A stretch of 64,000 nucleotides of DNA, from the NCBI GenBank assembly GCA_950097015.1, contig CATNEN010000005.1, positions 1,860,001 to 1,924,000 of the forward strand. The letters are read 5' to 3'. The translations under genes were made by a program, and so were the position numbers. Shown in pieces: positions 1 to 64,000 of this stretch. Numbering within the stretch: the stretch's first letter is position 1; every line of letters begins with the position of its first letter. Source of the DNA: Macrostomum hystrix. Lineage: Eukaryota; Animalia; Platyhelminthes. Below the pieces are notes generated by a model. The model worked only from the letters and a program-made list of their open reading frames with translations. It was not told where the DNA came from and made no database searches.

Positions 1-19
1 AAGCAATGATTGTACCAGG

Positions 20-1011
20 CCTGGCAGTTGGCAGGAGTAACAACACCAACCGTATTGTTTGCAAATCTTTTCGAGCATGTCTCGTCGGTACGCTGCCTTT
101 GTTCGTCCTGCTAGTTCAAGCTGGCCAAGATTCAGGAATGCATTCATGTTGGTGGCTAGCTCCGCCTTGATGGCGGCCTAGCGCTTCCATGCAGAAATTG
201 CGTTCTCAACAGGCGTGAGAAACGCTAATTCTTCTCGACGACGCCAGGCAGTTCTTGGTCTTCACCACCGTTGTGGCTGCTCACATTGTCAAAAACTATA
301 TAGGTCGGCTCGTTGAAAGCTTGCTGCATGTTGCCCACCAAGATGTTCAGAAATTCGGCTAACAGCTCCCTCGTCATGCCGGTCGGGTAACTTTGGAAGT
401 GAATGACTCCGACGGTTCGAGAAATTGCACAACAAATAGTCAGCCGTGGTCCCTTCGATCCAGCGACACGTCGATTAGGCTCTCCGACCTTGCTGCGCTC
501 TGCCAAATGATCTTCTCGTCCAGCAATCAAATCCGAACTCATCAACATAGACCTTTGGGCGGTTCACGACCTCGGCAGAACACCACCACTCGCAGTAGGC
601 TCGACGCTGTTGGAGATTCTCTGGTGAGTTCTGCTCCACGGACAGGTTCCTCACCAGCCTTGTCGTGTAGAGAAGCCCATCGAGATGACGACTAATGGTT
701 GTAAGCGACACTTCAGGCTTCGCCGGAAATCGAGCGTGCAGTCCAGCTTTGATCTCAGCCAGAGTAACACTGGGATTTGTCTCGATTGTATTCTCCATGA
801 ACTCCAGCATGTCCTGATCCACTCGTGCGAATGTACGGCCACCTTTTGGTAACTTTTCTACTCGTCCACTGCTAACAATAGCATACGTAGTGGTTCTCTT
901 GGTACCTAAAGCATGAGCAAGGTGAACGAAGTCGTCACCATTTTCATGGGCAATAATTAAGCGCCTCCTGTCGTTGTCGCTGACTTTGACGTTGACACGC
1001 GCCACGGCCAT
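20..1011 (-). mobile_element. Degenerate IS630/Tc1/mariner-superfamily DDE transposase (frameshifted, internal stops); probably runs to the window edge
   Basis: ORF 475..1011 has an HTH-like N-terminus and VYVDEFGF (first catalytic D). A shifted frame 225..548 carries IVFDNVSSH (second D). A further shift gives FLTPVENAISAWK, resembling the SPFLNPIE motif with the catalytic E. TIRs not identified. Confidence 0.8.
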
Positions 1012-1526
1012 ACAAAAGGCTAAACGGCAGGGCTAACCGAGAAAATGTTTAATAGGACAACAACTATGTATTCATCTGAAGCCTAAATCCATGTTACATG
1101 TAGGCCGCATAGCTCGTAAATGGTACACGTAGTCTATGGCAAAAAGGAATAGTTTGTGGAAAAGTTACGACTTGTGTTGTGTCAATAATGTTGTGATGGA
1201 GACGAAAGAGGGGAGGAAAACAAGAAGAATATATTATATTATATTAAATTGGAGTTTTGGAGTGGCGACAAACCCAGTTGAGATGTTTTGGGGCTAAAAA
1301 AGTATTTCAGCTCCGCTCCGCATCCTTGCAGCTGAAGAAAGCTGGTTGGCTGACGAATCGCCAGCTGTCGTGTCTTGCCTTAACATCTCCTTCTCCAACT
1401 CTTCCAAGCTTCTTCCGTCCGAGGTCCGAGGTGCGAGCCCCCACCAAAAGGGCCCGTTCCGGAATCCGAGAGGACGTCAGAGAAGACGCTTTCAGGGCGG
1501 TGCGCTCGCGATAAAAAGGCCGCGAG

Positions 1527-3092
1527 ATGCTGACAGACGCTGCCAAGCGACGCATCTCCTCCTACCTGGTGATGCTCGTGTTCTTTCTCTACAAGGCGTC
1601 CGAGAGCCTTCTGCAGCCGTCAGTCCGGATCTACATCTACCAGCAGGTGTGCCTTGGCGAAGGCATGCCTCTCGCAGTGTGCGAATATCAACAACCGGAC
1701 GATTGGCACTCGATCGGCTTGCGACGCATGACAGCCCAGGAAGAGAACGAGTTGCAGCGAAAGGCGTCCAACTACCTGCTGGCGTACCGGATTCTGCTGA
1801 ACCTGCCCGCCGTGCTCTTCTGCCTGTTCGCGGGCTCGTGGAGCGATCGCGTTGGCCGCAAGTACCCGATGATGCTGCCGCCACTGGGTGCGGTTCTCGC
1901 GGTCGGCTGCTTCGCGATCGGCAGCGCAGTCAGCGGCGCCGCCACCCTCGCCTGGGTGCTGGCGGGCGCCACCGTGTACGGATTCTTCGGCAAGTCCACC
2001 GTCATGACCATGGCCTGCAGCAGCTACGTCGCCGACACGAGCAGCCGCGAGGAACGCACGGAGCTTCTCGGTCGCCTTCTGGCAATGAACTTCTTCGGCA
2101 TCTTCCTGGGCTCACTGCTCACGGGAGTGATCCAGACCTACGGCAGCATCCATGCTGTACTGATTATCATTCTTGTGGTCAATCTAGCTCTTGAGCTGAC
2201 CATTGTGCTGCTCGTCCGAGAGTCTGTAGACACCGCCGACGTCGCTCCCTGCCTTCAGCTGGCCTGTCCGTGTGTGAACACCAGCACCAGGAGCCTCTCT
2301 GTGCGCGACTCCATCGGCTTCCTGCTGCGCAGTCGACCGCAGCAGCTGATGCTGGTGTTTCTGTTCGCTTCTCTCTGCGTCAACCAGATCTGCAAGCAGG
2401 GAGAGCAGGATGTCATTCTGCTGCTGGTCGAGCACGCTCCATTCAACTGGCCCGGCCAGTACTACGGCTACTACCTGTCCGTGTACTATGCCTGCATGGG
2501 ACTCAACCTTGTGCTCATCCTGCCGCTGTTGACGCGCTCTATGAAGCCTCGCGACTCCGCCCTGATCATGATCGGCCTGCTCATGAAGATTATTCGCCTT
2601 GTCATCACCAGCCTCGCCCAGACCACCTGGCTGCTGTTCGCTAGCGCCGTGCTTGGCTGCTTCGCGGGGTTCATTGTGTCCGCCACCAAGTCGATGACTT
2701 CCAAACTGGTCGACGAAGCCGAGATAGGCCAGACATTCTCGCTGCTGTCCTGCGCTGAAGCACTAGCCAATCTGATTGGTCCGGTGGTGTTCATGCCGAT
2801 CTACGCCGCCACCGTCGACTTGTTTCCTGGAATGATCTTTAGCCTTGACGCTGGAGTGCACTTTCTTCTGCTCTGCTGCTTCCTGAAGATCTACCTAAGC
2901 GGCGGTGACGCTGATGACAACGAACAGGCGTTGGTTGGCGCCGAGGAGGGCGCCGGTTGCGGCGGGGACGTCAACGGCGAGCTGACGCCCATCGCCGGAA
3001 CGGAGCGGGGCAAGCCAGGAATCAGTGTGCATCGAGTTCGTCAGCGTTCAACCGGAGAGTCCAACGAAGCAGCCGATTTGGACAAACCTTGA
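1527..3092 (+). CDS. Intronless MFS transporter, SLC46/PCFT (proton-coupled folate transporter)-like, 521 aa
   Basis: About 12 hydrophobic segments; GSWSDRVGRK MFS motif A; YVADTSSREERT; SKLVDEAEIGQTFS; GC-rich coding composition. Confidence 0.88.
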   Translation: MLTDAAKRRISSYLVMLVFFLYKASESLLQPSVRIYIYQQVCLGEGMPLAVCEYQQPDDWHSIGLRRMTAQEENELQRKASNYLLAYRILLNLPAVLFCLFAGSWSDRVGRKYPMMLPPLGAVLAVGCFAIGSAVSGAATLAWVLAGATVYGFFGKSTVMTMACSSYVADTSSREERTELLGRLLAMNFFGIFLGSLLTGVIQTYGSIHAVLIIILVVNLALELTIVLLVRESVDTADVAPCLQLACPCVNTSTRSLSVRDSIGFLLRSRPQQLMLVFLFASLCVNQICKQGEQDVILLLVEHAPFNWPGQYYGYYLSVYYACMGLNLVLILPLLTRSMKPRDSALIMIGLLMKIIRLVITSLAQTTWLLFASAVLGCFAGFIVSATKSMTSKLVDEAEIGQTFSLLSCAEALANLIGPVVFMPIYAATVDLFPGMIFSLDAGVHFLLLCCFLKIYLSGGDADDNEQALVGAEEGAGCGGDVNGELTPIAGTERGKPGISVHRVRQRSTGESNEAADLDKP

Positions 3093-3887
3093 CGGCTCAC
3101 AGTAGCAATGCCGAACTCCACATGGGAATTAATCATCTTCGTGAATGAAGCCGGCTCAGGGAAAATACTCGAGGACTGGCTGCAGTACATGAAGACAGTG
3201 CAAGAAGAGAAATGAAAATTAACGCATTGAGCTCAGCTGATAACAGTTCATCTCTCATGTCGGGGCAGTTAAGCAAAGCGTGTTGTTTTGTGACTGCTGC
3301 CCACTAAAGTAAATTATTCATGTTTTATTTAAACAGCTGTCTGTTGGCAACTGTTAGTTCAAATGAAACTGTAACGATTCCTTTTGTGACATTCAGGAAC
3401 CCCGAATAACGAATGTACTTTAAAGGACAGTTCAAACACTCTTTCGATATAATTATTGTTAAGCAAAAGAATGTAACCGCAAAGTCACTGATTGTTAATA
3501 AATTTTATTGAGTCTCGTCGGGAAGAGAGAAAAAGTTCAAGATGGACTCTGCACTGAGCAATGACGGATTTCACAGCATTCAAACACTATTTATTCTATG
3601 TTCTTAATTAATTTATTTGTACAGTAAGCAACAGTAAGCAACCTATTAAAACAAATCAACTTGACTGGGCCAGTGTCAATGGCACAATCCGTCATATTGT
3701 CCATAAAACATCAATATGCTTTACGGTTGGACACATTTTAGCTTATAAAAATATACATGGACTTCTACAGCTGGATGCTAGCTATAGAAGTCCATGGTTG
3801 CATACAAGAGGAACTCTTATCAGAATTAAAATATTATTGAAGCCTTGACAAGTCCGCACTTATAAAGTAATCCTATTATATATTGAT

Positions 3888-4280
3888 GGGAGATGGGATA
3901 AGAGGGATGGGGTGAGAGAGATGGGATAAGAGGGATGGGATGAGAGAGATGGGATGAGAGAGATGGGATAAGAGGGATGGGATGAGAGAGATGGGATAAG
4001 AGGGATGGGATGAGAGAGATGGGATGAGAGAGATGGGATGAGAGAGATGGGATAAGAGGTATGGGATGAGAGAGATGGGATGAGAGAGATGGGATAAGAG
4101 GGATGGGATGAGACAGATGGGATGAGAGAGATGGGATGAGAGAGATGGGATGAGAGAGATGGGATAAGAGGGATGGGGTGAGAGAGATGGGATAAGAGGG
4201 ATGGGATGAGAGGGATGGGATGAGAGAGATGGGATGAGAGAGATGGGATAAGCGGGATGGGATGAGAGAGATGGGATTGT
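3888..4280 (+). repeat. Purine-rich satellite, ~14-15 bp (GGGATGAGAGAGAT / GGGATAAGAGGGAT)
   Basis: Directly visible tandem units. Confidence 0.95.
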
Positions 4281-5266
4281 GCTGTTAGCTTGTACCTTAT
4301 CTCTAAGCCCACTTTCGATGCCCAGAACTTTTCTTACCTAGCTGGGCTCATTTACTTATATCCCTAATCAGGTTAGAGAAAAATGGTGTTGCAACTAAAA
4401 AAGCAATCTGCCAGCTCAAACGCCCTCACATATGCAGGCGTGGACTCTCCTTAGGAAAGTTTCTCAATTCCGTCCCACAAGTCGCTTCCAACGCGGCCCT
4501 GAAAATTGAGCGGTGCCTGCTCCATAGCATTTTTTAGCGGGCTGCATGGTCGACTGAGCTCAATTTTCTCCTCAAAACCGCTGGGGACTTCTGGTGGGAA
4601 GAAAATACAGAGGGCTCTGGCTTGGAGAGACAGAGAGAATGGAAGGGGAAATCTGCAAAGAAAATGCTGGAGCTGGGTGGATGCTGTGTTTTCCCGTCTA
4701 TTTGAGTGGCCTGGCAATTTTCTAATCTAAATAACTTCCCGCAGCGAGAGAAAGTATTTGGCACGCATGTCGCACTGAAGGTCACGAGCTCGAATCCGCG
4801 GCCAGGCATTATTAATTTAGGGCGCTAGAAAGGCACAGTTGAGAGTGTACACTGGCTGACAATGAGAAATGTACACTCCAGTGTACATTTCTCTGCTATT
4901 TTAAAAGTGACATTAATTAACATTGGTAGACTAAAATTATTTGAAATATATAAATTACCCTGTCCTTTACTCCCCCCTTCTCTGTGCTTGTTTAAGTTGT
5001 TTACGCTCGCTCTTATCCCTCTTATTTGTACTTTCTCCTATCTCCCTCTATCTGTTCAACTTATTATCTAACCTTCACTTCTCTTTCCTTTCCCTCATCT
5101 CTGATTGGCTCGTCTAATCGTCTCTCTTTCCTCACCCTCTCCTTTTCAGCTCTTACCCTCTGGCCCGTCCTTACTCGTGTTACCCTTCTGCCCCTCCTTA
5201 TCTCTTGGTTAAAATATTTGATTCTCGACTAGAGGGCTTCGGCCAGCCGTTTTCGATTCTTTCAGG

Positions 5267-5305
5267 CCGTCAACACTGGCTCTTACTGCGAAGACTCAAT
5301 TTATT
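5267..5305 (+). other. Spliced-leader-exon-like fragment
   Basis: CTCTTACTGCGAAGACTCAATTTATT (5280-5305) matches the Macrostomum SL exon as recalled. The terminal GCATG and the GT donor are absent. Confidence 0.6.
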
Positions 5306-6039
5306 TAATAAGTCGCTACATGGCGCCTAATATTATAATTAAAATATTAGTTTCGCCCTGAACTCTTTAAAGTAGTTGAAAAATATCAATGACACCAGAA
5401 ATATGGTGTCTATTTAGTACTGAGTCTGCTATTTTCTATTTACATGGACAAGATGAGTTTAGCTATTTCAATATCGCGTTAACTTAAATAAAATCTACAG
5501 ATTGGACTCAAACACGATAGAAATCATTGCATTGCTATTTTTTGAAAAATTATCCCATTAAAGGATAACTGACAAATCAAACAGGCGGTATTTAGCTACT
5601 GCAAATGTACTTTTACTCGCCAGTGCGATAAACTGCTTTGCCTGAGCACTGCTCAAAACCGCAGATTGAGCAGCGCTGTTTGAGTCGACTGTGAGGCGTC
5701 TGGTCGCTTTGCCAATCAATTATTTTATTGATCACTTTCACTGACAAATGCAGTCAAGGCTCTTGTTACTCAGTCACTGGCTCTCCATCTCACGGTCTCC
5801 CAGCTGCCCACATCGCTGCACCAGCTCTTGTCCTACTAGCAAGCAGATGGCACACTGCAAATATTAAACTATAACAAAAGGGAGCGAAGATGTTCAAACT
5901 TTGTTCTCAGATTCTAAGGCACATTAAATATGGATTTATTTCAGCTGCTCAACAAGTTATCTGTGTGAGTGGCTTGTTTTAGCAAGAATACTTAATTTTG
6001 ACACTGCAATATGATTCGCTGATGAGATCTGACACAGTG

Positions 6040-6210
6040 ACAGCTCAAACATGAGGATCTGAGACAACGACAGCTTAAACCTGAGGATCTGACACAATGG
6101 CAGCTCGAACCTGGGGATCTGAGACAATGGCAGCTGAAACCTGAGGATCTGAGACAATCACAGCTCAAACCTGAGGATCTGATACAATGACAGCTGAAAC
6201 CTGAGGATCT
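6040..6210 (+). repeat. ~30 bp tandem repeat (GAGGATCTGAGACAATGACAGCTCAAACCT), about 6 copies
   Basis: Visible tandem units. Confidence 0.9.
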
Positions 6211-6719
6211 GGAAGTAATCCTTAGGATTGACAATCTCCCTGCCAAGTAAACAACGGGATCTGAAAACGAGGATCTGTATTTTCCAGAATTGAGCCACAT
6301 TATTTGAGTTGATCTGCACTTTAGACACATACGAAATAAGCGATATTTAGTCTGTGTCGCCAGCCCATCTATTAGTTCACACATCAAAAAGTGATTACAA
6401 ATGAGAAATTACTAAAGCATACAAAAAGTACTTTACACTACTTATTATCAGGCTACTATTGAAGTGGCTAGAATGTAATGAATTTTAGTATGTAGGAAAT
6501 GAGGCCTATCTACAGACTAGATAGGTATATGTGGAGTATTAGCATGCAGCCTCATTAGGCAAACGACATGCACAGATACTAACTGACCATCTCAGTTGAG
6601 CACTTGGATGTATGTTGCCACTGATTGGAGCGACTCAAAAATTGGGAAAATGTTGCAAAGAAGTGAGTTCTTTTATCTTTCACAGCAAAAAATTTTCCAG
6701 TAGAGATAGGGGAAATCAC

Positions 6720-6900
6720 TGCAGCCCAGTAATTAGAGATTTGCGATTGTGACTAGGAGGTCAAGAGTTCGATTCTCAGGCCAAAGGGAAGAAAATTCAT
6801 TATTTTACTCACTTGTAAATTGGCTATCAGCTGGTGTAATTCGGGTGGGCCTTCACAGACCATGGACTGAACAGTTGTACACAGCTTTGGAAGGCTGTGG
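6720..6900 (+). mobile_element. Degenerate copy of the tRNA-derived SINE
   Basis: B-box-like GAGTTCGATTC plus the CCATGGACTGAACAGTTGTACACAGC core shared with the 59059 element. Confidence 0.55.
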
Positions 6901-7329
6901 CTGTACATCTGGCCCAACAGTGCTAGGCCTGTGACAAAAATGATCCCAAACATGATTTCAACAAGGTTTCGTTTCAACGGGTTTCGCTACAATGGCCCAG
7001 TGTACACACTTTGGGATGCCATGCAGCTTCCTCAGTTCCGATCGATGCCTAAATCAATCGATTAGGAAAAGGAGATTTAGTTAAGCTTCACCTATCAGCG
7101 GTTAGTCGTCGAGAAGGACTTCAAACCCACGAGAGCTGTCAAGGCTGTCCAATATGTATAATGCAACACCATCTGCTTGTCACACTCAACCCACGCACAA
7201 GAATTTACTTGGAGATGTTATTTTTGGCTGCACTTCTAGGAAAATAAAGCACTTGGCTGATTTGAGTACATAAAAAGCTGCTATGGTAAACTATGCATTC
7301 TTACATACACTTAATGCTATGGTACATTA

Positions 7330-7690
7330 GTACACGAGACAGACTTTAAGACACTCCAGGTACATAAGACACACTGCAAGACACTCCAGGTACATAAGAC
7401 ACACTGCAAGACACTCCAGGTACATAAGACACACTCCAAGACACTCCATGGGTACATAAGACACCCTTCAAGACACTCCAGGTACATAAGACACACTCCA
7501 AGACACTCCAGGTACATAAGACACCCTTCAAGACACTCCAGGTACATAAGACACACTCCAAGACACTCCAGGTACATAAGACACCCTTCAAGACACTCCA
7601 GGTACATAAGACACACTCCAAGACACTCCAGGTACATAAGACACACTCCAAGACACTCCAGGTACATAAGACACCCTTCAAGACACTTTG
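7330..7690 (+). repeat. 30 bp satellite (AGACACTCCAGGTACATAAGACACACTCCA), about 12 copies
   Basis: Visible tandem units. Confidence 0.95.
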
Positions 7691-8444
7691 TTATGTAGAT
7701 AAGGGCGATAAAAATGCTTGCATAAAAATCTTCAACACAGAATTTATCTGCAAGACAGGCTATGACAAAAATCCCATTTCTAAATGGGATCGTTGATCAA
7801 ATTTCAGATTTCCTGATTTCCTGAGCAGTGATGTGAGATGACTGACTAATTAGGCGAAAAATCTTCAACCTAGGCCTGAATCTGACACCCACAAGAGCAT
7901 TGCTTTGAGGCAGATTAAAGATTTCAGCAAAATAATTATATGAAAGAATGCGATAGAGCCAATTGAACTGATTGAAATATGAAGACAATAACCCCATTCC
8001 TTCTCTTCAAAGGCCTGCTTGGTTTCACGACTTTCTCAACACCTAAATTTCCCAATCCCAAAGCCGAAACTCAAATCCGCCTGACAAAGACATCTATCTA
8101 TCACTTGCTCTCAAAATCCCTCCTGTCACGGATACCAGGCGACTACTGCTCAAAGAAAAATAAATAAAGATTGACGTGACCCATTGTTGAGAGTTTTCCG
8201 TTGACAAGGTTTCAACTGAAAGTTAAGTTCATGTTATTTATAAATCATCTATCGTTGCTATGCAATGAGTTGGTGCCTGGCACTGGGTACAAACGGAGGT
8301 CACAGAATAGGAAAACACTAGTTCCTTTCCGGCTAAACTTGATAGATGAGTTGGGACAACTCTGGTTTGGGTGACATTGCTGTGAATGGGATTTGGCTTG
8401 TAGGCAGCGGCAGCTGAGAAAAACACGAAATGGGATATTTAAAA

Positions 8445-8820
8445 AGAAGTGAATGGGATGAAAGATGTGGGGTTTGGAGGAAATGGGATGGGATGAAAGG
8501 TGCGGGATTTGAACGGAATGGGATGGGATGAAAGGTGTAGGATTTGGAGGAAATGGGATGGGATGAAAGGTGTGGGATTTGGAGGAAATGGGATGGGATG
8601 AAAGGTGTAGGATTTGGAGGAAATGGGATGGGATGAAAGGTGTGGGATTTGGATCGAGGAAATGGGATGGGATGAAAGATGTGGGATTTGGAGGAAATGG
8701 GATGGGGTATGAAAGGTGTGGGATTTGGATCGAGGAAATGGGATGGGATGAAAGATGTGGGATTTGGAAGGAATGGGATTTAAAGGAAACGGGGTGGGAT
8801 GAAAGGTGTGGGATTTGTAG
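8445..8820 (+). repeat. ~35 bp purine-rich satellite (GGATGGGATGAAAGGTGTGGGATTTGGAGGAAATG)
   Basis: Visible tandem units. Confidence 0.92.
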
Positions 8821-9789
8821 AAAATAGGGCGATGTGAAATCGATGGGATTTGAAGGCACTGGCGTGGAATAAATGAATTTGGGGCTCGTGCTCTGAATTT
8901 GTAGAAAGAAATCTACATGCGCCATCAATGAATGTGCTAAGCATCTCATTGGGGTGAATATCTGTAATCAGTCTGTTTACGTGTTGCTCTGACAGTCTAA
9001 CCGCTTCTTAAATAAATAAGTAATAGTAAATAAATAAAGTAAATAAATTTCTTGATATAAGCAATACTAAGCTGACGGCAAAATGCTTATACTTCTACTG
9101 AGCAAGTAGTCTGATAAGAAAATAATCTTCAAAAAGTTCCGACAAAAAGTCAGTCTATGAAGCTACGAGTATAACAATCAAGTCTAAGTTCCGTTTGTTA
9201 AATTATTATTGCCACAATTCAGCGACTATACACATAATAGTATGTACACCTATACACCTGACAAAGTTGGTGTATTCTTCTAAATTTCAAAGTAAAAAGC
9301 CGAATTCATCTCAATTCTGGAAATGAAAGCCACACACACAACATAAAATGATGACGGCTTAGCGATTGCATCGAATTTTTGTAATTAATTTCTGTTTTTT
9401 GAAGTATGCAAATGAAAGCAACAGCCAAGTAAGACAGACCTTTAGGCAGAGTCAGTTTTCGAGTTGGTTTTTTATTTCACCACCCGTAGACGCAACACTC
9501 ATCCGTTGCCCCTTCTGCTGAAGAAATCGCTGCCGCATGAACACCAGGGGCACGGCTTTCGAGTGTTGCTTGTCATTTAATCTCTCCGAAATCTGGCTGC
9601 TGTCAGTGACCAGTTCTCGCATATCAGCAAAGCAGGCAAAATTTTCACGCAATATTCTCTCACAGACCTGGTGCGGAACAAGAAGCATGTGTTTCTCGAT
9701 TCAAAACAAAATTTCTTTAGGAGTGCATATTAGTTAGAGAATACTATTTTCCTTTGAAACTATTTCCGACCGCTCGATACCACAATGGA

Positions 9790-9875
9790 CTTTTTGAGAC
9801 CACTTTGGACCTTAGGAGACTGCTATGGACCTTAGGGGACTACTTTGGACCTTAGGAGACTGCTTTGGACCTATG
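9790..9875 (+). repeat. 20 bp tandem repeat (TTTGGACCTTAGGAGACTGC), about 4 copies
   Basis: Visible tandem units. Confidence 0.85.
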
Positions 9876-10959
9876 TAGATTTACAATAAAAACTTCCAGG
9901 ACGCTAAAACCAAGTCGTGTCTCTTAGAGCTATCTGTCGTTCTTTATCAGACGTATTTTCTGAAACTTTTACCAAAAAGGAGTCCTGATAAAATAAACCA
10001 ACAGTAAATTGTACAGTACTATTTGCATCCCTCACCCGAGCGGAAGATGTTCGTTCTCCCTGAATTTCAATCTGAGCGAATTTCGTCCACGCGTCTGAAC
10101 CTCGAGTTCGCCGGTACAGAATCGGTCGCAGAATTCTCAACTGACATCGGGTCAGGATAGCAATCTTTTTTATGTTTTGCGCATAGCAGTTTAATATGTG
10201 CAACAAGTCAGGACTCAGCATCAATACGAACACTAGGTGAGAATTGAGACTCTTTACTTCGCTCCCAAAGCCTGCAAGTTAGTAGTTTATAAACATGTCA
10301 TATTAGATACCGTACGCAGGCACAAACCCACACAGGGTGTGTGCAGGCATTGTTACGCTCTCACTGTGCCTTGTACGTTCGCCCAAATGAACGTGGCCTC
10401 GCCCCAGGGACCTTGATAGTCATGTATGGCATGATTTTCAACAGTGGAACTACCAAGAGGGGGGAATTCCCCCCTGAAAATTTTTTGTGCTGCACCCGAA
10501 CGGACCAGCGCAAGCACACGAAACTCAAGAAAACGGGCCAACCTTTTGTTGCGCATCTTCTGAAACAAGAATCAAGTCGCCAGCTCTTCCGACCGTTGAG
10601 ATATTCAGTGTTTCTGGCCGAAGGTCATGCAGATTTTTCTCATAAGCGCTAGTGTATTGCATACACCCATATTACATGATTTAGCACTGCGCCTCAGTGC
10701 GGCATTGCCAGGCCATTCAAAATTGATCAGCATGTCACCCGAATGTGCCCGCACATCTCCGTCTTCAGTGGTCACCTACCTTTATCTAGACGGATTTGCT
10801 GGACCTTCAAGTGCTACAATAGGTGGAACTATAAGGCAACAATGGACACGCTGACGCGAATATCTTTAATTTCACAGATCAAGCCAAAATATTCGGCGCA
10901 GCTCAACCACAGTACACCATCACCTAGTCTGTCAACCAATCAGTCACCACCCAACGCTG

Positions 10960-12615
10960 TTAGCATTCAGGCGCTGCAAAAAATCTAGTTTCCACCTTAT
11001 TATAAAAACGGGTGGCAAAATGGCTTGGCAGTCCTACTGTTAACGCGTTTTTTATCAAATAAACACATGTCAACTCACTTTTCCAGTGATGCATCTTTGT
11101 CTTAGCCAGAAATCTGTTCAAATCCGTTGACTGACAACGTTTTCTTTGCGGCAAACTCTTGCCAGTGCTTTCTCCGTTGACTTTCTCGGGTGAATCTGTC
11201 AACGCCGGCGATGGCATTTTGGTTGCCTTCGTATCGACCGATGCAGCCTCTTGCGTCCCAGATGTTCTCTTAGTCAATTTAGCCGATTTGCCACAACCTT
11301 TTGAATTCTTCTTTTTTTGATCGGGTTCTTCTGTCAACGTCGGCGATGGCTTGTTGATTGCCTTCGTATCGACCGATGCAGCCTCTTGCTTCAAGGTACC
11401 AGATGAACTCTCAGTCAATTTAGTAAATTTGCCAGAACCTTTCGAATTCTTCTTTGTTTGATCGGGTGAATCTGTCAATGTCGGCGATGGCTTGTTGATT
11501 GCCTTCGTATCGACCGATGCAGCCTCTTGCTTCAAGGTCCCAGATGTGCTCTCAGTCAATTTGCCAGAACCATTCGAATTCTTCTTTGTTTGATCGGGTT
11601 CTTCTGTCAACGTCGACGATGGCTTGTTGATTGCCTTCGTATCGACCGATGCAGCCTCTTGCTTCAAGGTACCAGATGTGCTCTCAGTCAATTTAGTCAA
11701 TTTGCCAGAACCTTTCGAATTCTTCTTTGTTTGATCGGGTGAATCTGTCAATGTCGGCGATGGCTTGTTGATTGCCTTCGTATCGACCGATGCAGCCTCT
11801 TGCTTCAAGGTACCAGATGTGCTCTCAGTCAATTTAGTCAATTTGCCAGAACCTTCTGAATTCTTCTCTGTTTTAAACGACGATGATATTGTAGCTTCAT
11901 CATTGTCTGTGCTGTTCAAATCTGTAGCTGCATCATTGTCTGTGCTGTTCAAATCTGTAGCTGCATCATTGTCTGTGCTGTTCAAATCTGTAGTTGCATC
12001 ATTGTCTGTGCTGTTCAAATCTGTAGTTGCATCATTGTCTGTGCTGTTCAAATCTGTAGTTGCATCATTGTCTGTGCTGTCCGAGTCTGTATCAGAGACT
12101 CTATAATGAACACCTGCCGACTTCTTGACGATTTCGTACTCAGTGTATGTTCCGTTCTGGTGCTTTGAGACGCCTTGGCTGTCAGACTTACCTGCCTCTT
12201 CCTCCGCTAAGGAACTGCTGTCAACTCCGTCTTCCGTTTCAGCGGAAGATGACAGCTCGGAAGTGGATTCCGATTGACTCAAATTTATTTTAGCTTCTGT
12301 CTTACTACTCTTATTATTAGTTTGCCTATTTTTAGAGACAGGAGCATTGCTAATTAGTTTTTGCGTGTCTCTCTTGTAATCACAACAGACGTACATTGTA
12401 GCTATTGAAATCTCGGACTGAGACGAACATAAATATAGAGATGTCATGCTGTCTAACTCACGAGAGTCACTCTCTGAGTATCTATAGAGTAGTGCAGCTG
12501 TGGAAATTTTTCGTTCAAGAGTTGATGTGGCGCCAATGGCCGGCTCAGACGCGTTTAACTTTAACTGAGGCTGCTTGTCGAACGAAAGAAGCACTTTCCG
12601 TTTGCAAGCTTCCAA
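10960..12615 (-). CDS. 551-aa Ser/Thr/Lys/Asp-rich ORF with in-frame internal repeats (about 5 x ~40 aa and 6 x 11 aa); function unknown
   Basis: Long stop-free frame across a ~120-bp repeat (11190-11870) and a 33-bp repeat (11890-12080), with non-repeat flanks. No recognisable domain. Confidence 0.4.
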   Translation of the reverse strand: MEACKRKVLLSFDKQPQLKLNASEPAIGATSTLERKISTAALLYRYSESDSRELDSMTSLYLCSSQSEISIATMYVCCDYKRDTQKLISNAPVSKNRQTNNKSSKTEAKINLSQSESTSELSSSAETEDGVDSSSLAEEEAGKSDSQGVSKHQNGTYTEYEIVKKSAGVHYRVSDTDSDSTDNDATTDLNSTDNDATTDLNSTDNDATTDLNSTDNDAATDLNSTDNDAATDLNSTDNDEATISSSFKTEKNSEGSGKLTKLTESTSGTLKQEAASVDTKAINKPSPTLTDSPDQTKKNSKGSGKLTKLTESTSGTLKQEAASVDTKAINKPSSTLTEEPDQTKKNSNGSGKLTESTSGTLKQEAASVDTKAINKPSPTLTDSPDQTKKNSKGSGKFTKLTESSSGTLKQEAASVDTKAINKPSPTLTEEPDQKKKNSKGCGKSAKLTKRTSGTQEAASVDTKATKMPSPALTDSPEKVNGESTGKSLPQRKRCQSTDLNRFLAKTKMHHWKSELTCVYLIKNALTVGLPSHFATRFYNKVETRFFAAPEC

Positions 12616-12782
12616 ATAGCTTTATGAAATCCCGCGGTAGTCCTACCATAGACTATTTAACCCTTGTATCTGGGTCAGTTTTCACATCAGAAGTGTCTAA
12701 AAATGTAGAACTAATTATTCAAGAAGTAAATATGTTGGAAATAAAAGATATAACTAAAAATGTAGCCATTTGCACAAAAGAG

Positions 12783-13575
12783 GTGAGGTTTGGGGAGAGA
12801 TGAGGTTGGGAGAGATGAGGTTTGGGGAGAGATGAGGTTTGGGGAGAGATGAGGTTGGGAGAGATGAGGTTTGGGGAGAGATGCGGTTTGGGGAGAGATG
12901 AGGTTTGGGGAGAGATGAGGTTTGGGAAGAGATGAGGTTTGGGGAGAGATGAGGTTTGGGAAGAGATGAGGTTTGGGGAGAGATGAGGTTTGGGAAGAGA
13001 TGAGGTTTGGGGAGAGATGAGGTTTGTGGAGAGATGAGGTTTGTGGAGAGATGAGGTTTGTGGAGAGATGAGGTTTGTGGAGAGATGAGGTTTGTGGAGA
13101 GATGAGGTTTGTGGAGAGATGAGGTTTGTGGAGAGATGAGGTTTGGGAAGAGATGAGGTTGGGAGAGATGAGACAAGGGAGAGATGAGACAGGAGAGATG
13201 AGACAAGGAAGATAAAAGATGAGGGAGAGATGAGACAGGGCAGAGATGAGACAGGGGAGAGATGAGACAGGGGAGAGATGAGACAAGGGAGAGATGAGAC
13301 AGGGGAGAGATTAGACAGGGGAGAGATTAGACAGGGGAGAGATTAGACAGGGGAGAGATTAGACAAGGGAGAGATGAGACAGGGGAGAGATGGGACAGGG
13401 GAGAGATGAGACAGGGGAGAGATGAGACAGGGGAGAGATGGGACAGGGGAGAGATGAGACAGGGGAGAGATGGGACAGGGGAGAGATGAGACAGGGGAGA
13501 GATGAGACAGGGGAGAGATGGGACAGGGGAGAGATGAGACAGGGGAGAGATGAGACAAGGGAGAGATGAGACAGG
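12783..13575 (+). repeat. Compound satellite: 17 bp GAGATGAGGTTTGGGGA changing to 16 bp GAGATGAGACAGGGGA
   Basis: Visible tandem units with a switch near 13170. Confidence 0.95.
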
Positions 13576-14629
13576 GTTTTCCCCTGTACATAGACCACGA
13601 AGGCATTCCAAATACCCGCTGCCCACCTCACGAAAGCTCCGAAACCAAATAACCGATTTTTGTCACAATTGGAATCAAATTTTCCGCCTTTTTCGATCCA
13701 TATTGGGTTCAGTAATAAAATAATTTCTAAAATAATCAACACAATATAATCGGCAATAAAAACGGAAAGGGTTCCGCTATCTATCGGTGGTTTTCACCAC
13801 CAGACACCCCGACGCGAGTCTTTGAATATCTCGACGGTGTCGATGTGTTGTGATTCTGGAAGTTGTGCAATAGAGGGGAATTTTTAGCCGTGTTTTGGAT
13901 TTTCATTGCATATGAAAGGAGATGTGGGTAAATGAAATCCCTCCGCTAGTCACATTCCTTGCCTCCGCTTTCTCGACTCATTCCAGTGGAGAAATGCTGT
14001 TGTCGCTGGCAACTACAGCTCTACTGTACAGTCCACTATACTAAAAATGAAATGGTTGGTTGGTTGGTTGTAATTGATTTTTTCCTGAACGGCTCAACCG
14101 ATTTTCACCATTTCTTCACCAAAAGATGCTAAATATGGGGACAATTATACACGTATTTTTATTAAGCTTAACTTTATTGCTAAAGGGATTAAATATTCGA
14201 AAAACAAGATTTTTCAAAGGTCAAACATCTTGGCCTATTGAGAATTTTACTCACTGCCACTGAATTAGAATTGCATCGTCAAATTGCGCAACAACCCCTA
14301 GCTGATTGAATTTGAAGCCTGCACTCTGGAGACAAATTGGAAATAAATGTACACAACCAACCGCGAGACTGAGTGTACTCTATTTTCTTACTTCATTGTA
14401 CAAAGCCAGAACTTTGAGAATTCATTTTATAAGGCTGATTTTTGCACCCACTAACCAACAGTCGGAATAGCCGATGTGTAGGCACTAGGAATAAGGTTAG
14501 GCTAGGCTAGGGTTCGATTCTGCACTGCGTCAAATCATTTAGACTAATTTTCAGCCAGTAGTGATTGAAGACTATTTTAATTTATTTTTTTCATTTCGTA
14601 AATAAAATATCATAAATCATAGCACACCG

Positions 14630-17515
14630 GCTAAAACAGAGTTTGAATCATGGCTAAACCAGAGTCTGAATCATGGCTAAACCAGAGTCTGAATCATGGC
14701 TAAACCAGAGTCTGAATCATGGCTAAACCAGAGTCTGAATCATGGCTAAACCAGAGTCTGAATCATGGCTAAACCAGAGTCTGAATCATGGCTAAACCAG
14801 AGTCTGAATCATGGCTAAACCAGAGTCTGGATCATGGCTAAACCAGCGTCTGAATCATGGCTAAACCAGAGTCTGAATCATGGCTAAACCAGAGTCTGAA
14901 TCATGGCTAAACCAGAGTCTGAATCATGGCTACACCAGAGTCTGAATCATGGCTACACCAGAGTCTGAATCATGGCTACACCAGAGTCTGAATCATGGCT
15001 ACACCAGAGTCTGAATCATGGCTAAACCAGAGTTTGAATCATAGCTAAACCAGAGTCTGAATCATGGCTAAACCAGAGTCTGAATCATTGCTACACCAGA
15101 GTCTGAATCATGGCTCATAGCTAAACCAGAGTCTGAATCATGGCTAAACCAGAGTCTGAATCATGGCTACACCAGAGTCTGAATCATGGCTAAACCAGAG
15201 TTTAAATCAAAGCTAAACAAGCGTCTGAATCATGGCAAAACCAGAGTTTGAATCATAGCTAAACCAGAGTCTGAATCATGGCTAAACCAGAGTCTGAATC
15301 ATGGCTAAACCAGAGTCTGAATCATGGCTAAACCAGAGTCTGAATCATGGCTAAACCAGAGTCTGAATCATGGCTAAACCAGAGTCTGAATCATGGCTAC
15401 ACCAGAGTCTGAATCATGGCTAAACCAGAGTTTAAATCAAAGCTAAACAAGCGTCTGAATCATGGCAAAACCAGAGTTTGAATCATAGCTAAACCAGAGT
15501 CTGAATCATGGCTAAACCAGAGTCTGAATCATGGCTAAACCAGAGTCTGAATCATGGCTAAACCAGAGTCTGAATCATGGCTAAACCAGAGTCTGAATCA
15601 TGGCTAAACCAGAGTCTGAATCATGGCTACACCAGAGTCTGAATCATGGCTAAACCAAAGTCTGAATCATTGCTACACCAGAGTCTGAATCATGGCTCAT
15701 AGCTAAACCAGAGTCTGAATCATGGCTAAACCAGAGTCTGAATCATGGCTACACCAGAGTCTGAATCATGGCTAAACCAGAGTTTAAATCAAAGCTAAAC
15801 AAGCGTCTGAATCATGGCAAAACCAGAGTTTCAATCATGGCTAAACCAGAGACTAAATCATGGCTACACCAGGGTTTGAATCATGGCTAAACCAGAGTTT
15901 GAATCATGGCTAAACAAGCGTCTGAATCATGGCTAAACCAGAGTCTGAATCATGGCTAAACCAGAGTTTGAATCATAGCTAAACCAGAGTCTGAATCATG
16001 GCTAAACCAGAGTCTGAATCATTGCTACACCAGAGTCTGAATCATGGCTCATAGCTAAACCAGAGTTTGAATCATGGCTAAACCAGAGTCTGAATCATGG
16101 CTAAACCAGAGTCTGAATCATGGCTAAACCAGAGTCTGAATCATGGCTAAACCAGAGTCTGAATCATGGCTAAACCAGAGTCTGAATCATGGCTACACCA
16201 GAGTCTGAATCATGGCTACACCAGAGTCTGAATCATGGCTAAACCAGAGTTTGAATCATAGCTAAACCAGAGTCTGAATCATGGCTAAACCAGAGTCTGA
16301 ATCATGGCTACACCAGAGTCTGAATCATGGCTCATAGCTAAACCAGAGTCTGAATCATGGCTAAACCAGAGTCTGAATCATGGCTAAACCAGAGTCTGAA
16401 TCATGGCTACACCAGAGTCTGAATCATGGCTAAACCAGAGTTTAAATCATAGCTAAACAAGCGTCTGAATCATGGCAAAACCAGAGTTTGAATCATAGCT
16501 AAAACAGAGTTTGAATCATGGCTAAACCAGAGTCTGATTCATGGCTACACCAGAGTCTGAATCATGGCTCATAGCTAAACCAGAGTTTGAATCATGGCTA
16601 AACCAGCGTCTGAATCATGGCTAAACCAGAGTCTGGATCATGGCTAAACCAGAGTCTGAATCATGGCAAAACCAGAGTTTCAATCATGGCTAAACCAGAG
16701 TTTCAATCATGGCTAAACCAGAGACTAAATCATGGCTACACCAGGGTTTGAATCATGGCAAAACCAGAGTTTTAATCATGGCTAAACAAGAGTTTGAATC
16801 ATGGCTAAACCAGAGTTTGAATCATGGCTAAACAAGCGTCTGAATCATGGCTAAACCAGAGTTTGAATCATGGCAAAACCAGAGTTTCAATCATGGCTAA
16901 ACCAGAGTTTGAATCATGGCTAAACAAGCGTCTGAATCATGGCTAAACCAGAGACTAAATCATGGCTACACCAGGGTTTGAATCATGGCTAAACCAGAGA
17001 CTAAATCATGGCTACACCAGGGTTTGAATCATGGCTAAACCAGAGTTTCAATCATGGCTAAACAAGCGTCTGAATCATGGCTAAACCAGAGTTTGAATCA
17101 TGGCTAAACAAGCGTCTGAATCATGGCTAAACCAGAGACTAAATCATGGCTACACCAGGGTTTGAATCATGGCTAAACCAGAGACTAAATCATGGCTACA
17201 CCAGGGTTTGAATCATGGCTAAACCAGAGTTTCAATCATGGCAAAACCAGAGTTTGAATCATGGCTAAACCAGAGACTAAATCATGGCTACACCAGGGTT
17301 TGAATCATGGCTAAACCAGAGACTAAATCATGGCTACACCAGAGTTTGAATCATAGCTAAACAAGCGTCTGAATCATGGCTAAACCAGAGTTTGAATCAT
17401 GGCTAAACCAGAGTTTGAATCATGGCTAAACAAGAGTTTGAACCATGGCTAAACCAGAGTTTGAACCATGGCTAAACCAGAGTTTGAATCATGGCTAAAC
17501 CAGAGTTTGAATCTT
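14630..17515 (+). repeat. 23 bp satellite (TGAATCATGGCTAAACCAGAGTC), about 125 copies
   Basis: Period 23 counted at 14701/14724; variant units recur in blocks. Confidence 0.97.
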
Positions 17516-17539
17516 GGCTTCCCCAGCGTTTGAAAAATC

Positions 17540-18478
17540 AACGTCAACTGGGGAGTCATCATCAAATGGGGGATCATCATCAACTGGGGGATCATCATCA
17601 ACTGGGGGATCTTTGTCAACTGGGGGATCATTGTCAACTGTGGGATCATTGTCAACTGGGGGATCATTGTCAACTGGGGGATCATTGTCAACTGGTGGAT
17701 CGTTGTCAACTGGGGGTTCATTGTCAACTGGGTGATAATCATCAACTGGGGTATCATTGTCAACTGGGGGAACATTGTCAACTGGAGGAACATTGTTAAC
17801 TGGGGATCATCATCAATGGGGAGTCATCATCAACTGGGGGATCATTGTTAACTGGAGGATCTTTGTCAACTGGGGGATCATTGTCAACTGGGGGATTATT
17901 GTCAACTGGGGGATCATTGTCAACTGGGGGATCATTTTCAACTGGGTGATCATCATCAACTGGGGGATCATCATCAACTGGGGGATCATTGTCAACTGGG
18001 GGATCATTGTCAACTGGGGGATCATTGTCAACTGGGGGATCATTGTCAACTGGGGGATCATTGTCAACTGGGGGATCATTGTCAACTGGGGGATCATTGT
18101 CAACTGGGGGATCATTGTCAACTGGGTAATCATCATCAACTGGCGGATCATTGTCAACTGGGGGTTCATTATCATCTGGGGGATCATTATGAACTGGGGG
18201 ATCATTGTCAGCTGGGTGATCATTATCAAGTGGGGGATCATCATCAACTGGGGGATCATTGTCAACTGGGGAATCATTGTCGACTGGGGAATCATTGTCA
18301 ACTGGGGGGATCATTGTCAACTGGGGGATCATTGTCAACTGGGGGATCATTGTCAACTGGGGGATCATTGTCAACTGGGGGGATCATTGTCAACTGGGGG
18401 ATCATTATCAACTGGGGAATCATTGTCAACTGGGGGATCATTGTCAACTGGGGGATCATTGTCAACTGGGTGATCATT
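17540..18478 (+). repeat. 18 bp satellite (CATTGTCAACTGGGGGAT)
   Basis: Visible tandem units; explains the 6-aa-periodic ORFs. Confidence 0.96.
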
Positions 18479-18974
18479 GTAGCTTAAAAAAGCTGAAAAT
18501 ACAGCTGCTAAAAAGTATATACAAGATGAATTTAAAATATTTCTGCTCCCCGAAGGGGGGCAAAACTTGCTAGTCTCCACTAAACTTGTCGCCCTGGCAT
18601 TGTACAGATGTACAGTGCTCACAAATTCTTTCCTACCCACCCAGGTTAAACTTGCTAATAAAGTAAAGCATAGTTTTTTAACTCTCTACCCTTCAATTGC
18701 TGAGTACAATGTGAGTCGCAGGTCTCTCCTGTTAGTTGGCATTCTTTACGCCAACGACTATAAAGGTGCATCCACTGATGCTTTTTGACCAGATGATGTA
18801 GGCCATAATTATTTATCTAGAAGAAGTTATTATAAGAATAATTTGGTCAGCATGACAGTTGGTAAGTTTGAATATTTGACTTATTTTGCTTCGCACTAAC
18901 AACTAACAATGCGAGCAATCGTGTACTTGGAATAGGGCCAAATAGGGGATGCAAAAACAGTAGCAACACACGAG

Positions 18975-20380
18975 AGAGATGAGACAGGGAAGAGATGAGA
19001 CAGGAGAGAGATGAGACACAGGAGAGTTGAGACAGGGGAGAGATGAGACAGGAGATATATGAGATACGGAAGAGATGAGACAGGGAGAAATGAGACAGGG
19101 GAGAGATGAGACAGGAGAGAGATGAGACAACGAAGAGATGAAACACGAGAGAGATGAGACAGGGTAGAGATGAGACAAGGGAGAGATGAGACAAGGGAGA
19201 GATGAGACAGGGAAGAGATGAGACAGGGGAGAGATGAGACAGGGAAGAGATGAGACAGGGGAGAGATGAGACAGGAGAGAGATGAGACAACGAAGAGATG
19301 AAACAGGAGAGAGATGAGACAGGGGAGAGATGAGACAGGGGAGAGATGAGACAGGGGAGAGATGAGACAGGGGAGAGATGAGACAGGGGAGAGATGAGAC
19401 AGGGGAGAGATGAAACAGGGGAGAGATGAGACAGGGGAGAGATGAGACAGGGGAGAGATGAGACAGGGGAGAGATGAGACAGGGGAGAGATGAGACAGGG
19501 GAGAGATGAGACAGGGGAGAGATGAAACAGGGGAGAGATGAGACAGGGGAGAGATGAGACAGGGGAGAGATGAGACAGGAGAGAGATGAGACAACGAAGA
19601 GATGAAACAGGAGAGAGATGAGACAGGGGAGAGATGAGACAGGGGAGAGATGAGACAGGGGAGAGATGAGACAGGGGAGAGATGAAACAGGGGAGAGATG
19701 AGACAGGGGAGAGATGAGACAGGGGAGAGATGAGACAGGGGAGAGATGAGACAGGAGAGAGATGAGACAACGAAGAGATGAAACAGGAGAGAGATGAGAC
19801 AGGGGAGAGATGAGACAGGGGAGAGATGAGACAGGGGAGAGATGAGACAGGGGAGAGATGAGACAGGGGAGAGATGAAACAGGGGAGAGATGAGACAGGG
19901 GAGAGATGAGACAGGGGAGAGATGAGACAGGGGAGAGATGAGACAGGGGAGAGATGAGACAGGGGAGAGATGAGACAGGGGAGAGATGAGACAGGGGAGA
20001 GATGAGACAGGGGAGAGATGAGACAGGGGAGAGATGAGACAGGGGAGAGATGAGACAGGGGAGAGATGAGACAGGGGAGAGATGAGACAACGAAGGGATG
20101 AGACAGGGGAGAGGTGAGACAGGGGAGAGATGAGACAGGAGAGAGATGAGACAACGAAGAGATGAGACAGGGGAGAGGTGAGACAGGGGAGAGATGAGAC
20201 ACGGGAGAGATGAGACAACGAAGGGATGAGACAGGGGAGAGGTGAGACAGGGGAGAGATGAGACAGGGGAGAGATGAGACAAGGGAGAGATGAGACAGGG
20301 GAGAGATGAGACAGGAGAGAGATGAGACAACGAAGAGATGAGACAGGGGAGAGATGAGACAGAGGAGAGATGAGACAAAG
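18975..20380 (+). repeat. 16 bp satellite (GAGATGAGACAGGGGA), same family as 13170-13575
   Basis: Visible tandem units; explains the SHLSPVSSLPCLISPL ORFs. Confidence 0.97.
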
Positions 20381-20780
20381 GATATTTTGTGGGCATTGCA
20401 GCGAATACCACACCAGTAGCAATTAATTTGCCCGTACAGAGTTAATCTTGAGGAGTAATAATAAAATCCGAGGGAAAAGCCAAGCTGTCTAACCGACTAA
20501 TACAGTAAGGAGTTCGAATGTACACTAAAATACGCAGTCCGGAGGACAGCCTTGTAGATAATCCGGTGTTGCTTTCTAACCCAGTAAAATTTTGACCAAA
20601 GCAAACAAATTAATTTTCAGCCTTTCGTCGGTTGCAGAAGCGATCTTTGACCCAAAACTTCTGATAACAATCTTGTCACTATTTGTCCGCCAATAATCTA
20701 ATAGGGCGGTTTGGCAAATGTACACTTGGCGCCAGTTAAGAAGAATTAAAAATCGACTCTACATTACAGCTCAGAGTGGC

Positions 20781-23700
20781 ATGGGTAGATTACAGATTGT
20801 TCTGGTTCTGGCAGCAATGGCCGCCATTCTCGGTTTGTATCTGTTGTCATTGTCAGTCACCAGCCTAGTAACCAGCTTGGTACCGCCAAGCTTCTATGCT
20901 ACTGCGGCCAGGTTTCCGGGAGGATGCGGCGACGAGTGGCCTCCGCCGAAGCATATTGATCCCGAGGTCTTTCAAAGTATCGAACAGGTGAGTCAACGGT
21001 GTCTAACAGTAGATAGTTGTGTCTAACATGAAACCCTTGTGTCTAACATGAAACCCTTGTGTCTAACATAAAACCCTTGTGTCTAACATGAAACCCTTGT
21101 GTCTAACAGTAAATAGTTGTCTCTAACATGAAACACTTGTGTCTAACAGTAAATAGTTGTCTCTAACATGAAGCACTTGTGTCTAACATGAAACTCTTGT
21201 GTCTAACATGAAACACTTGTGTCTAACATGAAACTCTTGTGTCTAACATGAAACCCTTGTGTCTAACATGAAACCCTTGTGTCTAACAGTAAATAGTTGT
21301 CTCTAACATGAAACCCTTGTCTCTAACATGAAACCCTTGTCTCTAACATGAAACCCTTGTCTCTAACATGAAACACTTGTGTCTAACATGAAACCCTTGT
21401 GTCTAACATGAAACCCTTGTGTCTAACATGAAACCCTTGTGTATAACATGAAACCCTTGTCTCTAACATGAAACCCTTGTCTCTAACATGAAACACTTGT
21501 GTCTAACATGAAACCCTTGTGTATAACATGAATCCCTTGTGTCTAACATGAAACCCTTGTGTCTAACATGAAACCCTTGTGTCTAACATGAAACCCTTGT
21601 GTCTAACATGAAACCCTTGTCTCTAACATGAAACCCTTGTCTCTAACATGAAACCCTTGTGTCTAACATGAAACCCTTGTGTCTAACATGAAACCCTTGT
21701 GTCTAACATGAATCCCTTGTGTCTAGTATGAAACCCTTGTCTCTAACATGAAACCCTTGTCTCTAACATGAAACCCTTGTCTCTAACATGAAACACTTGT
21801 GTCTAACATGAAACCCTTGTGTATAACATGAATCCCTTGTGTCTAACATGAAACCCTTGTGTCTAACATGAAACCCTTGTGTCTAACATGAAACCCTTGT
21901 GTCTAACATGAAACCCTTGTGTCTAACATGAAACCCTTGTCTCTAACATGAAACCCTTGTCTCTAACATGAAACCCTTGTCTCTAACATGAAACCCTTGT
22001 CTCTAACATGAAGCACTTGTGTCTAACATAAAACACTTGTGTCTAACATGAAACCCTTGTGTATAACATGAATCCCTTGTGTCTAACATGAAACCCTTGT
22101 GTCTAACATGAAACACTTGTGTCTAGCATGAAACCCTTGTGTCTAACATGAAACCCTTGTCTCTAACATGAAACCCTTGTGTCTAACATGAAACCCTTGT
22201 CTCTAACATGAAACCCTTGTGTCTAACATGAAACCCTTGTGTCTAACATGAAACCCTTGTGTCTAACATGAAACCCTTGTGTCTAACATGAAACCCTTGT
22301 GTCTAACATGAAACCCTTGTGTCTAACATGAAACCCTTGTGTCTAACATGAAACCCTTGTCTCTAACATGAAACCCTTGTCTCTAACATGAAACACTTGT
22401 GTCTAACATGAAACCCTTGTCTCTAACATGAAACCCTTGTGTCTAACATGAAACCCTTGTGTCTAACAAGTGATAGCAAACCTAGCAAAACTTTTTCAAT
22501 TAACTCTCAGGTAATACGCGACAAAGGCTTTCAAACAAGAAGCTACAATGTGACGACAGCCGACGGTTACATCCTGGGTGTGCAGAGAATCCTGCCGAAG
22601 GTTCAAAGTCGCAGAACACCCGTTCTACTAGTTCACGGACTGTTAGACAGCGCCTTCACCTGGGTCTCCAATTTGGCCAATCAATCGCTTGCCTACCGTT
22701 TAAGCGAGGCAGGCTATGACGTTTGGCTAGGCAACGTTCGCGGCAATACCTACAGCAAGGCGCACGTGCGGCTGGACCCGACCCATTTGGACTTCTGGAA
22801 ATTCTCCTGGGATCAGATGGCCGAGTTTGACCTGCCCGCAATGATTCAAGCTGTCTTAAGAGAGACTGGAGCTAAGCAGGTGTACTATGTGGGACACTCG
22901 CAGGGCACGGAGATTGCACTTGCTGGTAAGAAATTCCATTTAAATTATCACCAAACATGGTTAATTATCACTCCAGAGACAATACTTATCACTCACTACT
23001 AAAGCACCACCAAAGCAATATCACCAATTAACACCACCCAATCATCGCCACCCAATCAACACCACCCAAACAACACCAACCAATCAAAACTATCCATTCA
23101 ACACAACCAATCAGCACCCGTCAAAAAACGCCGCGAAATCAAAAGCACCGGAAAGGTTTGTCGTACAATTTACGCCCTGAGGGCCAACCTCCAAGGCATT
23201 GCGAAATGTACACGGACGATGAGAAAGTCAGGGCAGATGTACACACCTGTGTGCCTGTGTGCTCAGGAGTCAGCGAAATTGGCAGAATTGCCTCCTAGCG
23301 GGCTGCGGGTCTAGCGTCACCTATGACTCGTATTTAACAACCAAATCAAAACCAACCCATCAACGCCATACAATCAACACGCAATAGTGTGCAAATAATC
23401 CCATCCCGCCGTCAGCTTGGAGCCAAAACCGCACCGTCGGCTCGCTCGTCAAAGCCGCAGCACTGCTGGCTCCAGTCGCCACCGTCGGCTACATCGAGAG
23501 TCCCATCCGGCTGATCGCACCATTTGCCACCAGCCTAGCTGACGCTATCGACTTCTTTGGTCACGGCGAGTTTCTGCCAACCACCAGACTGCTGAAATTT
23601 CTTTCCCTAGCCGTATGCGGCGACGCACTATCGCCACTGTGTAGCAATGTGATATTCCTGCTGTGCGGTTTTGACTGTCGCTACACAAACATGACCAGAC

Positions 23701-24068
23701 TGCCAGTGTACATCAGCCACACACCGGCGGGCACGTCAGCCATGAATCTAGTCCACTACGCCCAGGCTGTTCAGAACAAACGCTTTCAAAAGTACGACTA
23801 TGGACCGGCTGATAATCTACGTCGCTACGGTCAGTCGACACCGCCGGAGTACAATCTGTACAACATTCGAGTGCCGCTGGCAGTTTATCACGGCGAGAAG
23901 GACTGGCTCGCAGACCCGACAGATTTTAGTCTGCTATTGCCTCAGATTAAGCACACGCTGGTGAGAAATAGGGACGTGTCCGACTACAATCATTTGGACT
24001 TTGTCTGGGGATACAACGCAGCCGATAAGCTCTATAATGACGTCATTGATTATTTTGATCAGTTCTAG
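20781..24068 (+). CDS. Acid lipase (LIPA/gastric lipase family), join(20781..20987,22511..22925,23416..24068), 424 aa
   Basis: GT-AG boundaries with compatible phases (1275 nt total). N-terminal hydrophobic anchor; PVLLVHGLL, VWLGNVRGNTYS, nucleophile GHSQG, EKDWLAD, YNHLDF catalytic triad. Confidence 0.92.
21000..22470 (+). repeat. 20 bp satellite (CTAACATGAAACCCTTGTGT) filling lipase intron 1
   Basis: Visible tandem units, about 73 copies. Confidence 0.97.
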
Positions 24069-24888
24069 GCCACAGATGGATAACCCAGAGCAGTGGAATA
24101 ATTTTGCGAGCTAAAACCTTTATCAAAATGATTTTCTTTGCTTGCTGAAACTAAGATGAAAGTTTCTATCGTTTCTTAGAAATAATTCGGCCCTAAATTT
24201 CAAGGAAATCAGTTAAAACTGAACCGTTATTTTAATTTGAATGCCGTATAATTTTACTTTGTGATTCCACAATTTAAGCTTAAAAGATTAATGTTTACGT
24301 GCAATGTTAAAAAACAACTAGAAAATATACAAGTGATTGTAACATGTTTATAAAACGGGTTCAGGATATATAAAAATAAAAAAATGATATGCCAAGTCGA
24401 AGATTAACATTCAGTAAATTATTTTTGTGCTCAATATTGCTTTCATTTTTCTTTCTTGATGCAGGCATTTTTAAACATTATTCAATAATAAAAATGAGAA
24501 TTTAAAGCTGACCAATGATATTGTTACAAATTTAAACTAAATTTCTGATCGATTAATGTGATTGTCAGGATTTTGTACACCAATAAATTATATGCGTATA
24601 TGCTCTAATAAAAAAGTCAATTACTGTTTTGCTCACTAAGAACATTTTCTAAATCGAAAAAGCAAGAATTAAAGAGAGTTAAGTTTTAATTAATTAGCTG
24701 GTTTTGACAAAGATTTTGACTTTTTTAAATAATGAGGAACGTTCGCGTGCATTTTGATCTGATTTAGTTTAAAGAATGCGATTCACATCTATACGCGCTA
24801 TGGAAATCAACGAGTATTCAGTTTTACCTCCAATGCGAAAATGCGTTTGCGAGAGCCTTAGGATTCGCTTAGAAACTCCTGTCGAATG

Positions 24889-25098
24889 GCCTCTCCTAAT
24901 CCTTTCATTTCCCTCTGCTAGCCTCTCCTAATCCTTTCATTTCCCTCTGCTAGCCTCTCCTAATCCTTTCATTTCCCTCTGCTAGCCTCTCCTAATCCTT
25001 TCATTTCCCTCTGCTAGCCTCTCCTAATCCTTTCATTTCCCTCTGCTAGCCACTCCTAATCCTTTCATTTCCCTCTGCTAGCCTCTCCTAATCCTTTG
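24889..25098 (+). repeat. 32 bp tandem repeat (GCCTCTCCTAATCCTTTCATTTCCCTCTGCTA), about 6.5 copies
   Basis: Period 32 counted at 24921/24953. Confidence 0.93.
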
Positions 25099-25775
25099 CT
25101 TTGCTAACGATTGCCATCCCTGGCCAGCTCTAAACCTCCGACTACACCTTAGTTAACAAATAAGACAAACTCTGTTGAAATTAGAATTCCTATAAAATTC
25201 TATCAGATCTCTAATTCGAAACCGCATTCTCTCCCGTTGAGCAACAACGAAAGGATCCGTGAGTAAACCATTAAATACTTGTGTTTGGGAAATACTCTAC
25301 TCTCAGCAATTCTATCGTAAGTTATTATCTTTGAGATTGTTCACTATATAGGGCGATTTATGTATAATCTGATTGAGAGCACAACAACTAAAGTGAGTGC
25401 AACACCTGGAAAAGATAGTCGATTTCCCACGACTCCTTCTTTCTCTGAAATAGCCGTTTGTAACTGGCCTTTTGATAAGGATAACAATTAAAGATAGTAG
25501 GAATACTCATTCAGCTAGACATATATAGAGAGACAAAAGAAGTAATCATTACAACCACAATCACAGATAGAATAGACACAATTTCTAAAATATTTCAACA
25601 TAAGGGTCGACCCGACCTTATAGTACCAATTATACGAGCTACAACATGAGCTCGTATCATTAAAAAAGGATACTTAACTTGTGCGTCGGTGGCATACAGT
25701 AATGCCATAGACAGTTCGAAATAAGAATTCACCGAGCTTGAAACATGTAGCCGAGCTTTAGGAATAATTGGGTGC

Positions 25776-26413
25776 ATGGGCACTAGATTAAAAGTTTTGC
25801 GTTTCAGTAGCGGCTTAAAAAAACACAGCCCGATAATGCAGGCAGCTCAACGTCGTTCGTTAAACCATGAACCAGAAGATGGCGACCAAGAAGAAAAGAA
25901 TGCTCCAAATGTTCGTTATTTGATTGAGAAGTTTAACCAGTTGGGAGCAATTTCTGCTCCACCGGAGTCGCAAAAGCAGAAGCAACCAATTAGCTCTAAC
26001 TCGCCCAGAATAAATGCAAGCTGTGAAGTAAGCGAGCTTTTGTCTCCAGTTAAACGATACAACTCAAGCGCCGCGGTGGATGAAGCCAAAGATGTCAACA
26101 TCGAGGCACTTACGCTCAGCTCTTCGGTGGAAACCAAAAGGCGTCGGTCGAGCATATCGAAAAAACTGGCCAAACTAGGCATCAGGTTAAACAGCGCGTC
26201 GACTCGGCCCCACGCGGAGCCACATGACAAGCATAAATTGCGCACGCCGGAGAAGTCAAGCGACAATCGGAATTCGATAGTTGGGTCGCTGAGCCGAGCC
26301 AAGTCCTTTCTGATTGGCAGCTCAAAGACGCAAGAATTGAAAAATTATAGTTCCGAATCTACGAACTGCAGCAACAGTCGTCTGGTTGCTGGCAGACGCT
26401 CAACATATAGTAG
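25776..26413 (+). CDS. Probable coding exon of a low-complexity, basic/Ser-rich protein; downstream exons not identified
   Basis: 213-aa ORF with coding-like composition, an NVRYLIEKFNQL motif, and a consensus donor AG|GTGAGC just before its stop. Confidence 0.45.
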
Positions 26414-26544
26414 GTGAGCTTGGAGTTTAAAGTTTGGCGTCGTTGGTTAGAACGCATTGCTACAACGGTAAAATAATGGTAAAACGGGCGTAGTAATAGT
26501 TATTGATTAGAACTGGCTTGCTCGTGTCTAGATATGAAGCCTAC

Positions 26545-26737
26545 AGAACAGCTAGCCGCAGCTACGACTGTTTAGGTCATGGACTGAAGGAGGCGTCACA
26601 CCCAACCTCAAATACCCCAGCAATGCTGGGTACAGTTTAACAGCTTGGTACGGAACTGAAATAATACACGGTTCGTGTCTTGCTAAAGAAGGCACGTTTT
26701 TGGGAATCGAACCCCCGACGCTCTAACCACTAAGACC
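26545..26737 (-). mobile_element. tRNA-derived SINE copy (head internally deleted)
   Basis: Minus strand GGTCTTAGTGGTTAGAGCGTCGGGGGTTCGATTCC (A/B boxes), then TTAGCAAGACAC and GAGGTTGGGTGTGACG..CAGTCCATG, shared with the 59059 element. Confidence 0.65.
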
Positions 26738-27549
26738 AAAGATCCCTATTAACCAAATACGCGTTCAAGAAAGCAGTTTTGTCCCATTACCAGCACTCTA
26801 CCATGAGAAGCAGTGGGGTTGAGAGGCTAAGCGGTTATCGCGTTTGCCACTCGCACTAAGCTCAAATCCATGACCAGAATTAATTTAATGTGCGGTCGCG
26901 GAGAGAAGCCTTGGTAGCTTGATAGACTCCTTTATACACTTGGATATTAACAAATCACATTATACTCTACCTGTGATAGCTTCAGACTCTACACTGCGCA
27001 AACAACACCAAACAATCATCAAGTCCAGCTGAGTGGCGCAAGCAATAGGAAGAAGACAATCAACTATCACTACCAATCAACTAAAGATGCTGCTGCTGCT
27101 GCATTCAATCGATCAGCGACATCGGGAAACTGCACAAATACAAAGCGAACTACGGCTGTGTAAACAATAACAATTCGAACAGATTTCGTTGATTTACTGA
27201 TAAGAAACAAATTTCTGACACACAAAGTAGTGTCTATTTTGTTTGAAAATTTGCTCCAACAACTGCCGTCATATATTGCTGTCATTTTGTCTTTGGAATG
27301 CACCGACTTAAACAAAAATATAGGCTTTTAAAATATCTTTCATTAAACAAAAGTATTCGCATTGCATTTAAGTGTCTAATTCTCTAGGTGCGAAAAGCTG
27401 ACTTACCTTAATGACGATTAATAAAGTGCGATCTTAAGCGCAAATACACTAAAAATGTCTTCAAAGCCAAGCGATTTTAAGTCACTATAAAATTGTAACG
27501 ATTTTATAAGAATATTTCCAAAATCGATTAAGAGATCACTAGGAATTTT

Positions 27550-29105
27550 TGTAATGACTGACTGACACATCAGGAATGAGTGTAATGACTGACTGACACA
27601 TCAGGAATGAGTGTAATGACTGACTGACACATCAGGAATGAGTGTAATGACTGACTGACACATCAGGAATGAGTGTAATGACTGACTGACACATCAGGAA
27701 TGAGTGTAATGACTGACTGACACATCAGGAAAGAGTGTCATGACTGGCTGACACATCAGGAATGAGTGTAATGACTGACTGACACATCAGGAATGAGTGT
27801 AATGACTGGCTGACACACCAGGAAAGAGTGCAATGACTGGCTGACACACCAGGAAAGAGTGTAATGACTGACTGACACATCAGGAATGAGTGTAATGACT
27901 GACTGACACATCAGGAATGAGTGTAATGACTGGCTGACATCAGGAATGAGTGTCATGACTGACTGACACATCAGGAATGAGTGTAATGACTGGCTGACAC
28001 ACCAGGAAAGAGTGCAATGACTGGCTGACACATCAGGAATGAGTGTAATGACTGACTGACACATCAGGAATGAGTGTAATGACTGGCTGACATCAGGAAT
28101 GAGTGTCATGACTGACTGACACATCAGGAATGAGTGTCATGACTGACTGACACATCAGGAATGAGTGTAATGACTGGCTGACACACCAGGAAAGAGTGCA
28201 ATGACTGGCTGACACATCAGGAATGAGTGTAATGACTGACTGACACATCAGGAATGAGTGTAATGACTGGCTGACATCAGGAATGAGTGTAATGACTGAC
28301 TGACACATCAGGAATGAGTGTAATGACTGGCTGACACACCAGGAAAGAGTGCAATGACTGGCTGACACACCAGGAAAGAGTGTAATGACTGACTGACACA
28401 TCAGGAATGAGTGTAATGACTGACTGACACATCAGGAATGAGTGTAATGACTGACTGACACATCAGGAATGAGTGTAATGACTGGCTGACATCAGGAATG
28501 AGTGTAATGACTGACTGACACATCAGGAATGAGTGTAATGACTGACTGACACATCAGGAATGAGTGTAATGACTGGCTGACATCAGGAATGAGTGTCATG
28601 ACTGACTGACACATCAGGAATGAGTGTAATGACTGGCTGACACATCAGGAATGAGTGTAATGACTGACTGACACATCAGGAATGAGTGTAATGACTGACT
28701 GACACATCAGGAATGAGTGTAATGACTGGCTGACATCAGGAATGAGTGTAATGACTGACTGACACATCAGGAATGAGTGTAATGACTGGCTGACACATCA
28801 GGATTGAGTGTAATGACTGGCTGACACATCAGGAATGAGTGTAATGACTGACTGACACATCAGGAATGAGTGTAATGACTGACTGACACATCAGGAATGA
28901 GTGTAATGACTGGCTGACATCAGGAATGAGTGTCATGACTGACTGACACATCAGGAATGAGTGTAATGACTGGCTGACACATCAGGAATGAGTGTAATGA
29001 CTGACTCACACATCAGGAAAGAGTGTAATGACTGGCTGACACATCAGGATTGAGTGTAATGACCGACTGACACATCAGAAAAGAGTGAAATGACTGACTG
29101 ACAGG
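27550..29105 (+). repeat. 31 bp satellite (TCAGGAATGAGTGTAATGACTGACTGACACA), about 50 copies
   Basis: Period 31 counted at 27601/27632. Confidence 0.97.
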
Positions 29106-29720
29106 AAAGAAAATAGAAATAGTTAAACAGTCTATTTAAAGTATTTTTATGGATAGAATTTAAGCAGATATATATTTACCTAAATATTGAATAATGCTTT
29201 TTGAAAGCTTTTATTTACACATAAAAAGAGTAAAAACGCAATTTGTTCACGAAAGAATATTTGCTATGCTCATAAATTTGATGGGCTAGAAAAATTCGAA
29301 ACATAACAAATAAAAAGCAGCTAAATTGGCAAAAAATGAAGCAGAGATTCAAATTTGTAATCTTCAAGGTGGACAATGAAATTTAAAATGGAGATATTAA
29401 TCTTAGTCTGACTGGAGTAAGATTAGCAGTAAACTGGATTACTTTAAGCTAGCCTCTTAAACTGTTAAATGTGATTCGGATTCCATGTAAATATAATGGG
29501 TTTCCGAATTTCGTATCACAGCTCTGCCATTCCTAGCTTAATCTTTGCGAGTGTGGAGTCAAATCAAAGATGAAATTGTTCTACATTTGAATCGTTATTA
29601 ACTATAACCACAAACGACTAGAGATGAGACTAGATGCACGGCCTTTTAAAAGCCATGTTTTATTATCAGAACGCTCAGAAAGAAATATTCCCGACATTAC
29701 TTCAGTATTCTTCTGCTTAT

Positions 29721-30756
29721 TTACTTTTTCGCTTTTTTAACTTGTTCTTTTGCCGGTTTAGGCGACAAAAACCAGCGTCGCCAGGACTGCGGCTGAGGCG
29801 GCAACGGCGGCGCTTGACTTGGCAGTGCTGAAGGCCGCGGATGTAGAGGCGGCGGAGACTGCGGCGGAGCCTCATGCTGCCGCTGGCTGTGGAAATCTTT
29901 CAACTGGGTATAAAGTTCATCTAACTCCTCGTGACTTTTTTCTCGTTGTTTTCGTTCGAGTTGGAACAGTGCTTTAGAAGCTGCAGCCTCTGCAACCAGA
30001 GCTGAGCGAAAGCGTTCTAGTTCAACTAGCTGGCTTTTCGTTGACGCGAGAGCTTCCGTTAAGCGATCGATTTCGCTTTGCAGCGTTGCCAAGGTGTAGC
30101 TAGAACTTGGATTTGCAGATTGAAGCGCGTCTTTGTCGTCCAACTCGAGTTTAGCTTCTTTTTCAACATCAGCCTCTTTGAGATAACGTTTAACCTCCGC
30201 TTCGACGGCAACAAAATCAGCGATTTCGGCTTGCCAGCGTTCGCTCTGACACTCCCAAAACTCTTGCCATTGCTGATTGGCCAGCGAAAGCTGAAGAGAT
30301 GGAGGCAGACAGGCAAAAATGACAGAAGTGGTAAAAACTACAGTCTATAATATATCAATTAGGAATTACCTGACCGTTCTCCTTTAAAATTTGTTTTATC
30401 TCTTGCTTGCTCATCGCGTCATTTTCAGAAGTAGCAACAGCAGCAGCAGATTGAACAGAGGGCCCAACCTGCTTTTGAAGTGAAATCAAACTAAAATTTA
30501 AAATACAAAAATTTTTTTTTCTTAATCTACAATGGGTACCTACCTGAATCTCTGACGCAATCAAGACATCAACTAGCTGCATGGCACAGGATGCAGTCTG
30601 GTCGGAATGCAGCAGTCTTGTCAGTGCAAAATGCAGCATATCCTTAGCACTTGCCGCATTGTTGCAGGCTTCGCTTTTGGCAACACAAATGGCACAGGAA
30701 TTGTCAACACAGCAGCAAGGTGCGCAAGACATTGATTTGGCTGGAAGAAACGTTGC
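29721..30756 (-). CDS. Coiled-coil protein, 3 exons (~30756..30544, 30468..30370, 30290..29721), weakly TNIP/CEP55-like
   Basis: GT-AG junctions, all phase 0, give ...KQILKENGQ|LSLANQQWQEFWECQSERWQAEI..., then heptad-rich sequence and a Pro-rich tail. Start codon uncertain. Confidence 0.6.
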
Positions 30757-30834
30757 CTGTATTTGCAAATTTTTGCATTTTTGCGCAATAAATTTGGATA
30801 CAGTTAGAAACTGAATTGCTAATCTAGCCCTAGT

Positions 30835-31442
30835 GGATAAAGGAATTTAGAATGGATTGCTAGTCTAACCTCAGTGGATGAAGGAATTTAGAATGGATTG
30901 CTAGTCTAACCTCAGTGGATGAAGGAATTTAGAATGGATTGCTAGTCTAACCTCAGTGGATTAAGGAATTTAGAATGGATTGCTAGTCTAACCTCAGTGG
31001 ATTAAGGAATTTAGAATGGATTGCTAGTCTAACCTCAGTGGATTAAGGAATTTAGAATGGATTGCTAGTCTAACCTCAGCGGATAAAGGAATTTAGAATG
31101 GATTGCTAGTCTAACCTCAGTGGATTAAGGAATTTAGAATGGATTGCTAGTCTAACCTCAGTGGATTAAGGAATTTAGAATGGATTGCTAGTCTAACCTC
31201 AGTGGATTAAGGAATTTAGAATGGATTGCTAGTCTAACCTCAGTGGATGAAGGAATTTAGAATGGATTGCTAGTCTAACCTCAGTGGATTAAGGAATTTA
31301 GAATGGATTGGTAGTCTAACCTCAGTGGATTAAGGAATTTAGAATGGATTGCTAGTCTAACCTCAGTGGATTAAGGAATTTAGAATGGATTGCTAGTCTA
31401 ACCTCAGTGGATTAAGGAATTTAGAATGGATTGCTAGTCTAG
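30835..31442 (+). repeat. 41 bp satellite (AAGGAATTTAGAATGGATTGCTAGTCTAACCTCAGTGGATT), about 15 copies
   Basis: Period 41 counted. Confidence 0.96.
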
Positions 31443-31715
31443 GCCACAATTAAAAGACTGAAATGGTGTAGTGAGTGTGGTCGGTTTGGGATCCCTGGCC
31501 TAGAGTACTATCAAGTATAATACGAATAATCACTGAACAAATAGTTAGGATGCTGTGCTTCCGCCTAGCACTGGTGGCCGGAGCGTTTAGCTACATACTA
31601 AAAAGACAAACTTAAAAATATATCAAATAAAAATCAAGGTGAACTCAGATTTGCTTCTTATTTTGCACTAGGAATAAATTTTTAAATTGCGGAAAAATCG
31701 GTACTCAATAATGAC

Positions 31716-34502
31716 TCAGTATGTCAATGCACTAGGCGGCAAAACCTTATAAGGATTAAGAATTCCCTGAGGATCTAGCAATCGTTTAATCTGAACCATA
31801 ATTGCGACAGCTTCGGGGCTTTTGCAGTGACCCAAATAGGTGCTCCTCTTCCAGCCCAGGCCGTGCTCGGCACTTATTGAACCGCGCCGCTCGGCCAGCC
31901 AATTATAAACGAACGCCTCCAACTTTGGCCATAGACTATAGCAGGCAGCCTTCTCGGGATTGGCCGTCACCACTAGATGGAGGTTACCATCGCCAAGGTG
32001 ACCAAAACCCGCGATGCGAATTAGGCCGCTCTGACTGGCAGTCCAGTTAAATTCCAATTTCGTAGCTTCCATCAAGCGCAGCATGTCTAGTCGATTGTCA
32101 ACACTGGCGTCAAACTGCATGTAGCCGCCGGCGGGACCTGCGTCCGCCACCAGAGCTTCGAAGGCGCGCTCGCGTAGCGACCAAATCGAATTGAATTGGC
32201 GCGAATCGCTGGCCACAACGGCGTCGAAGTCTGACTTTGAATAACAAAACTCTTTCCATTATTTATACACTGAAACATAATACGCTCATAATTTAGCACA
32301 CTTGGAATCTGGGTTTAGGCGGGAGTGTGTGCATTAGAGGTTAGATGTTAGGCGAGTATGTTCATTTATGGTTTAGAGGTAAGGCAAGTGTAGATTATGG
32401 GCGAGTGGGTACTTTAGGGGGTTCGAAGCTAGGCGAGTGTGTACAATGGGGGTAGAGGTTGCGCAAGAGTTTATATTAAGGGGTAGAGGCTAGGCAAGTG
32501 TGGTGTACATTAGGGGTAGAGGCTAGGCAAGTGTGGTGTACATTAAGGGGTAGAGGCTAGGCAAGTGTGGTGTACATTAGGGGGTAGAGGCTAGGCAAGT
32601 GTGGTGTACATTAAGGGGTAGAGGCTAGGCAAGTGTGGTGCACATTAAGGGGTAGAGGTTGGGCGAGTGTGTACATTATGGACCATTAGAGGCTAGTGTG
32701 TACGTTAGGGGCTTAGAAGTTTGCACCTGGAATGCATGGTCTTGATGCAACGAGGTGAAATCTCAGCTCACCTTCCCCACCAAGAGAAGTGGTAATACGA
32801 TCAAGAAAATCGGCCAATTTTTCAGCATCATGCAATCCTGCCGAGTCGCATGAAGCCGTCTCAACAAGGGCGTAGAAGCTGCTAGCTTTGCCAGAGTTGT
32901 CACTCAGCGGACAGTTCAATCGGAGATTATTAGACACCGCCGACATTGTGGCCGAGTCCATAAATTCGAAGGCCGATAAGGTCTCTGATAGCGTGGAACG
33001 CGCCGCTGAGAAAATGGCCAGAACTGACTTAGATGGGTGGACGAGAATTTTAGTGAGATGAAGACAACTTAGTCTTGTAGGTGTACATAGTATTTTAAGA
33101 AGTGCACTGAAGACAAATAATAACAAACACAATTAATTTAGATAAGAAGACTAGCCAAAAGCATTGCTAGCGAATTGGCTAGCTGTACACAGCCTTTGGA
33201 AGCGCTGCGCTATGCCACGGGAGTACATTTCATCCCACTGGGCTAGGTGTAATTGCTTCTCTCTCTATCTCTGTCCATGGACTGGAGAGGCCCTCACATG
33301 TTATTTAAATATTTAACCCAGAGTAGCGATGGTACCACTTTATATAGATGGGTCAACGGAAGAATTAAGGAATGGTCAAGCTACCTGTGCAACATAAAAG
33401 TATATGCTAACTAAGGCACCACCTGAAAGCTCTGGCAGCCAATCAGAGTCAGTTGTACATTAGCGGGCCTAGGAGGACAGACCAGAGCCACTTTAGTCAG
33501 CACTCCGAGTGTGCCCTCGCTGCCAATCAACAGCTGAGCAAGGCTTCCTCTGTCATTTAAAGAAATCCGATTAGCGCAACCAGCTAGACAATCTAGAACC
33601 TCGCCATTTGGCAGAACAGCTTCAACGCCGCGAACGGAGGAGCGCAGAGAACCGTAGCGCAGTACGCGAACTCCGCCAGCGTTTGTAGATAAATTGCCGC
33701 CCAACTGACAGCTGGCCTTGGCGCCAAGATCTAGCGGGACAGTGAGCTGATGATCCGACAGGGCAGAGTCCAGCTCGGCTAGGACTAGACCCGCCTCTGC
33801 AATCACCAGGCCGGAGATCGGATCGATCTGCGTGATGCCATTTTTTATTTCCAATTAATTTTTTATGATAAAAATACACTGACGTACATGTATCTGTGTG
33901 GCCTACTTGTTGGCTGCAAGTAGACTATTGATTGGACCAAATGATTTATGACTGACGTTTTCAGCGGCTCATATCTCAACATAACATTATGTTATACGAG
34001 CGTATATGCAAGAATCAACGAAGCACACAGACTGATTCACCTCAAGTATGTGATTCATTCGGCCTAGAGACAACAACACCTCGTCGAATATGGGCACACC
34101 GGCGCCAGCCAATCCAGTGTTGCCTCCCTGTGGCACAATGGCTATCCTTTGCGCACTGCAATGTTGCAAGATCTGCGAAACTTCGCCGACAGAGCCCGGC
34201 CTTAGAAGCACATTACTTTGACCGCGGCAATCTCTAGGCCAGTCAGTGTTGGCCTTCTCTAATACCGACTCATCCGTGATCACGTTGTTAGCACCGACAA
34301 TGTCCGAGAACACTGACAGATCCTTGGATTCTACCCGACTGTAGGGACCCCGTGTTAGTCGACTGCCTTGGGCATCGATCGGAGGATAAACGACAGACGC
34401 CAACGGCGGGCTAATTTTCGAATAGGTCGCCAATCTCGCGGCCGCTGTTGCAGCGGCGAAGCTCGCGCGACGAACGAGAATGTGGCGAAACAGACACTGC
34501 TG
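31716..34502 (-). CDS. D2HGDH: FAD-linked D-2-hydroxyacid dehydrogenase, D2HGDH-like; exons 34502..34041, 33827..33423, 33027..32772, 32230..31716 (~546 aa if a Met is supplied)
   Basis: PQGGNTGLAG, LDLGAKASCQLGGNLSTNAGG, GSEGTLG, SAFEFMD, GHLGDGNLH, SAEHGLG, DPQGILNPYK. Splice phases are consistent. No in-frame ATG. Confidence 0.85.
32340..32720 (+). repeat. ~33 bp degenerate satellite (GGGGTAGAGGCTAGGCAAGTGTGGTGTACATTA) in D2HGDH-like intron 3
   Basis: Visible tandem units. Confidence 0.88.
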
Positions 34503-35056
34503 CTGCAGATTTTAAGTAGGGTTCGCATTACTGATCCGATGTTTGTACTTTTAATATAGTTTGATTTTTTCGATCTTTGGCTTGAGTAATGTTATAAGTC
34601 TAAAAATATATTCTCATATCGCAAAGTTTGGCCATTGAACCTATACAAACAAAAAATATTTTCGAAAAAAAATCCAACATGAATTCTCACAATCAAAATT
34701 AACAATGAAAATTTCTTACTACTAAAAGTTGTTGAGGGGCTTCCTGAGCTCGATTCCGCGGCGAGGCCACATTTATTTGGGGCGCAGTGGCGGAAAAAAG
34801 GCTCGGGAGCTTGCTGTGCAGTTTACACCCTTCAGGGCAACCTCCTAGGCACAGTGAGTGTGTGCACTGCCTGACGATGAGAATGTCAAGGCAGATGTGC
34901 ACACCTGTGAGTTTGTGCCTGTGTTCGCTGCACCGGAGTCAGCGAAATGGGTAGAATTGCCTCCTCGCCGGTTGCGGGTTTAGTGTTGTTATCATTTATA
35001 AAATTTGTTGAGAATTTGAAAAACCATTTCTTAAACTTCAATTGAAGCATCACTTA

Positions 35057-35171
35057 AAAGCTCTGGCAGCCAATCAGAGTCAGTTGTGCATTAGGGAGCC
35101 TAGGAGGACAGACCGGAGCCACTGAATTCAGCCCCTTGAGTGTGCCCCCGCTGCTAATCAACCGCTTCCTC
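35057..35171 (-). pseudogene. Diverged duplicate fragment of D2HGDH-like exon 2 (33426..33550)
   Basis: AAAGCTCTGGCAGCCAATCAGAGTCAGTTGT..CCTAGGAGGACAGACC occurs at both places. Confidence 0.8.
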
Positions 35172-35918
35172 GTACCCTAAGCAATGAGTTTCTGAAATCG
35201 AAGTTTAGTAATGGCAGTTCTTAAATCACATGAACACGTTTTATAATTTTTTTGTCAAAAAAGCTTACTTAGTGAGATTGTGAGCAAGCTTACTTAGAGA
35301 TCCTCAACTTCATATTACTAGTATTAATTTTATTTGATAAGTTGAAAAACAAGATAAAAAGTCAGGATAACAAATATTTTGTTTGAAAAAAAACTGACAA
35401 TAAAACAGCACTGGATATAAGGAGAAGTACTCGCTAGTCGCAAGTAGGCCTGTGTATTTCGAGTCTGTAGTTTATGAAATTACAACATACTTATTTCCAC
35501 TGCAGAATAGTCAGATATTATAGCAGGCATTTATTTAAATAGCGTTTTTGTTTGCATAGACAAGGTTAAAATATGGAAAAGCGACACTGTAAGGTATTTT
35601 TCAATGAGAGCAGAATATATTTCAACCGGAATTTAGATGACAAAAATCAAAAGACAGTAGAATCCTACTGGTTTAGTTAAGACTAACCGTTTCAGTTTCT
35701 CGTTACGTTTTCCTGGACCTAACCTGGCCTATATTAATTTGTTTACATGGGAATACATACTATTATTAATAACACGGAGAGTTTAACCTACCAAAGTAAG
35801 CACAAATTTGTAGAAAAAAAACAATTTAACAGACAAAGCAATAGACCGATAGTCACTAACAATAGGCTTCTATTTCATCGACTCCAGAACCACAGAGGAC
35901 GATGAGAAAATCGATATA

Positions 35919-36680
35919 TTAAGCCTTCTTCTCGGCTTCCTTCTTGGCGAGTTCGGCCTTTTCTAAATCTTTGATAAGTTGTTCCACTCGTGACTGCGGC
36001 AATAGGCTCAAATAGGTGTTAGAATCGCGTCTAGTGAATACGGCTATTTCAACTTTGTCGGCTGACAATTTACTCATGGTCATAGATTTGTTGAGCACTT
36101 TAATAGTGAGACTGAGCGCTTCATCAATGCTCATATTCTCGGCGTGTTCCTGATCCAGCATGCTATTGGCTGCGGCGGCATTGCTGCCAATGCATGTGGC
36201 CTTCCAGCCGCTGAAGTTGCCGCTGGGGTCGCTTTGGTAAAGCTGATAGCCGTAGTGCAGATCCCAGCCAGCGTACAGCATGCTGACACCGAACGGTCGC
36301 CTACCGCCAAACATTGTATAGGCGTGTTTGATATCGCAGATAGATGACACCAGTTGTTCAACAGGAATTGGCTCCTGGTACTGAAGCAAGTAGCGTTGAG
36401 CGCTAAGACGCATCTCATCTATTAGCACATTGGCATCGGCTGTAATACCGCCAACTGCAACGCACATATCGTCATTGATCTTGTAGATCTTCTCGGAGAA
36501 GTTAGGCTCGTCTAATAGTTTGTTAATATTACGCCGCTCAGCAGCCAGAATGATGCCGTCGCGAGCTAGGATGCCCATACAGGTGCCAGCGTGGCCAACA
36601 GCCTCCATGGCGTACTCAACCTGATAAAGGCGACCCTCCGGAGAAAAGGTTGTAGTGCGAGTGTCGTATCTGCGAGCCAT
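35919..36680 (-). CDS. PSMA4: Proteasome subunit alpha type-4 (alpha3), intronless, 253 aa
   Basis: [28 protein letters not shown]; [16 protein letters not shown]; [17 protein letters not shown]. Confidence 0.97.
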
Positions 36681-37105
36681 GTCTCAGTTTACAAAAGTAT
36701 GTTTTGTTTATTTAAATCGATTAGTTCTTTAAGGCTTAGATTAAATTCTTATCGTCCTTAGCCACTGGAAAGTGTAGGCGGGATTGTGTACAACCGGTTC
36801 AGTCTGTGGACTGGGGGCCTGAACTACACATAATGAACAGACCTAAATGACTAACTAAAAAACTATGAAGTAGCATTTTAGTTGTCCGCTTGTATAATTT
36901 AAAATTTGAAAACAGAAATAAAAGTGTACAGTGAGGTAAATATATTTAATAAAATATGACGCCGCTGTCGAAGCAGAACTTGAAATTCTTCCCAGAGGCA
37001 AAATTGGCGAATCTAAAATAAAAATAGTGAATAGTTTTTATTTCTTAGAATAGGCTAGTGAACTGCAAAATGTGTGTATTAATAAGTAGAAGTGCAAATA
37101 AAAGT

Positions 37106-37185
37106 TCAGCAACGGATAAAAAGTCACCAACAATGGTTACTAGCATAGTAACTAGGTTCATTTGGGGAAAGAAGTTTGTCATCAT
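37106..37185 (-). ncRNA. SNORD12: Box C/D snoRNA, SNORD12/snR190 family, copy in intron 8
   Basis: ATGATGA-CAAA-CTTCTTTCCCC-AA-ATGA ... ATCCGTTG-CTGA. Confidence 0.88.
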
Positions 37186-37374
37186 TTTGTATAGAAAATT
37201 AAGTATAAGAACGAATAGAAACGTTGAAATTGTTAATAGAACTCACGACATTATTCCGTTGTTTGTTCTTGAACTTAATCTTTTCTGCGAATCTGCAAAT
37301 TAAATTTATGGTAAGATTAACAATGTTGATTTCGTTAAAAAAACATCAAACTAATTTTCAAATACGACCGTAGC

Positions 37375-37456
37375 TCAGTAACGGAATGAGAATCATTAAT
37401 AGGTATTGATCACATTCTTAATGACCAATCATTTGGGGAAAGAAGTTTGTCATCAG
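37375..37456 (-). ncRNA. SNORD12: Box C/D snoRNA, SNORD12 family, copy in intron 7
   Basis: CTGATGA..CTTCTTTCCCC-AA-ATGA..TTCCGTTA-CTGA, with an AGC/GCT terminal stem. Confidence 0.88.
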
Positions 37457-37659
37457 TAGCTTAAAGTACTAGATATAAGACTGTTTCAATAACTTTATTC
37501 TTCACTTAAATGTGCTATCGCTTACCTGAAGACAGTGGGCCCTTTCTGCACTATCAGGATAGTGGGATCCTGCAATAAAATTAGTTTATTAGGAAATGTT
37601 GCGTCTGATTAATATAATCTTAATATAAAGCACGTGAATATGTAAAGCCAGGAAAAATT

Positions 37660-37738
37660 TCAGCAACGGATTAAGAATCACAAAACATGATCACATTCTT
37701 TTATGATCAATCATTTGGGGAAAGAAGATTGTCATCAC
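37660..37738 (-). ncRNA. SNORD12: Box C/D snoRNA, SNORD12 family, copy in intron 6
   Basis: GTGATGA-CAAT-CTTCTTTCCCC-AA-ATGA..ATCCGTTG-CTGA. Confidence 0.88.
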
Positions 37739-37912
37739 TATTCCAGGCGATTAAAAAAAATTGCCAGCACAGATTACTTACCAGTAGTGCGTCTTGTATC
37801 AGTTAAGCCGTTTTAGCCAGTGAAGCCTAAAAAGTTATCGGTTTTTTGTTTTTAAATAATTTTACGTAACAAGGCCGGCAATTTTTATGATGACGACGAG
37901 AAGCTCAATACA

Positions 37913-37993
37913 TCAGAAACGGAATGACTATCATAAAAGTTATGACCATTTTTCACTAATGGACATCAATTGGGGAAAGAAGTTTGTCATCAT
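37913..37993 (-). ncRNA. SNORD12: Box C/D snoRNA, SNORD12 family, copy in intron 5
   Basis: ATGATGA..CTTCTTTCCCC-AA-TTGA..TTCCGTTT-CTGA. Confidence 0.88.
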
Positions 37994-38212
37994 CCAAAAG
38001 AAAAAAGTATTTTTTTACTTAAAATGTATAACTGAATAAAAAATAAACGTCAGAATATACTCTTACCTTAAAGATATTATTGGTGAAGACAACTTGTTCA
38101 TGCTCTTCTGCTCCATTGGGGATTCTGAGGGTCACAGAAAACTATGAACAGTTGGCACTGATTGGTAAAAATTATATTAAGAAGTTGAACAATCTAAAGA
38201 TTTAGGTTTAGC

Positions 38213-38290
38213 TCAGCAACGGAATAAAAATCACAAACTATGATTACATTCAGTGTAACCAATCATTTGGGGAAAGAAGTTTGTCATCAT
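38213..38290 (-). ncRNA. SNORD12: Box C/D snoRNA, SNORD12 family, copy in intron 4
   Basis: ATGATGA..CTTCTTTCCCC-AA-ATGA..TTCCGTTG-CTGA; GTTTA/TAAAC terminal stem. Confidence 0.88.
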
Positions 38291-38524
38291 TAAACTATCA
38301 ATATAATTAACAGTAGAAAGAAAACGATATTTCCTCCCTAATAGAAGACCACGGGTATTTCAATTACCCACTACCTACTCCACGATAACTCCCTAAGCCA
38401 ATGTCTGATTTTCGTGTAAGTCCACCAAGAAGATGGACTGGACACCACCATATCAACTTTCAAATCCGTCAGACGCTAGGCGAATCAAAACTCGATTAAT
38501 TAATATCAGTCCATCTGCCGTAGG

Positions 38525-38673
38525 AACCTTTTTTCTCAGCAACCCAGTCACCAGGGTCCCCATCATCAGGGCTCAGTGTCAAGCAGCCGTCATTGAAGTG
38601 CCGATAGGTCGCCGCCGATGCTCCAGACGCTGATGATGGGACCCTGGTGACTGGGTTGCTGAGAACAAAGGTT
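38525..38673. repeat. ~45 bp inverted repeat (arms 38525-38569 and 38630-38673, 60-nt loop)
   Basis: The arms are reverse complements with 1 mismatch and 1 indel. Confidence 0.9.
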
Positions 38674-38973
38674 ACTGAGACTTGTTGACATAGTTTGTGG
38701 AGTCGACGAGGTTCCATGTTGAAATATTGTGAGAAGAAAAACATATGCCTACATTGGTGGTCTTTGCCATTTGAAATATCCGTGTCTTTTTACTGTTAAT
38801 CCAATTGGTCTTAAAACACAACACAAACTACTTACCAGATAGTAGTGTTAAGTATAGTGGCTTATGCCATATACTCTTTAGAAGCCAAGCGAAACTAAAA
38901 AGCAGATAAATAATTCATATTTGAAAGAGCTCTTATGGTAAACTGGTCAAATATGTACACCGCACAGTTTATG

Positions 38974-39055
38974 TCAGAAACGGAATGACTATCATAATAG
39001 TAGTGACCATTTTTACATTAATGACCATCAATTGGGGAAAGAAGTTTGTCATCAT
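38974..39055 (-). ncRNA. SNORD12: Box C/D snoRNA, SNORD12 family, copy in intron 3
   Basis: ATGATGA..CTTCTTTCCCC-AA-TTGA..TTCCGTTT-CTGA. Confidence 0.88.
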
Positions 39056-39254
39056 TAGACTGATCGGAAAATATAAATTGACACAATAGATAGTACTCAC
39101 TGGAAACTAGCAATGCAAATCGTTTTATATACTCGTAGTTGTAGTTCATTTTAGCAACCGATTTTTAACCTAAAATGGCAAATAACATCATATTAAATTG
39201 CAGCAGTCACACAAGACAAAAATATTATCGTAAAAAGGAGCACTAATTTTTATG

Positions 39255-39337
39255 TCAGAAACGGAATAACTATCATAAAAGTACCGATCATATTTCACTA
39301 AATGATCGATCAATTGGGGAAAGAAGTTTGTCATCAA
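39255..39337 (-). ncRNA. SNORD12: Box C/D snoRNA, SNORD12 family, copy in intron 2
   Basis: TTGATGA..CTTCTTTCCCC-AA-TTGA..TTCCGTTT-CTGA. Confidence 0.86.
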
Positions 39338-39544
39338 GCAATAAAGGCAGCTCATCTAAAGGATAACGAGATGAAGATTCGTATTTTGTATAGCTAGCTA
39401 GTATACTTACCAATATAATTAATAGTACACTTCAGTTTGGATCACATAACAACAGGACTCTAAAATGAGAATGCGTAAAAAATATAAGCAAAAATTATTT
39501 AATATTTGCCAGCATTTTCTAACGCAAATATGCAAATATGCTGA

Positions 39545-39636
39545 TCAGGAACGGAATGTTCAATCATAACAATTTATGGACTAGTACTTTAACATAGTCA
39601 ATAAGTTTTCATATGGGGAAAGAAGATTTTCATCAT
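39545..39636 (-). ncRNA. SNORD12: Box C/D snoRNA, SNORD12 family, longer and most divergent copy, in intron 1
   Basis: ATGATGA-AAAT-CTTCTTTCCCC-AT-ATGA..TTCCGTTC-CTGA; 92 nt. Confidence 0.84.
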
Positions 39637-39974
39637 AAGCGTTGTCAGTTTAATAATCTAGTGTTACGGTGCAGATAAGGTGATTTAGAAAGGCTTACCT
39701 TGTAAGAAGATTCGCTGACACAAGCTGAAAGATTGATAACACTTGAATGATTTACAAGCAGACTAACTAAATGTACCCTATAAGACCTTAAATCAAGACT
39801 CTTTGCTGAAAAAAGAAATAAAAAAGCAAACACCAACTGTTCTTTGTCCAAGGCGCAAAAGAGTGCAATTTCTTTCGCTTAGAGAAGCAGCACAGTCCCA
39901 CTAAAACTAGAATTTATTTTTGCAGTTAAACTGAGACGGCTCCTAAACATTTTAAAAAAATCCGTTATTCATCA

Positions 39975-40459
39975 TTAGGAGTTGGCGTTGGGTCCACGAC
40001 GCCTGCCGCCTGGCAAGTTAACGGTGGCCACAAAGCGCTTGTTATACTGATTACGACGCTTAGCCCTACCAGTCTTACTCTTGCGCTTCTCCTGTTTGGC
40101 CACTTTAGGCGTCTGGCCGCGCACTTTACCGGCGCGAGCCAAGGAGCCGTGTACTTTACCGCCGGGCAGTAGAGGAAGCACCTGAAGTTTTAGACAATTT
40201 ATAGATAAAATGCATTATTTTACTACTGATACTAGTAGTGTAAATGAATCTAACAGACCTGAAGCAAATCACAGCCGCTAGTTGCTAGGGACTCTTCATC
40301 TAGCAGGGCTGCACCAGATGAACCGAACACGCCCAATTGCAGAGGCGACAAGCCGCACTGGCTAGCGGCCCAGATTTTGAGTTCGGCCACAGACGAAACC
40401 TGATTAGTGACCTCAGCGTTGGTGACGCCATTTGGCAAAGTGACAATAACCGGTGCCAT
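39975..40459 (-). CDS. FAU: Ubiquitin-like FUBI / 40S ribosomal protein eS30 fusion, join(40459..40259,40181..39975), 135 aa
   Basis: GG|[24 protein letters not shown]...GPNANS; 77-nt GT-AG phase-0 intron; AATAAA at 39913-39918. Confidence 0.96.
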
Positions 40460-43400
40460 GATTGGTTAGTTAGGCTAGTGTTAGCTTTTGCTTGTAGAAA
40501 TATAGATGTAGTTGCGGTACTGCCTGCTGCTAACAGATGTCTGGGGCTGCTAAAGATTGAAGAGATGTGAAATAATTTGTGATTTTTCTGATTTATATAC
40601 ACAATAACTTTCTTCTTATTACACCAAAACATGGAGTTTCGAGTTAGTTTAGTTTGTTACCCAACTGTACTAACCCTTCCTAGATTCCATCTTTATACCT
40701 TGAATAAAAGCCAATTGTATTGTTATTAAGTACTTAAAAAACAAATGGGCTGTTTAGGCATTGTCACTAAAATTTACACTGCTACATCAATACTTCTCTA
40801 ACAAAATATCTAGCATTAAAAAATGACCTTTCTGTTTCTTTATATTTCTGTAAACATTGTGTACTATACTAGTTAGTTCATTTTGCTCTATGAAGTATAC
40901 AATTGTCTCTCGCACAAGGTCCTTCAGCTTGTTTCCATGGCAAGGGCACATAAAATTGGGTCATAGCTGTGAAGAGAAGCAGAATGTCATTCCTAGTAAT
41001 GGCTTTGATAGTCATGATGAACAAGCAGCCAAGTCATCCCTCATTGGTTGGCAGTTTCATGAGCAGAATGAAAGAAGAACCAGGCAACTGAGAATAGATC
41101 AGCTGGAAGAGGAAGAAGAAACCACGAGACTATACCAAAGGATAACTTCCACTTGTTTAACTGGTGTTACCTATGTGGCACACCCAGGACATAAACAGAA
41201 CCAAGAAATAAAACTAGCAAAGAACAGAAGGACAAAAGACTGCTCATAGAATAAGTGAATATTTCTGACAATAATTTGGAAAAATGTAACTAAATCTGCA
41301 AATAATAGTATAAGAATGTATTATGTTATTTTATTAATACATATTGCATAAAAAGACAATAAAAATAAGGAGCCTGATTGGGAAATAAAAATATATTACA
41401 AGAAACACACACACAAATGTGCAATATAAGTGAGCAATTGAGTGAGAAAGAATAATAATAAAAAAGGTATCTTGAGAAAGAACTGAGAATATGAGTTTTT
41501 AGAAGCTACGTATGTATACTTAACTAGCTAGCCAGGTCTGACTTAGCTACTGAATGCAAGGAAGTAATAAGTGGAATGTCAAATGTGCTGGCTAGTCAGA
41601 TTAAGGGCTCAAACCAGAAAAACATTTGCAAAGGTATAAAGAAAAAAGGGAAAGATATGATCAAAAGTGGAGATGATAAATTTTTTAGTCTGTTCCTGAG
41701 ATCTAGATTACTCAAATCTAAGAAAAGAATAGAATAATATTTGAGAAGAATCACTATTGTGAATTTTGATTGTGAAAGCTATTTTTTTCATTTCTTACAA
41801 GGAATTAGCTATTTAACACATCAGTTTACCTAAGAATTTCCTAAGAATAATAAAAAGAAATTGAAGGAGAAAGAGTACAAGAAAAAGTTAATTGTGCATA
41901 GGAATAATATTCTCTAATACCTGTTTCAAACACACAAAAGAAATTGCAATCAGCAGAAGAAACAAGAAAAGGAAGTCACAAATCTAGCCACATCACATAG
42001 TCAACAATTAAAAGAGGCCAGGCCACCATAAATTAAAATTAACAGAATGTACTATCATCAATGAAAAAGATGAATCTGAAGAAGACAGAATCTGATAGAG
42101 AGCTAACGTGCCAAATGAAGAATCCAAAGATGAAATATATGTAGAACAAGAAACATTCCCTGACTGACAATGAGGCAAGAATAATTGAATAAGTTAGAAC
42201 AGCCGAACAGGTAAAGGCAAACAATGAAATGGACAAGACCAAAGAAATAAACACGATTGACTGAGAGAGTAAACACCCAGGAAATAAACACACAAAAAGG
42301 AGAGAAATGTACAGGCAAAAGGAGCCCATGGCTATAATCTGAGACCACAAAGTGGCAAGGCCAAAAAATGAACAGTGGAGAGCCTACCCTAGGCCTAGGA
42401 AGAATAGTGTTACCTAATGCCCAGCCAGTTACTAATGGCTTTGTGCCTTGTGAGCGCTATAGGTGATATCTACCCTAATGATTTGGATAGGCCCTAACAA
42501 TGGAGAACAGTGGTAGGCCTAGCCTAGGCCCTAGTTGACTCTGATTGGCATTTAAATCAATGTTATTTAACTAAAATATGTTTGGGTCACTTATTACTTA
42601 AAACAAAAACATACAAATACTAAATAGTGGCATATTCTTCAACAAACCAATATCTGCCGCACAAGTTTCTACTTTGCTGGCTTTGCTATTGTCCCATTGA
42701 TTTAAGGGCATTGACTGATTGACTTAAGCGTTTATTGGTTGTGGCTGCAGGAGTAAAAAAGTTCCTTGTTTCTTGTTTTATTAAATAAATAAAAAATACC
42801 TTCCAGTCAAGAAATATTAGAGACAAAGAAACTGTCCCGGCGGCCATAAAGCGGCCAGACAACTATTAGGTGAGTGGCATGAGGAACGAGAGACATGCAA
42901 CCTGACACAAAAAGGAAATTAAAAGTTTAAGAAGATAAAGCCAGAAATTACACGCGCAAATTTTAAACAAGTAAGTATTATTAGACAAATTCAATTGCTA
43001 GAAATACAATTTTTATTAATAACTATCTATAACACAATTGCTATAACGCATTATATAATTTATTAATAAAAAAAATAAATCAAAAAACTATTTGTTTATT
43101 TACAATAAGACACGGCTTTGGCAAAGTTTAAAATTGTCGTAAACTGTGATTGCGACAATATTTGGGATTACGCCTTTAACTTTAGAAAAAGTTTATAAAG
43201 TTTATCACACAAGCCCTTTTACTTTAAAACCATGCTACTTAACTACTTCACTGAACTTTACAGCCACAGTGTTTTTTTAGTTGGTTCCTATCTAATTTAC
43301 CAATATTCCAATACATGTTAATTTTAATAGCTTTTATATACTACAGATAAATATTCTACAATTAAAATAATAAACAGAGGTGTATTATAGCTATAAGCAT

Positions 43401-45978
43401 TATGGAGCTGTGCCTGTGGTTAATGTTTAGAGCGTCGGACTCACAATTTGAAGTTGTGAGTCCGACGAATTGTGGAATCAGATTTACTCGTTTCCACAAT
43501 TTCTGTCACACTCAGCTCTACTTTCTGTTCACCCATACAGCTGTTAAAATATGGATGATCGTGCGGCTGACGTAACTGGTCATGAGGTTGGCGTCCCCCT
43601 ATGCAATTCCAGGGATTTCCAGGGAACAGCTGTACGAAGCCTACAGAGATGCACCGCACAAGGCGATCAAGGCGATGACTCATCGATCAAGTGTCCCGTA
43701 CGCTGCGCGTCACTGCTAATGATGCTAATCATTCTAACATACTAATCACAACAAGTCACGCGTCATGTGCTAATCGCAAGCTGCGGCTTCGCTGTCGGCT
43801 ACACGTCTGAGCCAATGTGGTCAGGTTGAAACATTGAATTAACTATAAGTTTGTTCGCTTATAATTAAATCATGACGTTAAATATTTCTGTCAACAAATC
43901 GCGCACATCATCAGTGTTGTCTGAATTTAAAGTACGCCCCCCGGCCTTTTGCTGGAAAAATGACAAGAATTACTGCATATCATATTGTTTGGCGCGCGAA
44001 GCATTTGAATAGTATGAAAAATCACGCGCCGTCGATTATTAACTAACGTGTCTTGAATCGCGTGCACTTTAACCATTACATGCATCGATCGCAAGTCTCG
44101 ACAAAAGTTTTCAAACATGCGATCATGTCCGAATCGACATTAAAAATGGTAATTACGAGCGAATTCTCGAGAGTGAATTTAACTGACGTAAACCTATAGC
44201 CTCATGCCATCCTCACGATATTTGAAAACAGCGTGCGATGGCTGCGATACTGACCAAAATTAAGCGTCAGTGTGAAACTAATGGAAACTTCAGCTGAAAT
44301 TTGTGAGCATTGCAAATGTTTTTTGTATAGCTGAACGCGCGAGATGCTTTTAGGCCCATTTAATTTAAAATAACTGTGAGTTTTTATATCATATATAGTG
44401 CAAACATCTCATGACCATCAGGCATGCAGTGCAAATAAAGTCGATAAAAAACGTTTCAGAAACAGGCAACTACATTGTAGTAAAATCATCTCAAATTCCA
44501 TCAGTGAATATTGGATGTTTAAATAGATGATGCAGTTGATGTGGACTGCAAACTCCTCAGTTTGTAGAGCTGCAGGTGGCTTAAAGTACAGTCCGTTAGG
44601 ATTACGACCTAGCTCGGTGGCAGGCTGAGTATCACCAGGCAATTTTGAACTTGACTGCGCAGCTACCTAAAACGGTGTCAAAGTCGGCGTCAGTTGGGCT
44701 GAACACAACAGTTTCATTTGAACGCGAACAGCTCGACCGAACGGCCAGGTGGGCGGGTGTAAGTCGCGAAGACTTATCAGAGAAAGAGACATTTTGTCTT
44801 TTTTAACGCAAGTAGGTTAACTCAAGGACCACAAGGAGTAGAAGGACGGGAAACTAAGTTTCTTAGAAAAAACCGAAGGCTGGTTTTCACGAAAAAATAC
44901 ACTTCGGAGATAGGACATTTCACATTTTTCCGATTTAAATGGTCACAGCTTTTGGTCGGAAGCAGATAAAAAGCTACTGTTTTGATATAACTTGCCTAAC
45001 ATGTTGCTATACACCGAATGTTATAAAGTTTTACTCATAAAAACTTTGTAAATTAGTACGAAGCCTGCACGAGAGCGGTTTAGTGTTGTGCCGGCCAAGC
45101 GCTCGTCCTTTTATTTCGGTCAACCGGGTGCACGGGTGCAGCTATCGATTGGCCGCAGCCCTGCACCCACAGATGTACATATCGTCAGTAACTGGTCAGG
45201 AAGGAGTTGCTCGTGTTTGCTGCATAGCCCGAGGTCTGCAGCCTCAAACTGATCGAGCTCGCGCGTTCTCCCTTCAGACCAACTCGAGGATCGTGAACTT
45301 CTGTAAACTGCTCCGACAATTGTGAGCTGCAGGCAATTCACACCAAATTGTGTGAAAAAATTTGCGAGCATTGTGACAATATTATATTTAATCCCTCTTT
45401 AATCCCTCCCTCTTATCCCTTTTACTCTTTTTTTACTTTTTTTACTCTTTTATCCCATAATACAATATTTGATATGTATATCGACATGCAGACAAAGCGT
45501 CAGCTAGTTAGTTAATCGATCCTTTTAACTTAAACGGACATGCATTTGATGGGGACAATTCACAATTGAAAGCATAAATTTGTGAGCCATGCAAATAAAA
45601 AACAGAAAGAATTTCATCCTGCGCTCTACAGAAAAGCTTACCTCGCTAATGCATGCAATGTGCAAAAGTTCCTGGTGAAGGTTCGAAATTTGGAAATGTA
45701 ATATGTAATCTTGCAAGCTTATTAACAAAAAGGGACTAATGAAATACTAAATATCGAGCATTTGAACTGCTCTTGCATTCGACATTCGACGATTAGTTTT
45801 AATTGCTGTTATAGCTTCAACAGAGGTTGGACTCTCGTTTTTGTAAACAAAAGCCTTTGTTTTTTAACGTTTTTAACTTATTTAAGGTTTTCGATTTACA
45901 CGTCGTTTTCAGTGACACTTAGGGTAGCTGTATCGTTGAGTAGTTTGGCATGATATAGAGATGCAATATAAAATCTCC

Positions 45979-47582
45979 TCATAAAATCATCATCTCGGCC
46001 TCCTTCAAAGAGTAGCTAGAACCAAACGGGTATTTCCAAACGACGCCATTGGGATTCGGTGTGTCCAGTGCAGCTGGCAGGTTGTAGTACAGACCGTTTA
46101 AGAAGCTCATGTAGCATTTGGTGAACCACCAGCCACCTTTGAAGTATTTGCTGCAGTCGCTGCTTGCACTGCCATCGTTGTCAGAATCCGTGGCGCTGAA
46201 CATTGCCGCGTTGTGCGAACCCAGTCCGTCATGCAGTGATGGATGGCTACCATGGAAACCAGAGACATTCAAGCGAAATTTATTGGCTTCATTGGCGACG
46301 AAGAAGCTGGAGTAGTTTGCCCAGAACTCCGTGTCATTCCACAGCCTCATTCGAATGCCAAGGACTCGACCAGAGGGCCAAGTGAGGGAGTGGATGTTTT
46401 GAAGACCTGTTGAATATGACGAAGACAGACAGATGGTATGAAATGTGGACTTTATAAATGCAAACATAAATACCTACCGATCCAGTGGTTGGTGTGGGGT
46501 CCTTCTCCGAAGCCAACTGCGTACTGGCTCCAGTTGCGATAGAAGCTTGTGGAATTGTCCACGCGACGTTGGATGCTGGTCCAGCAGCCACTGACTGACG
46601 TTACAAAGACCTATGGTGACATGGCCAACTAAAACCTTGCAAAGCTTGTTTTTATCTTGTTTTTATCTTGTTTTTATCTAGCTTTAAGAAGTAATAGCCA
46701 GAATGCTCACTTCTCAGGTACATTGCCACTTACCCGAGTGCAGCAAGGAGACTGATTAGTGCGGGTTGACAGTCTGCGACAGACAGCACCATTTCGACTA
46801 GCTGGAACGTGTTATTGTTAGTTGGTTATTAAGTTTTTGTTTTTTTTGTTGGTTGGTTGGTTGGTTGGTTAGTTGGTTGGTTAGTTGGTTGGTTGGTTGG
46901 TTGGTTGGTTGGTTGGTTGGTTGGTTAGTTGGTTGGTTGGTTGGTTGGTTGGTTGGTTAGTTGGTTGGTTGGTTGGTTTGTTGGTTGGTTGGTTGGTTGG
47001 TTGGTTAGTTGGTTGGTTGGTTGGTTGGTTGGTTGGTTGGTTGGTTAGTTGGTTGGTTGGTTGGTTGGTTGGTTGGTTAGTTGGTTGGTTGGTTGGTTGG
47101 TTGGTTGGTTGGTTGGTTGGTTGGTTGGTTGGTTGGTTGGTTGGTTGGTTGGTTGGTTGGTTGGTTGGTTGGTTGGTTGGTTAGTTGGTTGCTTAGTTGG
47201 TTGGTTGGTTGGTTAGTTGGTTGGTTGGTTGGTTGGTTGGTTGGTTAGTTGGTTGGTTGGTTGGCTGGTTGGTTGGTTGGTTGGTTGGTTGGTTGGTTGG
47301 TTGGTTGGTTGGTTTCCTATACATATTCCTTCACTCACCCACGATGCATTGCGGCCTCTCAGCTGAGTCACCAGCGATGAAGACCAGCAGCTGGTCGGTG
47401 AGCAGGTGCTTGGCAGCCAGCACAGCACACTCCAGCTGAGCTTCAAACGGGTCTGTTCGAGACAGTCTGAATTGTCGGACACGAAGACCACCATGCCAGC
47501 TGCTGCTGTGGACCTCGTACAGGTCAATTTTGAATGCGTCGATTGAAAATAGGAAAACGAGCTGAAGAAAGAGCTCGCGCAT
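45979..47582 (-). CDS. Secreted fibrinogen-related domain protein A, join(47582..47339,46801..46734,46610..46478,46406..45979), 290 aa
   Basis: Signal peptide; [67 protein letters not shown]. Splice phases sum to 873 nt. Confidence 0.9.
46848..47313 (+). repeat. (GGTT)n microsatellite in FReD A intron 1
   Basis: Directly visible. Confidence 0.98.
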
Positions 47583-48107
47583 TGCTGGATTCCTGGGCTT
47601 CAAATGTTTTCAGTCAAGTGAAATCCCAATGCCGTAGGCAAAGCTAATTCAATCCATCTCGGCTTTTACTCAGCGCACAACTTCACTTTCGCCATTTGCG
47701 GGCCCGTGAGCCAATCAGAAGTGCTGAGAGCTGTTTCTGTCCAGACTTTCGTGTATCTCAATTTTTAGCAGCTGGCAGTGAACAGAGTTTTACCTCATAC
47801 TGAGAAAATTATTCAATCCCCTAAAAACTATTTTACTATTTTATTTAATCTTGAGCAAACCTTAGTGTGTCACTCTCACCTGTCAATCATGAAGCTCTCA
47901 AGAAAGTCAAGAGTGATGGATTTAAAACTTGTCTAAGTGAAAATTTCCTCGCTGCCAGAACTGCAGAAGCGATCAATGTACTTCATTATTATTTTGTCGC
48001 AAGTCAGACAACACAACATCTCCTCACAGTCTTCTTGATCTGCAAGACGCATGCAAGACACGACAAGTGCATGCCAATTGATTTATTCTGTCACTGCATA
48101 AAATATG

Positions 48108-49292
48108 TCATTTAATCAGCATTTCACACTCTTTCATTGAGTAATGATAGCCAAACGGCGCATCCCATACAATACCCGTTGCATATTCAGCAGTTTTTAA
48201 AGCATTGGGTGGGTAATGATAAATTCCATTCGGGTTTGTGGTGTGGCACTGGTTGTACCACCAACCTCCTTGATATTTGACAGCGCAGCTTTCACCTGGG
48301 CTCATGTCATTGTCAGCATTGAAGGTAGAAAACATCATTCCATTGGAAATAACCATTGAGTCTCCAATAGCTGGATGGCTCGCAGAGAAGCCGCTAACGC
48401 TGAGTCGGAATTTTTCGGCCTCGCTGGCCACGGAGAAGCTGGAGTAGTCAGCCCAGAACTCCGTGCCATTCCACAGCCTCATTCGAATGCAAAGCGCTCG
48501 ACCAGACGGCCAGGTGAGAGAGAACAGTGCCTGCAAACCTGTGAAAAATTGAGCACTGCAGCTCAGGACTCAGTCAATGACCTCAGTGAGCATTGGATCT
48601 GGTTGAATTGAGGTCTCACCGATCCAGTGGTTGGTGTGGGGTCCGTCTCCGAAGCCCGCTGCGTACTCGCTCCAGTTGCGATAGAAGTCCGTGGAGTTGT
48701 CCACCCGACGTTGGACGCTGATCCAGCAGTTGCTGAGTGACGTCACGAACACCTAAATGATGCAGTGTGTTGTGGCTGAGTAAGAAACAGGCGAAACTCA
48801 GAATCACACTCGGGGAGTAGTCGGGGGAGAAGATTTGTTGAAGTAGTCTCAATGTTATTTCTACTCACCCGGATGCAGCACGGAGACTGCGGAGTTCGAG
48901 ATGTCAGTGTGCGGCACGGATTGCCGCCTTGCTTGGCTGAAAATAAAAAAGTGCTTACGCGCAATGTACGTGTTTTTAAAAGTACAATGTGAACTGCGAT
49001 ACCTGAAGCCGCACTCACCCAGGATGCACTGCGTCTGCTGAGTGGCGGCTCCTCCGATGAAGACCAGCAGCTGGTCAGTGAGCAGGTGCTTGGCAGCGAG
49101 TGCAGCGCACTCCAGCACATCGCTGGCTTGGCTGACGAAGGAGAGAGCGAACTGGCGGACTCGACCGTCACCCGACCAGCTGCTGCTGTGCACCTCGAAT
49201 AACTGCCTCGGATCAACGGTTCCATGAGCAATGTGTAGTAACTCCAGAATATGGAGTAGCACAGCCGCCAGTGTCGTGCATCCCAACCTCAT
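48108..49292 (-). CDS. Secreted fibrinogen-related domain protein B, join(49292..49019,48936..48869,48752..48620,48538..48108), 301 aa
   Basis: Signal peptide; [53 protein letters not shown]. Same intron positions as paralog A; 906 nt. Confidence 0.9.
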
Positions 49293-49609
49293 GATCACTA
49301 GCTTTTGTCAGTAAGTAAATTGCTCTAGCGTAATTCACTATGACTGAGTGTGTGTTTTTATTCTCGCTTCTAATCCTATTAGAAAGCCCATTAAAAACTG
49401 CTACTAAGCCCATTAGTTTCTAGTGTCGCTTGTCGATGAATTAGTTTTTTTCAATTGTGCAACTGTTTGCCATGTCCGATGCTTCTCATCCAATTTGTTT
49501 GCCAGCTGGCATTGTAATGCTGGCTATTCCTGGCTCTCAGATCTCGTATCAACGGTACTTGCCTTGCCGTCGATTGCGAGGCCCTACCTCAGGCGAGCGA
49601 CACTGAGGA

Positions 49610-50540
49610 AAAGAGTGGCCACAGAGGGTTTAGGAGTGGCCACCGAGGATTTGGGATGGCCACCGAGGATTTCAAAGTGGCTAGCCAAGATTTAGAAGGG
49701 ACAAGGAGGATTTGCAAGTGGCTACCTAGGATTCAAGAGTGGCTACCCAAGATTTGGGAGTGGCTACTCAGGATTTGGGAGTGGCCACCGATGACTTAGG
49801 AGTGGCCACCGATGATTTAGGAGTGGCCACCGATGATTTAGGAGTGGCCACCGATGACTTAGGAGTGGCCACCGATGATTTAGGAGTGGCCACCGATGAT
49901 TTAGGAGTGGCCACCGATGATTTAGGAGTGGCCACCGATGACTTAGGAGTGGCCACCGATGATTTAGGAGTGGCCACCGATGATTTAGGAGTGGCCACCG
50001 ATGATTTGGGAGTGGCCACCGAGGATTTGGGATGGCCACCGAGGATTTGGGATGGCCACCGAGGATTTGGGATGGCCACCGAGGATTTCAAAGTGGCTAC
50101 CCAAGATTTAGAAGGGACAAGGAGGATTTGCAAGTGGCTACCTAGGATTCGGGAGTGGCTACCCAAGATTTGGGAGTGGCTACCCAGGATTTGGGAGTGG
50201 CTACCCAGGATTTGGGAGTGGCTACCCAGGATTTGGGAGTGGCTACCCAGGATTTGGGAGTGGCTACCCATGATTTGGGAGTGGCCACCGAGGATTTGGG
50301 ATGGCCACCGAGGATTTGGGATGGCCACCGAGGATTTGGGATGGCCACCGAGGATTTCAAAGTGGCTACCCAAGATTTAGAAGGGACAAGGAGGATTTGC
50401 AAGTGGCTACCTAGGATTCGGGAGTGGCTACCCAAGATTTGGGAGTGGCTACCCAGGATTTGGGAGTGGCTACCCAGGATTTGGGAGTGGCTACTCAGGA
50501 TTTGGGAGTGGCTACCCAGGATTTGGGAGGGACACCGAGG
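49610..50540 (+). repeat. ~20-21 bp satellite (TTAGGAGTGGCCACCGATGAT and variants) with higher-order structure
   Basis: Visible units; a ~70-bp variant cassette recurs three times. Confidence 0.93.
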
Positions 50541-51574
50541 ATTTTGTTGGGTCTAGATTTTGGGTGTTGTGTTCACGGATATTCATAACCGCCCTTTCCA
50601 CTTTCCCTTCCTTGGGAGTATAAAATCTACTGAAAGTAGATCTGAAAGCACTTTGAAAGCTGAAATTATTGAATTAAATGCAAAAAGTGGATGATTTGGC
50701 CATAGACAACATTCGAAAAATTCTTGGACTGAATGCAAAAGGCTATATCATAATGCGACTTGGCCGAGAAGCAAGTTTTTAGTCGTTCTGACGGCCATAG
50801 ATAAATGAATAAACTGGTACTTACTAAGGTGCCTAAGTATCTTATACTGCTCAATACTCTACTCAGTCTACTGTTAGTAGCAAGGATGGCAAACTTAGAC
50901 ATAATGACAAGTTGAGTAGACTAACAAAAAACGGAGACACCTTACGCTAAAGGGTATGGAAAACGTATATTTTAAAATTAGAACGTTATTATGCGGTAAT
51001 ACTACTGATATTTAAATGGCACATACTATGGCTTGCGAAAAGGCCAGGAGCAAGGAAGTTAACAGCTCAGTATTTTCTGATTTGACATATTGGTGCTGAA
51101 ATTTTTAAAATAAAAACATGGCTGATCAGGAGGACAACGATTGCTGCAAGGACTCAGATTGCTCCAGGTCCTTGTTATGCAGGTGAGAGCACTTTGTGTT
51201 GCAGCTAACTTGACCCTGGTCCCGAGTTCGAATCTCAGCAGGCCAATATCAAGGTATATCTTTGAGTCATTTCCCATTGCTGCAGTTACAATAGGTGCAA
51301 AAATGGATGTACCAGTCTTGGTTTGGTAGCCATATAGCTGTAAAGTAGGTTTCTTTACAATTACGAGGAATGCGGAAAGCACTATCTATGGCCAAACCCA
51401 TTTTCGTTTGTAAAATTTAAAATCTTTTGAAAAACCAGCCATTTAGAGCCCCAATAGGTGGCCCAAAAATAATTTCCCAAGGGGATAAAAGCAGACGAAC
51501 AGGCACCCTTAGACGAAATATACCTTTCCCTCGGAAACCAACGCCCCCAAACAGGCAAAAAATGTTCCTCCTAG

Positions 51575-52822
51575 CAGAGTTTGTCCCCGTTTTGCAGACT
51601 TTGCCCCCCCATTGCAGAGTTTGTCCCCCCTTAATTAGCAGAGTTTGTCCCCCCCTTAGCAGAGTTTGTCCCTCCTTAGCAGAGTTTGTCCCCCCCTTAC
51701 CAGAGTTTGTCCCTCCTTAGCAGAGTTTGTCCCCCCCTTACCAGAGTTTGTCCCTCCTTAGCAGAGTTTGTCCCCCCCTTACCAGAGTTTGTCCCCCCTT
51801 AGCAGAGTTTGTCCCCCCTTTGCAGAGTTTGTCCCCCACATAGCAGAGTTTGTCCCCCCTTAGCAGAGTTTGTCCCCCCTTAGCAGAGTTTGTTCCCCCT
51901 TTGCAGAGTTTGTTCCCCCCCTTTGCAGAGTTTGTCCCCCCTTAGCAGAGTTTGTCCCCCCTTTGCAGAGTTTGTCCCCCCTTAGCAGAGTTTGTCCCCC
52001 CTTAGCAGAGTTTGTCCCCCCTTAGCAGAGTTTGTCCCCCCTTAGCAGAGTTTGTCCCCCCTTAGCAGAGTTTGTCCCCCCCTTTGCAGAGTTTGTCCCC
52101 CCTTTGCAGAGTTTGTTCCCCCCCCTTTGCAGAGTTTGTTCCCCCCTTTGCAGAGTTTGTCCCCCCTTTGCAGAGTTTGTCCCCCCTTTGCAGAGTTTGT
52201 TCCCCCCCTTTGCAGAGTTTGTTCCCCCCCTTTGCAGAGTTTGTCCCCCCTTACCAGAGTTTGTCCCCCCTTAGCAGAGTTTGTCCCCCCTTTGCAGAGT
52301 TTGTTCCCCCCTTTGCAGAGTTTGTCCCCCCTTTGCAGAGTTTGTCCCCCCTTTGCAGAGTTTGTTCCCCCCCTTTGCAGAGTTTGTTCCCCCCCTTTGC
52401 AGAGTTTGTCCCCCCTTACCAGAGTTTGTCCCCCCTTAGCAGAGTTTGTCCCCCCTTTGCAGAGTTTGTCCCCCCCTTTGCAGAGTTTGTCCCCCCTTAC
52501 CAGAGTTTGTTCCCCCCCTTTGCAGAGTTTGTCCCCCCTTACCAGAGTTTGTCCCCCCTTACCAGAGTTTGTCCCCCCTTAGCAGAGTTTTTCCGCCCTT
52601 AGCAGAGTTTGTCCCCCCCTTAGCAGAGTTTGTCCCCCCTTACCAGAGTTTGTTCCCCCCCTTTGCAGAGTTTGTCCCCCCTTACCAGAGTTTGTTCCCC
52701 CCCTTTGCAGAGTTTGTCCCCCCTTACCAGAGTTTGTCCCCCCTTACCAGAGTTTGTCCCCCCTTAGCAGAGTTTGTCCCCCCCTTACCAGAGTTTGTCC
52801 CCCCCTTTGCAGAGTTTGTCCC
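51575..52822 (+). repeat. 20-22 bp satellite (GCAGAGTTTGTCCCCCCTTA)
   Basis: Visible tandem units with variable C-run. Confidence 0.96.
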
Positions 52823-53389
52823 TATACGGTTCTCGCCTATTCAATTTCGATTTCAGAATTTTGCGATACATTTTCTGCTGCGAGTGTTGTTCAGAGAATT
52901 GATCATAACTTTCTGAAATTATTTCCTCCCATATTGAACATAATTTATGAACAAAAAAACTTTTCTCGATCAAATTTTAGTAGACGAAAATGAAATTTTA
53001 GCCTAGAAAAAACCCTAGGTCAGGGCTATTTCTGTTTCTAGGAACTACCGCCAATGTTTCTATTTTTAGCTCTGATGCTTGTACACTGTATAAGGGCTGT
53101 ACTGTGTGCGCATATGTTACCGTACCCTCACAAATTCTAAATATACATTCCTGACCAATTACGCATGGAAAATCCACAAGCACTGGGCCAGTGTAGGAGA
53201 GTAGAGCTTCTAGAAAGCAGACTTTTTGCCTCTTTTTTTACGGCATTGCCCACAAGAATTGCTTTTTTATGTATTGTAACTTAAAAAAACTAAGTAATTA
53301 AATATACCAAAAAACTCATTGAGTCGACTCAACTTTAGCTTACTGTGTGTGCTTCAATGTGTCTTTACTTTTTGCTTGTGGTTTTACTG

Positions 53390-54500
53390 TGTCCATTGTT
53401 GATTGTTTGATGATTGTATCACATGTTGATTGTGTCCCATGTTGATTGTGTCCCATGTTGATTGTGTCCCATGTTGATTGTGTCCCATGTTGATTGTGTC
53501 CCATGTTGATTGTGTCCCATGTTGATTGTGTCCCATGTAGATTGTGTCCCATGTTGATTGTGTCCCATGTTGATTGTGTCCCATGTTGATTGTGTCCCAT
53601 GTTGATTGTGTCCCATGTTGATTGTGTCCCATGTTGATTGTGTCCCATGTTGATTGTGTCCCATGTTGATTGTGTCCCATGTTGATTGTGCCCCATGTTG
53701 ATTGTGTCCCATGTTGATTGTGTCCCATGTTGATTGTGTCCCATGTTGATTGTGTCCCATGTAGATTGTGTCCCATGTTGATTGTGTCCCATGTTGATTG
53801 TGTCCCATGTTGATTGTGTCCCATGTTGATTATGTCCCATGTTGATTGTGCCATGTTGATTGTATCACATGTTGATTGTGTCCCATGTTGATTGTGTCCC
53901 ATGTTGATTATGTCCCATGTTGATTGTGCCCCATGTTGATTGTGTCCCATGTTGATTGTGTCCCATGTTGATTGTGTCCCATGTTGATTGTGTCCCATGT
54001 TGATTGTGTCCCATGTTGATTGTGTCCCATGTTGATTGTGTCCCATGTTGATTGTGTCCCATGTTGATTAAGTCCCATGTTGATTAAGTCCCATGTTGAT
54101 TGTGTCCCATGTTGATTATGTCCCATGTAGATTGTGTCCCATGTTGATTGTGTCCCATGTAGATTGTGTCCCATGTTGATTGTGTCCCATGTTGATTATG
54201 TCCCATGTAGATTGTGTCCCATGTTGATTATGTCCCATGTAGATTGTGTCCCATGTTGATTGTGTCCCATGTTGATTGTGTCCCATGTTGATTGTGTCAT
54301 TTGTTGATTGTGTCATTTGTTGATTGTGTCATTTGTTGATAGTGTCCCATGTTGATTGTGTCCTATGTTGATTGTGTCCATTGTTGATTGCGTCTATTGT
54401 TGATTGTGTCCATTGTTGAGTGCGTCTATTGTTGATTGTGTCCATTGTTGATTGCGTCTATTGTTGATTGTGTCCATTGTTGATTGTGTCCATTGTCTAT
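53390..54500 (+). repeat. 16 bp satellite (ATGTTGATTGTGTCCC)
   Basis: Visible tandem units; explains the MGHNQHGTQSTWDTIN ORFs. Confidence 0.97.
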
Positions 54501-54823
54501 TGTTGATTGTGTTTAATATATATATATTTAATTTTCCATTTAGGAAAGCAAAATTATCGGTAATTCATGCGCAACACATTGCGACCGACTTATCGTGTAT
54601 ATTTTTTAACTATTCGAAAAAAAACTTAAATCAAGATAAAATCAAGATTCTCTAGATTTTAAAGCAATGATGCTTAACAACAACATTCCGAACCCCGTTA
54701 ATTAAAAGACATCTCACAAACACATTGCATCTAGTGAAGTTTACGCTGGATTATCGCACATTTGCATAAGCTTAAGGCAAAATAGATGAGTATATTATTG
54801 TTGAGTAAGAGTCCGTTTTTACT

Positions 54824-55240
54824 CTAGACGTTTCTTGTGTCCCCTGTTTGCTGACGACAAGCCTTGCACTTAAAGAAGTAGCACAGCCACCTGCAGCGAC
54901 AATATCAATTACAATAGACTAGTTTTTTGTTGCTTTACATGCCATCGATTCGTCTAGCTATCTGTCTATTGACATCATCTATCGATCAATCTATCTAACG
55001 ATCCATCTATCCATCGATCAATCTATCTAACGATCCATCTATCCATCGATCAATCTATCTAACGATCCATCTATCCATCGATCAATCTATCTAACGATCC
55101 ATCTAACGATCCATCTATCCATGGATCCATCTAGCTATCGATCCATCTATCCATCGATCCATCTAGCTAACGATCCATCTATCCATCGGTACATCTAGCT
55201 AACGATCCATCTATCCATCGATCCATCGATCCATCGATCC

Positions 55241-55311
<71 letters not shown>

Positions 55312-55462
55312 CATATAGCTATTGATCTATCTCTCAATCTTTCCAGCAAGCTGGCAGTAAGCTCATGTAAGAAGAAGCAAATTAGTGCAATTACCTGCAG
55401 AAGCACCATCTGCAGCAGGTGCTAGTCTCGCAGCATTCGTCATTCTGATGCTGTTCCGCCAT
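54824..55462 (-). CDS. Cys-rich microprotein 3, join(55462..55395,54890..54824), 44 aa: MAEQHQNDECCETSTCCRWCFCRWLCYFFKCKACRQQTGDTRNV
   Basis: aatcATGG start; AG|GTAATT donor, CTGCAG| acceptor; phase-2 intron in an Arg codon; similar to copies at 58012 and 59357. Confidence 0.75.
54960..55330 (+). repeat. ATCT/ATCCATCG simple repeats inside the intron of microprotein 3
   Basis: Directly visible. Confidence 0.92.
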
Positions 55463-55873
55463 GATTAGGCTCGAAATCTAATTTTTGCACTATTTTCGAA
55501 CTGTGAAATGATTCTTACATACTACGTTAAAAACTGGCCATTCTGATCCTAGAATTTATAGCCCAAAATGACTGCGAGTCTCACATGGTAGTACCGCGAG
55601 AAGTACCTACAGTAGTACCTCCACTAGTACCCGATTTTGGGTTGATAATTTTAGACATTACAAAAACTTTTGGCACCAATTTTCTTCTCGATAATTAAGC
55701 ATTCGTTTTGGTTTTAGAACAAAGCAACACAATTAACTAAAGAAATTAAATAAAAACAAATCTGAGATCTTCATTAGAACTACAACGGGATTCCCTTAGA
55801 TGTGACAAAAATAGAATGATGTACATCGTGGTTAAAATTCTGAATAGAGCGTTTTAAATTGTGCACTTATGCA

Positions 55874-57728
55874 AGACAAAGCTTCCACCTGACCTGTTAG
55901 ACAAGCCTTCCACCTAACCTGTTAGACAAGCCTTCCACCTGACCTGTTAGACAAGCTTTCCACCTAACCTGTTAGACAAGGCTTCCACCTTACCTGTTAG
56001 ACAAGCCTTCCACCTGACCTGTTAGACAAGCCTTCCACCTAACCTGTTAGACAAGCTTTCCACCTAACCTGTTAGACAAGGCTTCCACCTTACCTGTTAG
56101 ACAAGGCTTCCACCTGACCTGTTAGACAAGGCTTCCACCTGACCTGTTAGACAAGGCTTCCACCTGACCTGTTAGACAAGCCTTCCACCTGACCTGTTAG
56201 ACAAGGCTTCCACCTGACCTGTTAGACAAGCCTTCCACCTAACCTGTTAGACAAGCCTTCCACCTGACCTGTTAGACAAGGCTTCCACCTGACCTGTTAG
56301 ACAAGGCTTCCACCTGACCTGTTAGACAAGCCTTCCACCTAACCTGTTAGACAAGCCTTCCACCTGACCTGTTAGACAAGGCTTCCACCTGACCTGTTAG
56401 ACAAGCCTTCCACCTGACCTGTTAGACAAGCCTTCCACCTGACCTGTTAGACAAGGCTTCCACCTGACCTGTTAGACAAGCCTTCCACCTGACCTGTTAG
56501 ACAAGCCTTCCACCTGACCTGTTAGACAAGGCTTCCACCTGACCTGTTAGACAAGCCTTCAACCTGACCTGTTAGACAAGGCTTCCACCTGACCTGTTAG
56601 ACAAGCCTTCCACCTAACCTGTTAGACAAGCTTTCCACCTAACCTGTTAGACAAGCCTTCCACCTGACCTGTTAGACAAGCCTTCCACCTAACCTGTTAG
56701 ACAAGCTTTCCACCTAACCTGTTAGACAAGCCTTCCACCTGACCTGTTAGACAAGCCTTCCACCTGACCTGTTAGACAAGGCTTCCACCTGACCTGTTAG
56801 ACAAGCTTTCCACCTAACCTGTTAGACAAGCCTTCCACCTGACCTGTTAGACAAGGCTTCCACCTGACCTGTTAGACAAGGCTTCCACCTGACCTGTTAG
56901 ACAAGCCTTCCACCTAACCTGTTAGACAAGCTTTCCACCTGACCTGTTAGACAAGCCTTCCACCTGACCTGTTAGACAAGCCTTCCACCTGACCTGTTAG
57001 ACAAGCCTTCCACCTGACCTGTTAGACAAGCCTTCCACCTGACCTGTTAGACAAGCCTTCCACCTGACCTGTTAGACAAGCCTTCCACCTGACCTGTTAG
57101 ACAAGCCTTCCACCTAACCTGTTAGACAAGCCTTCCACCTAACCTGTTAGACAAGCTTTCCACCTAACCTGTTAGACAAGCCTTCCACCTGACCTGTTAG
57201 ACAAGGCTTCCACCTGACCTGTTAGACAAGCCTTCCACCTAACCTGTTAGACAAGCTTTCCACCTAACCTGTTAGACAAGGCTTCCACCTGACCTGTTAG
57301 ACAAGCCTTCCACCTGACCTGTTAGACAAGCCTTCCACCTAACCTGTTAGACAAGCTTTCCACCTAACCTGTTAGACAAGCCTTCCACCTGACCTGTTAG
57401 ACAAGGCTTCCACCTGACCTGTTAGACAAGCCTTCCACCTAACCTGTTAGACAAGCCTTCCACCTAACCTGTTAGACAAGCTTTCCACCTAACCTGTTAG
57501 ACAAGGCTTCCACCTGACCTGTTAGACAAGCCTTCCACCTGACCTGTTAGACAAGCCTTCCACCTAACCTGTTAGACAAGCCTTCCACCTAACCTGTTAG
57601 ACAAGCTTTCCACCTAACCTGTTAGACAAGCCTTCCACCTGACCTGTTAGACAAGGCTTCCACCTGACCTGTTAGACAAGCCTTCCACCTGACCTGTTAG
57701 ACAAGGCTTCCACCTGACCTGTTAGACA
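55874..57728 (+). repeat. 25 bp satellite (CCTGTTAGACAAGCCTTCCACCTGA), about 74 copies
   Basis: Visible tandem units. Confidence 0.97.
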
Positions 57729-57795
57729 GTTTATTGTCTGGCACAGCAAAAGAAATACCAAAGCTAATTGTCTGAAGTCGGGATCGAGCTAAATT

Positions 57796-58012
57796 TCAAT
57801 CCAGTTTCCAAAGTCCGAAGAAGCCACAGCAGCAAAGGATCCATATTGTTGTCTTCAGGCATCTGAAGAAAATTAAACAGGTAATTATATCGCGACTGCT
57901 TGATTATTCAAGTTCTCTAATTGCTTTTTTGGAGCTATTTTTTACACAAACTCAGTTCTCACCGGCACAGACAAGATCTGGGACCACAGCAGCCACCGTG
58001 TTGATCGGCCAT
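57796..58012 (-). CDS. Cys-rich microprotein 2, join(58012..57963,57862..57796), 38 aa: MADQHGGCCGPRSCLCRCLKTTIWILCCCGFFGLWKLD
   Basis: gatcATGG start; CG|GTGAG donor, TTTTCTTCAG| acceptor; 100-nt phase-2 intron in an Arg codon; AATAAA at 57730-57735. Confidence 0.75.
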
Positions 58013-58505
58013 GATCAGTTAGACGATAATAACGATTGAATATAAGAAAATATTCCTGTTCGAAATCCCCGAAACACATTAGAGAGTATATAGCAGTTGA
58101 TCATTGTGTTATGTACCATAGTACCCCCATCAGGTACAACCATTATGCTTTTAGCCATGTCGCCACTACCTGATTAAGATGATATTTTTATGAGGAATTA
58201 CCTATTAACTAATATTGTACAACCGGCGCTGAACTTGATTTAAAAATAGTTCAGCGTCCTATAACTATGTACATGTACTCTATAGTTGTAACTCTGCTAT
58301 TTTGAAAAATGAACCAATTCCGATAAAAATAAGTTTTAAGACAAATCTCTTGAAATCTATTTTTCTACTTTGCAAACCTTGCAAACTTGACGGCCTTAAT
58401 GTATATAATTGTTTTATTGCACAAAGTATTCGACTTTTGTACATAAACACTCTAAAAAACAATATTTACTTTATTAGAATTGTTCATGTAGTTCGATTAA
58501 CGTAG

Positions 58506-58812
58506 GAGTCACCTGTTAGACAGAAGAGAGTCACCTGTTAGACAGAAGAGAATCACCTGTTAGACAGAAGAGAGTCACCTGTTAGACAGAAGAAAGTCAC
58601 CTGTTAGACAGAAGAGAATCACCTGTTAGACAGAAGAGAGTCACCTGTTAGACAGAAGAGAGTCACCTGTTAGACAGTTGAGAGTCACTTGTTAGACAGA
58701 AGAGAGTCACCTGTTAGACAGAAGAGAATCACCTGTTGGACAGAAGAGAATCACCTGTTAGACAGAAGAGAGTCACCTGTTAGACAGAAGAGAGTCACCT
58801 GTTAGACAGAAG
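58506..58812 (+). repeat. 22 bp satellite (GTCACCTGTTAGACAGAAGAGA), about 14 copies
   Basis: Visible tandem units. Confidence 0.95.
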
Positions 58813-58871
58813 TTAGTTTGTCATATTCACAGAATAATTTTGGTTTTTAAGATTTCAAACAGTCTCGATCC

Positions 58872-59357
58872 TCATGGCCAGTCTGAAGTTAATCTTTGAC
58901 GCCGGGTGCTTCTTGCATCATCGCAGCAGCATTTGCATCGCAGAATATAGCACAGGAACCTGAAATTTGTGTGACAAAATAGTAGACTCTATACTTTAAA
59001 AAAGTACAGTTTAATTAGATTTTAAACACGGTAAATATGATAGCGTTCAACCTACCTTGGGTTGTAGCCTAGTGGTAAGAGCGTTTGATTCACGGCTCAA
59101 AGGTCGGGGGTTCGATTCTTGACTTTACAGGAACAATTTGTCCTTTTTACAAGACAACTTAACGCTGGGTTGAGGTTGTGTGTAACGTCCCCCCCCCAGT
59201 CCATGGACTGAACAGCCGTACGCAGCCTTTAGATGCTTACGGCTGGCCCAAATGGGGCAGGTGTAATCAATTATTATTATTATTATTATTATTATTACCG
59301 AAAAAGCCAGCAGCGGCAGTACAGGCAGTCGTCATCTTCCTCGAACTGATCGACCAT
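58872..59357 (-). CDS. Cys-rich microprotein 1, join(59357..59299,58959..58872), 48 aa: MVDQFEEDDDCLYCRCWLFRFLCYILRCKCCCDDARSTRRQRLTSDWP
   Basis: catcATGG start; CG|GTAATA donor, AAATTTCAG| acceptor; phase-2 intron in an Arg codon; RFLCYILRCK aligns with RWLCYFFKCK of copy 3. Confidence 0.75.
59059..59297 (+). mobile_element. tRNA-derived SINE with (TTA)n tail, inside the intron of microprotein 1
   Basis: A box TAGCCTAGTGG, B box GGTTCGATTC (59109-59118), body shared with copies at 6.7 and 26.6 kb, TTA tail 59271-59297. Confidence 0.75.
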
Positions 59358-59836
59358 GATGCGAAAATTTATTGAAGAGACAATGAAGAAAGTAAAAACT
59401 AATTTTTTTCAGGAAACAATTGCAATTTTCGCCTCTGATTACAAAGCGGTCAAGAGTGTAACCGCATGATAATATATGCACAGTCAAAAACATGTACTAC
59501 CTCCTTCATCTCTATCGAATTCGAAAATTTTTGCAGCCCAAAGTTGATAGATTTGGAAATGATTCTAGTGCCGCATAACAGACCTGGTGACTCGATAGCT
59601 GGGCGATCAAACACATCATTCGTCTGTATTCCTTTCGCCGTAATCGATATGTAACAAGGTAGTACTTGCATGCCCTCTAGACTAACTGTTTTAGGCTAAC
59701 TTCTTAAATAAACCTTTAAAACCTTGGAGATACCAAACATTAGTTCGTGTCTAATGTCTAACACATTTTCGTTAATGTCAAAAAAGTAGTGTAAAGTGTC
59801 TAACAGGGTCTAAAATTTTGCTTTGTGTTAAAACAT

Positions 59837-60620
59837 ATCTAACAGTTGTGTGTTAATGTCTAACAGATGTGTGTTAATGTCTAACAGATGTGTGTTAATG
59901 TCTAACAGTTGTGTGTTAATGTCTAACAGTTATGTTAATGTCTAAAAATTGTGTGTGAATGTCTAACAGATGTGCGTTAATGTCTAATAGTTGTGCGTTA
60001 ATGTCTAACAGTTGTGTGTGAATGTCTAACAGTTGTGTGTGAATGTCTAACAGTTGTGTGTGAATGTCTAACAGTTGTGTGTGAATGTCTAACAGTTGTG
60101 TGCTAATGTCTAACAGTTGTGTGTGAATGTCTAACAGTTGTGTGTTAATGTCTAACAGTTGTGTGTGAATGTCTAACAGTTGTGCGTTAATGTCTAACAG
60201 TTGTGTGTGAATGTCTAACAGTTGTGTGTGAATGTCTAACAGTTGTGTGTGAATGTCTAACAGTTGTGTGCTAATGTCTAACAGTTGTGTGAATGTCTAA
60301 CAGTTGTGTGTTAATGTCTAACAGTTGTGTGTGAATGTCTAACAGTTGTGTGTGAATGTCTAACAGTTGTGTGTGAATGTCTAACAGTTGTGTGTGAATG
60401 TCTAACAGATGTGCGTTAATGTCTAACAGTTGTGTGTTAATGTCTAACAGTTGTGTGTGAATGTCTAACAGATGTGCGTTAATGTCTAACAGTTGTGCGT
60501 TAATGTCTAACAGTTGTGTGTGAATGTCTAACAGTTGTGTGTTAATTTCTAATAGTTGTGTGTTAATGTCTAATAGTTGTGTGCTAATGTCTAACAGTTG
60601 TGTGTTAATGTCTAACAGAT
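59837..60620 (+). repeat. 21 bp satellite (AATGTCTAACAGTTGTGTGTG)
   Basis: Visible tandem units; explains the INTQLLD ORF. Confidence 0.96.
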
Positions 60621-60853
60621 GTTCACAGATTTTACAATTCTTTGTAATGCGGTTGTAACGCAACGACGTCGTACCGAATAATTAATCAGCACTGTTTACA
60701 CAGCAAGGATGCTCATTCAAATCATTTGTCTATGGCCAAAGTTTTCACAGTAAACAAGTTAACATTTTATTTCTATAAGTTGTCTGTGCTTTTCCCAAAA
60801 TATACGTAGCATATGAGTAAGCGTTTATAAATTTGTTACAAGTACATAATACA

Positions 60854-61141
60854 ATGTCGTCAGTAAATAGAACAGCAATCGTGGAACGGTTCGACTTAAA
60901 CTACATTCGTAGACATGCTTATCAACCTGAGATGATTGACTTCAAGCCAAAAAAGCTTCAAGAATTCTTCCTCCCCATTGGCAGTGTGCTGCTAGCCATT
61001 CTCTTTGGCATCGCCACAGTGATCGAATTCATCTGGCGTTTACGTCGCAACAAACGGCTGGCGGCTAGGGAAGTGAAGGAGGTTCGCTACATTGACCCCA
61101 TGCCAAACCTGTCAAAGCGGGAGTTTAAAAAAGTTAAATAA
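60854..61141 (+). CDS. 95-aa single-pass membrane protein of unknown function
   Basis: ATG at 60854; hydrophobic FFLPIGSVLLAILFGIATVIEFIW followed by basic RLRRNKR; GC content higher than the flanks. Confidence 0.55.
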   Translation: MSSVNRTAIVERFDLNYIRRHAYQPEMIDFKPKKLQEFFLPIGSVLLAILFGIATVIEFIWRLRRNKRLAAREVKEVRYIDPMPNLSKREFKKVK

Positions 61142-64000
61142 ATTGAAACTTTACTCCGAGACGACGCGAAACTTTCTCGTACCTGCCCGCCTTCTATTAT
61201 CATAATCATAACTAATATTATCATCATTATTAAATCACTGTTATCGTTATGATCAAATTATTACATTTTTTATCATTGAATATATTACCGTCAAAAAAAT
61301 AAATGTACTTACGTTTAAAAATTGAATGTTCTATTTAATGATTTTTAAAGGAAGAGTTTAAAACAACAAAATATAGAAAGAAACTGATTCAAAAAAAGTC
61401 TCACCTGTATTCTTTAATGTGGATAACGTATCAAATTATATTAAGTATCCTAAAGATGTCCTTAGCAGTCTCGGGTACCATTAAGAGATGAAAAGAGATA
61501 AGAAAGAAATTGCAAAAATATCAATAGATTCGTAGATACTGTAAAATTACAAGTTAGAAACCAAGGAAAATTTAATCTCTTGTTGAAAGACCAAAGCAAA
61601 AAGCAGCAAATTAAGTGCAGAAGCGAATGCTTCTTTACATGCTAAAAATTCCTAAAAGGCTATAAAGCAACTGATTAAAAGTCAGTTGGCCCTAGGGCTA
61701 ATTAATTGTTGCAGGGCAAAGTAGAAGGCAGACTGCGTACTCTTAAAACAGACTCATCTAGCGCCGGTAGTACTCGTAGATTTGGCTTAGTCAAAAAGCC
61801 AGCTTTGTCAATAATTAAATTTTCATCGAATAACGCCGGTCGGCAGCCGTTAGATGTCACAGACTGAAATTGCGCGAATTTTTTTTTCGTTATAAATAAA
61901 CAAATTGCGAACTATAATGTTAAGTATGGCGAATTATATTTTTTTAGACTTTCGTTTTTAGTAGTTTATTTTATTGGTCATTGCTATTATTATTAAATAT
62001 TTCTGTGTATTCTTAGCCAACCCTCGCAGGTTCAATACAATTATAAACAGCAAGTTGTCTTTTTATAGTGTTATGTAAAGTGATGACTCATTTATTGTAG
62101 CTTCGACGGTCGTCTTCGTTTTTAGCCACGTGTTCTCGTTGTCAGATTGAGTAGCTTGCAGTTGTAGCTAGACCTACTTTAGAGTAATTTAGTAGTTTGT
62201 AGCTACATGGCACTTTTGTATTTTTTTTTCTGTTTGCTTTGTTTTAGGGTCTAAACCTTCTTATACAAAAAATTAGGGACAGGGCCTTTCTATTAGAGTT
62301 AGAGTAGACCTACTGATGACTGATTGGCCTAGCTGCTACTACTCTAACTCTTTAAGGTTTTTAGGCTTGGCCCTAAAAGAATTGTAATGGAATAGGCTAG
62401 GGCCTAGACCTTACAATGCTACACAGGCACTGACCTAGCAATGGTGCCAATGGATACTAGGCCTAGTGCTCAGGCTGTAAGGGGCCTAGCCTAGCTAGCT
62501 AGCCTACTTTAATTGTCACAATGCTTGTCTTGTCTATGTAGTACTATTAGGGTCTATGCCTTGTAGCCAACAGATGGCTATTGGCTAAAATAGTAGACTA
62601 GTTAACAAAATAAGTTGGTGCTAGACCACTGGTCATTTACTTTGTCAACTGCCAAAATAATTTTGATAATGGAACTGTGCCTAGGCCTAATAAATACAAC
62701 TTACATACATACAATACTAGCCTGCCTAAGGTTAGAGTAGAAGCACAAGGTTTGGAATGACTGAAAGTTCTGCATAGACCTAACTTTAGGCCTCTAGTTA
62801 TAGGCCTAGCTAATGGTTGGTAGGCCTAAACTAGGCTTAGAGCTCTAGAAAGGATCATGCAATTTCAAAATATAGGGCCTAAAAATGCTCCTATATCAAA
62901 GTATCAAATCAAAATCAAAAGTAAAACTTCTGAAAGATTGTTAACTTTATGTTACTTATATAAAAATGCCTAGGACAGGGCCTAGCTTAATTTATAAACA
63001 TCTTTAGGCCCTAGGGTAATGTATCATCAACCAAACAAGAATGTGTATTTTTTAACTTCAAACCTAAGCTACAGATTTTCTATTCAAGATATGATGATAA
63101 ATCAAAAGCCAAGTTATAGAAAATAGTTAAATCTTTCTAAAAAGTATCTGATTTTGCTATTTTATCAAATAGAAAAATGTTATTCCTACTTTTTATCTAA
63201 AACCGAACAATGATTTTCATGTATCTTCAAACCAAACAGTGAATTTGATGTTTGGTTTTACAATTTGAGTGAGTGGTTTAATCTTATTTTAAGGAGTGAA
63301 CTATCATGAATTATGTAATTTGAAAGCATTTTTCATGCTCTATAAATAACTACATTTATGGTCATTTAATTGGCAAGCAACCATATACAATTTTTGTCTA
63401 AAGTACATACTGAAAAATGTTGTTAAAAAGTATGCTTTTGCAATAAAAATTTCTACTGAAACATCAATATCTTTCTTTCCTCTTAATGCTTCATTGCACA
63501 TCATGCCTCAGATTGTAGATAATTTCTTCAACTTTCAAATTAGTTGTTCTGTGAAACATAATAGCTTGTTTCTGTCTTGCAAGAGACCAAGGAAGGAGTC
63601 AAAATTCTTGTTCGGTTTTGAAGAAAAACTGTTCGGTTGATGATACATTACCCTATAGTTGGCATAAATTTACTTCAGTTTGCAAAATCATTTTTAAAAT
63701 GTAAAACAGTGCGAAACACACCGAACTGATGTGGCATGGAATTTTCTATTGTTGTCTATGGTCATGACCATAGACAGAAAGTCAGCAGAAAGAATCACTG
63801 AAAATTTCTTACCTTCACTAGTGACTTCAATCAGACAATATTTCCAAGCTTCCAACTGAGAATGGCTAGACGAGCAGCTAGACCTTTATGGATTGTGCCT
63901 CCCAACAAACTTCTGTTGGCTTAAGCACTGAAAGAGCTTAAACTCAGCTCAACTGTGATTCTTTCTGTTTTCTTTCTCTCCATGGTTATTGCCATAGACA

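Follow-up and report, generated by a model that had tools for sequence, protein, structure and literature searches.

A Spliced Leader Brings an In-Frame AUG to a Start-Less D-2-Hydroxyglutarate Dehydrogenase Gene in Macrostomum hystrix

A First Exon Without a Start Codon

We analyzed a 64-kb window of the Macrostomum hystrix genome (64,000 nt; GCA_950097015.1, CATNEN010000005.1:1860001-1924000) and find it highly probable that it holds an expressed, four-exon orthologue of mitochondrial D-2-hydroxyglutarate dehydrogenase (D2HGDH) whose first exon lacks a start codon, whose start is the terminal AUG of the spliced leader (SL), and whose N-terminus is presequence-like. In assembled RNA contigs the spliced leader is joined in frame to the first D2HGDH exon, and the gene is complete except for its start codon. 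Coordinates are those of the window, and the features of the gene lie on its minus strand (-).

Read directly on the minus strand from 34514, the sequence runs TAA AAT CTG CAG CAG CAG TGT CTG TTT CGC CAC ATT. The D2HGDH frame translates as NLQQQCLFRHILVRRASFAAATAAARLATYSKISPP... after the TAA, is also given from 34514 as NLQQQCLFRHILVRRASFAAATAAARLATYSKISPPLASVVYPPIDAQGSRLTRGPYSRVESKD..., and leads into the FAD-binding domain. The in-frame TAA (34512..34514, -) lies in the outron, 9 nt upstream of the trans-splice acceptor, and forms the upstream end of the frame; because it closes the frame, no genomic start further 5' is possible in exon 1. The sole in-frame ATG of the exon is at 34058 (codon 149), within the FAD_binding_4 match. 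With the TAA upstream and codon 149 the next in-frame AUG, no genomic AUG is able to yield full-length D2HGDH. Another ATG, in the outron (34526..34528, -), begins 14 nt upstream of the TAA, hence out of the D2HGDH frame, and opens a 57-aa ORF in the ORF listing (34355-34528). This +1 frame is also open across the same stretch of ~50 codons. Since two frames are open there, the open D2HGDH frame is by itself weak evidence of coding, and it is the RNA junction that carries the case. Three tandem CAGs (34505-03, 34502-00 and 34499-97) each fall on a codon boundary. The preliminary description, drawn from the sequence alone, had pointed to the in-frame TAA with no ATG ahead of the catalytic domain, to a nearby ATG out of frame, and to three CAGs ending on codon boundaries, and the minus-strand sequence confirms each of these readings.

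The Spliced Leader Junction in RNA

The RNA evidence comprises assembled contigs from three samples of one study, not raw reads. Four sequencing runs of this 2020 study contain 55-59% of the words of 31700-35000, approximately the exonic share of that interval. Assembled contigs of three such runs (X2, X3 and X4), and one run of another study, were aligned to 31500-35918. The X2, X3 and X4 contigs skip introns with GT..AG ends and thus derive from RNA; they give no isoform proportions, and rare variants are dropped from them. Each run has one contig (918, 889 and 890 nt, respectively; depth 18-26) that is identical to the genome over 33423-33827 and 34041-34503. Beyond 34503, these contigs carry 22, 21 and 22 letters, respectively, that align nowhere in 31500-35918. 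The letters themselves were printed for X4 alone, X2 and X3 being represented by number and place only; they read ATGCAATAAATTGAGTCTTCGC on the plus strand and GCGAAGACTCAATTTATTGCAT on the gene strand. The published Macrostomum lignano SL is CGGTCTCTTACTGCGAAGACTCAATTTATTGCATG (PMC8629364), with strong conservation reported in M. hystrix and M. cliftonense. Together with the shared G at 34503, the X4 letters are identical to the last 23 nt of the M. lignano SL: their end, ...TTGCAT, plus this G gives the TTGCATG with which the published SL ends.

At the junction, the Macrostomum leader ends ...CUCAAUUUAUUGCAUG, and the joined sequence reads SL...GCAUG followed by CAGCAGUGU. The leader tail is ...TTATTGCATG; the exon letters are CAGCAGTGT after acceptor 34503, CAGTGT after 34500 and TGTCTG after 34497. 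Of the three CAGs, the X2, X3 and X4 contigs use the first as acceptor (34503..34505, -; AG = 34504-34503). The leader AUG stands in its place, the G at 34503 being common to the genomic CAG and the final AUG of the leader. In sequence and contigs alike, the second and third CAGs (34497..34502, -) form codons 2 and 3 (Gln-Gln) of the observed mRNA, which begins AUG CAG CAG UGU CUG UUU CGC and translates in frame as MQQCLFRHIL.... The junction and its frame are direct observations. Use of the second or third CAG (34500, 34497) as acceptor is seen in none of the contigs, which lose minor variants. Among the joints listed for the contigs, none leads from 34503 to an upstream position, and no cis-spliced upstream exon appears.

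These data bear on the product foreseen in the preliminary description, M(Q)(Q)CLFRHIL generated by trans-splicing at any of the three acceptors: the MQQ form, made at the first CAG, is present in the contigs, and the other two acceptors are not seen. The same description had proposed looking in RNA for an SL-exon junction, and the genomic match of all three contigs stops at 34503, with SL letters following in X4. The contrary outcome that it named, an exon further upstream that is joined in cis and carries an in-frame ATG, appears in none of the contigs. When TTATTGCATG was searched against the 64-kb window, it returned two matches with 1 mismatch, fewer than expected by chance, so the window holds no SL gene.

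Gene Structure and Orthology

Exon 1 (34041..34502, -; 462 nt, 154 codons), defined by contigs and homology, encodes the putative presequence and the first half of the FAD_binding_4 domain and ends in phase 0. It is followed by intron 1 (33828..34040, -; 213 nt), whose joint is found in X2, X3 and X4, and by exon 2 (33423..33827, -; 405 nt), which encodes the second half of FAD_binding_4 according to contigs and Pfam. Intron 2 (33028..33422, -; 395 nt) is defined by a contig joint, exon 3 (32772..33027, -; 256 nt) by contigs and homology, and intron 3 (32231..32771, -; 541 nt) by a joint in X2 only. All of these introns have GT..AG ends. Exon 4 (31650..32230, -), defined by contigs and Pfam, encodes the FAD-oxidase_C domain, the stop at 31718-31716, and a short 3' UTR that extends to ~31650-31667. 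The coding lengths of 462, 405, 256 and 515 nt keep the frame to the stop, giving a protein of ~546 aa including the initiator.

Homology searches were run exon by exon. Against the human D2HGDH chain (PDB 6lpn, 481 residues), exon 1 matches residues 8-111 (E 1e-27), exon 2 residues 115-243 (E 2e-37), exon 3 residues 246-315 (E 7e-10) and exon 4 residues 323-475 (E 2e-31), such that the four exons are colinear with the human mitochondrial enzyme over chain residues 8-475. Pfam FAD_binding_4 (PF01565) is detected in exon 1 (E 6e-10) and exon 2 (E 1e-20), and FAD-oxidase_C (PF02913) in exon 4 (E 2e-31). Among solved structures, each of the four exons scores highest against human D2HGDH, with LDHD and glycolate oxidase far behind. 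Gene model and orthology are likewise observed directly: judged by its sequence, the gene is an orthologue of mitochondrial D-2-hydroxyglutarate dehydrogenase, with predicted enzyme activity. When the exon-1 ORF was used in a word-based protein search whose length window excluded full-length orthologues, only five distant matches (41-49% identity) were returned. No close Macrostomum relative was among them, and none was informative on the start-less N-terminus.

The Leader AUG and the N-Terminal Extension

The published leader is 35 nt long and contains no other AUG, making its terminal AUG the first in the mRNA. The frame that it sets is that of D2HGDH, runs without a stop through the 155 codons up to the exon boundary, and passes in phase 0 into exon 2. 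When 23 leader letters were prefixed to exon 1, the following AUGs were found at +130, +232 and +292, all out of frame and opening ORFs of 3-6 aa. A start at codon 149 would leave out half of the FAD-binding domain. That no other AUG is productive is seen directly, and since the SL AUG is the first, is in frame and has no productive competitor, we take it as the start. Its context is weak, with U at -3 and C at +4. From precedent in Schistosoma, we infer that ribosomes would start at this codon.

That precedent is well developed. Flatworm SLs all end in an AUG that is usable as an initiator (PMC9851317, PMC12582326). In Schistosoma mansoni, 28% of trans-spliced mRNAs have the SL AUG in frame, and >40 cDNAs depend on it; experiments in Schistosoma have also demonstrated initiation at the SL AUG (Cheng et al. 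2006 via PMC9851317, PMC12582326). The supplement to the Macrostomum genome paper treats the AUG end of flatworm SLs and its use as an initiator in general terms. The earlier premise that flatworm SLs end in AUG and can supply the initiator Met therefore agrees with the literature, and the X4 letters end in this way.

The predicted protein begins with a presequence-like N-terminal extension (residues 2-49 from the SL Met; 34359..34502, -), delimited by composition and homology; D2HGDH homology to the crystallized human enzyme begins at residue 50. The extension contains 5 Arg/Lys and 1 His, with zero Asp/Glu in its first 43 residues, and the first 40 residues comprise 5 R/K, 0 D/E and 19 A/S/T/L. 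Its maximum 18-residue hydrophobic moment is 0.39, compared to 0.44 +/- 0.10 for composition-preserving shuffles, 67% of which reach it. Inspection of the extension by eye shows no canonical R-3 or R-10 cleavage motif. The Arg/Ala/Ser-rich likeness to a presequence that was noted earlier is therefore upheld in composition, the stretch being basic and acid-free over 43 residues, and not in hydrophobic moment, which is not above that of shuffles. Mitochondrial import of D2HGDH via this N-terminus is likely, on the basis of composition and orthology.

These observations fit a simple model. The pre-mRNA would be trans-spliced, with the Macrostomum SL joined to the AG at 34504-34503, and removal of the outron would eliminate the out-of-frame ATG 34528 as well as the in-frame TAA. 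No AUG of the mRNA would then precede that of the leader, which is in frame with CAG CAG UGU CUG, and the product of ~546 aa would begin MQQCLFRHILVRRASFAAATAAARLATYS. Its basic, acid-free extension of 49 residues would most likely act as a mitochondrial presequence.

Upstream Neighbor

A PSMA4-like gene lies upstream of D2HGDH on the same strand, and its contigs end at 35377-35431. The distance from these ends to acceptor 34503 is ~875-930 nt, including a repeat of ~230 nt. An operational criterion for operons requires genes on the same strand, a trans-spliced downstream gene, and a repeat-adjusted distance of <1 kb (PMC8629364). The PSMA4-like/D2HGDH pair falls within this <1 kb criterion, which is a loose one. 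No contig covers 35052-35347 or 34504-34650, and contigs are present on D2HGDH introns; such holes in contig coverage prove nothing. PSMA4-like and D2HGDH are thus a candidate SL-resolved operon at most.

A high-depth element was also observed in the intergenic region, at 34741-34971. An Rfam scan of this region returned only a sub-threshold CRISPR-DR26 hit (E 0.04), taken as chance, and a tRNA scan of it returned no tRNA. The element is thus not recognizable as a tRNA-derived SINE or as a known RNA.

Alternative Explanations

A cis-spliced exon between 34515 and the PSMA4-like gene could provide the true ATG of a major isoform, leaving the SL form minor or non-productive. The contigs lose rare variants and are absent from 34504-34650 and 35052-35347, so the region is partly unsampled. 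However, it is the main exon 1-2 contig, at gene-level depth of 18-26, that runs into foreign letters at 34503 in all three runs; in X4 these letters are the SL, and no joint leads from 34503 to an upstream position. The upstream depth is due to a dispersed repeat and does not mark a unique exon. We therefore give this explanation very little credence. An error in the assembly, or a pseudogene defect such as an indel that shifts ATG 34528 out of frame, could also account for the missing start, and the 57-aa ORF opened by that ATG does overlap the presequence region in another frame. This is exceedingly improbable: contigs of three samples match 34041-34503 without substitutions or gaps, each of the four exons is intact and conserved, and the genomic match of the contigs ends at 34503, which means that ATG 34528 is absent from the mature mRNA. 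As trans-splicing removes this ATG, its displacement by a sequencing error is ruled out. Both ATG 34528 as the D2HGDH start and the assembly error or pseudogene were rejected on these RNA contigs, which match the genome exactly and depart from it at 34503.

The remaining alternatives accept the SL junction and differ on its consequences. The SL may serve only to cap or resolve the transcript, with translation starting at a non-AUG codon (e.g. CUG 34493-34491) or, by leaky scanning, at Met149. The weak context of the SL AUG is compatible with such a start, and non-AUG initiation is described as widespread. Against this, the SL AUG is both first and in frame, its use as an initiator has been shown in Schistosoma (Cheng et al. 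2006 via PMC9851317), ribosomes that scanned past it towards Met149 would first encounter three AUGs in other frames (ORFs of 3-6 aa), and beginning at Met149 costs half of the FAD-binding domain; a start elsewhere than at the SL AUG is thus highly unlikely. Conversely, the SL AUG may be the true start of an extension that is no presequence, in which case the enzyme would be cytosolic or located elsewhere and SL-dependent targeting would fail. The hydrophobic moment, which does not exceed that of shuffles, and the R-3/R-10 motif, not evident by eye, are points in its favor. On the other side, the human mitochondrial enzyme ranks best among solved homologues, the extension sits exactly upstream of the start of the mature crystallized chain, and it is basic, rich in Ala/Ser/Leu/Arg, and acid-free over 43 residues; we consider a non-mitochondrial destination unlikely. 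Initiation at the SL AUG, followed by a presequence-like N-terminus, remains our preferred reading.

Discussion

Use of the SL AUG as a start has been known in flatworms since the work of Cheng et al. 2006, and D2HGDH is a further case. Our literature search found no paper, in the text available, naming D2HGDH or listing SL-AUG-dependent genes in Macrostomum. The value of the example lies mainly in annotation. The Macrostomum genome annotation trimmed the spliced leader before mapping; because the SL is removed ahead of this step, such pipelines are blind to the D2HGDH start codon. The gene would then be truncated (e.g. at Met149) or called partial, and its targeting peptide missed. D2HGDH thus offers an RNA-supported example for gene finders that add the SL AUG at trans-splice acceptors, and would add one more conserved metabolic enzyme to those whose translation depends on trans-splicing.

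The case also raises the question of whether SL-AUG starts are enriched among mitochondrial proteins genome-wide. A strong version, in which Macrostomum nuclear genes for mitochondrial proteins are systematically start-less and SL trans-splicing gates their synthesis and import, strikes us as doubtful. A neutral version is possible: presequences tolerate nearly any N-terminal residues, such that acceptors may drift in and genomic ATGs decay.

Comparison With Known Systems

The closest parallel is the class of SL-AUG ORFs in flatworms (Cheng, Cohen, Ndegwa and Davis, J Biol Chem 2006), for which a 2023 article in Brief Bioinform uses the name 'slORFs' (PMC9851317). In these, as in D2HGDH, an AUG-ended SL is joined at the acceptor of a first exon without an in-frame start, and its AUG shares the frame of a conserved ORF. 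Those examples come from Schistosoma, whereas here the animal is the free-living Macrostomum, the gene is D2HGDH, and we infer translation from the SL AUG. The 3' letters of the leader agree with those described in studies of the SL and operons of M. lignano (Ustyantsev and Berezikov 2021, PMC8629364; Wiberg et al. 2023, PMC10468722), and D2HGDH resembles the operonic genes of that species in being conserved and located <1 kb downstream of a gene on the same strand. The available text of these two papers contains no list of SL-AUG-dependent genes, and in our case no polycistronic precursor is seen in the contigs. Every sequence-level feature of the flatworm SL-AUG initiator mechanism is present in D2HGDH.

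A role for trans-splicing in mitochondrial targeting also has a counterpart among flatworms. [quoted passage not shown] There too, SL trans-splicing would decide whether a mitochondrial N-terminal extension is included in the mRNA. The Echinococcus gene has two alternative variants, whereas for D2HGDH one form is seen here, with no sign of a cytosolic isoform. The human D2HGDH gene encodes its own initiator ATG. Its product (PDB 6lpn), a mitochondrial FAD-linked oxidase, shares with the predicted Macrostomum protein the same two Pfam domains, near-full colinearity and an N-terminal extension; what sets the two apart is the initiator, which belongs to the gene itself in human and would come from a separate RNA in Macrostomum.

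Transcripts and a dispersed repeat upstream of D2HGDH

Upstream of D2HGDH, the window carries FAU, a snoRNA host gene and a PSMA4-like gene, the last of which lies on the same strand as D2HGDH and is encoded by a single ORF (35919-36680, minus strand). When RNA contigs were placed on the window, those of the PSMA4-like mRNA stopped at 35377-35431, and its 3' UTR is therefore approximately 490-540 nt long. Within this 3' UTR, the Rfam scan returned a CRISPR-DR26 match (35640-35664, minus strand) whose score of 27.5 bits (E 0.04) falls below the gathering score of 39; in a eukaryote, it was taken as a chance match. Placement of the runs' contigs on the locus left 35052-35347 without any match, and consequently no contig bridges the PSMA4-like gene and D2HGDH.

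Between these two genes lies a dispersed repeat (34741-34971). Summed contig depth over it reaches 1500-3100 in the RNA contig sets, where many of the matching contigs differ in flanking sequence. A further copy, of 75% identity, is found within the window at 23163-23317. Scans of the intergenic region for tRNAs and Rfam families identified no tRNA and no Rfam match for the repeat.

Overlapping ORF and intronic contigs of D2HGDH

A 57-aa ORF (34355-34528, minus strand) overlaps the presequence region of D2HGDH in another frame. Its start codon, ATG 34528, falls within the outron, the part of the pre-mRNA removed upon trans-splicing at the acceptor at 34503, and the ORF is thus translatable only from RNA that has not been trans-spliced. 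In runs that contain spliced D2HGDH contigs, further contigs of low depth (4-14) lie inside introns 2 and 3, at 32264-32441, 32512-32576, 33000-33229 and 33106-33452; they may stem from precursor RNA not yet spliced, from retained introns or from carried-over DNA.

Sequence variation in a separate study

Run X1, which comes from a different study and bears a different organism label, contains the PSMA4-like 3' UTR (35451-35918). Compared with the window over this interval, the X1 sequence carries six substitutions, lacks 5 nt at 35717 and has AT inserted at 35570; these differences point to another strain, or to a sister species, as its source.

Follow-up and report, generated by a model that had tools for sequence, protein, structure and literature searches.

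Eight intronic box C/D snoRNAs sharing one helix-73 guide in a spliced, ORF-less host RNA of the flatworm Macrostomum hystrix

The segment GGGGAAAGAAG of the large-subunit (LSU) rRNA is the 5' strand of helix 73, at the root of domain V and adjoining the peptidyl-transferase centre. It is the site of SNORD12, snR107 and snR190, and the target G is equivalent to human 28S Gm3899 (3878 in the old numbering), S. pombe Gm2483 and yeast G2395 (PMC11971394, PMC8677010, PMC8536666). The position is methylated in human and in S. pombe (PMC8677010, PMC11971394). Vertebrate ZFAS1, a non-coding host, carries three copies as paralogues in successive introns (PMC11971394, PMC8677010). S. pombe snR107 is likewise of intronic origin within a non-coding RNA (mamRNA), and both it and S. 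cerevisiae snR190 combine the same helix-73 antisense element (ASE1, or box A) with a second conserved element 5' of box D (ASE2, or box B) and with non-consensus C'/D' boxes (PMC11971394, PMC8536666). In the yeasts this second element measures 11-15 nt and has its pairing partner in LSU domain I, at 25S 333-343 in S. pombe (PMC11971394). Both RNAs are single-copy and lie beside U14, and snR190 has a long internal stem-loop that binds Npa1. Classical multi-snoRNA hosts have 5'TOP promoters and carry differing snoRNAs. The gene of Macrostomum hystrix described here is a real, previously unannotated example of this well-known arrangement, with eight units in place of one or three.

The stretch of DNA analysed (hereafter the window) is 64 kb long and holds eight minus-strand box C/D units between positions 37106 and 39635, each 77-91 nt from box C to box D; the observation is confirmed as real. 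Exact matches to the guide CTTCTTTCCCC number eight in the window, all on the minus strand (37164-39625); none of 100 shuffles reached eight copies, and the expectation with up to one mismatch is 1.46 per 64 kb. In every unit the guide starts 4 nt past the TGATGA of box C, and 2 nt separate its end from a D' box (ATGA or TTGA); every unit also has a C' box of the pattern RTGAYNN and the 3' terminus TCCGTT-N-CTGA, in which N is variable. All eight therefore have the terminal C and D and the internal D' and C' boxes of a C/D snoRNA, the D' (AUGA/UUGA) and C' (UGAUAG/UGAUUY) being non-consensus. U1 (39545-39635, 91 nt) has diverged furthest of the eight, and its guide, TCTTCTTTCCCC, is 12 nt long. 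U2 (39255-39336), U3 (38974-39054) and U5 (37913-37992) make up subfamily A (D' TTGA, C' ATGATAG), and U4 (38213-38289), U6 (37660-37737), U7 (37375-37455) and U8 (37106-37184) make up subfamily B (D' ATGA). The guide of U6 is likewise 12 nt long, and its external stem has an energy of -10.5 kcal/mol. A covariance model search found no further copies in the window; its weak matches at 17538-17979 were rejected as a 21-nt tandem repeat. No U14 was detected at the Rfam threshold in the window. The folding stability of single units did not separate from that of shuffled sequences (z -1.4 to +0.9), the normal expectation for C/D snoRNAs.

The units lie in a host transcript on the minus strand (36885-39805, nine exons) whose 5' end is predicted and whose 3' end is set by RNA contigs of runs X1 and X4, stopping at 36887 and 36884. 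The RNA evidence consists of assembled contigs, apparently from poly(A) libraries, of runs located through the neighbouring gene PSMA4; no RNA runs were listed for the 3-kb host stretch itself. GT..AG joints were found in the contigs of two runs at 37012/37247, 37292/37526, 37568/37781, 37825/38066, 38124/38836 and 38894/39101; the joints 38124/38836 and 37825/38066 occur in both X1 and X4, and 38894/39101 in X1 with a corresponding loose end in X4. The contigs thereby define exon 4 (38836-38894), exon 5 (38067-38124), exon 6 (37782-37826), exon 7 (37526-37569), exon 8 (37247-37292) and the last exon, exon 9 (36885-37012, with an ATTAAA signal near its end). Exon 3 (39101-39169) has its 3' boundary from RNA (26 nt in an X1 contig) and a predicted 5' boundary. 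Exon 1 (39699-39805), starting at an acceptor-like site (T-rich tract, CAG), and exon 2 (39411-39459), placed by splice signals, are predictions outside the RNA contigs, as are introns 1 and 2, whose splice signals are good and which hold U1 and U2. U3 to U8 occupy introns 3 to 8 in order (intron 3 at 38895-39100, intron 4 at 38125-38835). The introns are 206-241 nt long except intron 4, which measures 711 nt because an element of about 509 bp (38299-38807, no strand assigned), bounded by terminal inverted repeats, has been inserted ten nt 5' of the U4 box C. Its repeats are 35 nt at 80% (I2) and 39 nt at 95% (I1), and its core is common to unrelated transcripts (RNA contig loose ends at 38607 and 38640).

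The spliced host RNA is about 605 nt long and polyadenylated-looking. Its longest ATG ORF is 25 aa, and a frame opened by the AUG of the spliced leader would meet a stop after 6 codons. Box D lies 79-93 nt from the 3' splice site in every intron, in line with the conserved position that intronic C/D snoRNAs take relative to that site (PMC8162545). It is likely that the locus amounts to a spliced ORF-less RNA whose only evident product is the eight paralogous intronic C/D snoRNAs. The first-pass annotation had described eight minus-strand C/D units of about 80 nt with CCGTTN directly 5' of box D, a D box 70-95 nt from the 3' splice site, and AT-rich, ORF-less internal exons of 44-75 nt. The units and the terminal motif were borne out in all copies, and the remaining values were essentially right, with internal exons of 43-69 nt and a host exon GC content of 36%. 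Its placing of one unit in each GT-AG intron, and the junctions predicted from it, are upheld by RNA for six of the eight introns; for introns 1 and 2 they stand on splice signals.

The guide forms 11-12 contiguous Watson-Crick pairs with the helix-73 strand, in a duplex of -20 to -21.5 kcal/mol lying exactly on GGGGAAAGAAG, as calculated on an Rfam-confirmed LSU fragment of another eukaryote (L003), from which the M. hystrix 28S may differ. The 2-nt spacer and the fifth-nucleotide rule select the third G of the GGGG in this strand. With vertebrate SNORD12/12B/12C the units share the helix-73 antisense element 5' of D', the 2-nt spacer and the selected G. They differ in the guide, CUUCUUUCCCC here and U-rich in the vertebrate consensus, and in D', for which the Rfam SNORD12 consensus aligns CAGA in place of AUGA/UUGA. 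SNORD12 (RF00581) is the best Rfam family, with 23.4 bits (E 0.15, reached by U6) against a gathering score of 43, and its model matches five of the eight units at E<10; no match in the window reached gathering level, so formal SNORD12 membership by score is not attained. The proposal that eight guides address a single rRNA site, that of SNORD12, with 2-nt spacing thus holds in all eight units, and the family identity is upheld by guide, spacer, site and best model but not by score. An identical or almost identical antisense sequence occurs in Tetrahymena TtnuCD5 and plant snoZ103; TtnuCD5 has CUUCUUUCCCC, 2 nt and then CUGA, placing its guide before box D rather than D', and the likeness of both is limited to guide and boxes (16-20 bits, below threshold). 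About 118 of 120 metagenome loci with box C and guide were rejected as chance matches on prokaryote-like contigs; the other two (L040 and L075), in which the guide is unchanged and the spacer again 2 nt, are likely real C/D snoRNAs, and have no CCGTT 5' of box D.

The host resembles UHG, GAS5 and SNHG hosts in its single snoRNA per intron, short ORF-less exons and splice-site spacing (PMC8162545), and ZFAS1 in its run of intronic paralogues. It differs from the former in carrying one guide in eight cargoes and in a 5' end that is probably trans-spliced, and from ZFAS1 in copy number, in exons that resemble nothing compared and in lying in a probable spliced-leader operon. Homology to the ZFAS1 host is unlikely and the arrangement is analogous, so that the earlier label of a ZFAS1/GAS5-like host survives as a description of layout and not of descent. 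SNORD115/116 arrays differ in that the repeat units of Macrostomum have no similarity outside the snoRNA. Serial exon-intron duplication, which the first-pass annotation had also put forward, is undetectable because similarity between modules begins at box C and ends at box D, and identity in the module flanks, at 31%, is close to the 30% that composition predicts.

In Macrostomum lignano the FAU-PSMA4 synteny is kept, with the order present twice, and the eight-unit cluster is absent from the syntenic interval; the slot holds one, different, snoRNA, and at the DNA level nothing in the interval resembles the host exons. In Sparganum, Heterobilharzia and Echinococcus, the sequence within 10 kb of PSMA4 gave no SNORD12-like match, and gene calls in these 10-kb flanks included no S30/FAU gene.

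That the units are decaying copies of a retroposed or duplicated snoRNA-derived element, intronic by chance and non-functional, would fit the exact coincidence of homology limits with mature snoRNA ends, the lack of mature RNA from the units in contigs of apparently poly(A) libraries, and the missing cluster in M. lignano. The pattern of change among the units nevertheless makes this reading very improbable. Thirty-nine alignment columns are invariant, covering box C, the guide, the UGA of D' and of C', TCCGTT and box D, while the middle parts of the units are only 21-71% identical and the flanks random. Position 1 of D' and position 6 of C' make a Watson-Crick pair in all eight units, A:U five times and U:A three times, and the 7-bp internal hairpin between D' and C' has compensatory changes at three pairs. 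All copies are in the sense orientation, one per intron and equally spaced from the 3' splice site, and neither poly(A) tails nor target-site duplications were found at the units. The contrast between invariant boxes and guide and the diverged remainder favours purifying selection over recent copying and gene conversion, and the D'/C' covariation suggests a working K-loop; judged from sequence, the units are selected, functional-looking snoRNAs. A second alternative accepts real snoRNPs that do not methylate and act as placeholders or chaperones, shielding the helix-73 strand and, by way of the pre-box-D element, another rRNA segment during early pre-60S folding, with eight copies meeting a stoichiometric need. 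Yeast snR190 sets a precedent, sharing the antisense element while G2395 is unmethylated and its C'/D' degenerate (PMC8536666), and the S. pombe pre-box-D element works in 60S biogenesis independently of methylation (PMC11971394); the non-consensus D'/C' boxes of the units and their invariant TCCGTT would agree with such a role. The retained D'/C' Watson-Crick pair, the 2-nt spacer kept in all eight units and the methylation of the site in human and S. pombe (PMC8677010, PMC11971394) weigh the other way, and methylation and chaperone roles are compatible; we regard a purely chaperone function, in both its parts, as a minority possibility. TCCGTT, one nt 5' of box D in all eight units, fits the placement of ASE2/box B, although the invariant stretch here is limited to these six nt against 11-15 nt in the yeasts, and the 7-bp hairpin stands against the long stem-loop of snR190. 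On the LSU fragment TCCGTT finds only G.U-containing 6-mers, 21 nt upstream of the main target and overlapping it, and two scans for eukaryotic LSU domain I returned chance matches and bacterial 23S in one case and nothing in the other. A putative rRNA partner sequence for the pre-box-D element would be AACGGAAU / AACGGR. Exon 8 holds CAACGGAATAA (37251-37261), which is complementary to the pre-box-D element of the snoRNAs, perfectly over 11 nt in the case of U4, and lies 4 nt from the last 5' splice site. It is quite improbable, though conceivable, that the eightfold amplification serves a stoichiometric placeholder on the domain V root helix together with feedback of the snoRNA, through exon 8, on splicing or stability of its host; if true, a snoRNA-to-host feedback would be located inside a ribosomal-protein operon.

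As first proposed, the host lies between FAU/RPS30 and PSMA4, directly beside a ribosomal-protein gene (an exact-sequence database look-up of the PSMA4 protein returned no record). In each of the four runs, loose ends at 40550 and 36765 show a spliced-leader tail on the mRNAs of both neighbours. It matches the M. lignano leader (PMC8629364), and with both neighbours carrying it the host is probably a cistron of a spliced-leader operon. In its full form, with the host as an internal cistron of FAU -> host -> PSMA4 (-> D2HGDH-like) resolved by trans-splicing and polyadenylation, this reading has about an even chance. FAU contigs (three runs) end at 39843-39856, some 37-50 nt before the strong acceptor-like site at 39806, which by its sequence could accept a spliced leader into exon 1, and the PSMA4 leader acceptor lies about 120 nt past the host 3' end (~36885); intergenic distances in M. 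lignano operons peak near 100 bp (PMC8629364), and the gene order recurs twice there. The RNA contigs, however, include none with a leader on the host and none bridging two cistrons, exons 1 and 2 are absent from them, and the host depth is 20-100x below that of its neighbours, a difference that instability or separate control might explain. The reading in which the host exons form an alternative FAU 3' UTR was rejected, given the FAU contig ends and the lack of a FAU-host joint. The geometry of the predicted 5' end favours formation by trans-splicing as an operon cistron. Of the dedicated host gene proposed initially, the spliced ORF-less host stands; an operon cistron is likelier than a gene of its own, given the gaps of about 37 nt and about 120 nt.

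If the operon and the snoRNAs function as proposed, co-transcription from FAU through the host to PSMA4 would couple snoRNA supply to a ribosomal-protein gene. After splicing, debranched introns would be trimmed back to the snoRNP seated on the box C/D kink-turn, as in the standard pathway, releasing RNAs of about 80 nt; the uniform spacing to the 3' splice site would fit splicing-coupled snoRNP assembly. Fibrillarin-mediated 2'-O-methylation of the third G is the most likely role, and the RNAs may also, or instead, serve as placeholders on pre-60S rRNA in the manner of yeast snR190 and snR107.

The locus leaves the current picture of snoRNA biology unchanged. It contributes a flatworm representative, unusual for its high copy number, to the SNORD12 / snR107 / snR190 group, which is of interest for RNAs in which one molecule guides methylation near the peptidyl-transferase centre and chaperones early 60S assembly. 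The different single snoRNA in the M. lignano slot indicates that snoRNA cargo turns over quickly, and the locus is a case in which the snoRNA host is probably one cistron of a spliced-leader operon that begins with a ribosomal-protein gene. The eight independently drifting copies are a natural mutagenesis screen, in which the constrained positions are box C, the guide, the length of the spacer, the UGA of D'/C', the covarying K-loop pair, TCCGTT and box D.

Eight box C/D snoRNA units (U1 to U8, numbered 5' to 3' along the host transcript and lying one each in its introns 1 to 8) occupy positions 37106-39635 of the minus strand and measure 77-91 nt from box C to box D. The 5' half of each unit consists of box C (TGATGA), 4 nt, the guide CTTCTTTCCCC, a 2-nt spacer and a D' box (ATGA or TTGA); the 3' half consists of a variable middle, a C' box (RTGAYNN), 11-12 nt ending in TCCGTT-N, and box D (CTGA). 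The guide, an 11-mer, is exact in all eight units, which confirms the count, strand and common guide claimed in the first-pass annotation. Outside the units it was not found in the window on either strand, even with one mismatch; its chance expectation is 1.46 per window, and eight copies were reached in 0 of 100 shuffles. A search of the 64 kb with a covariance model trained on the eight units detected no ninth copy, and the model's weak matches at about 17.5-18 kb were rejected as a 21-nt tandem repeat. The region responsible (17300-18200, minus strand) holds two adjoining tandem arrays, one with about 30 copies of a 21-nt, cccccagttgacaatgat-like unit that possibly codes for a PPVDND repeat, and one with a 27-nt, ttcaaactctggtttagccatga-like unit.

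The guides were compared with L003, an Rfam-confirmed eukaryotic LSU fragment reading ...AAGGGAACGGGCTTGG...GCGGGGAAAGAAGACCCTGTTGAGCTTGAC. They pair with GGGGAAAGAAG (LSU helix 73) of this fragment over 11 contiguous pairs (12 in U1 and U6), at duplex energies of -20 to -21.5 kcal/mol that refer to another eukaryote's LSU rather than to that of this animal. A spacer of 2 nt places the third G opposite the guide nucleotide that is fifth upstream of D'. The LSU target named earlier thus holds for the eukaryotic fragment, and complementarity to the animal's own 28S rRNA is predicted. Box A of yeast snR190, which was predicted to guide methylation of G2395 but acts as a chaperone without methylating, pairs at the same site (PMC8536666). 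S. pombe snR107 methylates the equivalent G2483, and its second element, before box D, is required for 60S biogenesis (PMC11971394). Human SNORD12, SNORD12B and SNORD12C lie in consecutive introns of ZFAS1 and guide 28S Gm3899 (3878 in the old numbering; PMC11971394; PMC8677010). Among Rfam families SNORD12 scored highest, with matches to five of the eight at E<10; its best match reached 23.4 bits, the gathering score being 43, so that the expected family was recovered as the best one but below its threshold. The guide is common to the eight units, plant snoZ103 and Tetrahymena TtnuCD5. Two metagenome contigs with a GC content of 28-31%, L040 (1068-1142) and L075 (778-856), contain unannotated box C/D snoRNAs of unknown eukaryotes, with terminal stems, D' boxes ATGA and CTGA, and the same helix-73 guide and 2-nt spacer; CCGTT before box D is absent from both. 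We file the eight units as putative functional equivalents of the SNORD12/snR107/snR190 group, to which they are probably also orthologous; they fail the Rfam score test.

The alignment of the eight units contains 39 invariant columns, which comprise box C, the guide, the UGA of D', the UGA of C', TCCGTT and box D. Identity among copies is 21-71% in the segment from D' to C', and 31% in the 40-nt flanks on each side, where base composition predicts 30%. When the whole gene is compared with itself, all alignments begin at box C and stop at or within a few nt of box D. Because of these invariant columns, divergent middles, random-level flanks and box-bounded alignments, the copies are taken to be old, with only the snoRNA parts retained. 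Gene conversion is disfavored because it would also have homogenized the middle segment. Position 1 of D' and position 6 of C' normally form the C-G pair of the non-canonical stem of the K-loop. Here the two are complementary in all eight units, as A:U in five and U:A in three; the three U:A units form one subfamily, which makes it probable that one compensatory event accounts for the exchange. Between D' and C', a hairpin of 7 bp is retained, with compensatory changes at three pairs. The K-loop pair and the hairpin point the same way as the alignment, and the units appear to be under selection. Subfamilies A (U2, U3 and U5) and B (U4, U6, U7 and U8) are interleaved along the gene, and U1 is an outlier. 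Neither the self-comparison nor the flank alignment revealed any surviving similarity between modules outside the snoRNAs. Either shared descent or the processing constraint may account for the uniform intron architecture, so the comparison speaks neither for nor against serial exon-intron duplication.

Before box D, TCCGTT is invariant in all eight units and ATTCCGTT is present in six. This position is that of ASE2 (box B) in the yeast RNAs, whose published partner is LSU domain I. When G.U pairs were allowed, the only complements of TCCGTT on L003 were AACGGG, 21 nt upstream of the main target, and AGCGGG, overlapping it. snR190 and HBII-99 (= SNORD12) are reported to form additional pairs beside the methylation site (PMC3116282); a 6-mer complement near the main target is not statistically compelling. 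The best complement of the element is CAACGGAATAA in host exon 8 (37251-37261, minus strand), 4 nt ahead of the 5' splice site of the last intron (exon 8/intron 8). Its perfect pairing extends over 11 nt in U4, 10 nt in U2 and 7-8 nt in the remaining units. When the spliced RNA was shuffled 2000 times, an 11-nt complement arose in only 4 cases; the exon 8 match was noticed post hoc.

Spliced host RNA is present in contigs of two RNA runs (X1 and X4, organism A), which show six joints on the minus strand, all GT..AG (37012|37247, 37292|37526, 37568|37781, 37825|38066, 38124|38836 and 38894|39101), and a 3' end at 36884-36887. These joints remove the introns carrying U3 to U8. The contigs end 26 nt into exon 3, at a low depth of 7-10, and introns 1 and 2 and the host 5' end are predicted from splice signals; six of the eight introns proposed earlier were thus seen spliced out in RNA. 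The assembled host model has 605 nt, 36% GC and internal exons of 43-69 nt. Its longest ATG open reading frame has 25 aa, in keeping with the non-coding host that had been proposed, and a frame opened by the AUG at the spliced-leader end would stop after six codons in the host. Seven introns measure 206-241 nt. Intron 4 reaches 711 nt owing to an inserted element of about 509 bp (38299-38807) that lies 10 nt upstream of U4; without it the intron would have about 200 nt. The element is bounded by terminal inverted repeats of 35 nt and contains an inner inverted repeat of 39 nt (95%). Its core occurs in RNA contigs from elsewhere in the genome (which leave the window sequence at 38607 and 38640), and it therefore belongs to a dispersed, transcribed repeat family. 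The one-snoRNA-per-intron layout was upheld, with box D 79-93 nt from the 3' splice site in all eight introns. Such spacing agrees with the position that intronic box C/D snoRNAs conserve, about 50 nt upstream of the branch point, a position that favors splicing-coupled snoRNP assembly (PMC8162545).

The host lies between FAU/RPS30 and PSMA4, an intronless open reading frame at 35919-36680 whose protein is 93% identical to that of M. lignano (next relatives about 70%) and whose coding DNA is 82-84% identical. In all four RNA runs, contigs leave the window sequence at 36765 (PSMA4) and 40550 (FAU) with a 5' tail that is identical in sequence to the 3' part of the M. lignano spliced leader (published in PMC8629364). 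The identities and the leader place the window in a Macrostomum species other than M. lignano; the leader is therefore conserved across both Macrostomum species, despite coding DNA about 16% apart. FAU mRNA ends at 39843-39856 (three runs); at 39806 a T-rich tract followed by CAG forms a strong acceptor-like site. The leader is confirmed on the two flanking genes, and trans-splicing of the host is predicted from this site. With the host ending at about 36885 and the PSMA4 leader acceptor at 36765, the intercistronic gaps are about 40 nt (FAU-host) and about 120 nt (host-PSMA4), typical for flatworm operons; in M. lignano the operon intergenic distance has a mode of about 100 bp (PMC8629364). 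Gene spacing suggests that FAU, the host and PSMA4 form one polycistronic unit. Contigs of two further runs labelled organism C (X9 and X10) show few differences from the window in PSMA4 and FAU (35800-36765 and 39844-40550). Organism C is a strain or species very close to this one, and neither of these two runs yielded a contig of the host gene.

In M. lignano the order FAU, gap, PSMA4, FAD-oxidase gene is present twice (L001 and L002). The 2.4-kb FAU-PSMA4 gap lacks CTTCTTTCCCC and has no DNA similarity to the host in the window; synteny was thus kept for the genes and not for the eight-unit cluster. Satellites occupy the gap, together with a single box C/D snoRNA (L001 9140-9229, L002 8919-9008) whose guide differs: it reads AACTTTCCCTCACA and precedes an ATGA D' box. 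This snoRNA has a perfect terminal stem of 8 bp and matches the eight-unit covariance model weakly (21 bits), and no Rfam family reaches threshold on it. Its guide is complementary to GUGAGGGAAAGUU, which we take to be a sequence of LSU domain I. The satellite, of about 17 nt (ggtatggttccaaatta), fills the interval at L001 7800-8840 and 9380-9920 together with a second repeat, whose unit of about 77 nt occurs about seven times and includes an inverted repeat (ccatagac...gtctatgg). Judged from sequence, the FAU-PSMA4 slot hosts snoRNAs in both Macrostomum species, with different cargo. In Sparganum, Heterobilharzia and Echinococcus nothing SNORD12-like was found within 10 kb of PSMA4, and no S30/FAU gene was called in these 10-kb flanks.

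The locus is best read as a real, selected cluster of eight box C/D snoRNAs of the SNORD12/snR107/snR190 type in an expressed host, with mature RNAs and methylation predicted. The gene arrangement itself is well known, and the cluster adds a new case in Macrostomum. Less ordinary are its copy number, its probable place in an operon, where it follows a ribosomal-protein gene, and the fact that its congener carries other cargo in the same slot.

What the first reader, a model, noticed from the sequence alone, without database searches (positions are those of the whole stretch)
54824..59357. Hidden cluster of three two-exon genes for 38-48 aa cysteine-rich microproteins
Seen: three minus-strand ATG-GT/AG-stop units too short for the ORF track. 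All start with ATC-ATG-G, all have a phase-2 intron inside an Arg codon preceded by Cys-rich sequence, and all encode M(A/V)(D/E)Q, an acidic or polar N-terminus, 6-9 Cys and a hydrophobic/aromatic core (RWLCYFFKCK, RFLCYILRCKCCC, RCLKTTIWILCCCGFF). There is no signal peptide. Inference: a diverged tandem family of cytosolic, probably palmitoylated membrane-anchored or metal-binding peptides, loosely like CYSTM or cysteine-string modules. I do not recognise the family.
Basis: partly seen in the sequence, partly recalled or inferred. Interest (0 to 1): 0.85.

Follow-up and report, generated by a model that had tools for sequence, protein, structure and literature searches.

The report
Four tiny cysteine-rich flatworm genes
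A Macrostomum flatworm carries four neighbouring, overlooked two-exon genes for 36-48-residue cysteine-rich proteins that show clear signs of selection on the protein and look built to cling to the inner face of a membrane through attached fatty acids; no database searched names the family, and neither expression nor function is shown.

Summary
The three minus-strand gene models are correct (48, 38, 44 aa; 8, 8, 9 Cys; phase-2 GT-AG intron in an Arg codon). The junction Arg uses four different codons. Nucleotide identity between paralogues is 57/65/34% at codon positions 1/2/3, and 31 of 52 identical residue pairs use different codons, so the protein sequence is what was conserved. The organism is a Macrostomum (PSMA4 93% to M. 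lignano). Shared core: R-x3-[C/F]-R-h-L-x-Y-h-h-x-C-x2-C, a basic amphipathic helix flanked by Cys, behind a short acidic or polar head; no signal peptide, no true transmembrane segment. Best reading (about 50%): cytosolic, multiply S-acylated membrane microproteins working like CYSTM/CYSPD proteins, but lacking several defining CYSTM features. The scan's notes showed no earlier report of this family.

The parts
59299..59357 (-). Gene A exon 1 (ATG at 59357; acidic head and first Cys group; ends CG|GT)
58960..59298 (-). Gene A intron, 339 nt, phase 2, GTAATA...TTTCAG
58872..58959 (-). Gene A exon 2 to stop (hydrophobic core, CKCCC patch, 16-residue tail); product 48 aa, 8 Cys
57963..58012 (-). 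Gene B exon 1 (ATG at 58012; in-frame stop 6 nt upstream, no AG between)
57863..57962 (-). Gene B intron, 100 nt, phase 2, GTGAGA...TTCAG
57796..57862 (-). Gene B exon 2 to stop; product 38 aa, 8 Cys; AATAAA 60 nt downstream
55395..55462 (-). Gene C exon 1 (ATG at 55462; TATAAA about 97 nt upstream)
54891..55394 (-). Gene C intron, 504 nt, phase 2, holds a (GATA)n-type array
54824..54890 (-). Gene C exon 2 to stop; product 44 aa, 9 Cys
51118..51182 (+). Gene D exon 1 (new; ATG at 51118; in-frame stop 9 nt upstream, no AG between; ends AG|GT)
51183..52856 (+). Gene D intron, 1674 nt, phase 2, GTGAGA...TTTCAG, holds a 20-nt minisatellite (51572-52822)
52857..52902 (+). Gene D exon 2 to stop (CCECC patch three residues from the C-terminus); product 36 aa, 8 Cys. 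Chosen among several candidate acceptors by similarity to A and C

Best explanation
Four old paralogues encode cytosolic microproteins that are essentially one basic amphipathic helix bordered by cysteines, behind a 10-16-residue acidic or polar head. Inferred mechanism: the protein is made on free ribosomes; the Arg/Lys and aromatic residues of the helix dock on the cytosolic leaflet; DHHC acyltransferases S-acylate several Cys; the peptide then lies on the membrane as a multiply acylated monotopic anchor that organises a membrane domain or regulates a partner membrane protein, as the CYSTM/CYSPD proteins and cysteine-string segments do. Shown: gene structure, homology, selection on the protein, lack of signal peptide and of a transmembrane stretch. 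Inferred: splicing, translation, helix, acylation, location, role.
For: Same intron position and phase, with junction Arg coded CGG, CGA, AGG, AGA. Identity by codon position 57/65/34%, 31 of 52 identical residue pairs synonymous, no similarity in non-coding flanks. Pairwise shuffle z of 3.6-9.2 for five of six pairs. Ungapped junction-anchored columns R(-5), R(0), L(+2), C(+11) invariant; hydrophobic residues at -2,+1,+2,+5,+6 fall on one helix face (100-240 degrees); hydrophobic moment 0.5-0.6; core net charge +2 to +4. Best 19-residue hydropathy only 0.6-1.6 and broken by Arg/Lys. Exon 2 of A models as a helix, low confidence. Yeast CYSTM proteins are held at the plasma membrane by S-acylation, not by a transmembrane helix (PMC10840359).
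Against: No transcript, peptide, orthologue or acylation data. No Pfam, Atlas or PDB support.
Confidence: 0.5

Rival explanations
1. They are true but highly reduced members of the CYSTM/CYSPD superfamily that lost the Pro/Gln-rich head (same mechanism as the best explanation, but by common descent).
For: Length equals the 35-40-residue CYSTM module; A and B have three consecutive Cys; A and D have acidic residues right after the Cys patch; D ends three residues after its last Cys.
Against: No Pro/Gln-rich head (P+Q 1-4), no room for the N-terminal beta-strand element, Cys patch not terminal in A, B, C (9-16 residues follow), no consecutive patch in C, Arg/Lys inside the helix; no CYSTM hit in Pfam by exon, a weak test because the module would span the intron.
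Confidence: 0.17
2. Cytosolic metal-binding or redox-buffering peptides (metallothionein-like or CDT1/Mnc1-like) that chelate Zn, Cu or Cd through CC and CxC motifs and the acidic head.
For: 17-22% Cys, CC/CxC motifs, acidic heads in A, C, D; some CYSTM proteins are tied to metal tolerance.
Against: Only one Cys column is invariant while Arg, Leu and aromatic positions are kept; 2-7 aromatic residues and an amphipathic face are atypical of metallothioneins (own knowledge); almost no His.
Confidence: 0.13
3. Intracellular structural proteins cross-linked by disulfides in a hardened structure (stylet, sperm bristles, rhabdites, epidermal layer), in the manner of keratin-associated, cornified-envelope or Mst84/87F sperm-tail proteins.
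For: Clustered, small, Cys-rich, fast-diverging paralogues without signal peptide; B holds a GGCCGP stretch; Macrostomum has stylets and bristles and many lineage-restricted reproductive genes.
Against: No repeats or low complexity; a fixed amphipathic core is conserved; no expression data; no paper links Cys-rich proteins to these structures in the library searched.
Confidence: 0.12
4. Secreted disulfide-bonded toxin- or defensin-like peptides whose signal peptide sits in an unseen upstream exon.
For: Weak Toxin_12 match of D exon 1 (E 0.067, below cut-off) and a PDB hit at E 9.4; the genome holds many secreted Cys peptides.
Against: B and D have an in-frame stop 6 and 9 nt before the ATG with no AG between, so no coding exon can be added upstream; conservation starts at the ATG; C has an odd Cys number; Cys spacing differs between paralogues.
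Confidence: 0.04
5. The models are chance or dead copies and make no protein today.
For: No RNA or orthologue evidence was obtained.
Against: All four frames and splice sites intact despite saturated third positions; zero of 300 shuffles give one such exon.
Confidence: 0.04

Closest known systems
CYSTM / CYSPD superfamily (yeast Cpp1-3, plant PCC1 and CDT1, human CYSTM1; PMC2804304, PMC10840359)
   Same: Small, no signal peptide, one Cys-rich helix with a Cys patch, acidic residue after the patch in A and D, plausible anchoring by multiple S-acylation.
   Different: 36-48 aa against 60-150; acidic head instead of Pro/Gln-rich head; no beta-strand element; patch not at the extreme C-terminus in three of four; conserved Arg pair and aromatic residues within the helix; no Pfam hit by exon.
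Multiply S-acylated cysteine clusters of SNAP-25, cysteine-string protein and the PI4KII-alpha CCPCC helix (SNAP-25 in PMC10840359; others from own knowledge)
   Same: Cys cluster next to hydrophobic and basic residues on a helix, no transmembrane segment.
   Different: There the cluster is an anchor inside a larger protein; here it is nearly the whole protein. No homology shown.
Metallothioneins (own knowledge)
   Same: Tiny, cytosolic, Cys-rich, clustered, CC and CxC motifs.
   Different: Lower Cys content, many aromatic residues, Cys positions not conserved between paralogues, no Pfam match.
Small Cys-rich structural proteins (KRTAP, LCE/SPRR, Drosophila Mst84D/Mst87F; own knowledge)
   Same: Small clustered genes, Cys-rich, no signal peptide.
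   Different: No repeats, intron inside the coding sequence, conserved amphipathic core.

Membership tests
CYSTM/CYSPD | C-terminal helix with 5-6 Cys | tested here: inconclusive
   Helical, Cys-rich core likely, but it carries 3-4 Arg/Lys and Cys lie on both sides of it
CYSTM/CYSPD | 3-4 consecutive Cys (hallmark patch) | tested here: inconclusive
   Met in A and B (CCC), split in D (CCECC), absent in C
CYSTM/CYSPD | Acidic residue after the Cys patch | tested here: inconclusive
   Met in A and D, not in B and C
CYSTM/CYSPD | Module at the extreme C-terminus | tested here: not met
   16, 9, 10 residues follow the last Cys in A, B, C; only D (3) complies
CYSTM/CYSPD | Pro/Gln-rich head and N-terminal beta-strand element | tested here: not met
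   P+Q is 1-4 per protein; heads are 10-16 acidic or polar residues (definition)
CYSTM/CYSPD | Match to the Pfam CYSTM model | tested here: inconclusive
CYSTM/CYSPD | S-acylation and plasma-membrane location | not testable with these tools
   Needs acyl-RAC and imaging
Metallothionein | About 30% Cys, no aromatic residues, conserved Cys spacing | tested here: not met
   17-22% Cys, 2-7 F/W/Y, one invariant Cys column
Metallothionein | Stoichiometric metal binding | not testable with these tools
   Needs ICP-MS on the peptide
Secreted knottin/defensin-like peptides | Signal peptide | tested here: not met
   Charged N-terminus; frames closed just upstream in B and D
Single-pass membrane micropeptides | Uncharged hydrophobic stretch of about 19 residues | tested here: not met
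   Best window mean hydropathy 0.6-1.6 with several Arg/Lys; B is the closest

The most novel reading that the evidence does not exclude
An unnamed animal family, unrelated by descent to CYSTM, in which a single S-acylated basic amphipathic helix of under 50 residues is the whole protein and acts as a stand-alone regulator of a membrane protein or of membrane domains, missed everywhere because it is split by an intron into two 14-28-codon exons.
Probability: 0.3. Interest if true: 0.7.

Novelty: new variant of a known kind. Interest (0 to 1): 0.5.

Why it matters
It is a clean case of genes that size cut-offs and homology searches miss, with selection evidence from the genome alone. If acylation holds, these would be among the smallest lipid-anchored animal proteins and a way to test, in a genus with RNAi and transgenesis, what a bare Cys-rich helix does at a membrane, a question still open for CYSTM proteins, whose molecular function is unknown (PMC10840359). 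Without expression, orthologues or function, the interest is moderate.

Tried and rejected
Following the operators' note, database searches were exon by exon and the joined spliced products were never searched or folded; exons were joined only inside scripts to translate and compare the four models with one another. Blank results: Pfam, ESM Atlas, PDB profiles, peptide words in papers, topic searches, scan notes. A degenerate exon-2 DNA pattern gave 26 metagenome matches, none in a Cys-rich gene-like context; taken as chance. Synteny walk to M. lignano: the FAU-PSMA4-D2HGDH block was fetched but the 20.7-kb loci hold no family member; stepping on through a neighbouring fibrinogen-domain gene failed because those proteins have no contig on record; the 95-aa neighbour at 60854 has no homologue. 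No fifth member in the window. The alternative acceptor for C at 54730 was rejected: the 54890 exon matches A exon 2 (z 6.8). The sigma-70 promoter scan is not applicable to an animal.

Full report
Organism and setting. The window is from a Macrostomum flatworm: its intronless PSMA4 (36680-35919) is 93% identical to M. lignano BOX15_Mlig000340g1 and at most 72% to other animals, and the order FAU-PSMA4-D2HGDH is kept on two M. lignano contigs. The window's own proteins are not in the collection, so this assembly is probably not M. lignano Mlig_3_7. The cluster lies between two fibrinogen-domain genes (46-49 kb) and a small one-helix ORF (60.9-61.1 kb), with long minisatellites between the genes.

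Observation. Donors are GTAATA, GTGAGA and GTAATT; acceptors are pyrimidine-rich and end in CAG, like those of neighbouring genes. Coding GC is 0.51-0.52 against 0.32-0.40 in the introns; Cys codons favour TGC (27 of 33), as in the window's known genes.

A fourth member. An unbiased scan for short two-exon Cys-rich models returned a further exon on the plus strand at 51118. The start motif shared by A-C occurs only four times in 64 kb, and the fourth is this exon. It ends in a phase-2 Arg donor; after a 1674-nt intron filled by a 20-nt array, an acceptor at 52857 gives a 15-codon exon resembling exon 2 of A and C. D (36 aa, 8 Cys) faces C tail to tail. Because the motif came from A-C, D is an independent confirmation. 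In 300 shuffles the start motif averaged 0.56 hits and never came with three Cys and a phase-2 Arg donor. No fifth copy was found.

Selection on the protein. The Arg split by the intron is CG|G, CG|A, AG|G and AG|A in A-D. With no gaps, anchoring only on the ATG and the intron, nucleotide identity over 120 codon pairs is 57%, 65% and 34% at positions 1, 2, 3, and 31 of 52 identical residue pairs use different codons, including CGN/AGR and CTN/TTR switches (the six pairs are not independent). Introns and flanks share nothing. Composition-preserving shuffles give z 9.2 (C-D), 6.5 (A-C), 5.2 (B-D), 4.6 (A-D), 3.6 (B-C) and 1.2 (A-B). These are old paralogues kept as proteins, not recent copies or chance frames.

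Are these whole proteins? B and D have in-frame stops 6 and 9 nt before the ATG with no AG in between, so no upstream coding exon can be joined. C has a stop 15 nt upstream; A has 17 open codons. Similarity begins exactly at M-[AV]-[DE]-Q. Start contexts match FAU. So there is no signal peptide, and the products should be cytosolic; Ala-Asp/Glu after Met removal is a usual N-acetylation start (own knowledge).

Anatomy. Each product has a 10-16-residue head (net charge -6, -1, -4, -5), a core of about 18 residues (net +4, +3, +4, +2) and a free tail of 3-16 residues. Relative to the junction Arg, R(-5), R(0), L(+2) and C(+11) are invariant; C(-1), Y(+4) and C(+8) hold in three of four; positions -2, +1, +2, +5, +6 are hydrophobic and fall between 100 and 240 degrees on a helical wheel, with Arg(0) opposite and Cys at the edges. 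Hydrophobic moments are 0.5-0.6; no window is hydrophobic enough and free of charges to span a membrane. AlphaFold2 on exon 2 of A with four sequences gives one helix (mean pLDDT 67), which is weak support only.

Mechanism. A basic, aromatic amphipathic helix ringed by Cys, with no signal peptide, is the usual layout of a segment that docks on the cytosolic leaflet and is then acylated on several Cys. Yeast CYSTM proteins, first called transmembrane, are in fact held by palmitoylation (PMC10840359). I put this working mode at about two in three overall: 0.5 as a separate family and 0.17 as reduced CYSTM members. Metal binding (0.13) and disulfide-cross-linked structure (0.12) remain open; secretion and non-coding status are unlikely. 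None of the mechanistic steps is shown.

Comparison with known families. By the published definition (PMC2804304), CYSTM needs an N-terminal beta-strand element, usually a Pro/Gln-rich head, a terminal helix with 5-6 Cys of which 3-4 are consecutive, and a following acidic residue. The four peptides lack the head, and meet the other points only piecemeal, so I do not file them as CYSTM; they may work like it. They fail metallothionein, secreted-peptide and single-pass criteria.

Limits. By the operators' rule, spliced models were searched exon by exon and the joined step was left out; exons of 14-28 codons are below or near the limits of the search tools, so blanks in Pfam, Atlas, PDB and papers say little about novelty. 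The synteny walk in M. lignano did not reach the cluster. D's second exon is picked by similarity among several candidate acceptors. The scan's earlier notes list other small Cys-rich genes in this genome whose descriptions differ (secreted, Cys/His, or intronless); I could not compare their sequences.

Verdict. Real, selected, four-gene family of Cys-rich microproteins, unnamed in what could be searched; most likely lipid-anchored amphipathic-helix proteins akin in working to CYSTM/CYSPD. New variant of a known kind; interest 0.5.

Noticed in passing
window 60854-61141 (+): Intronless ORF of 95 codons with one hydrophobic helix followed by a basic stretch; no homologue, weak DUF4381 match at E 0.09. 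Possible lineage-specific small membrane protein.
   Followed up: partly
window 44500-49300 (-): Two intact four-exon fibrinogen-domain genes (about 47.6-46.0 kb and 49.3-48.1 kb) and a degenerate copy at about 45.3-44.5 kb.
   Followed up: partly
L001 20276-20713 versus window 44-49 kb: In M. lignano a fibrinogen-domain gene lies on the other side of the FAU-PSMA4-D2HGDH-coiled-coil block and on the opposite strand: either the block is inverted between species or it is a dispersed copy; M. lignano has many near-identical such genes.
   Followed up: partly
window 55874-57728, 58506-58812, 59838-60622, 20999-22468: Four minisatellites of different unit length (25, 22, 21, 20 nt) share the core TGTCTAACA; three of them sit directly downstream or upstream of genes A and B.
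   Followed up: no
window 54904-54890 (-): The last 15 nt of gene C's intron read in frame as a short Tyr-Cys-Arg-Cys-Arg stretch like the end of gene A exon 1; chance or a relic of an internal duplication, with no AG upstream in frame tested.
   Followed up: no
L001 18250-19092 and window 29721-30768: The coiled-coil gene after D2HGDH is conserved in M. lignano but has no called gene in the NCBI annotation.
   Followed up: no
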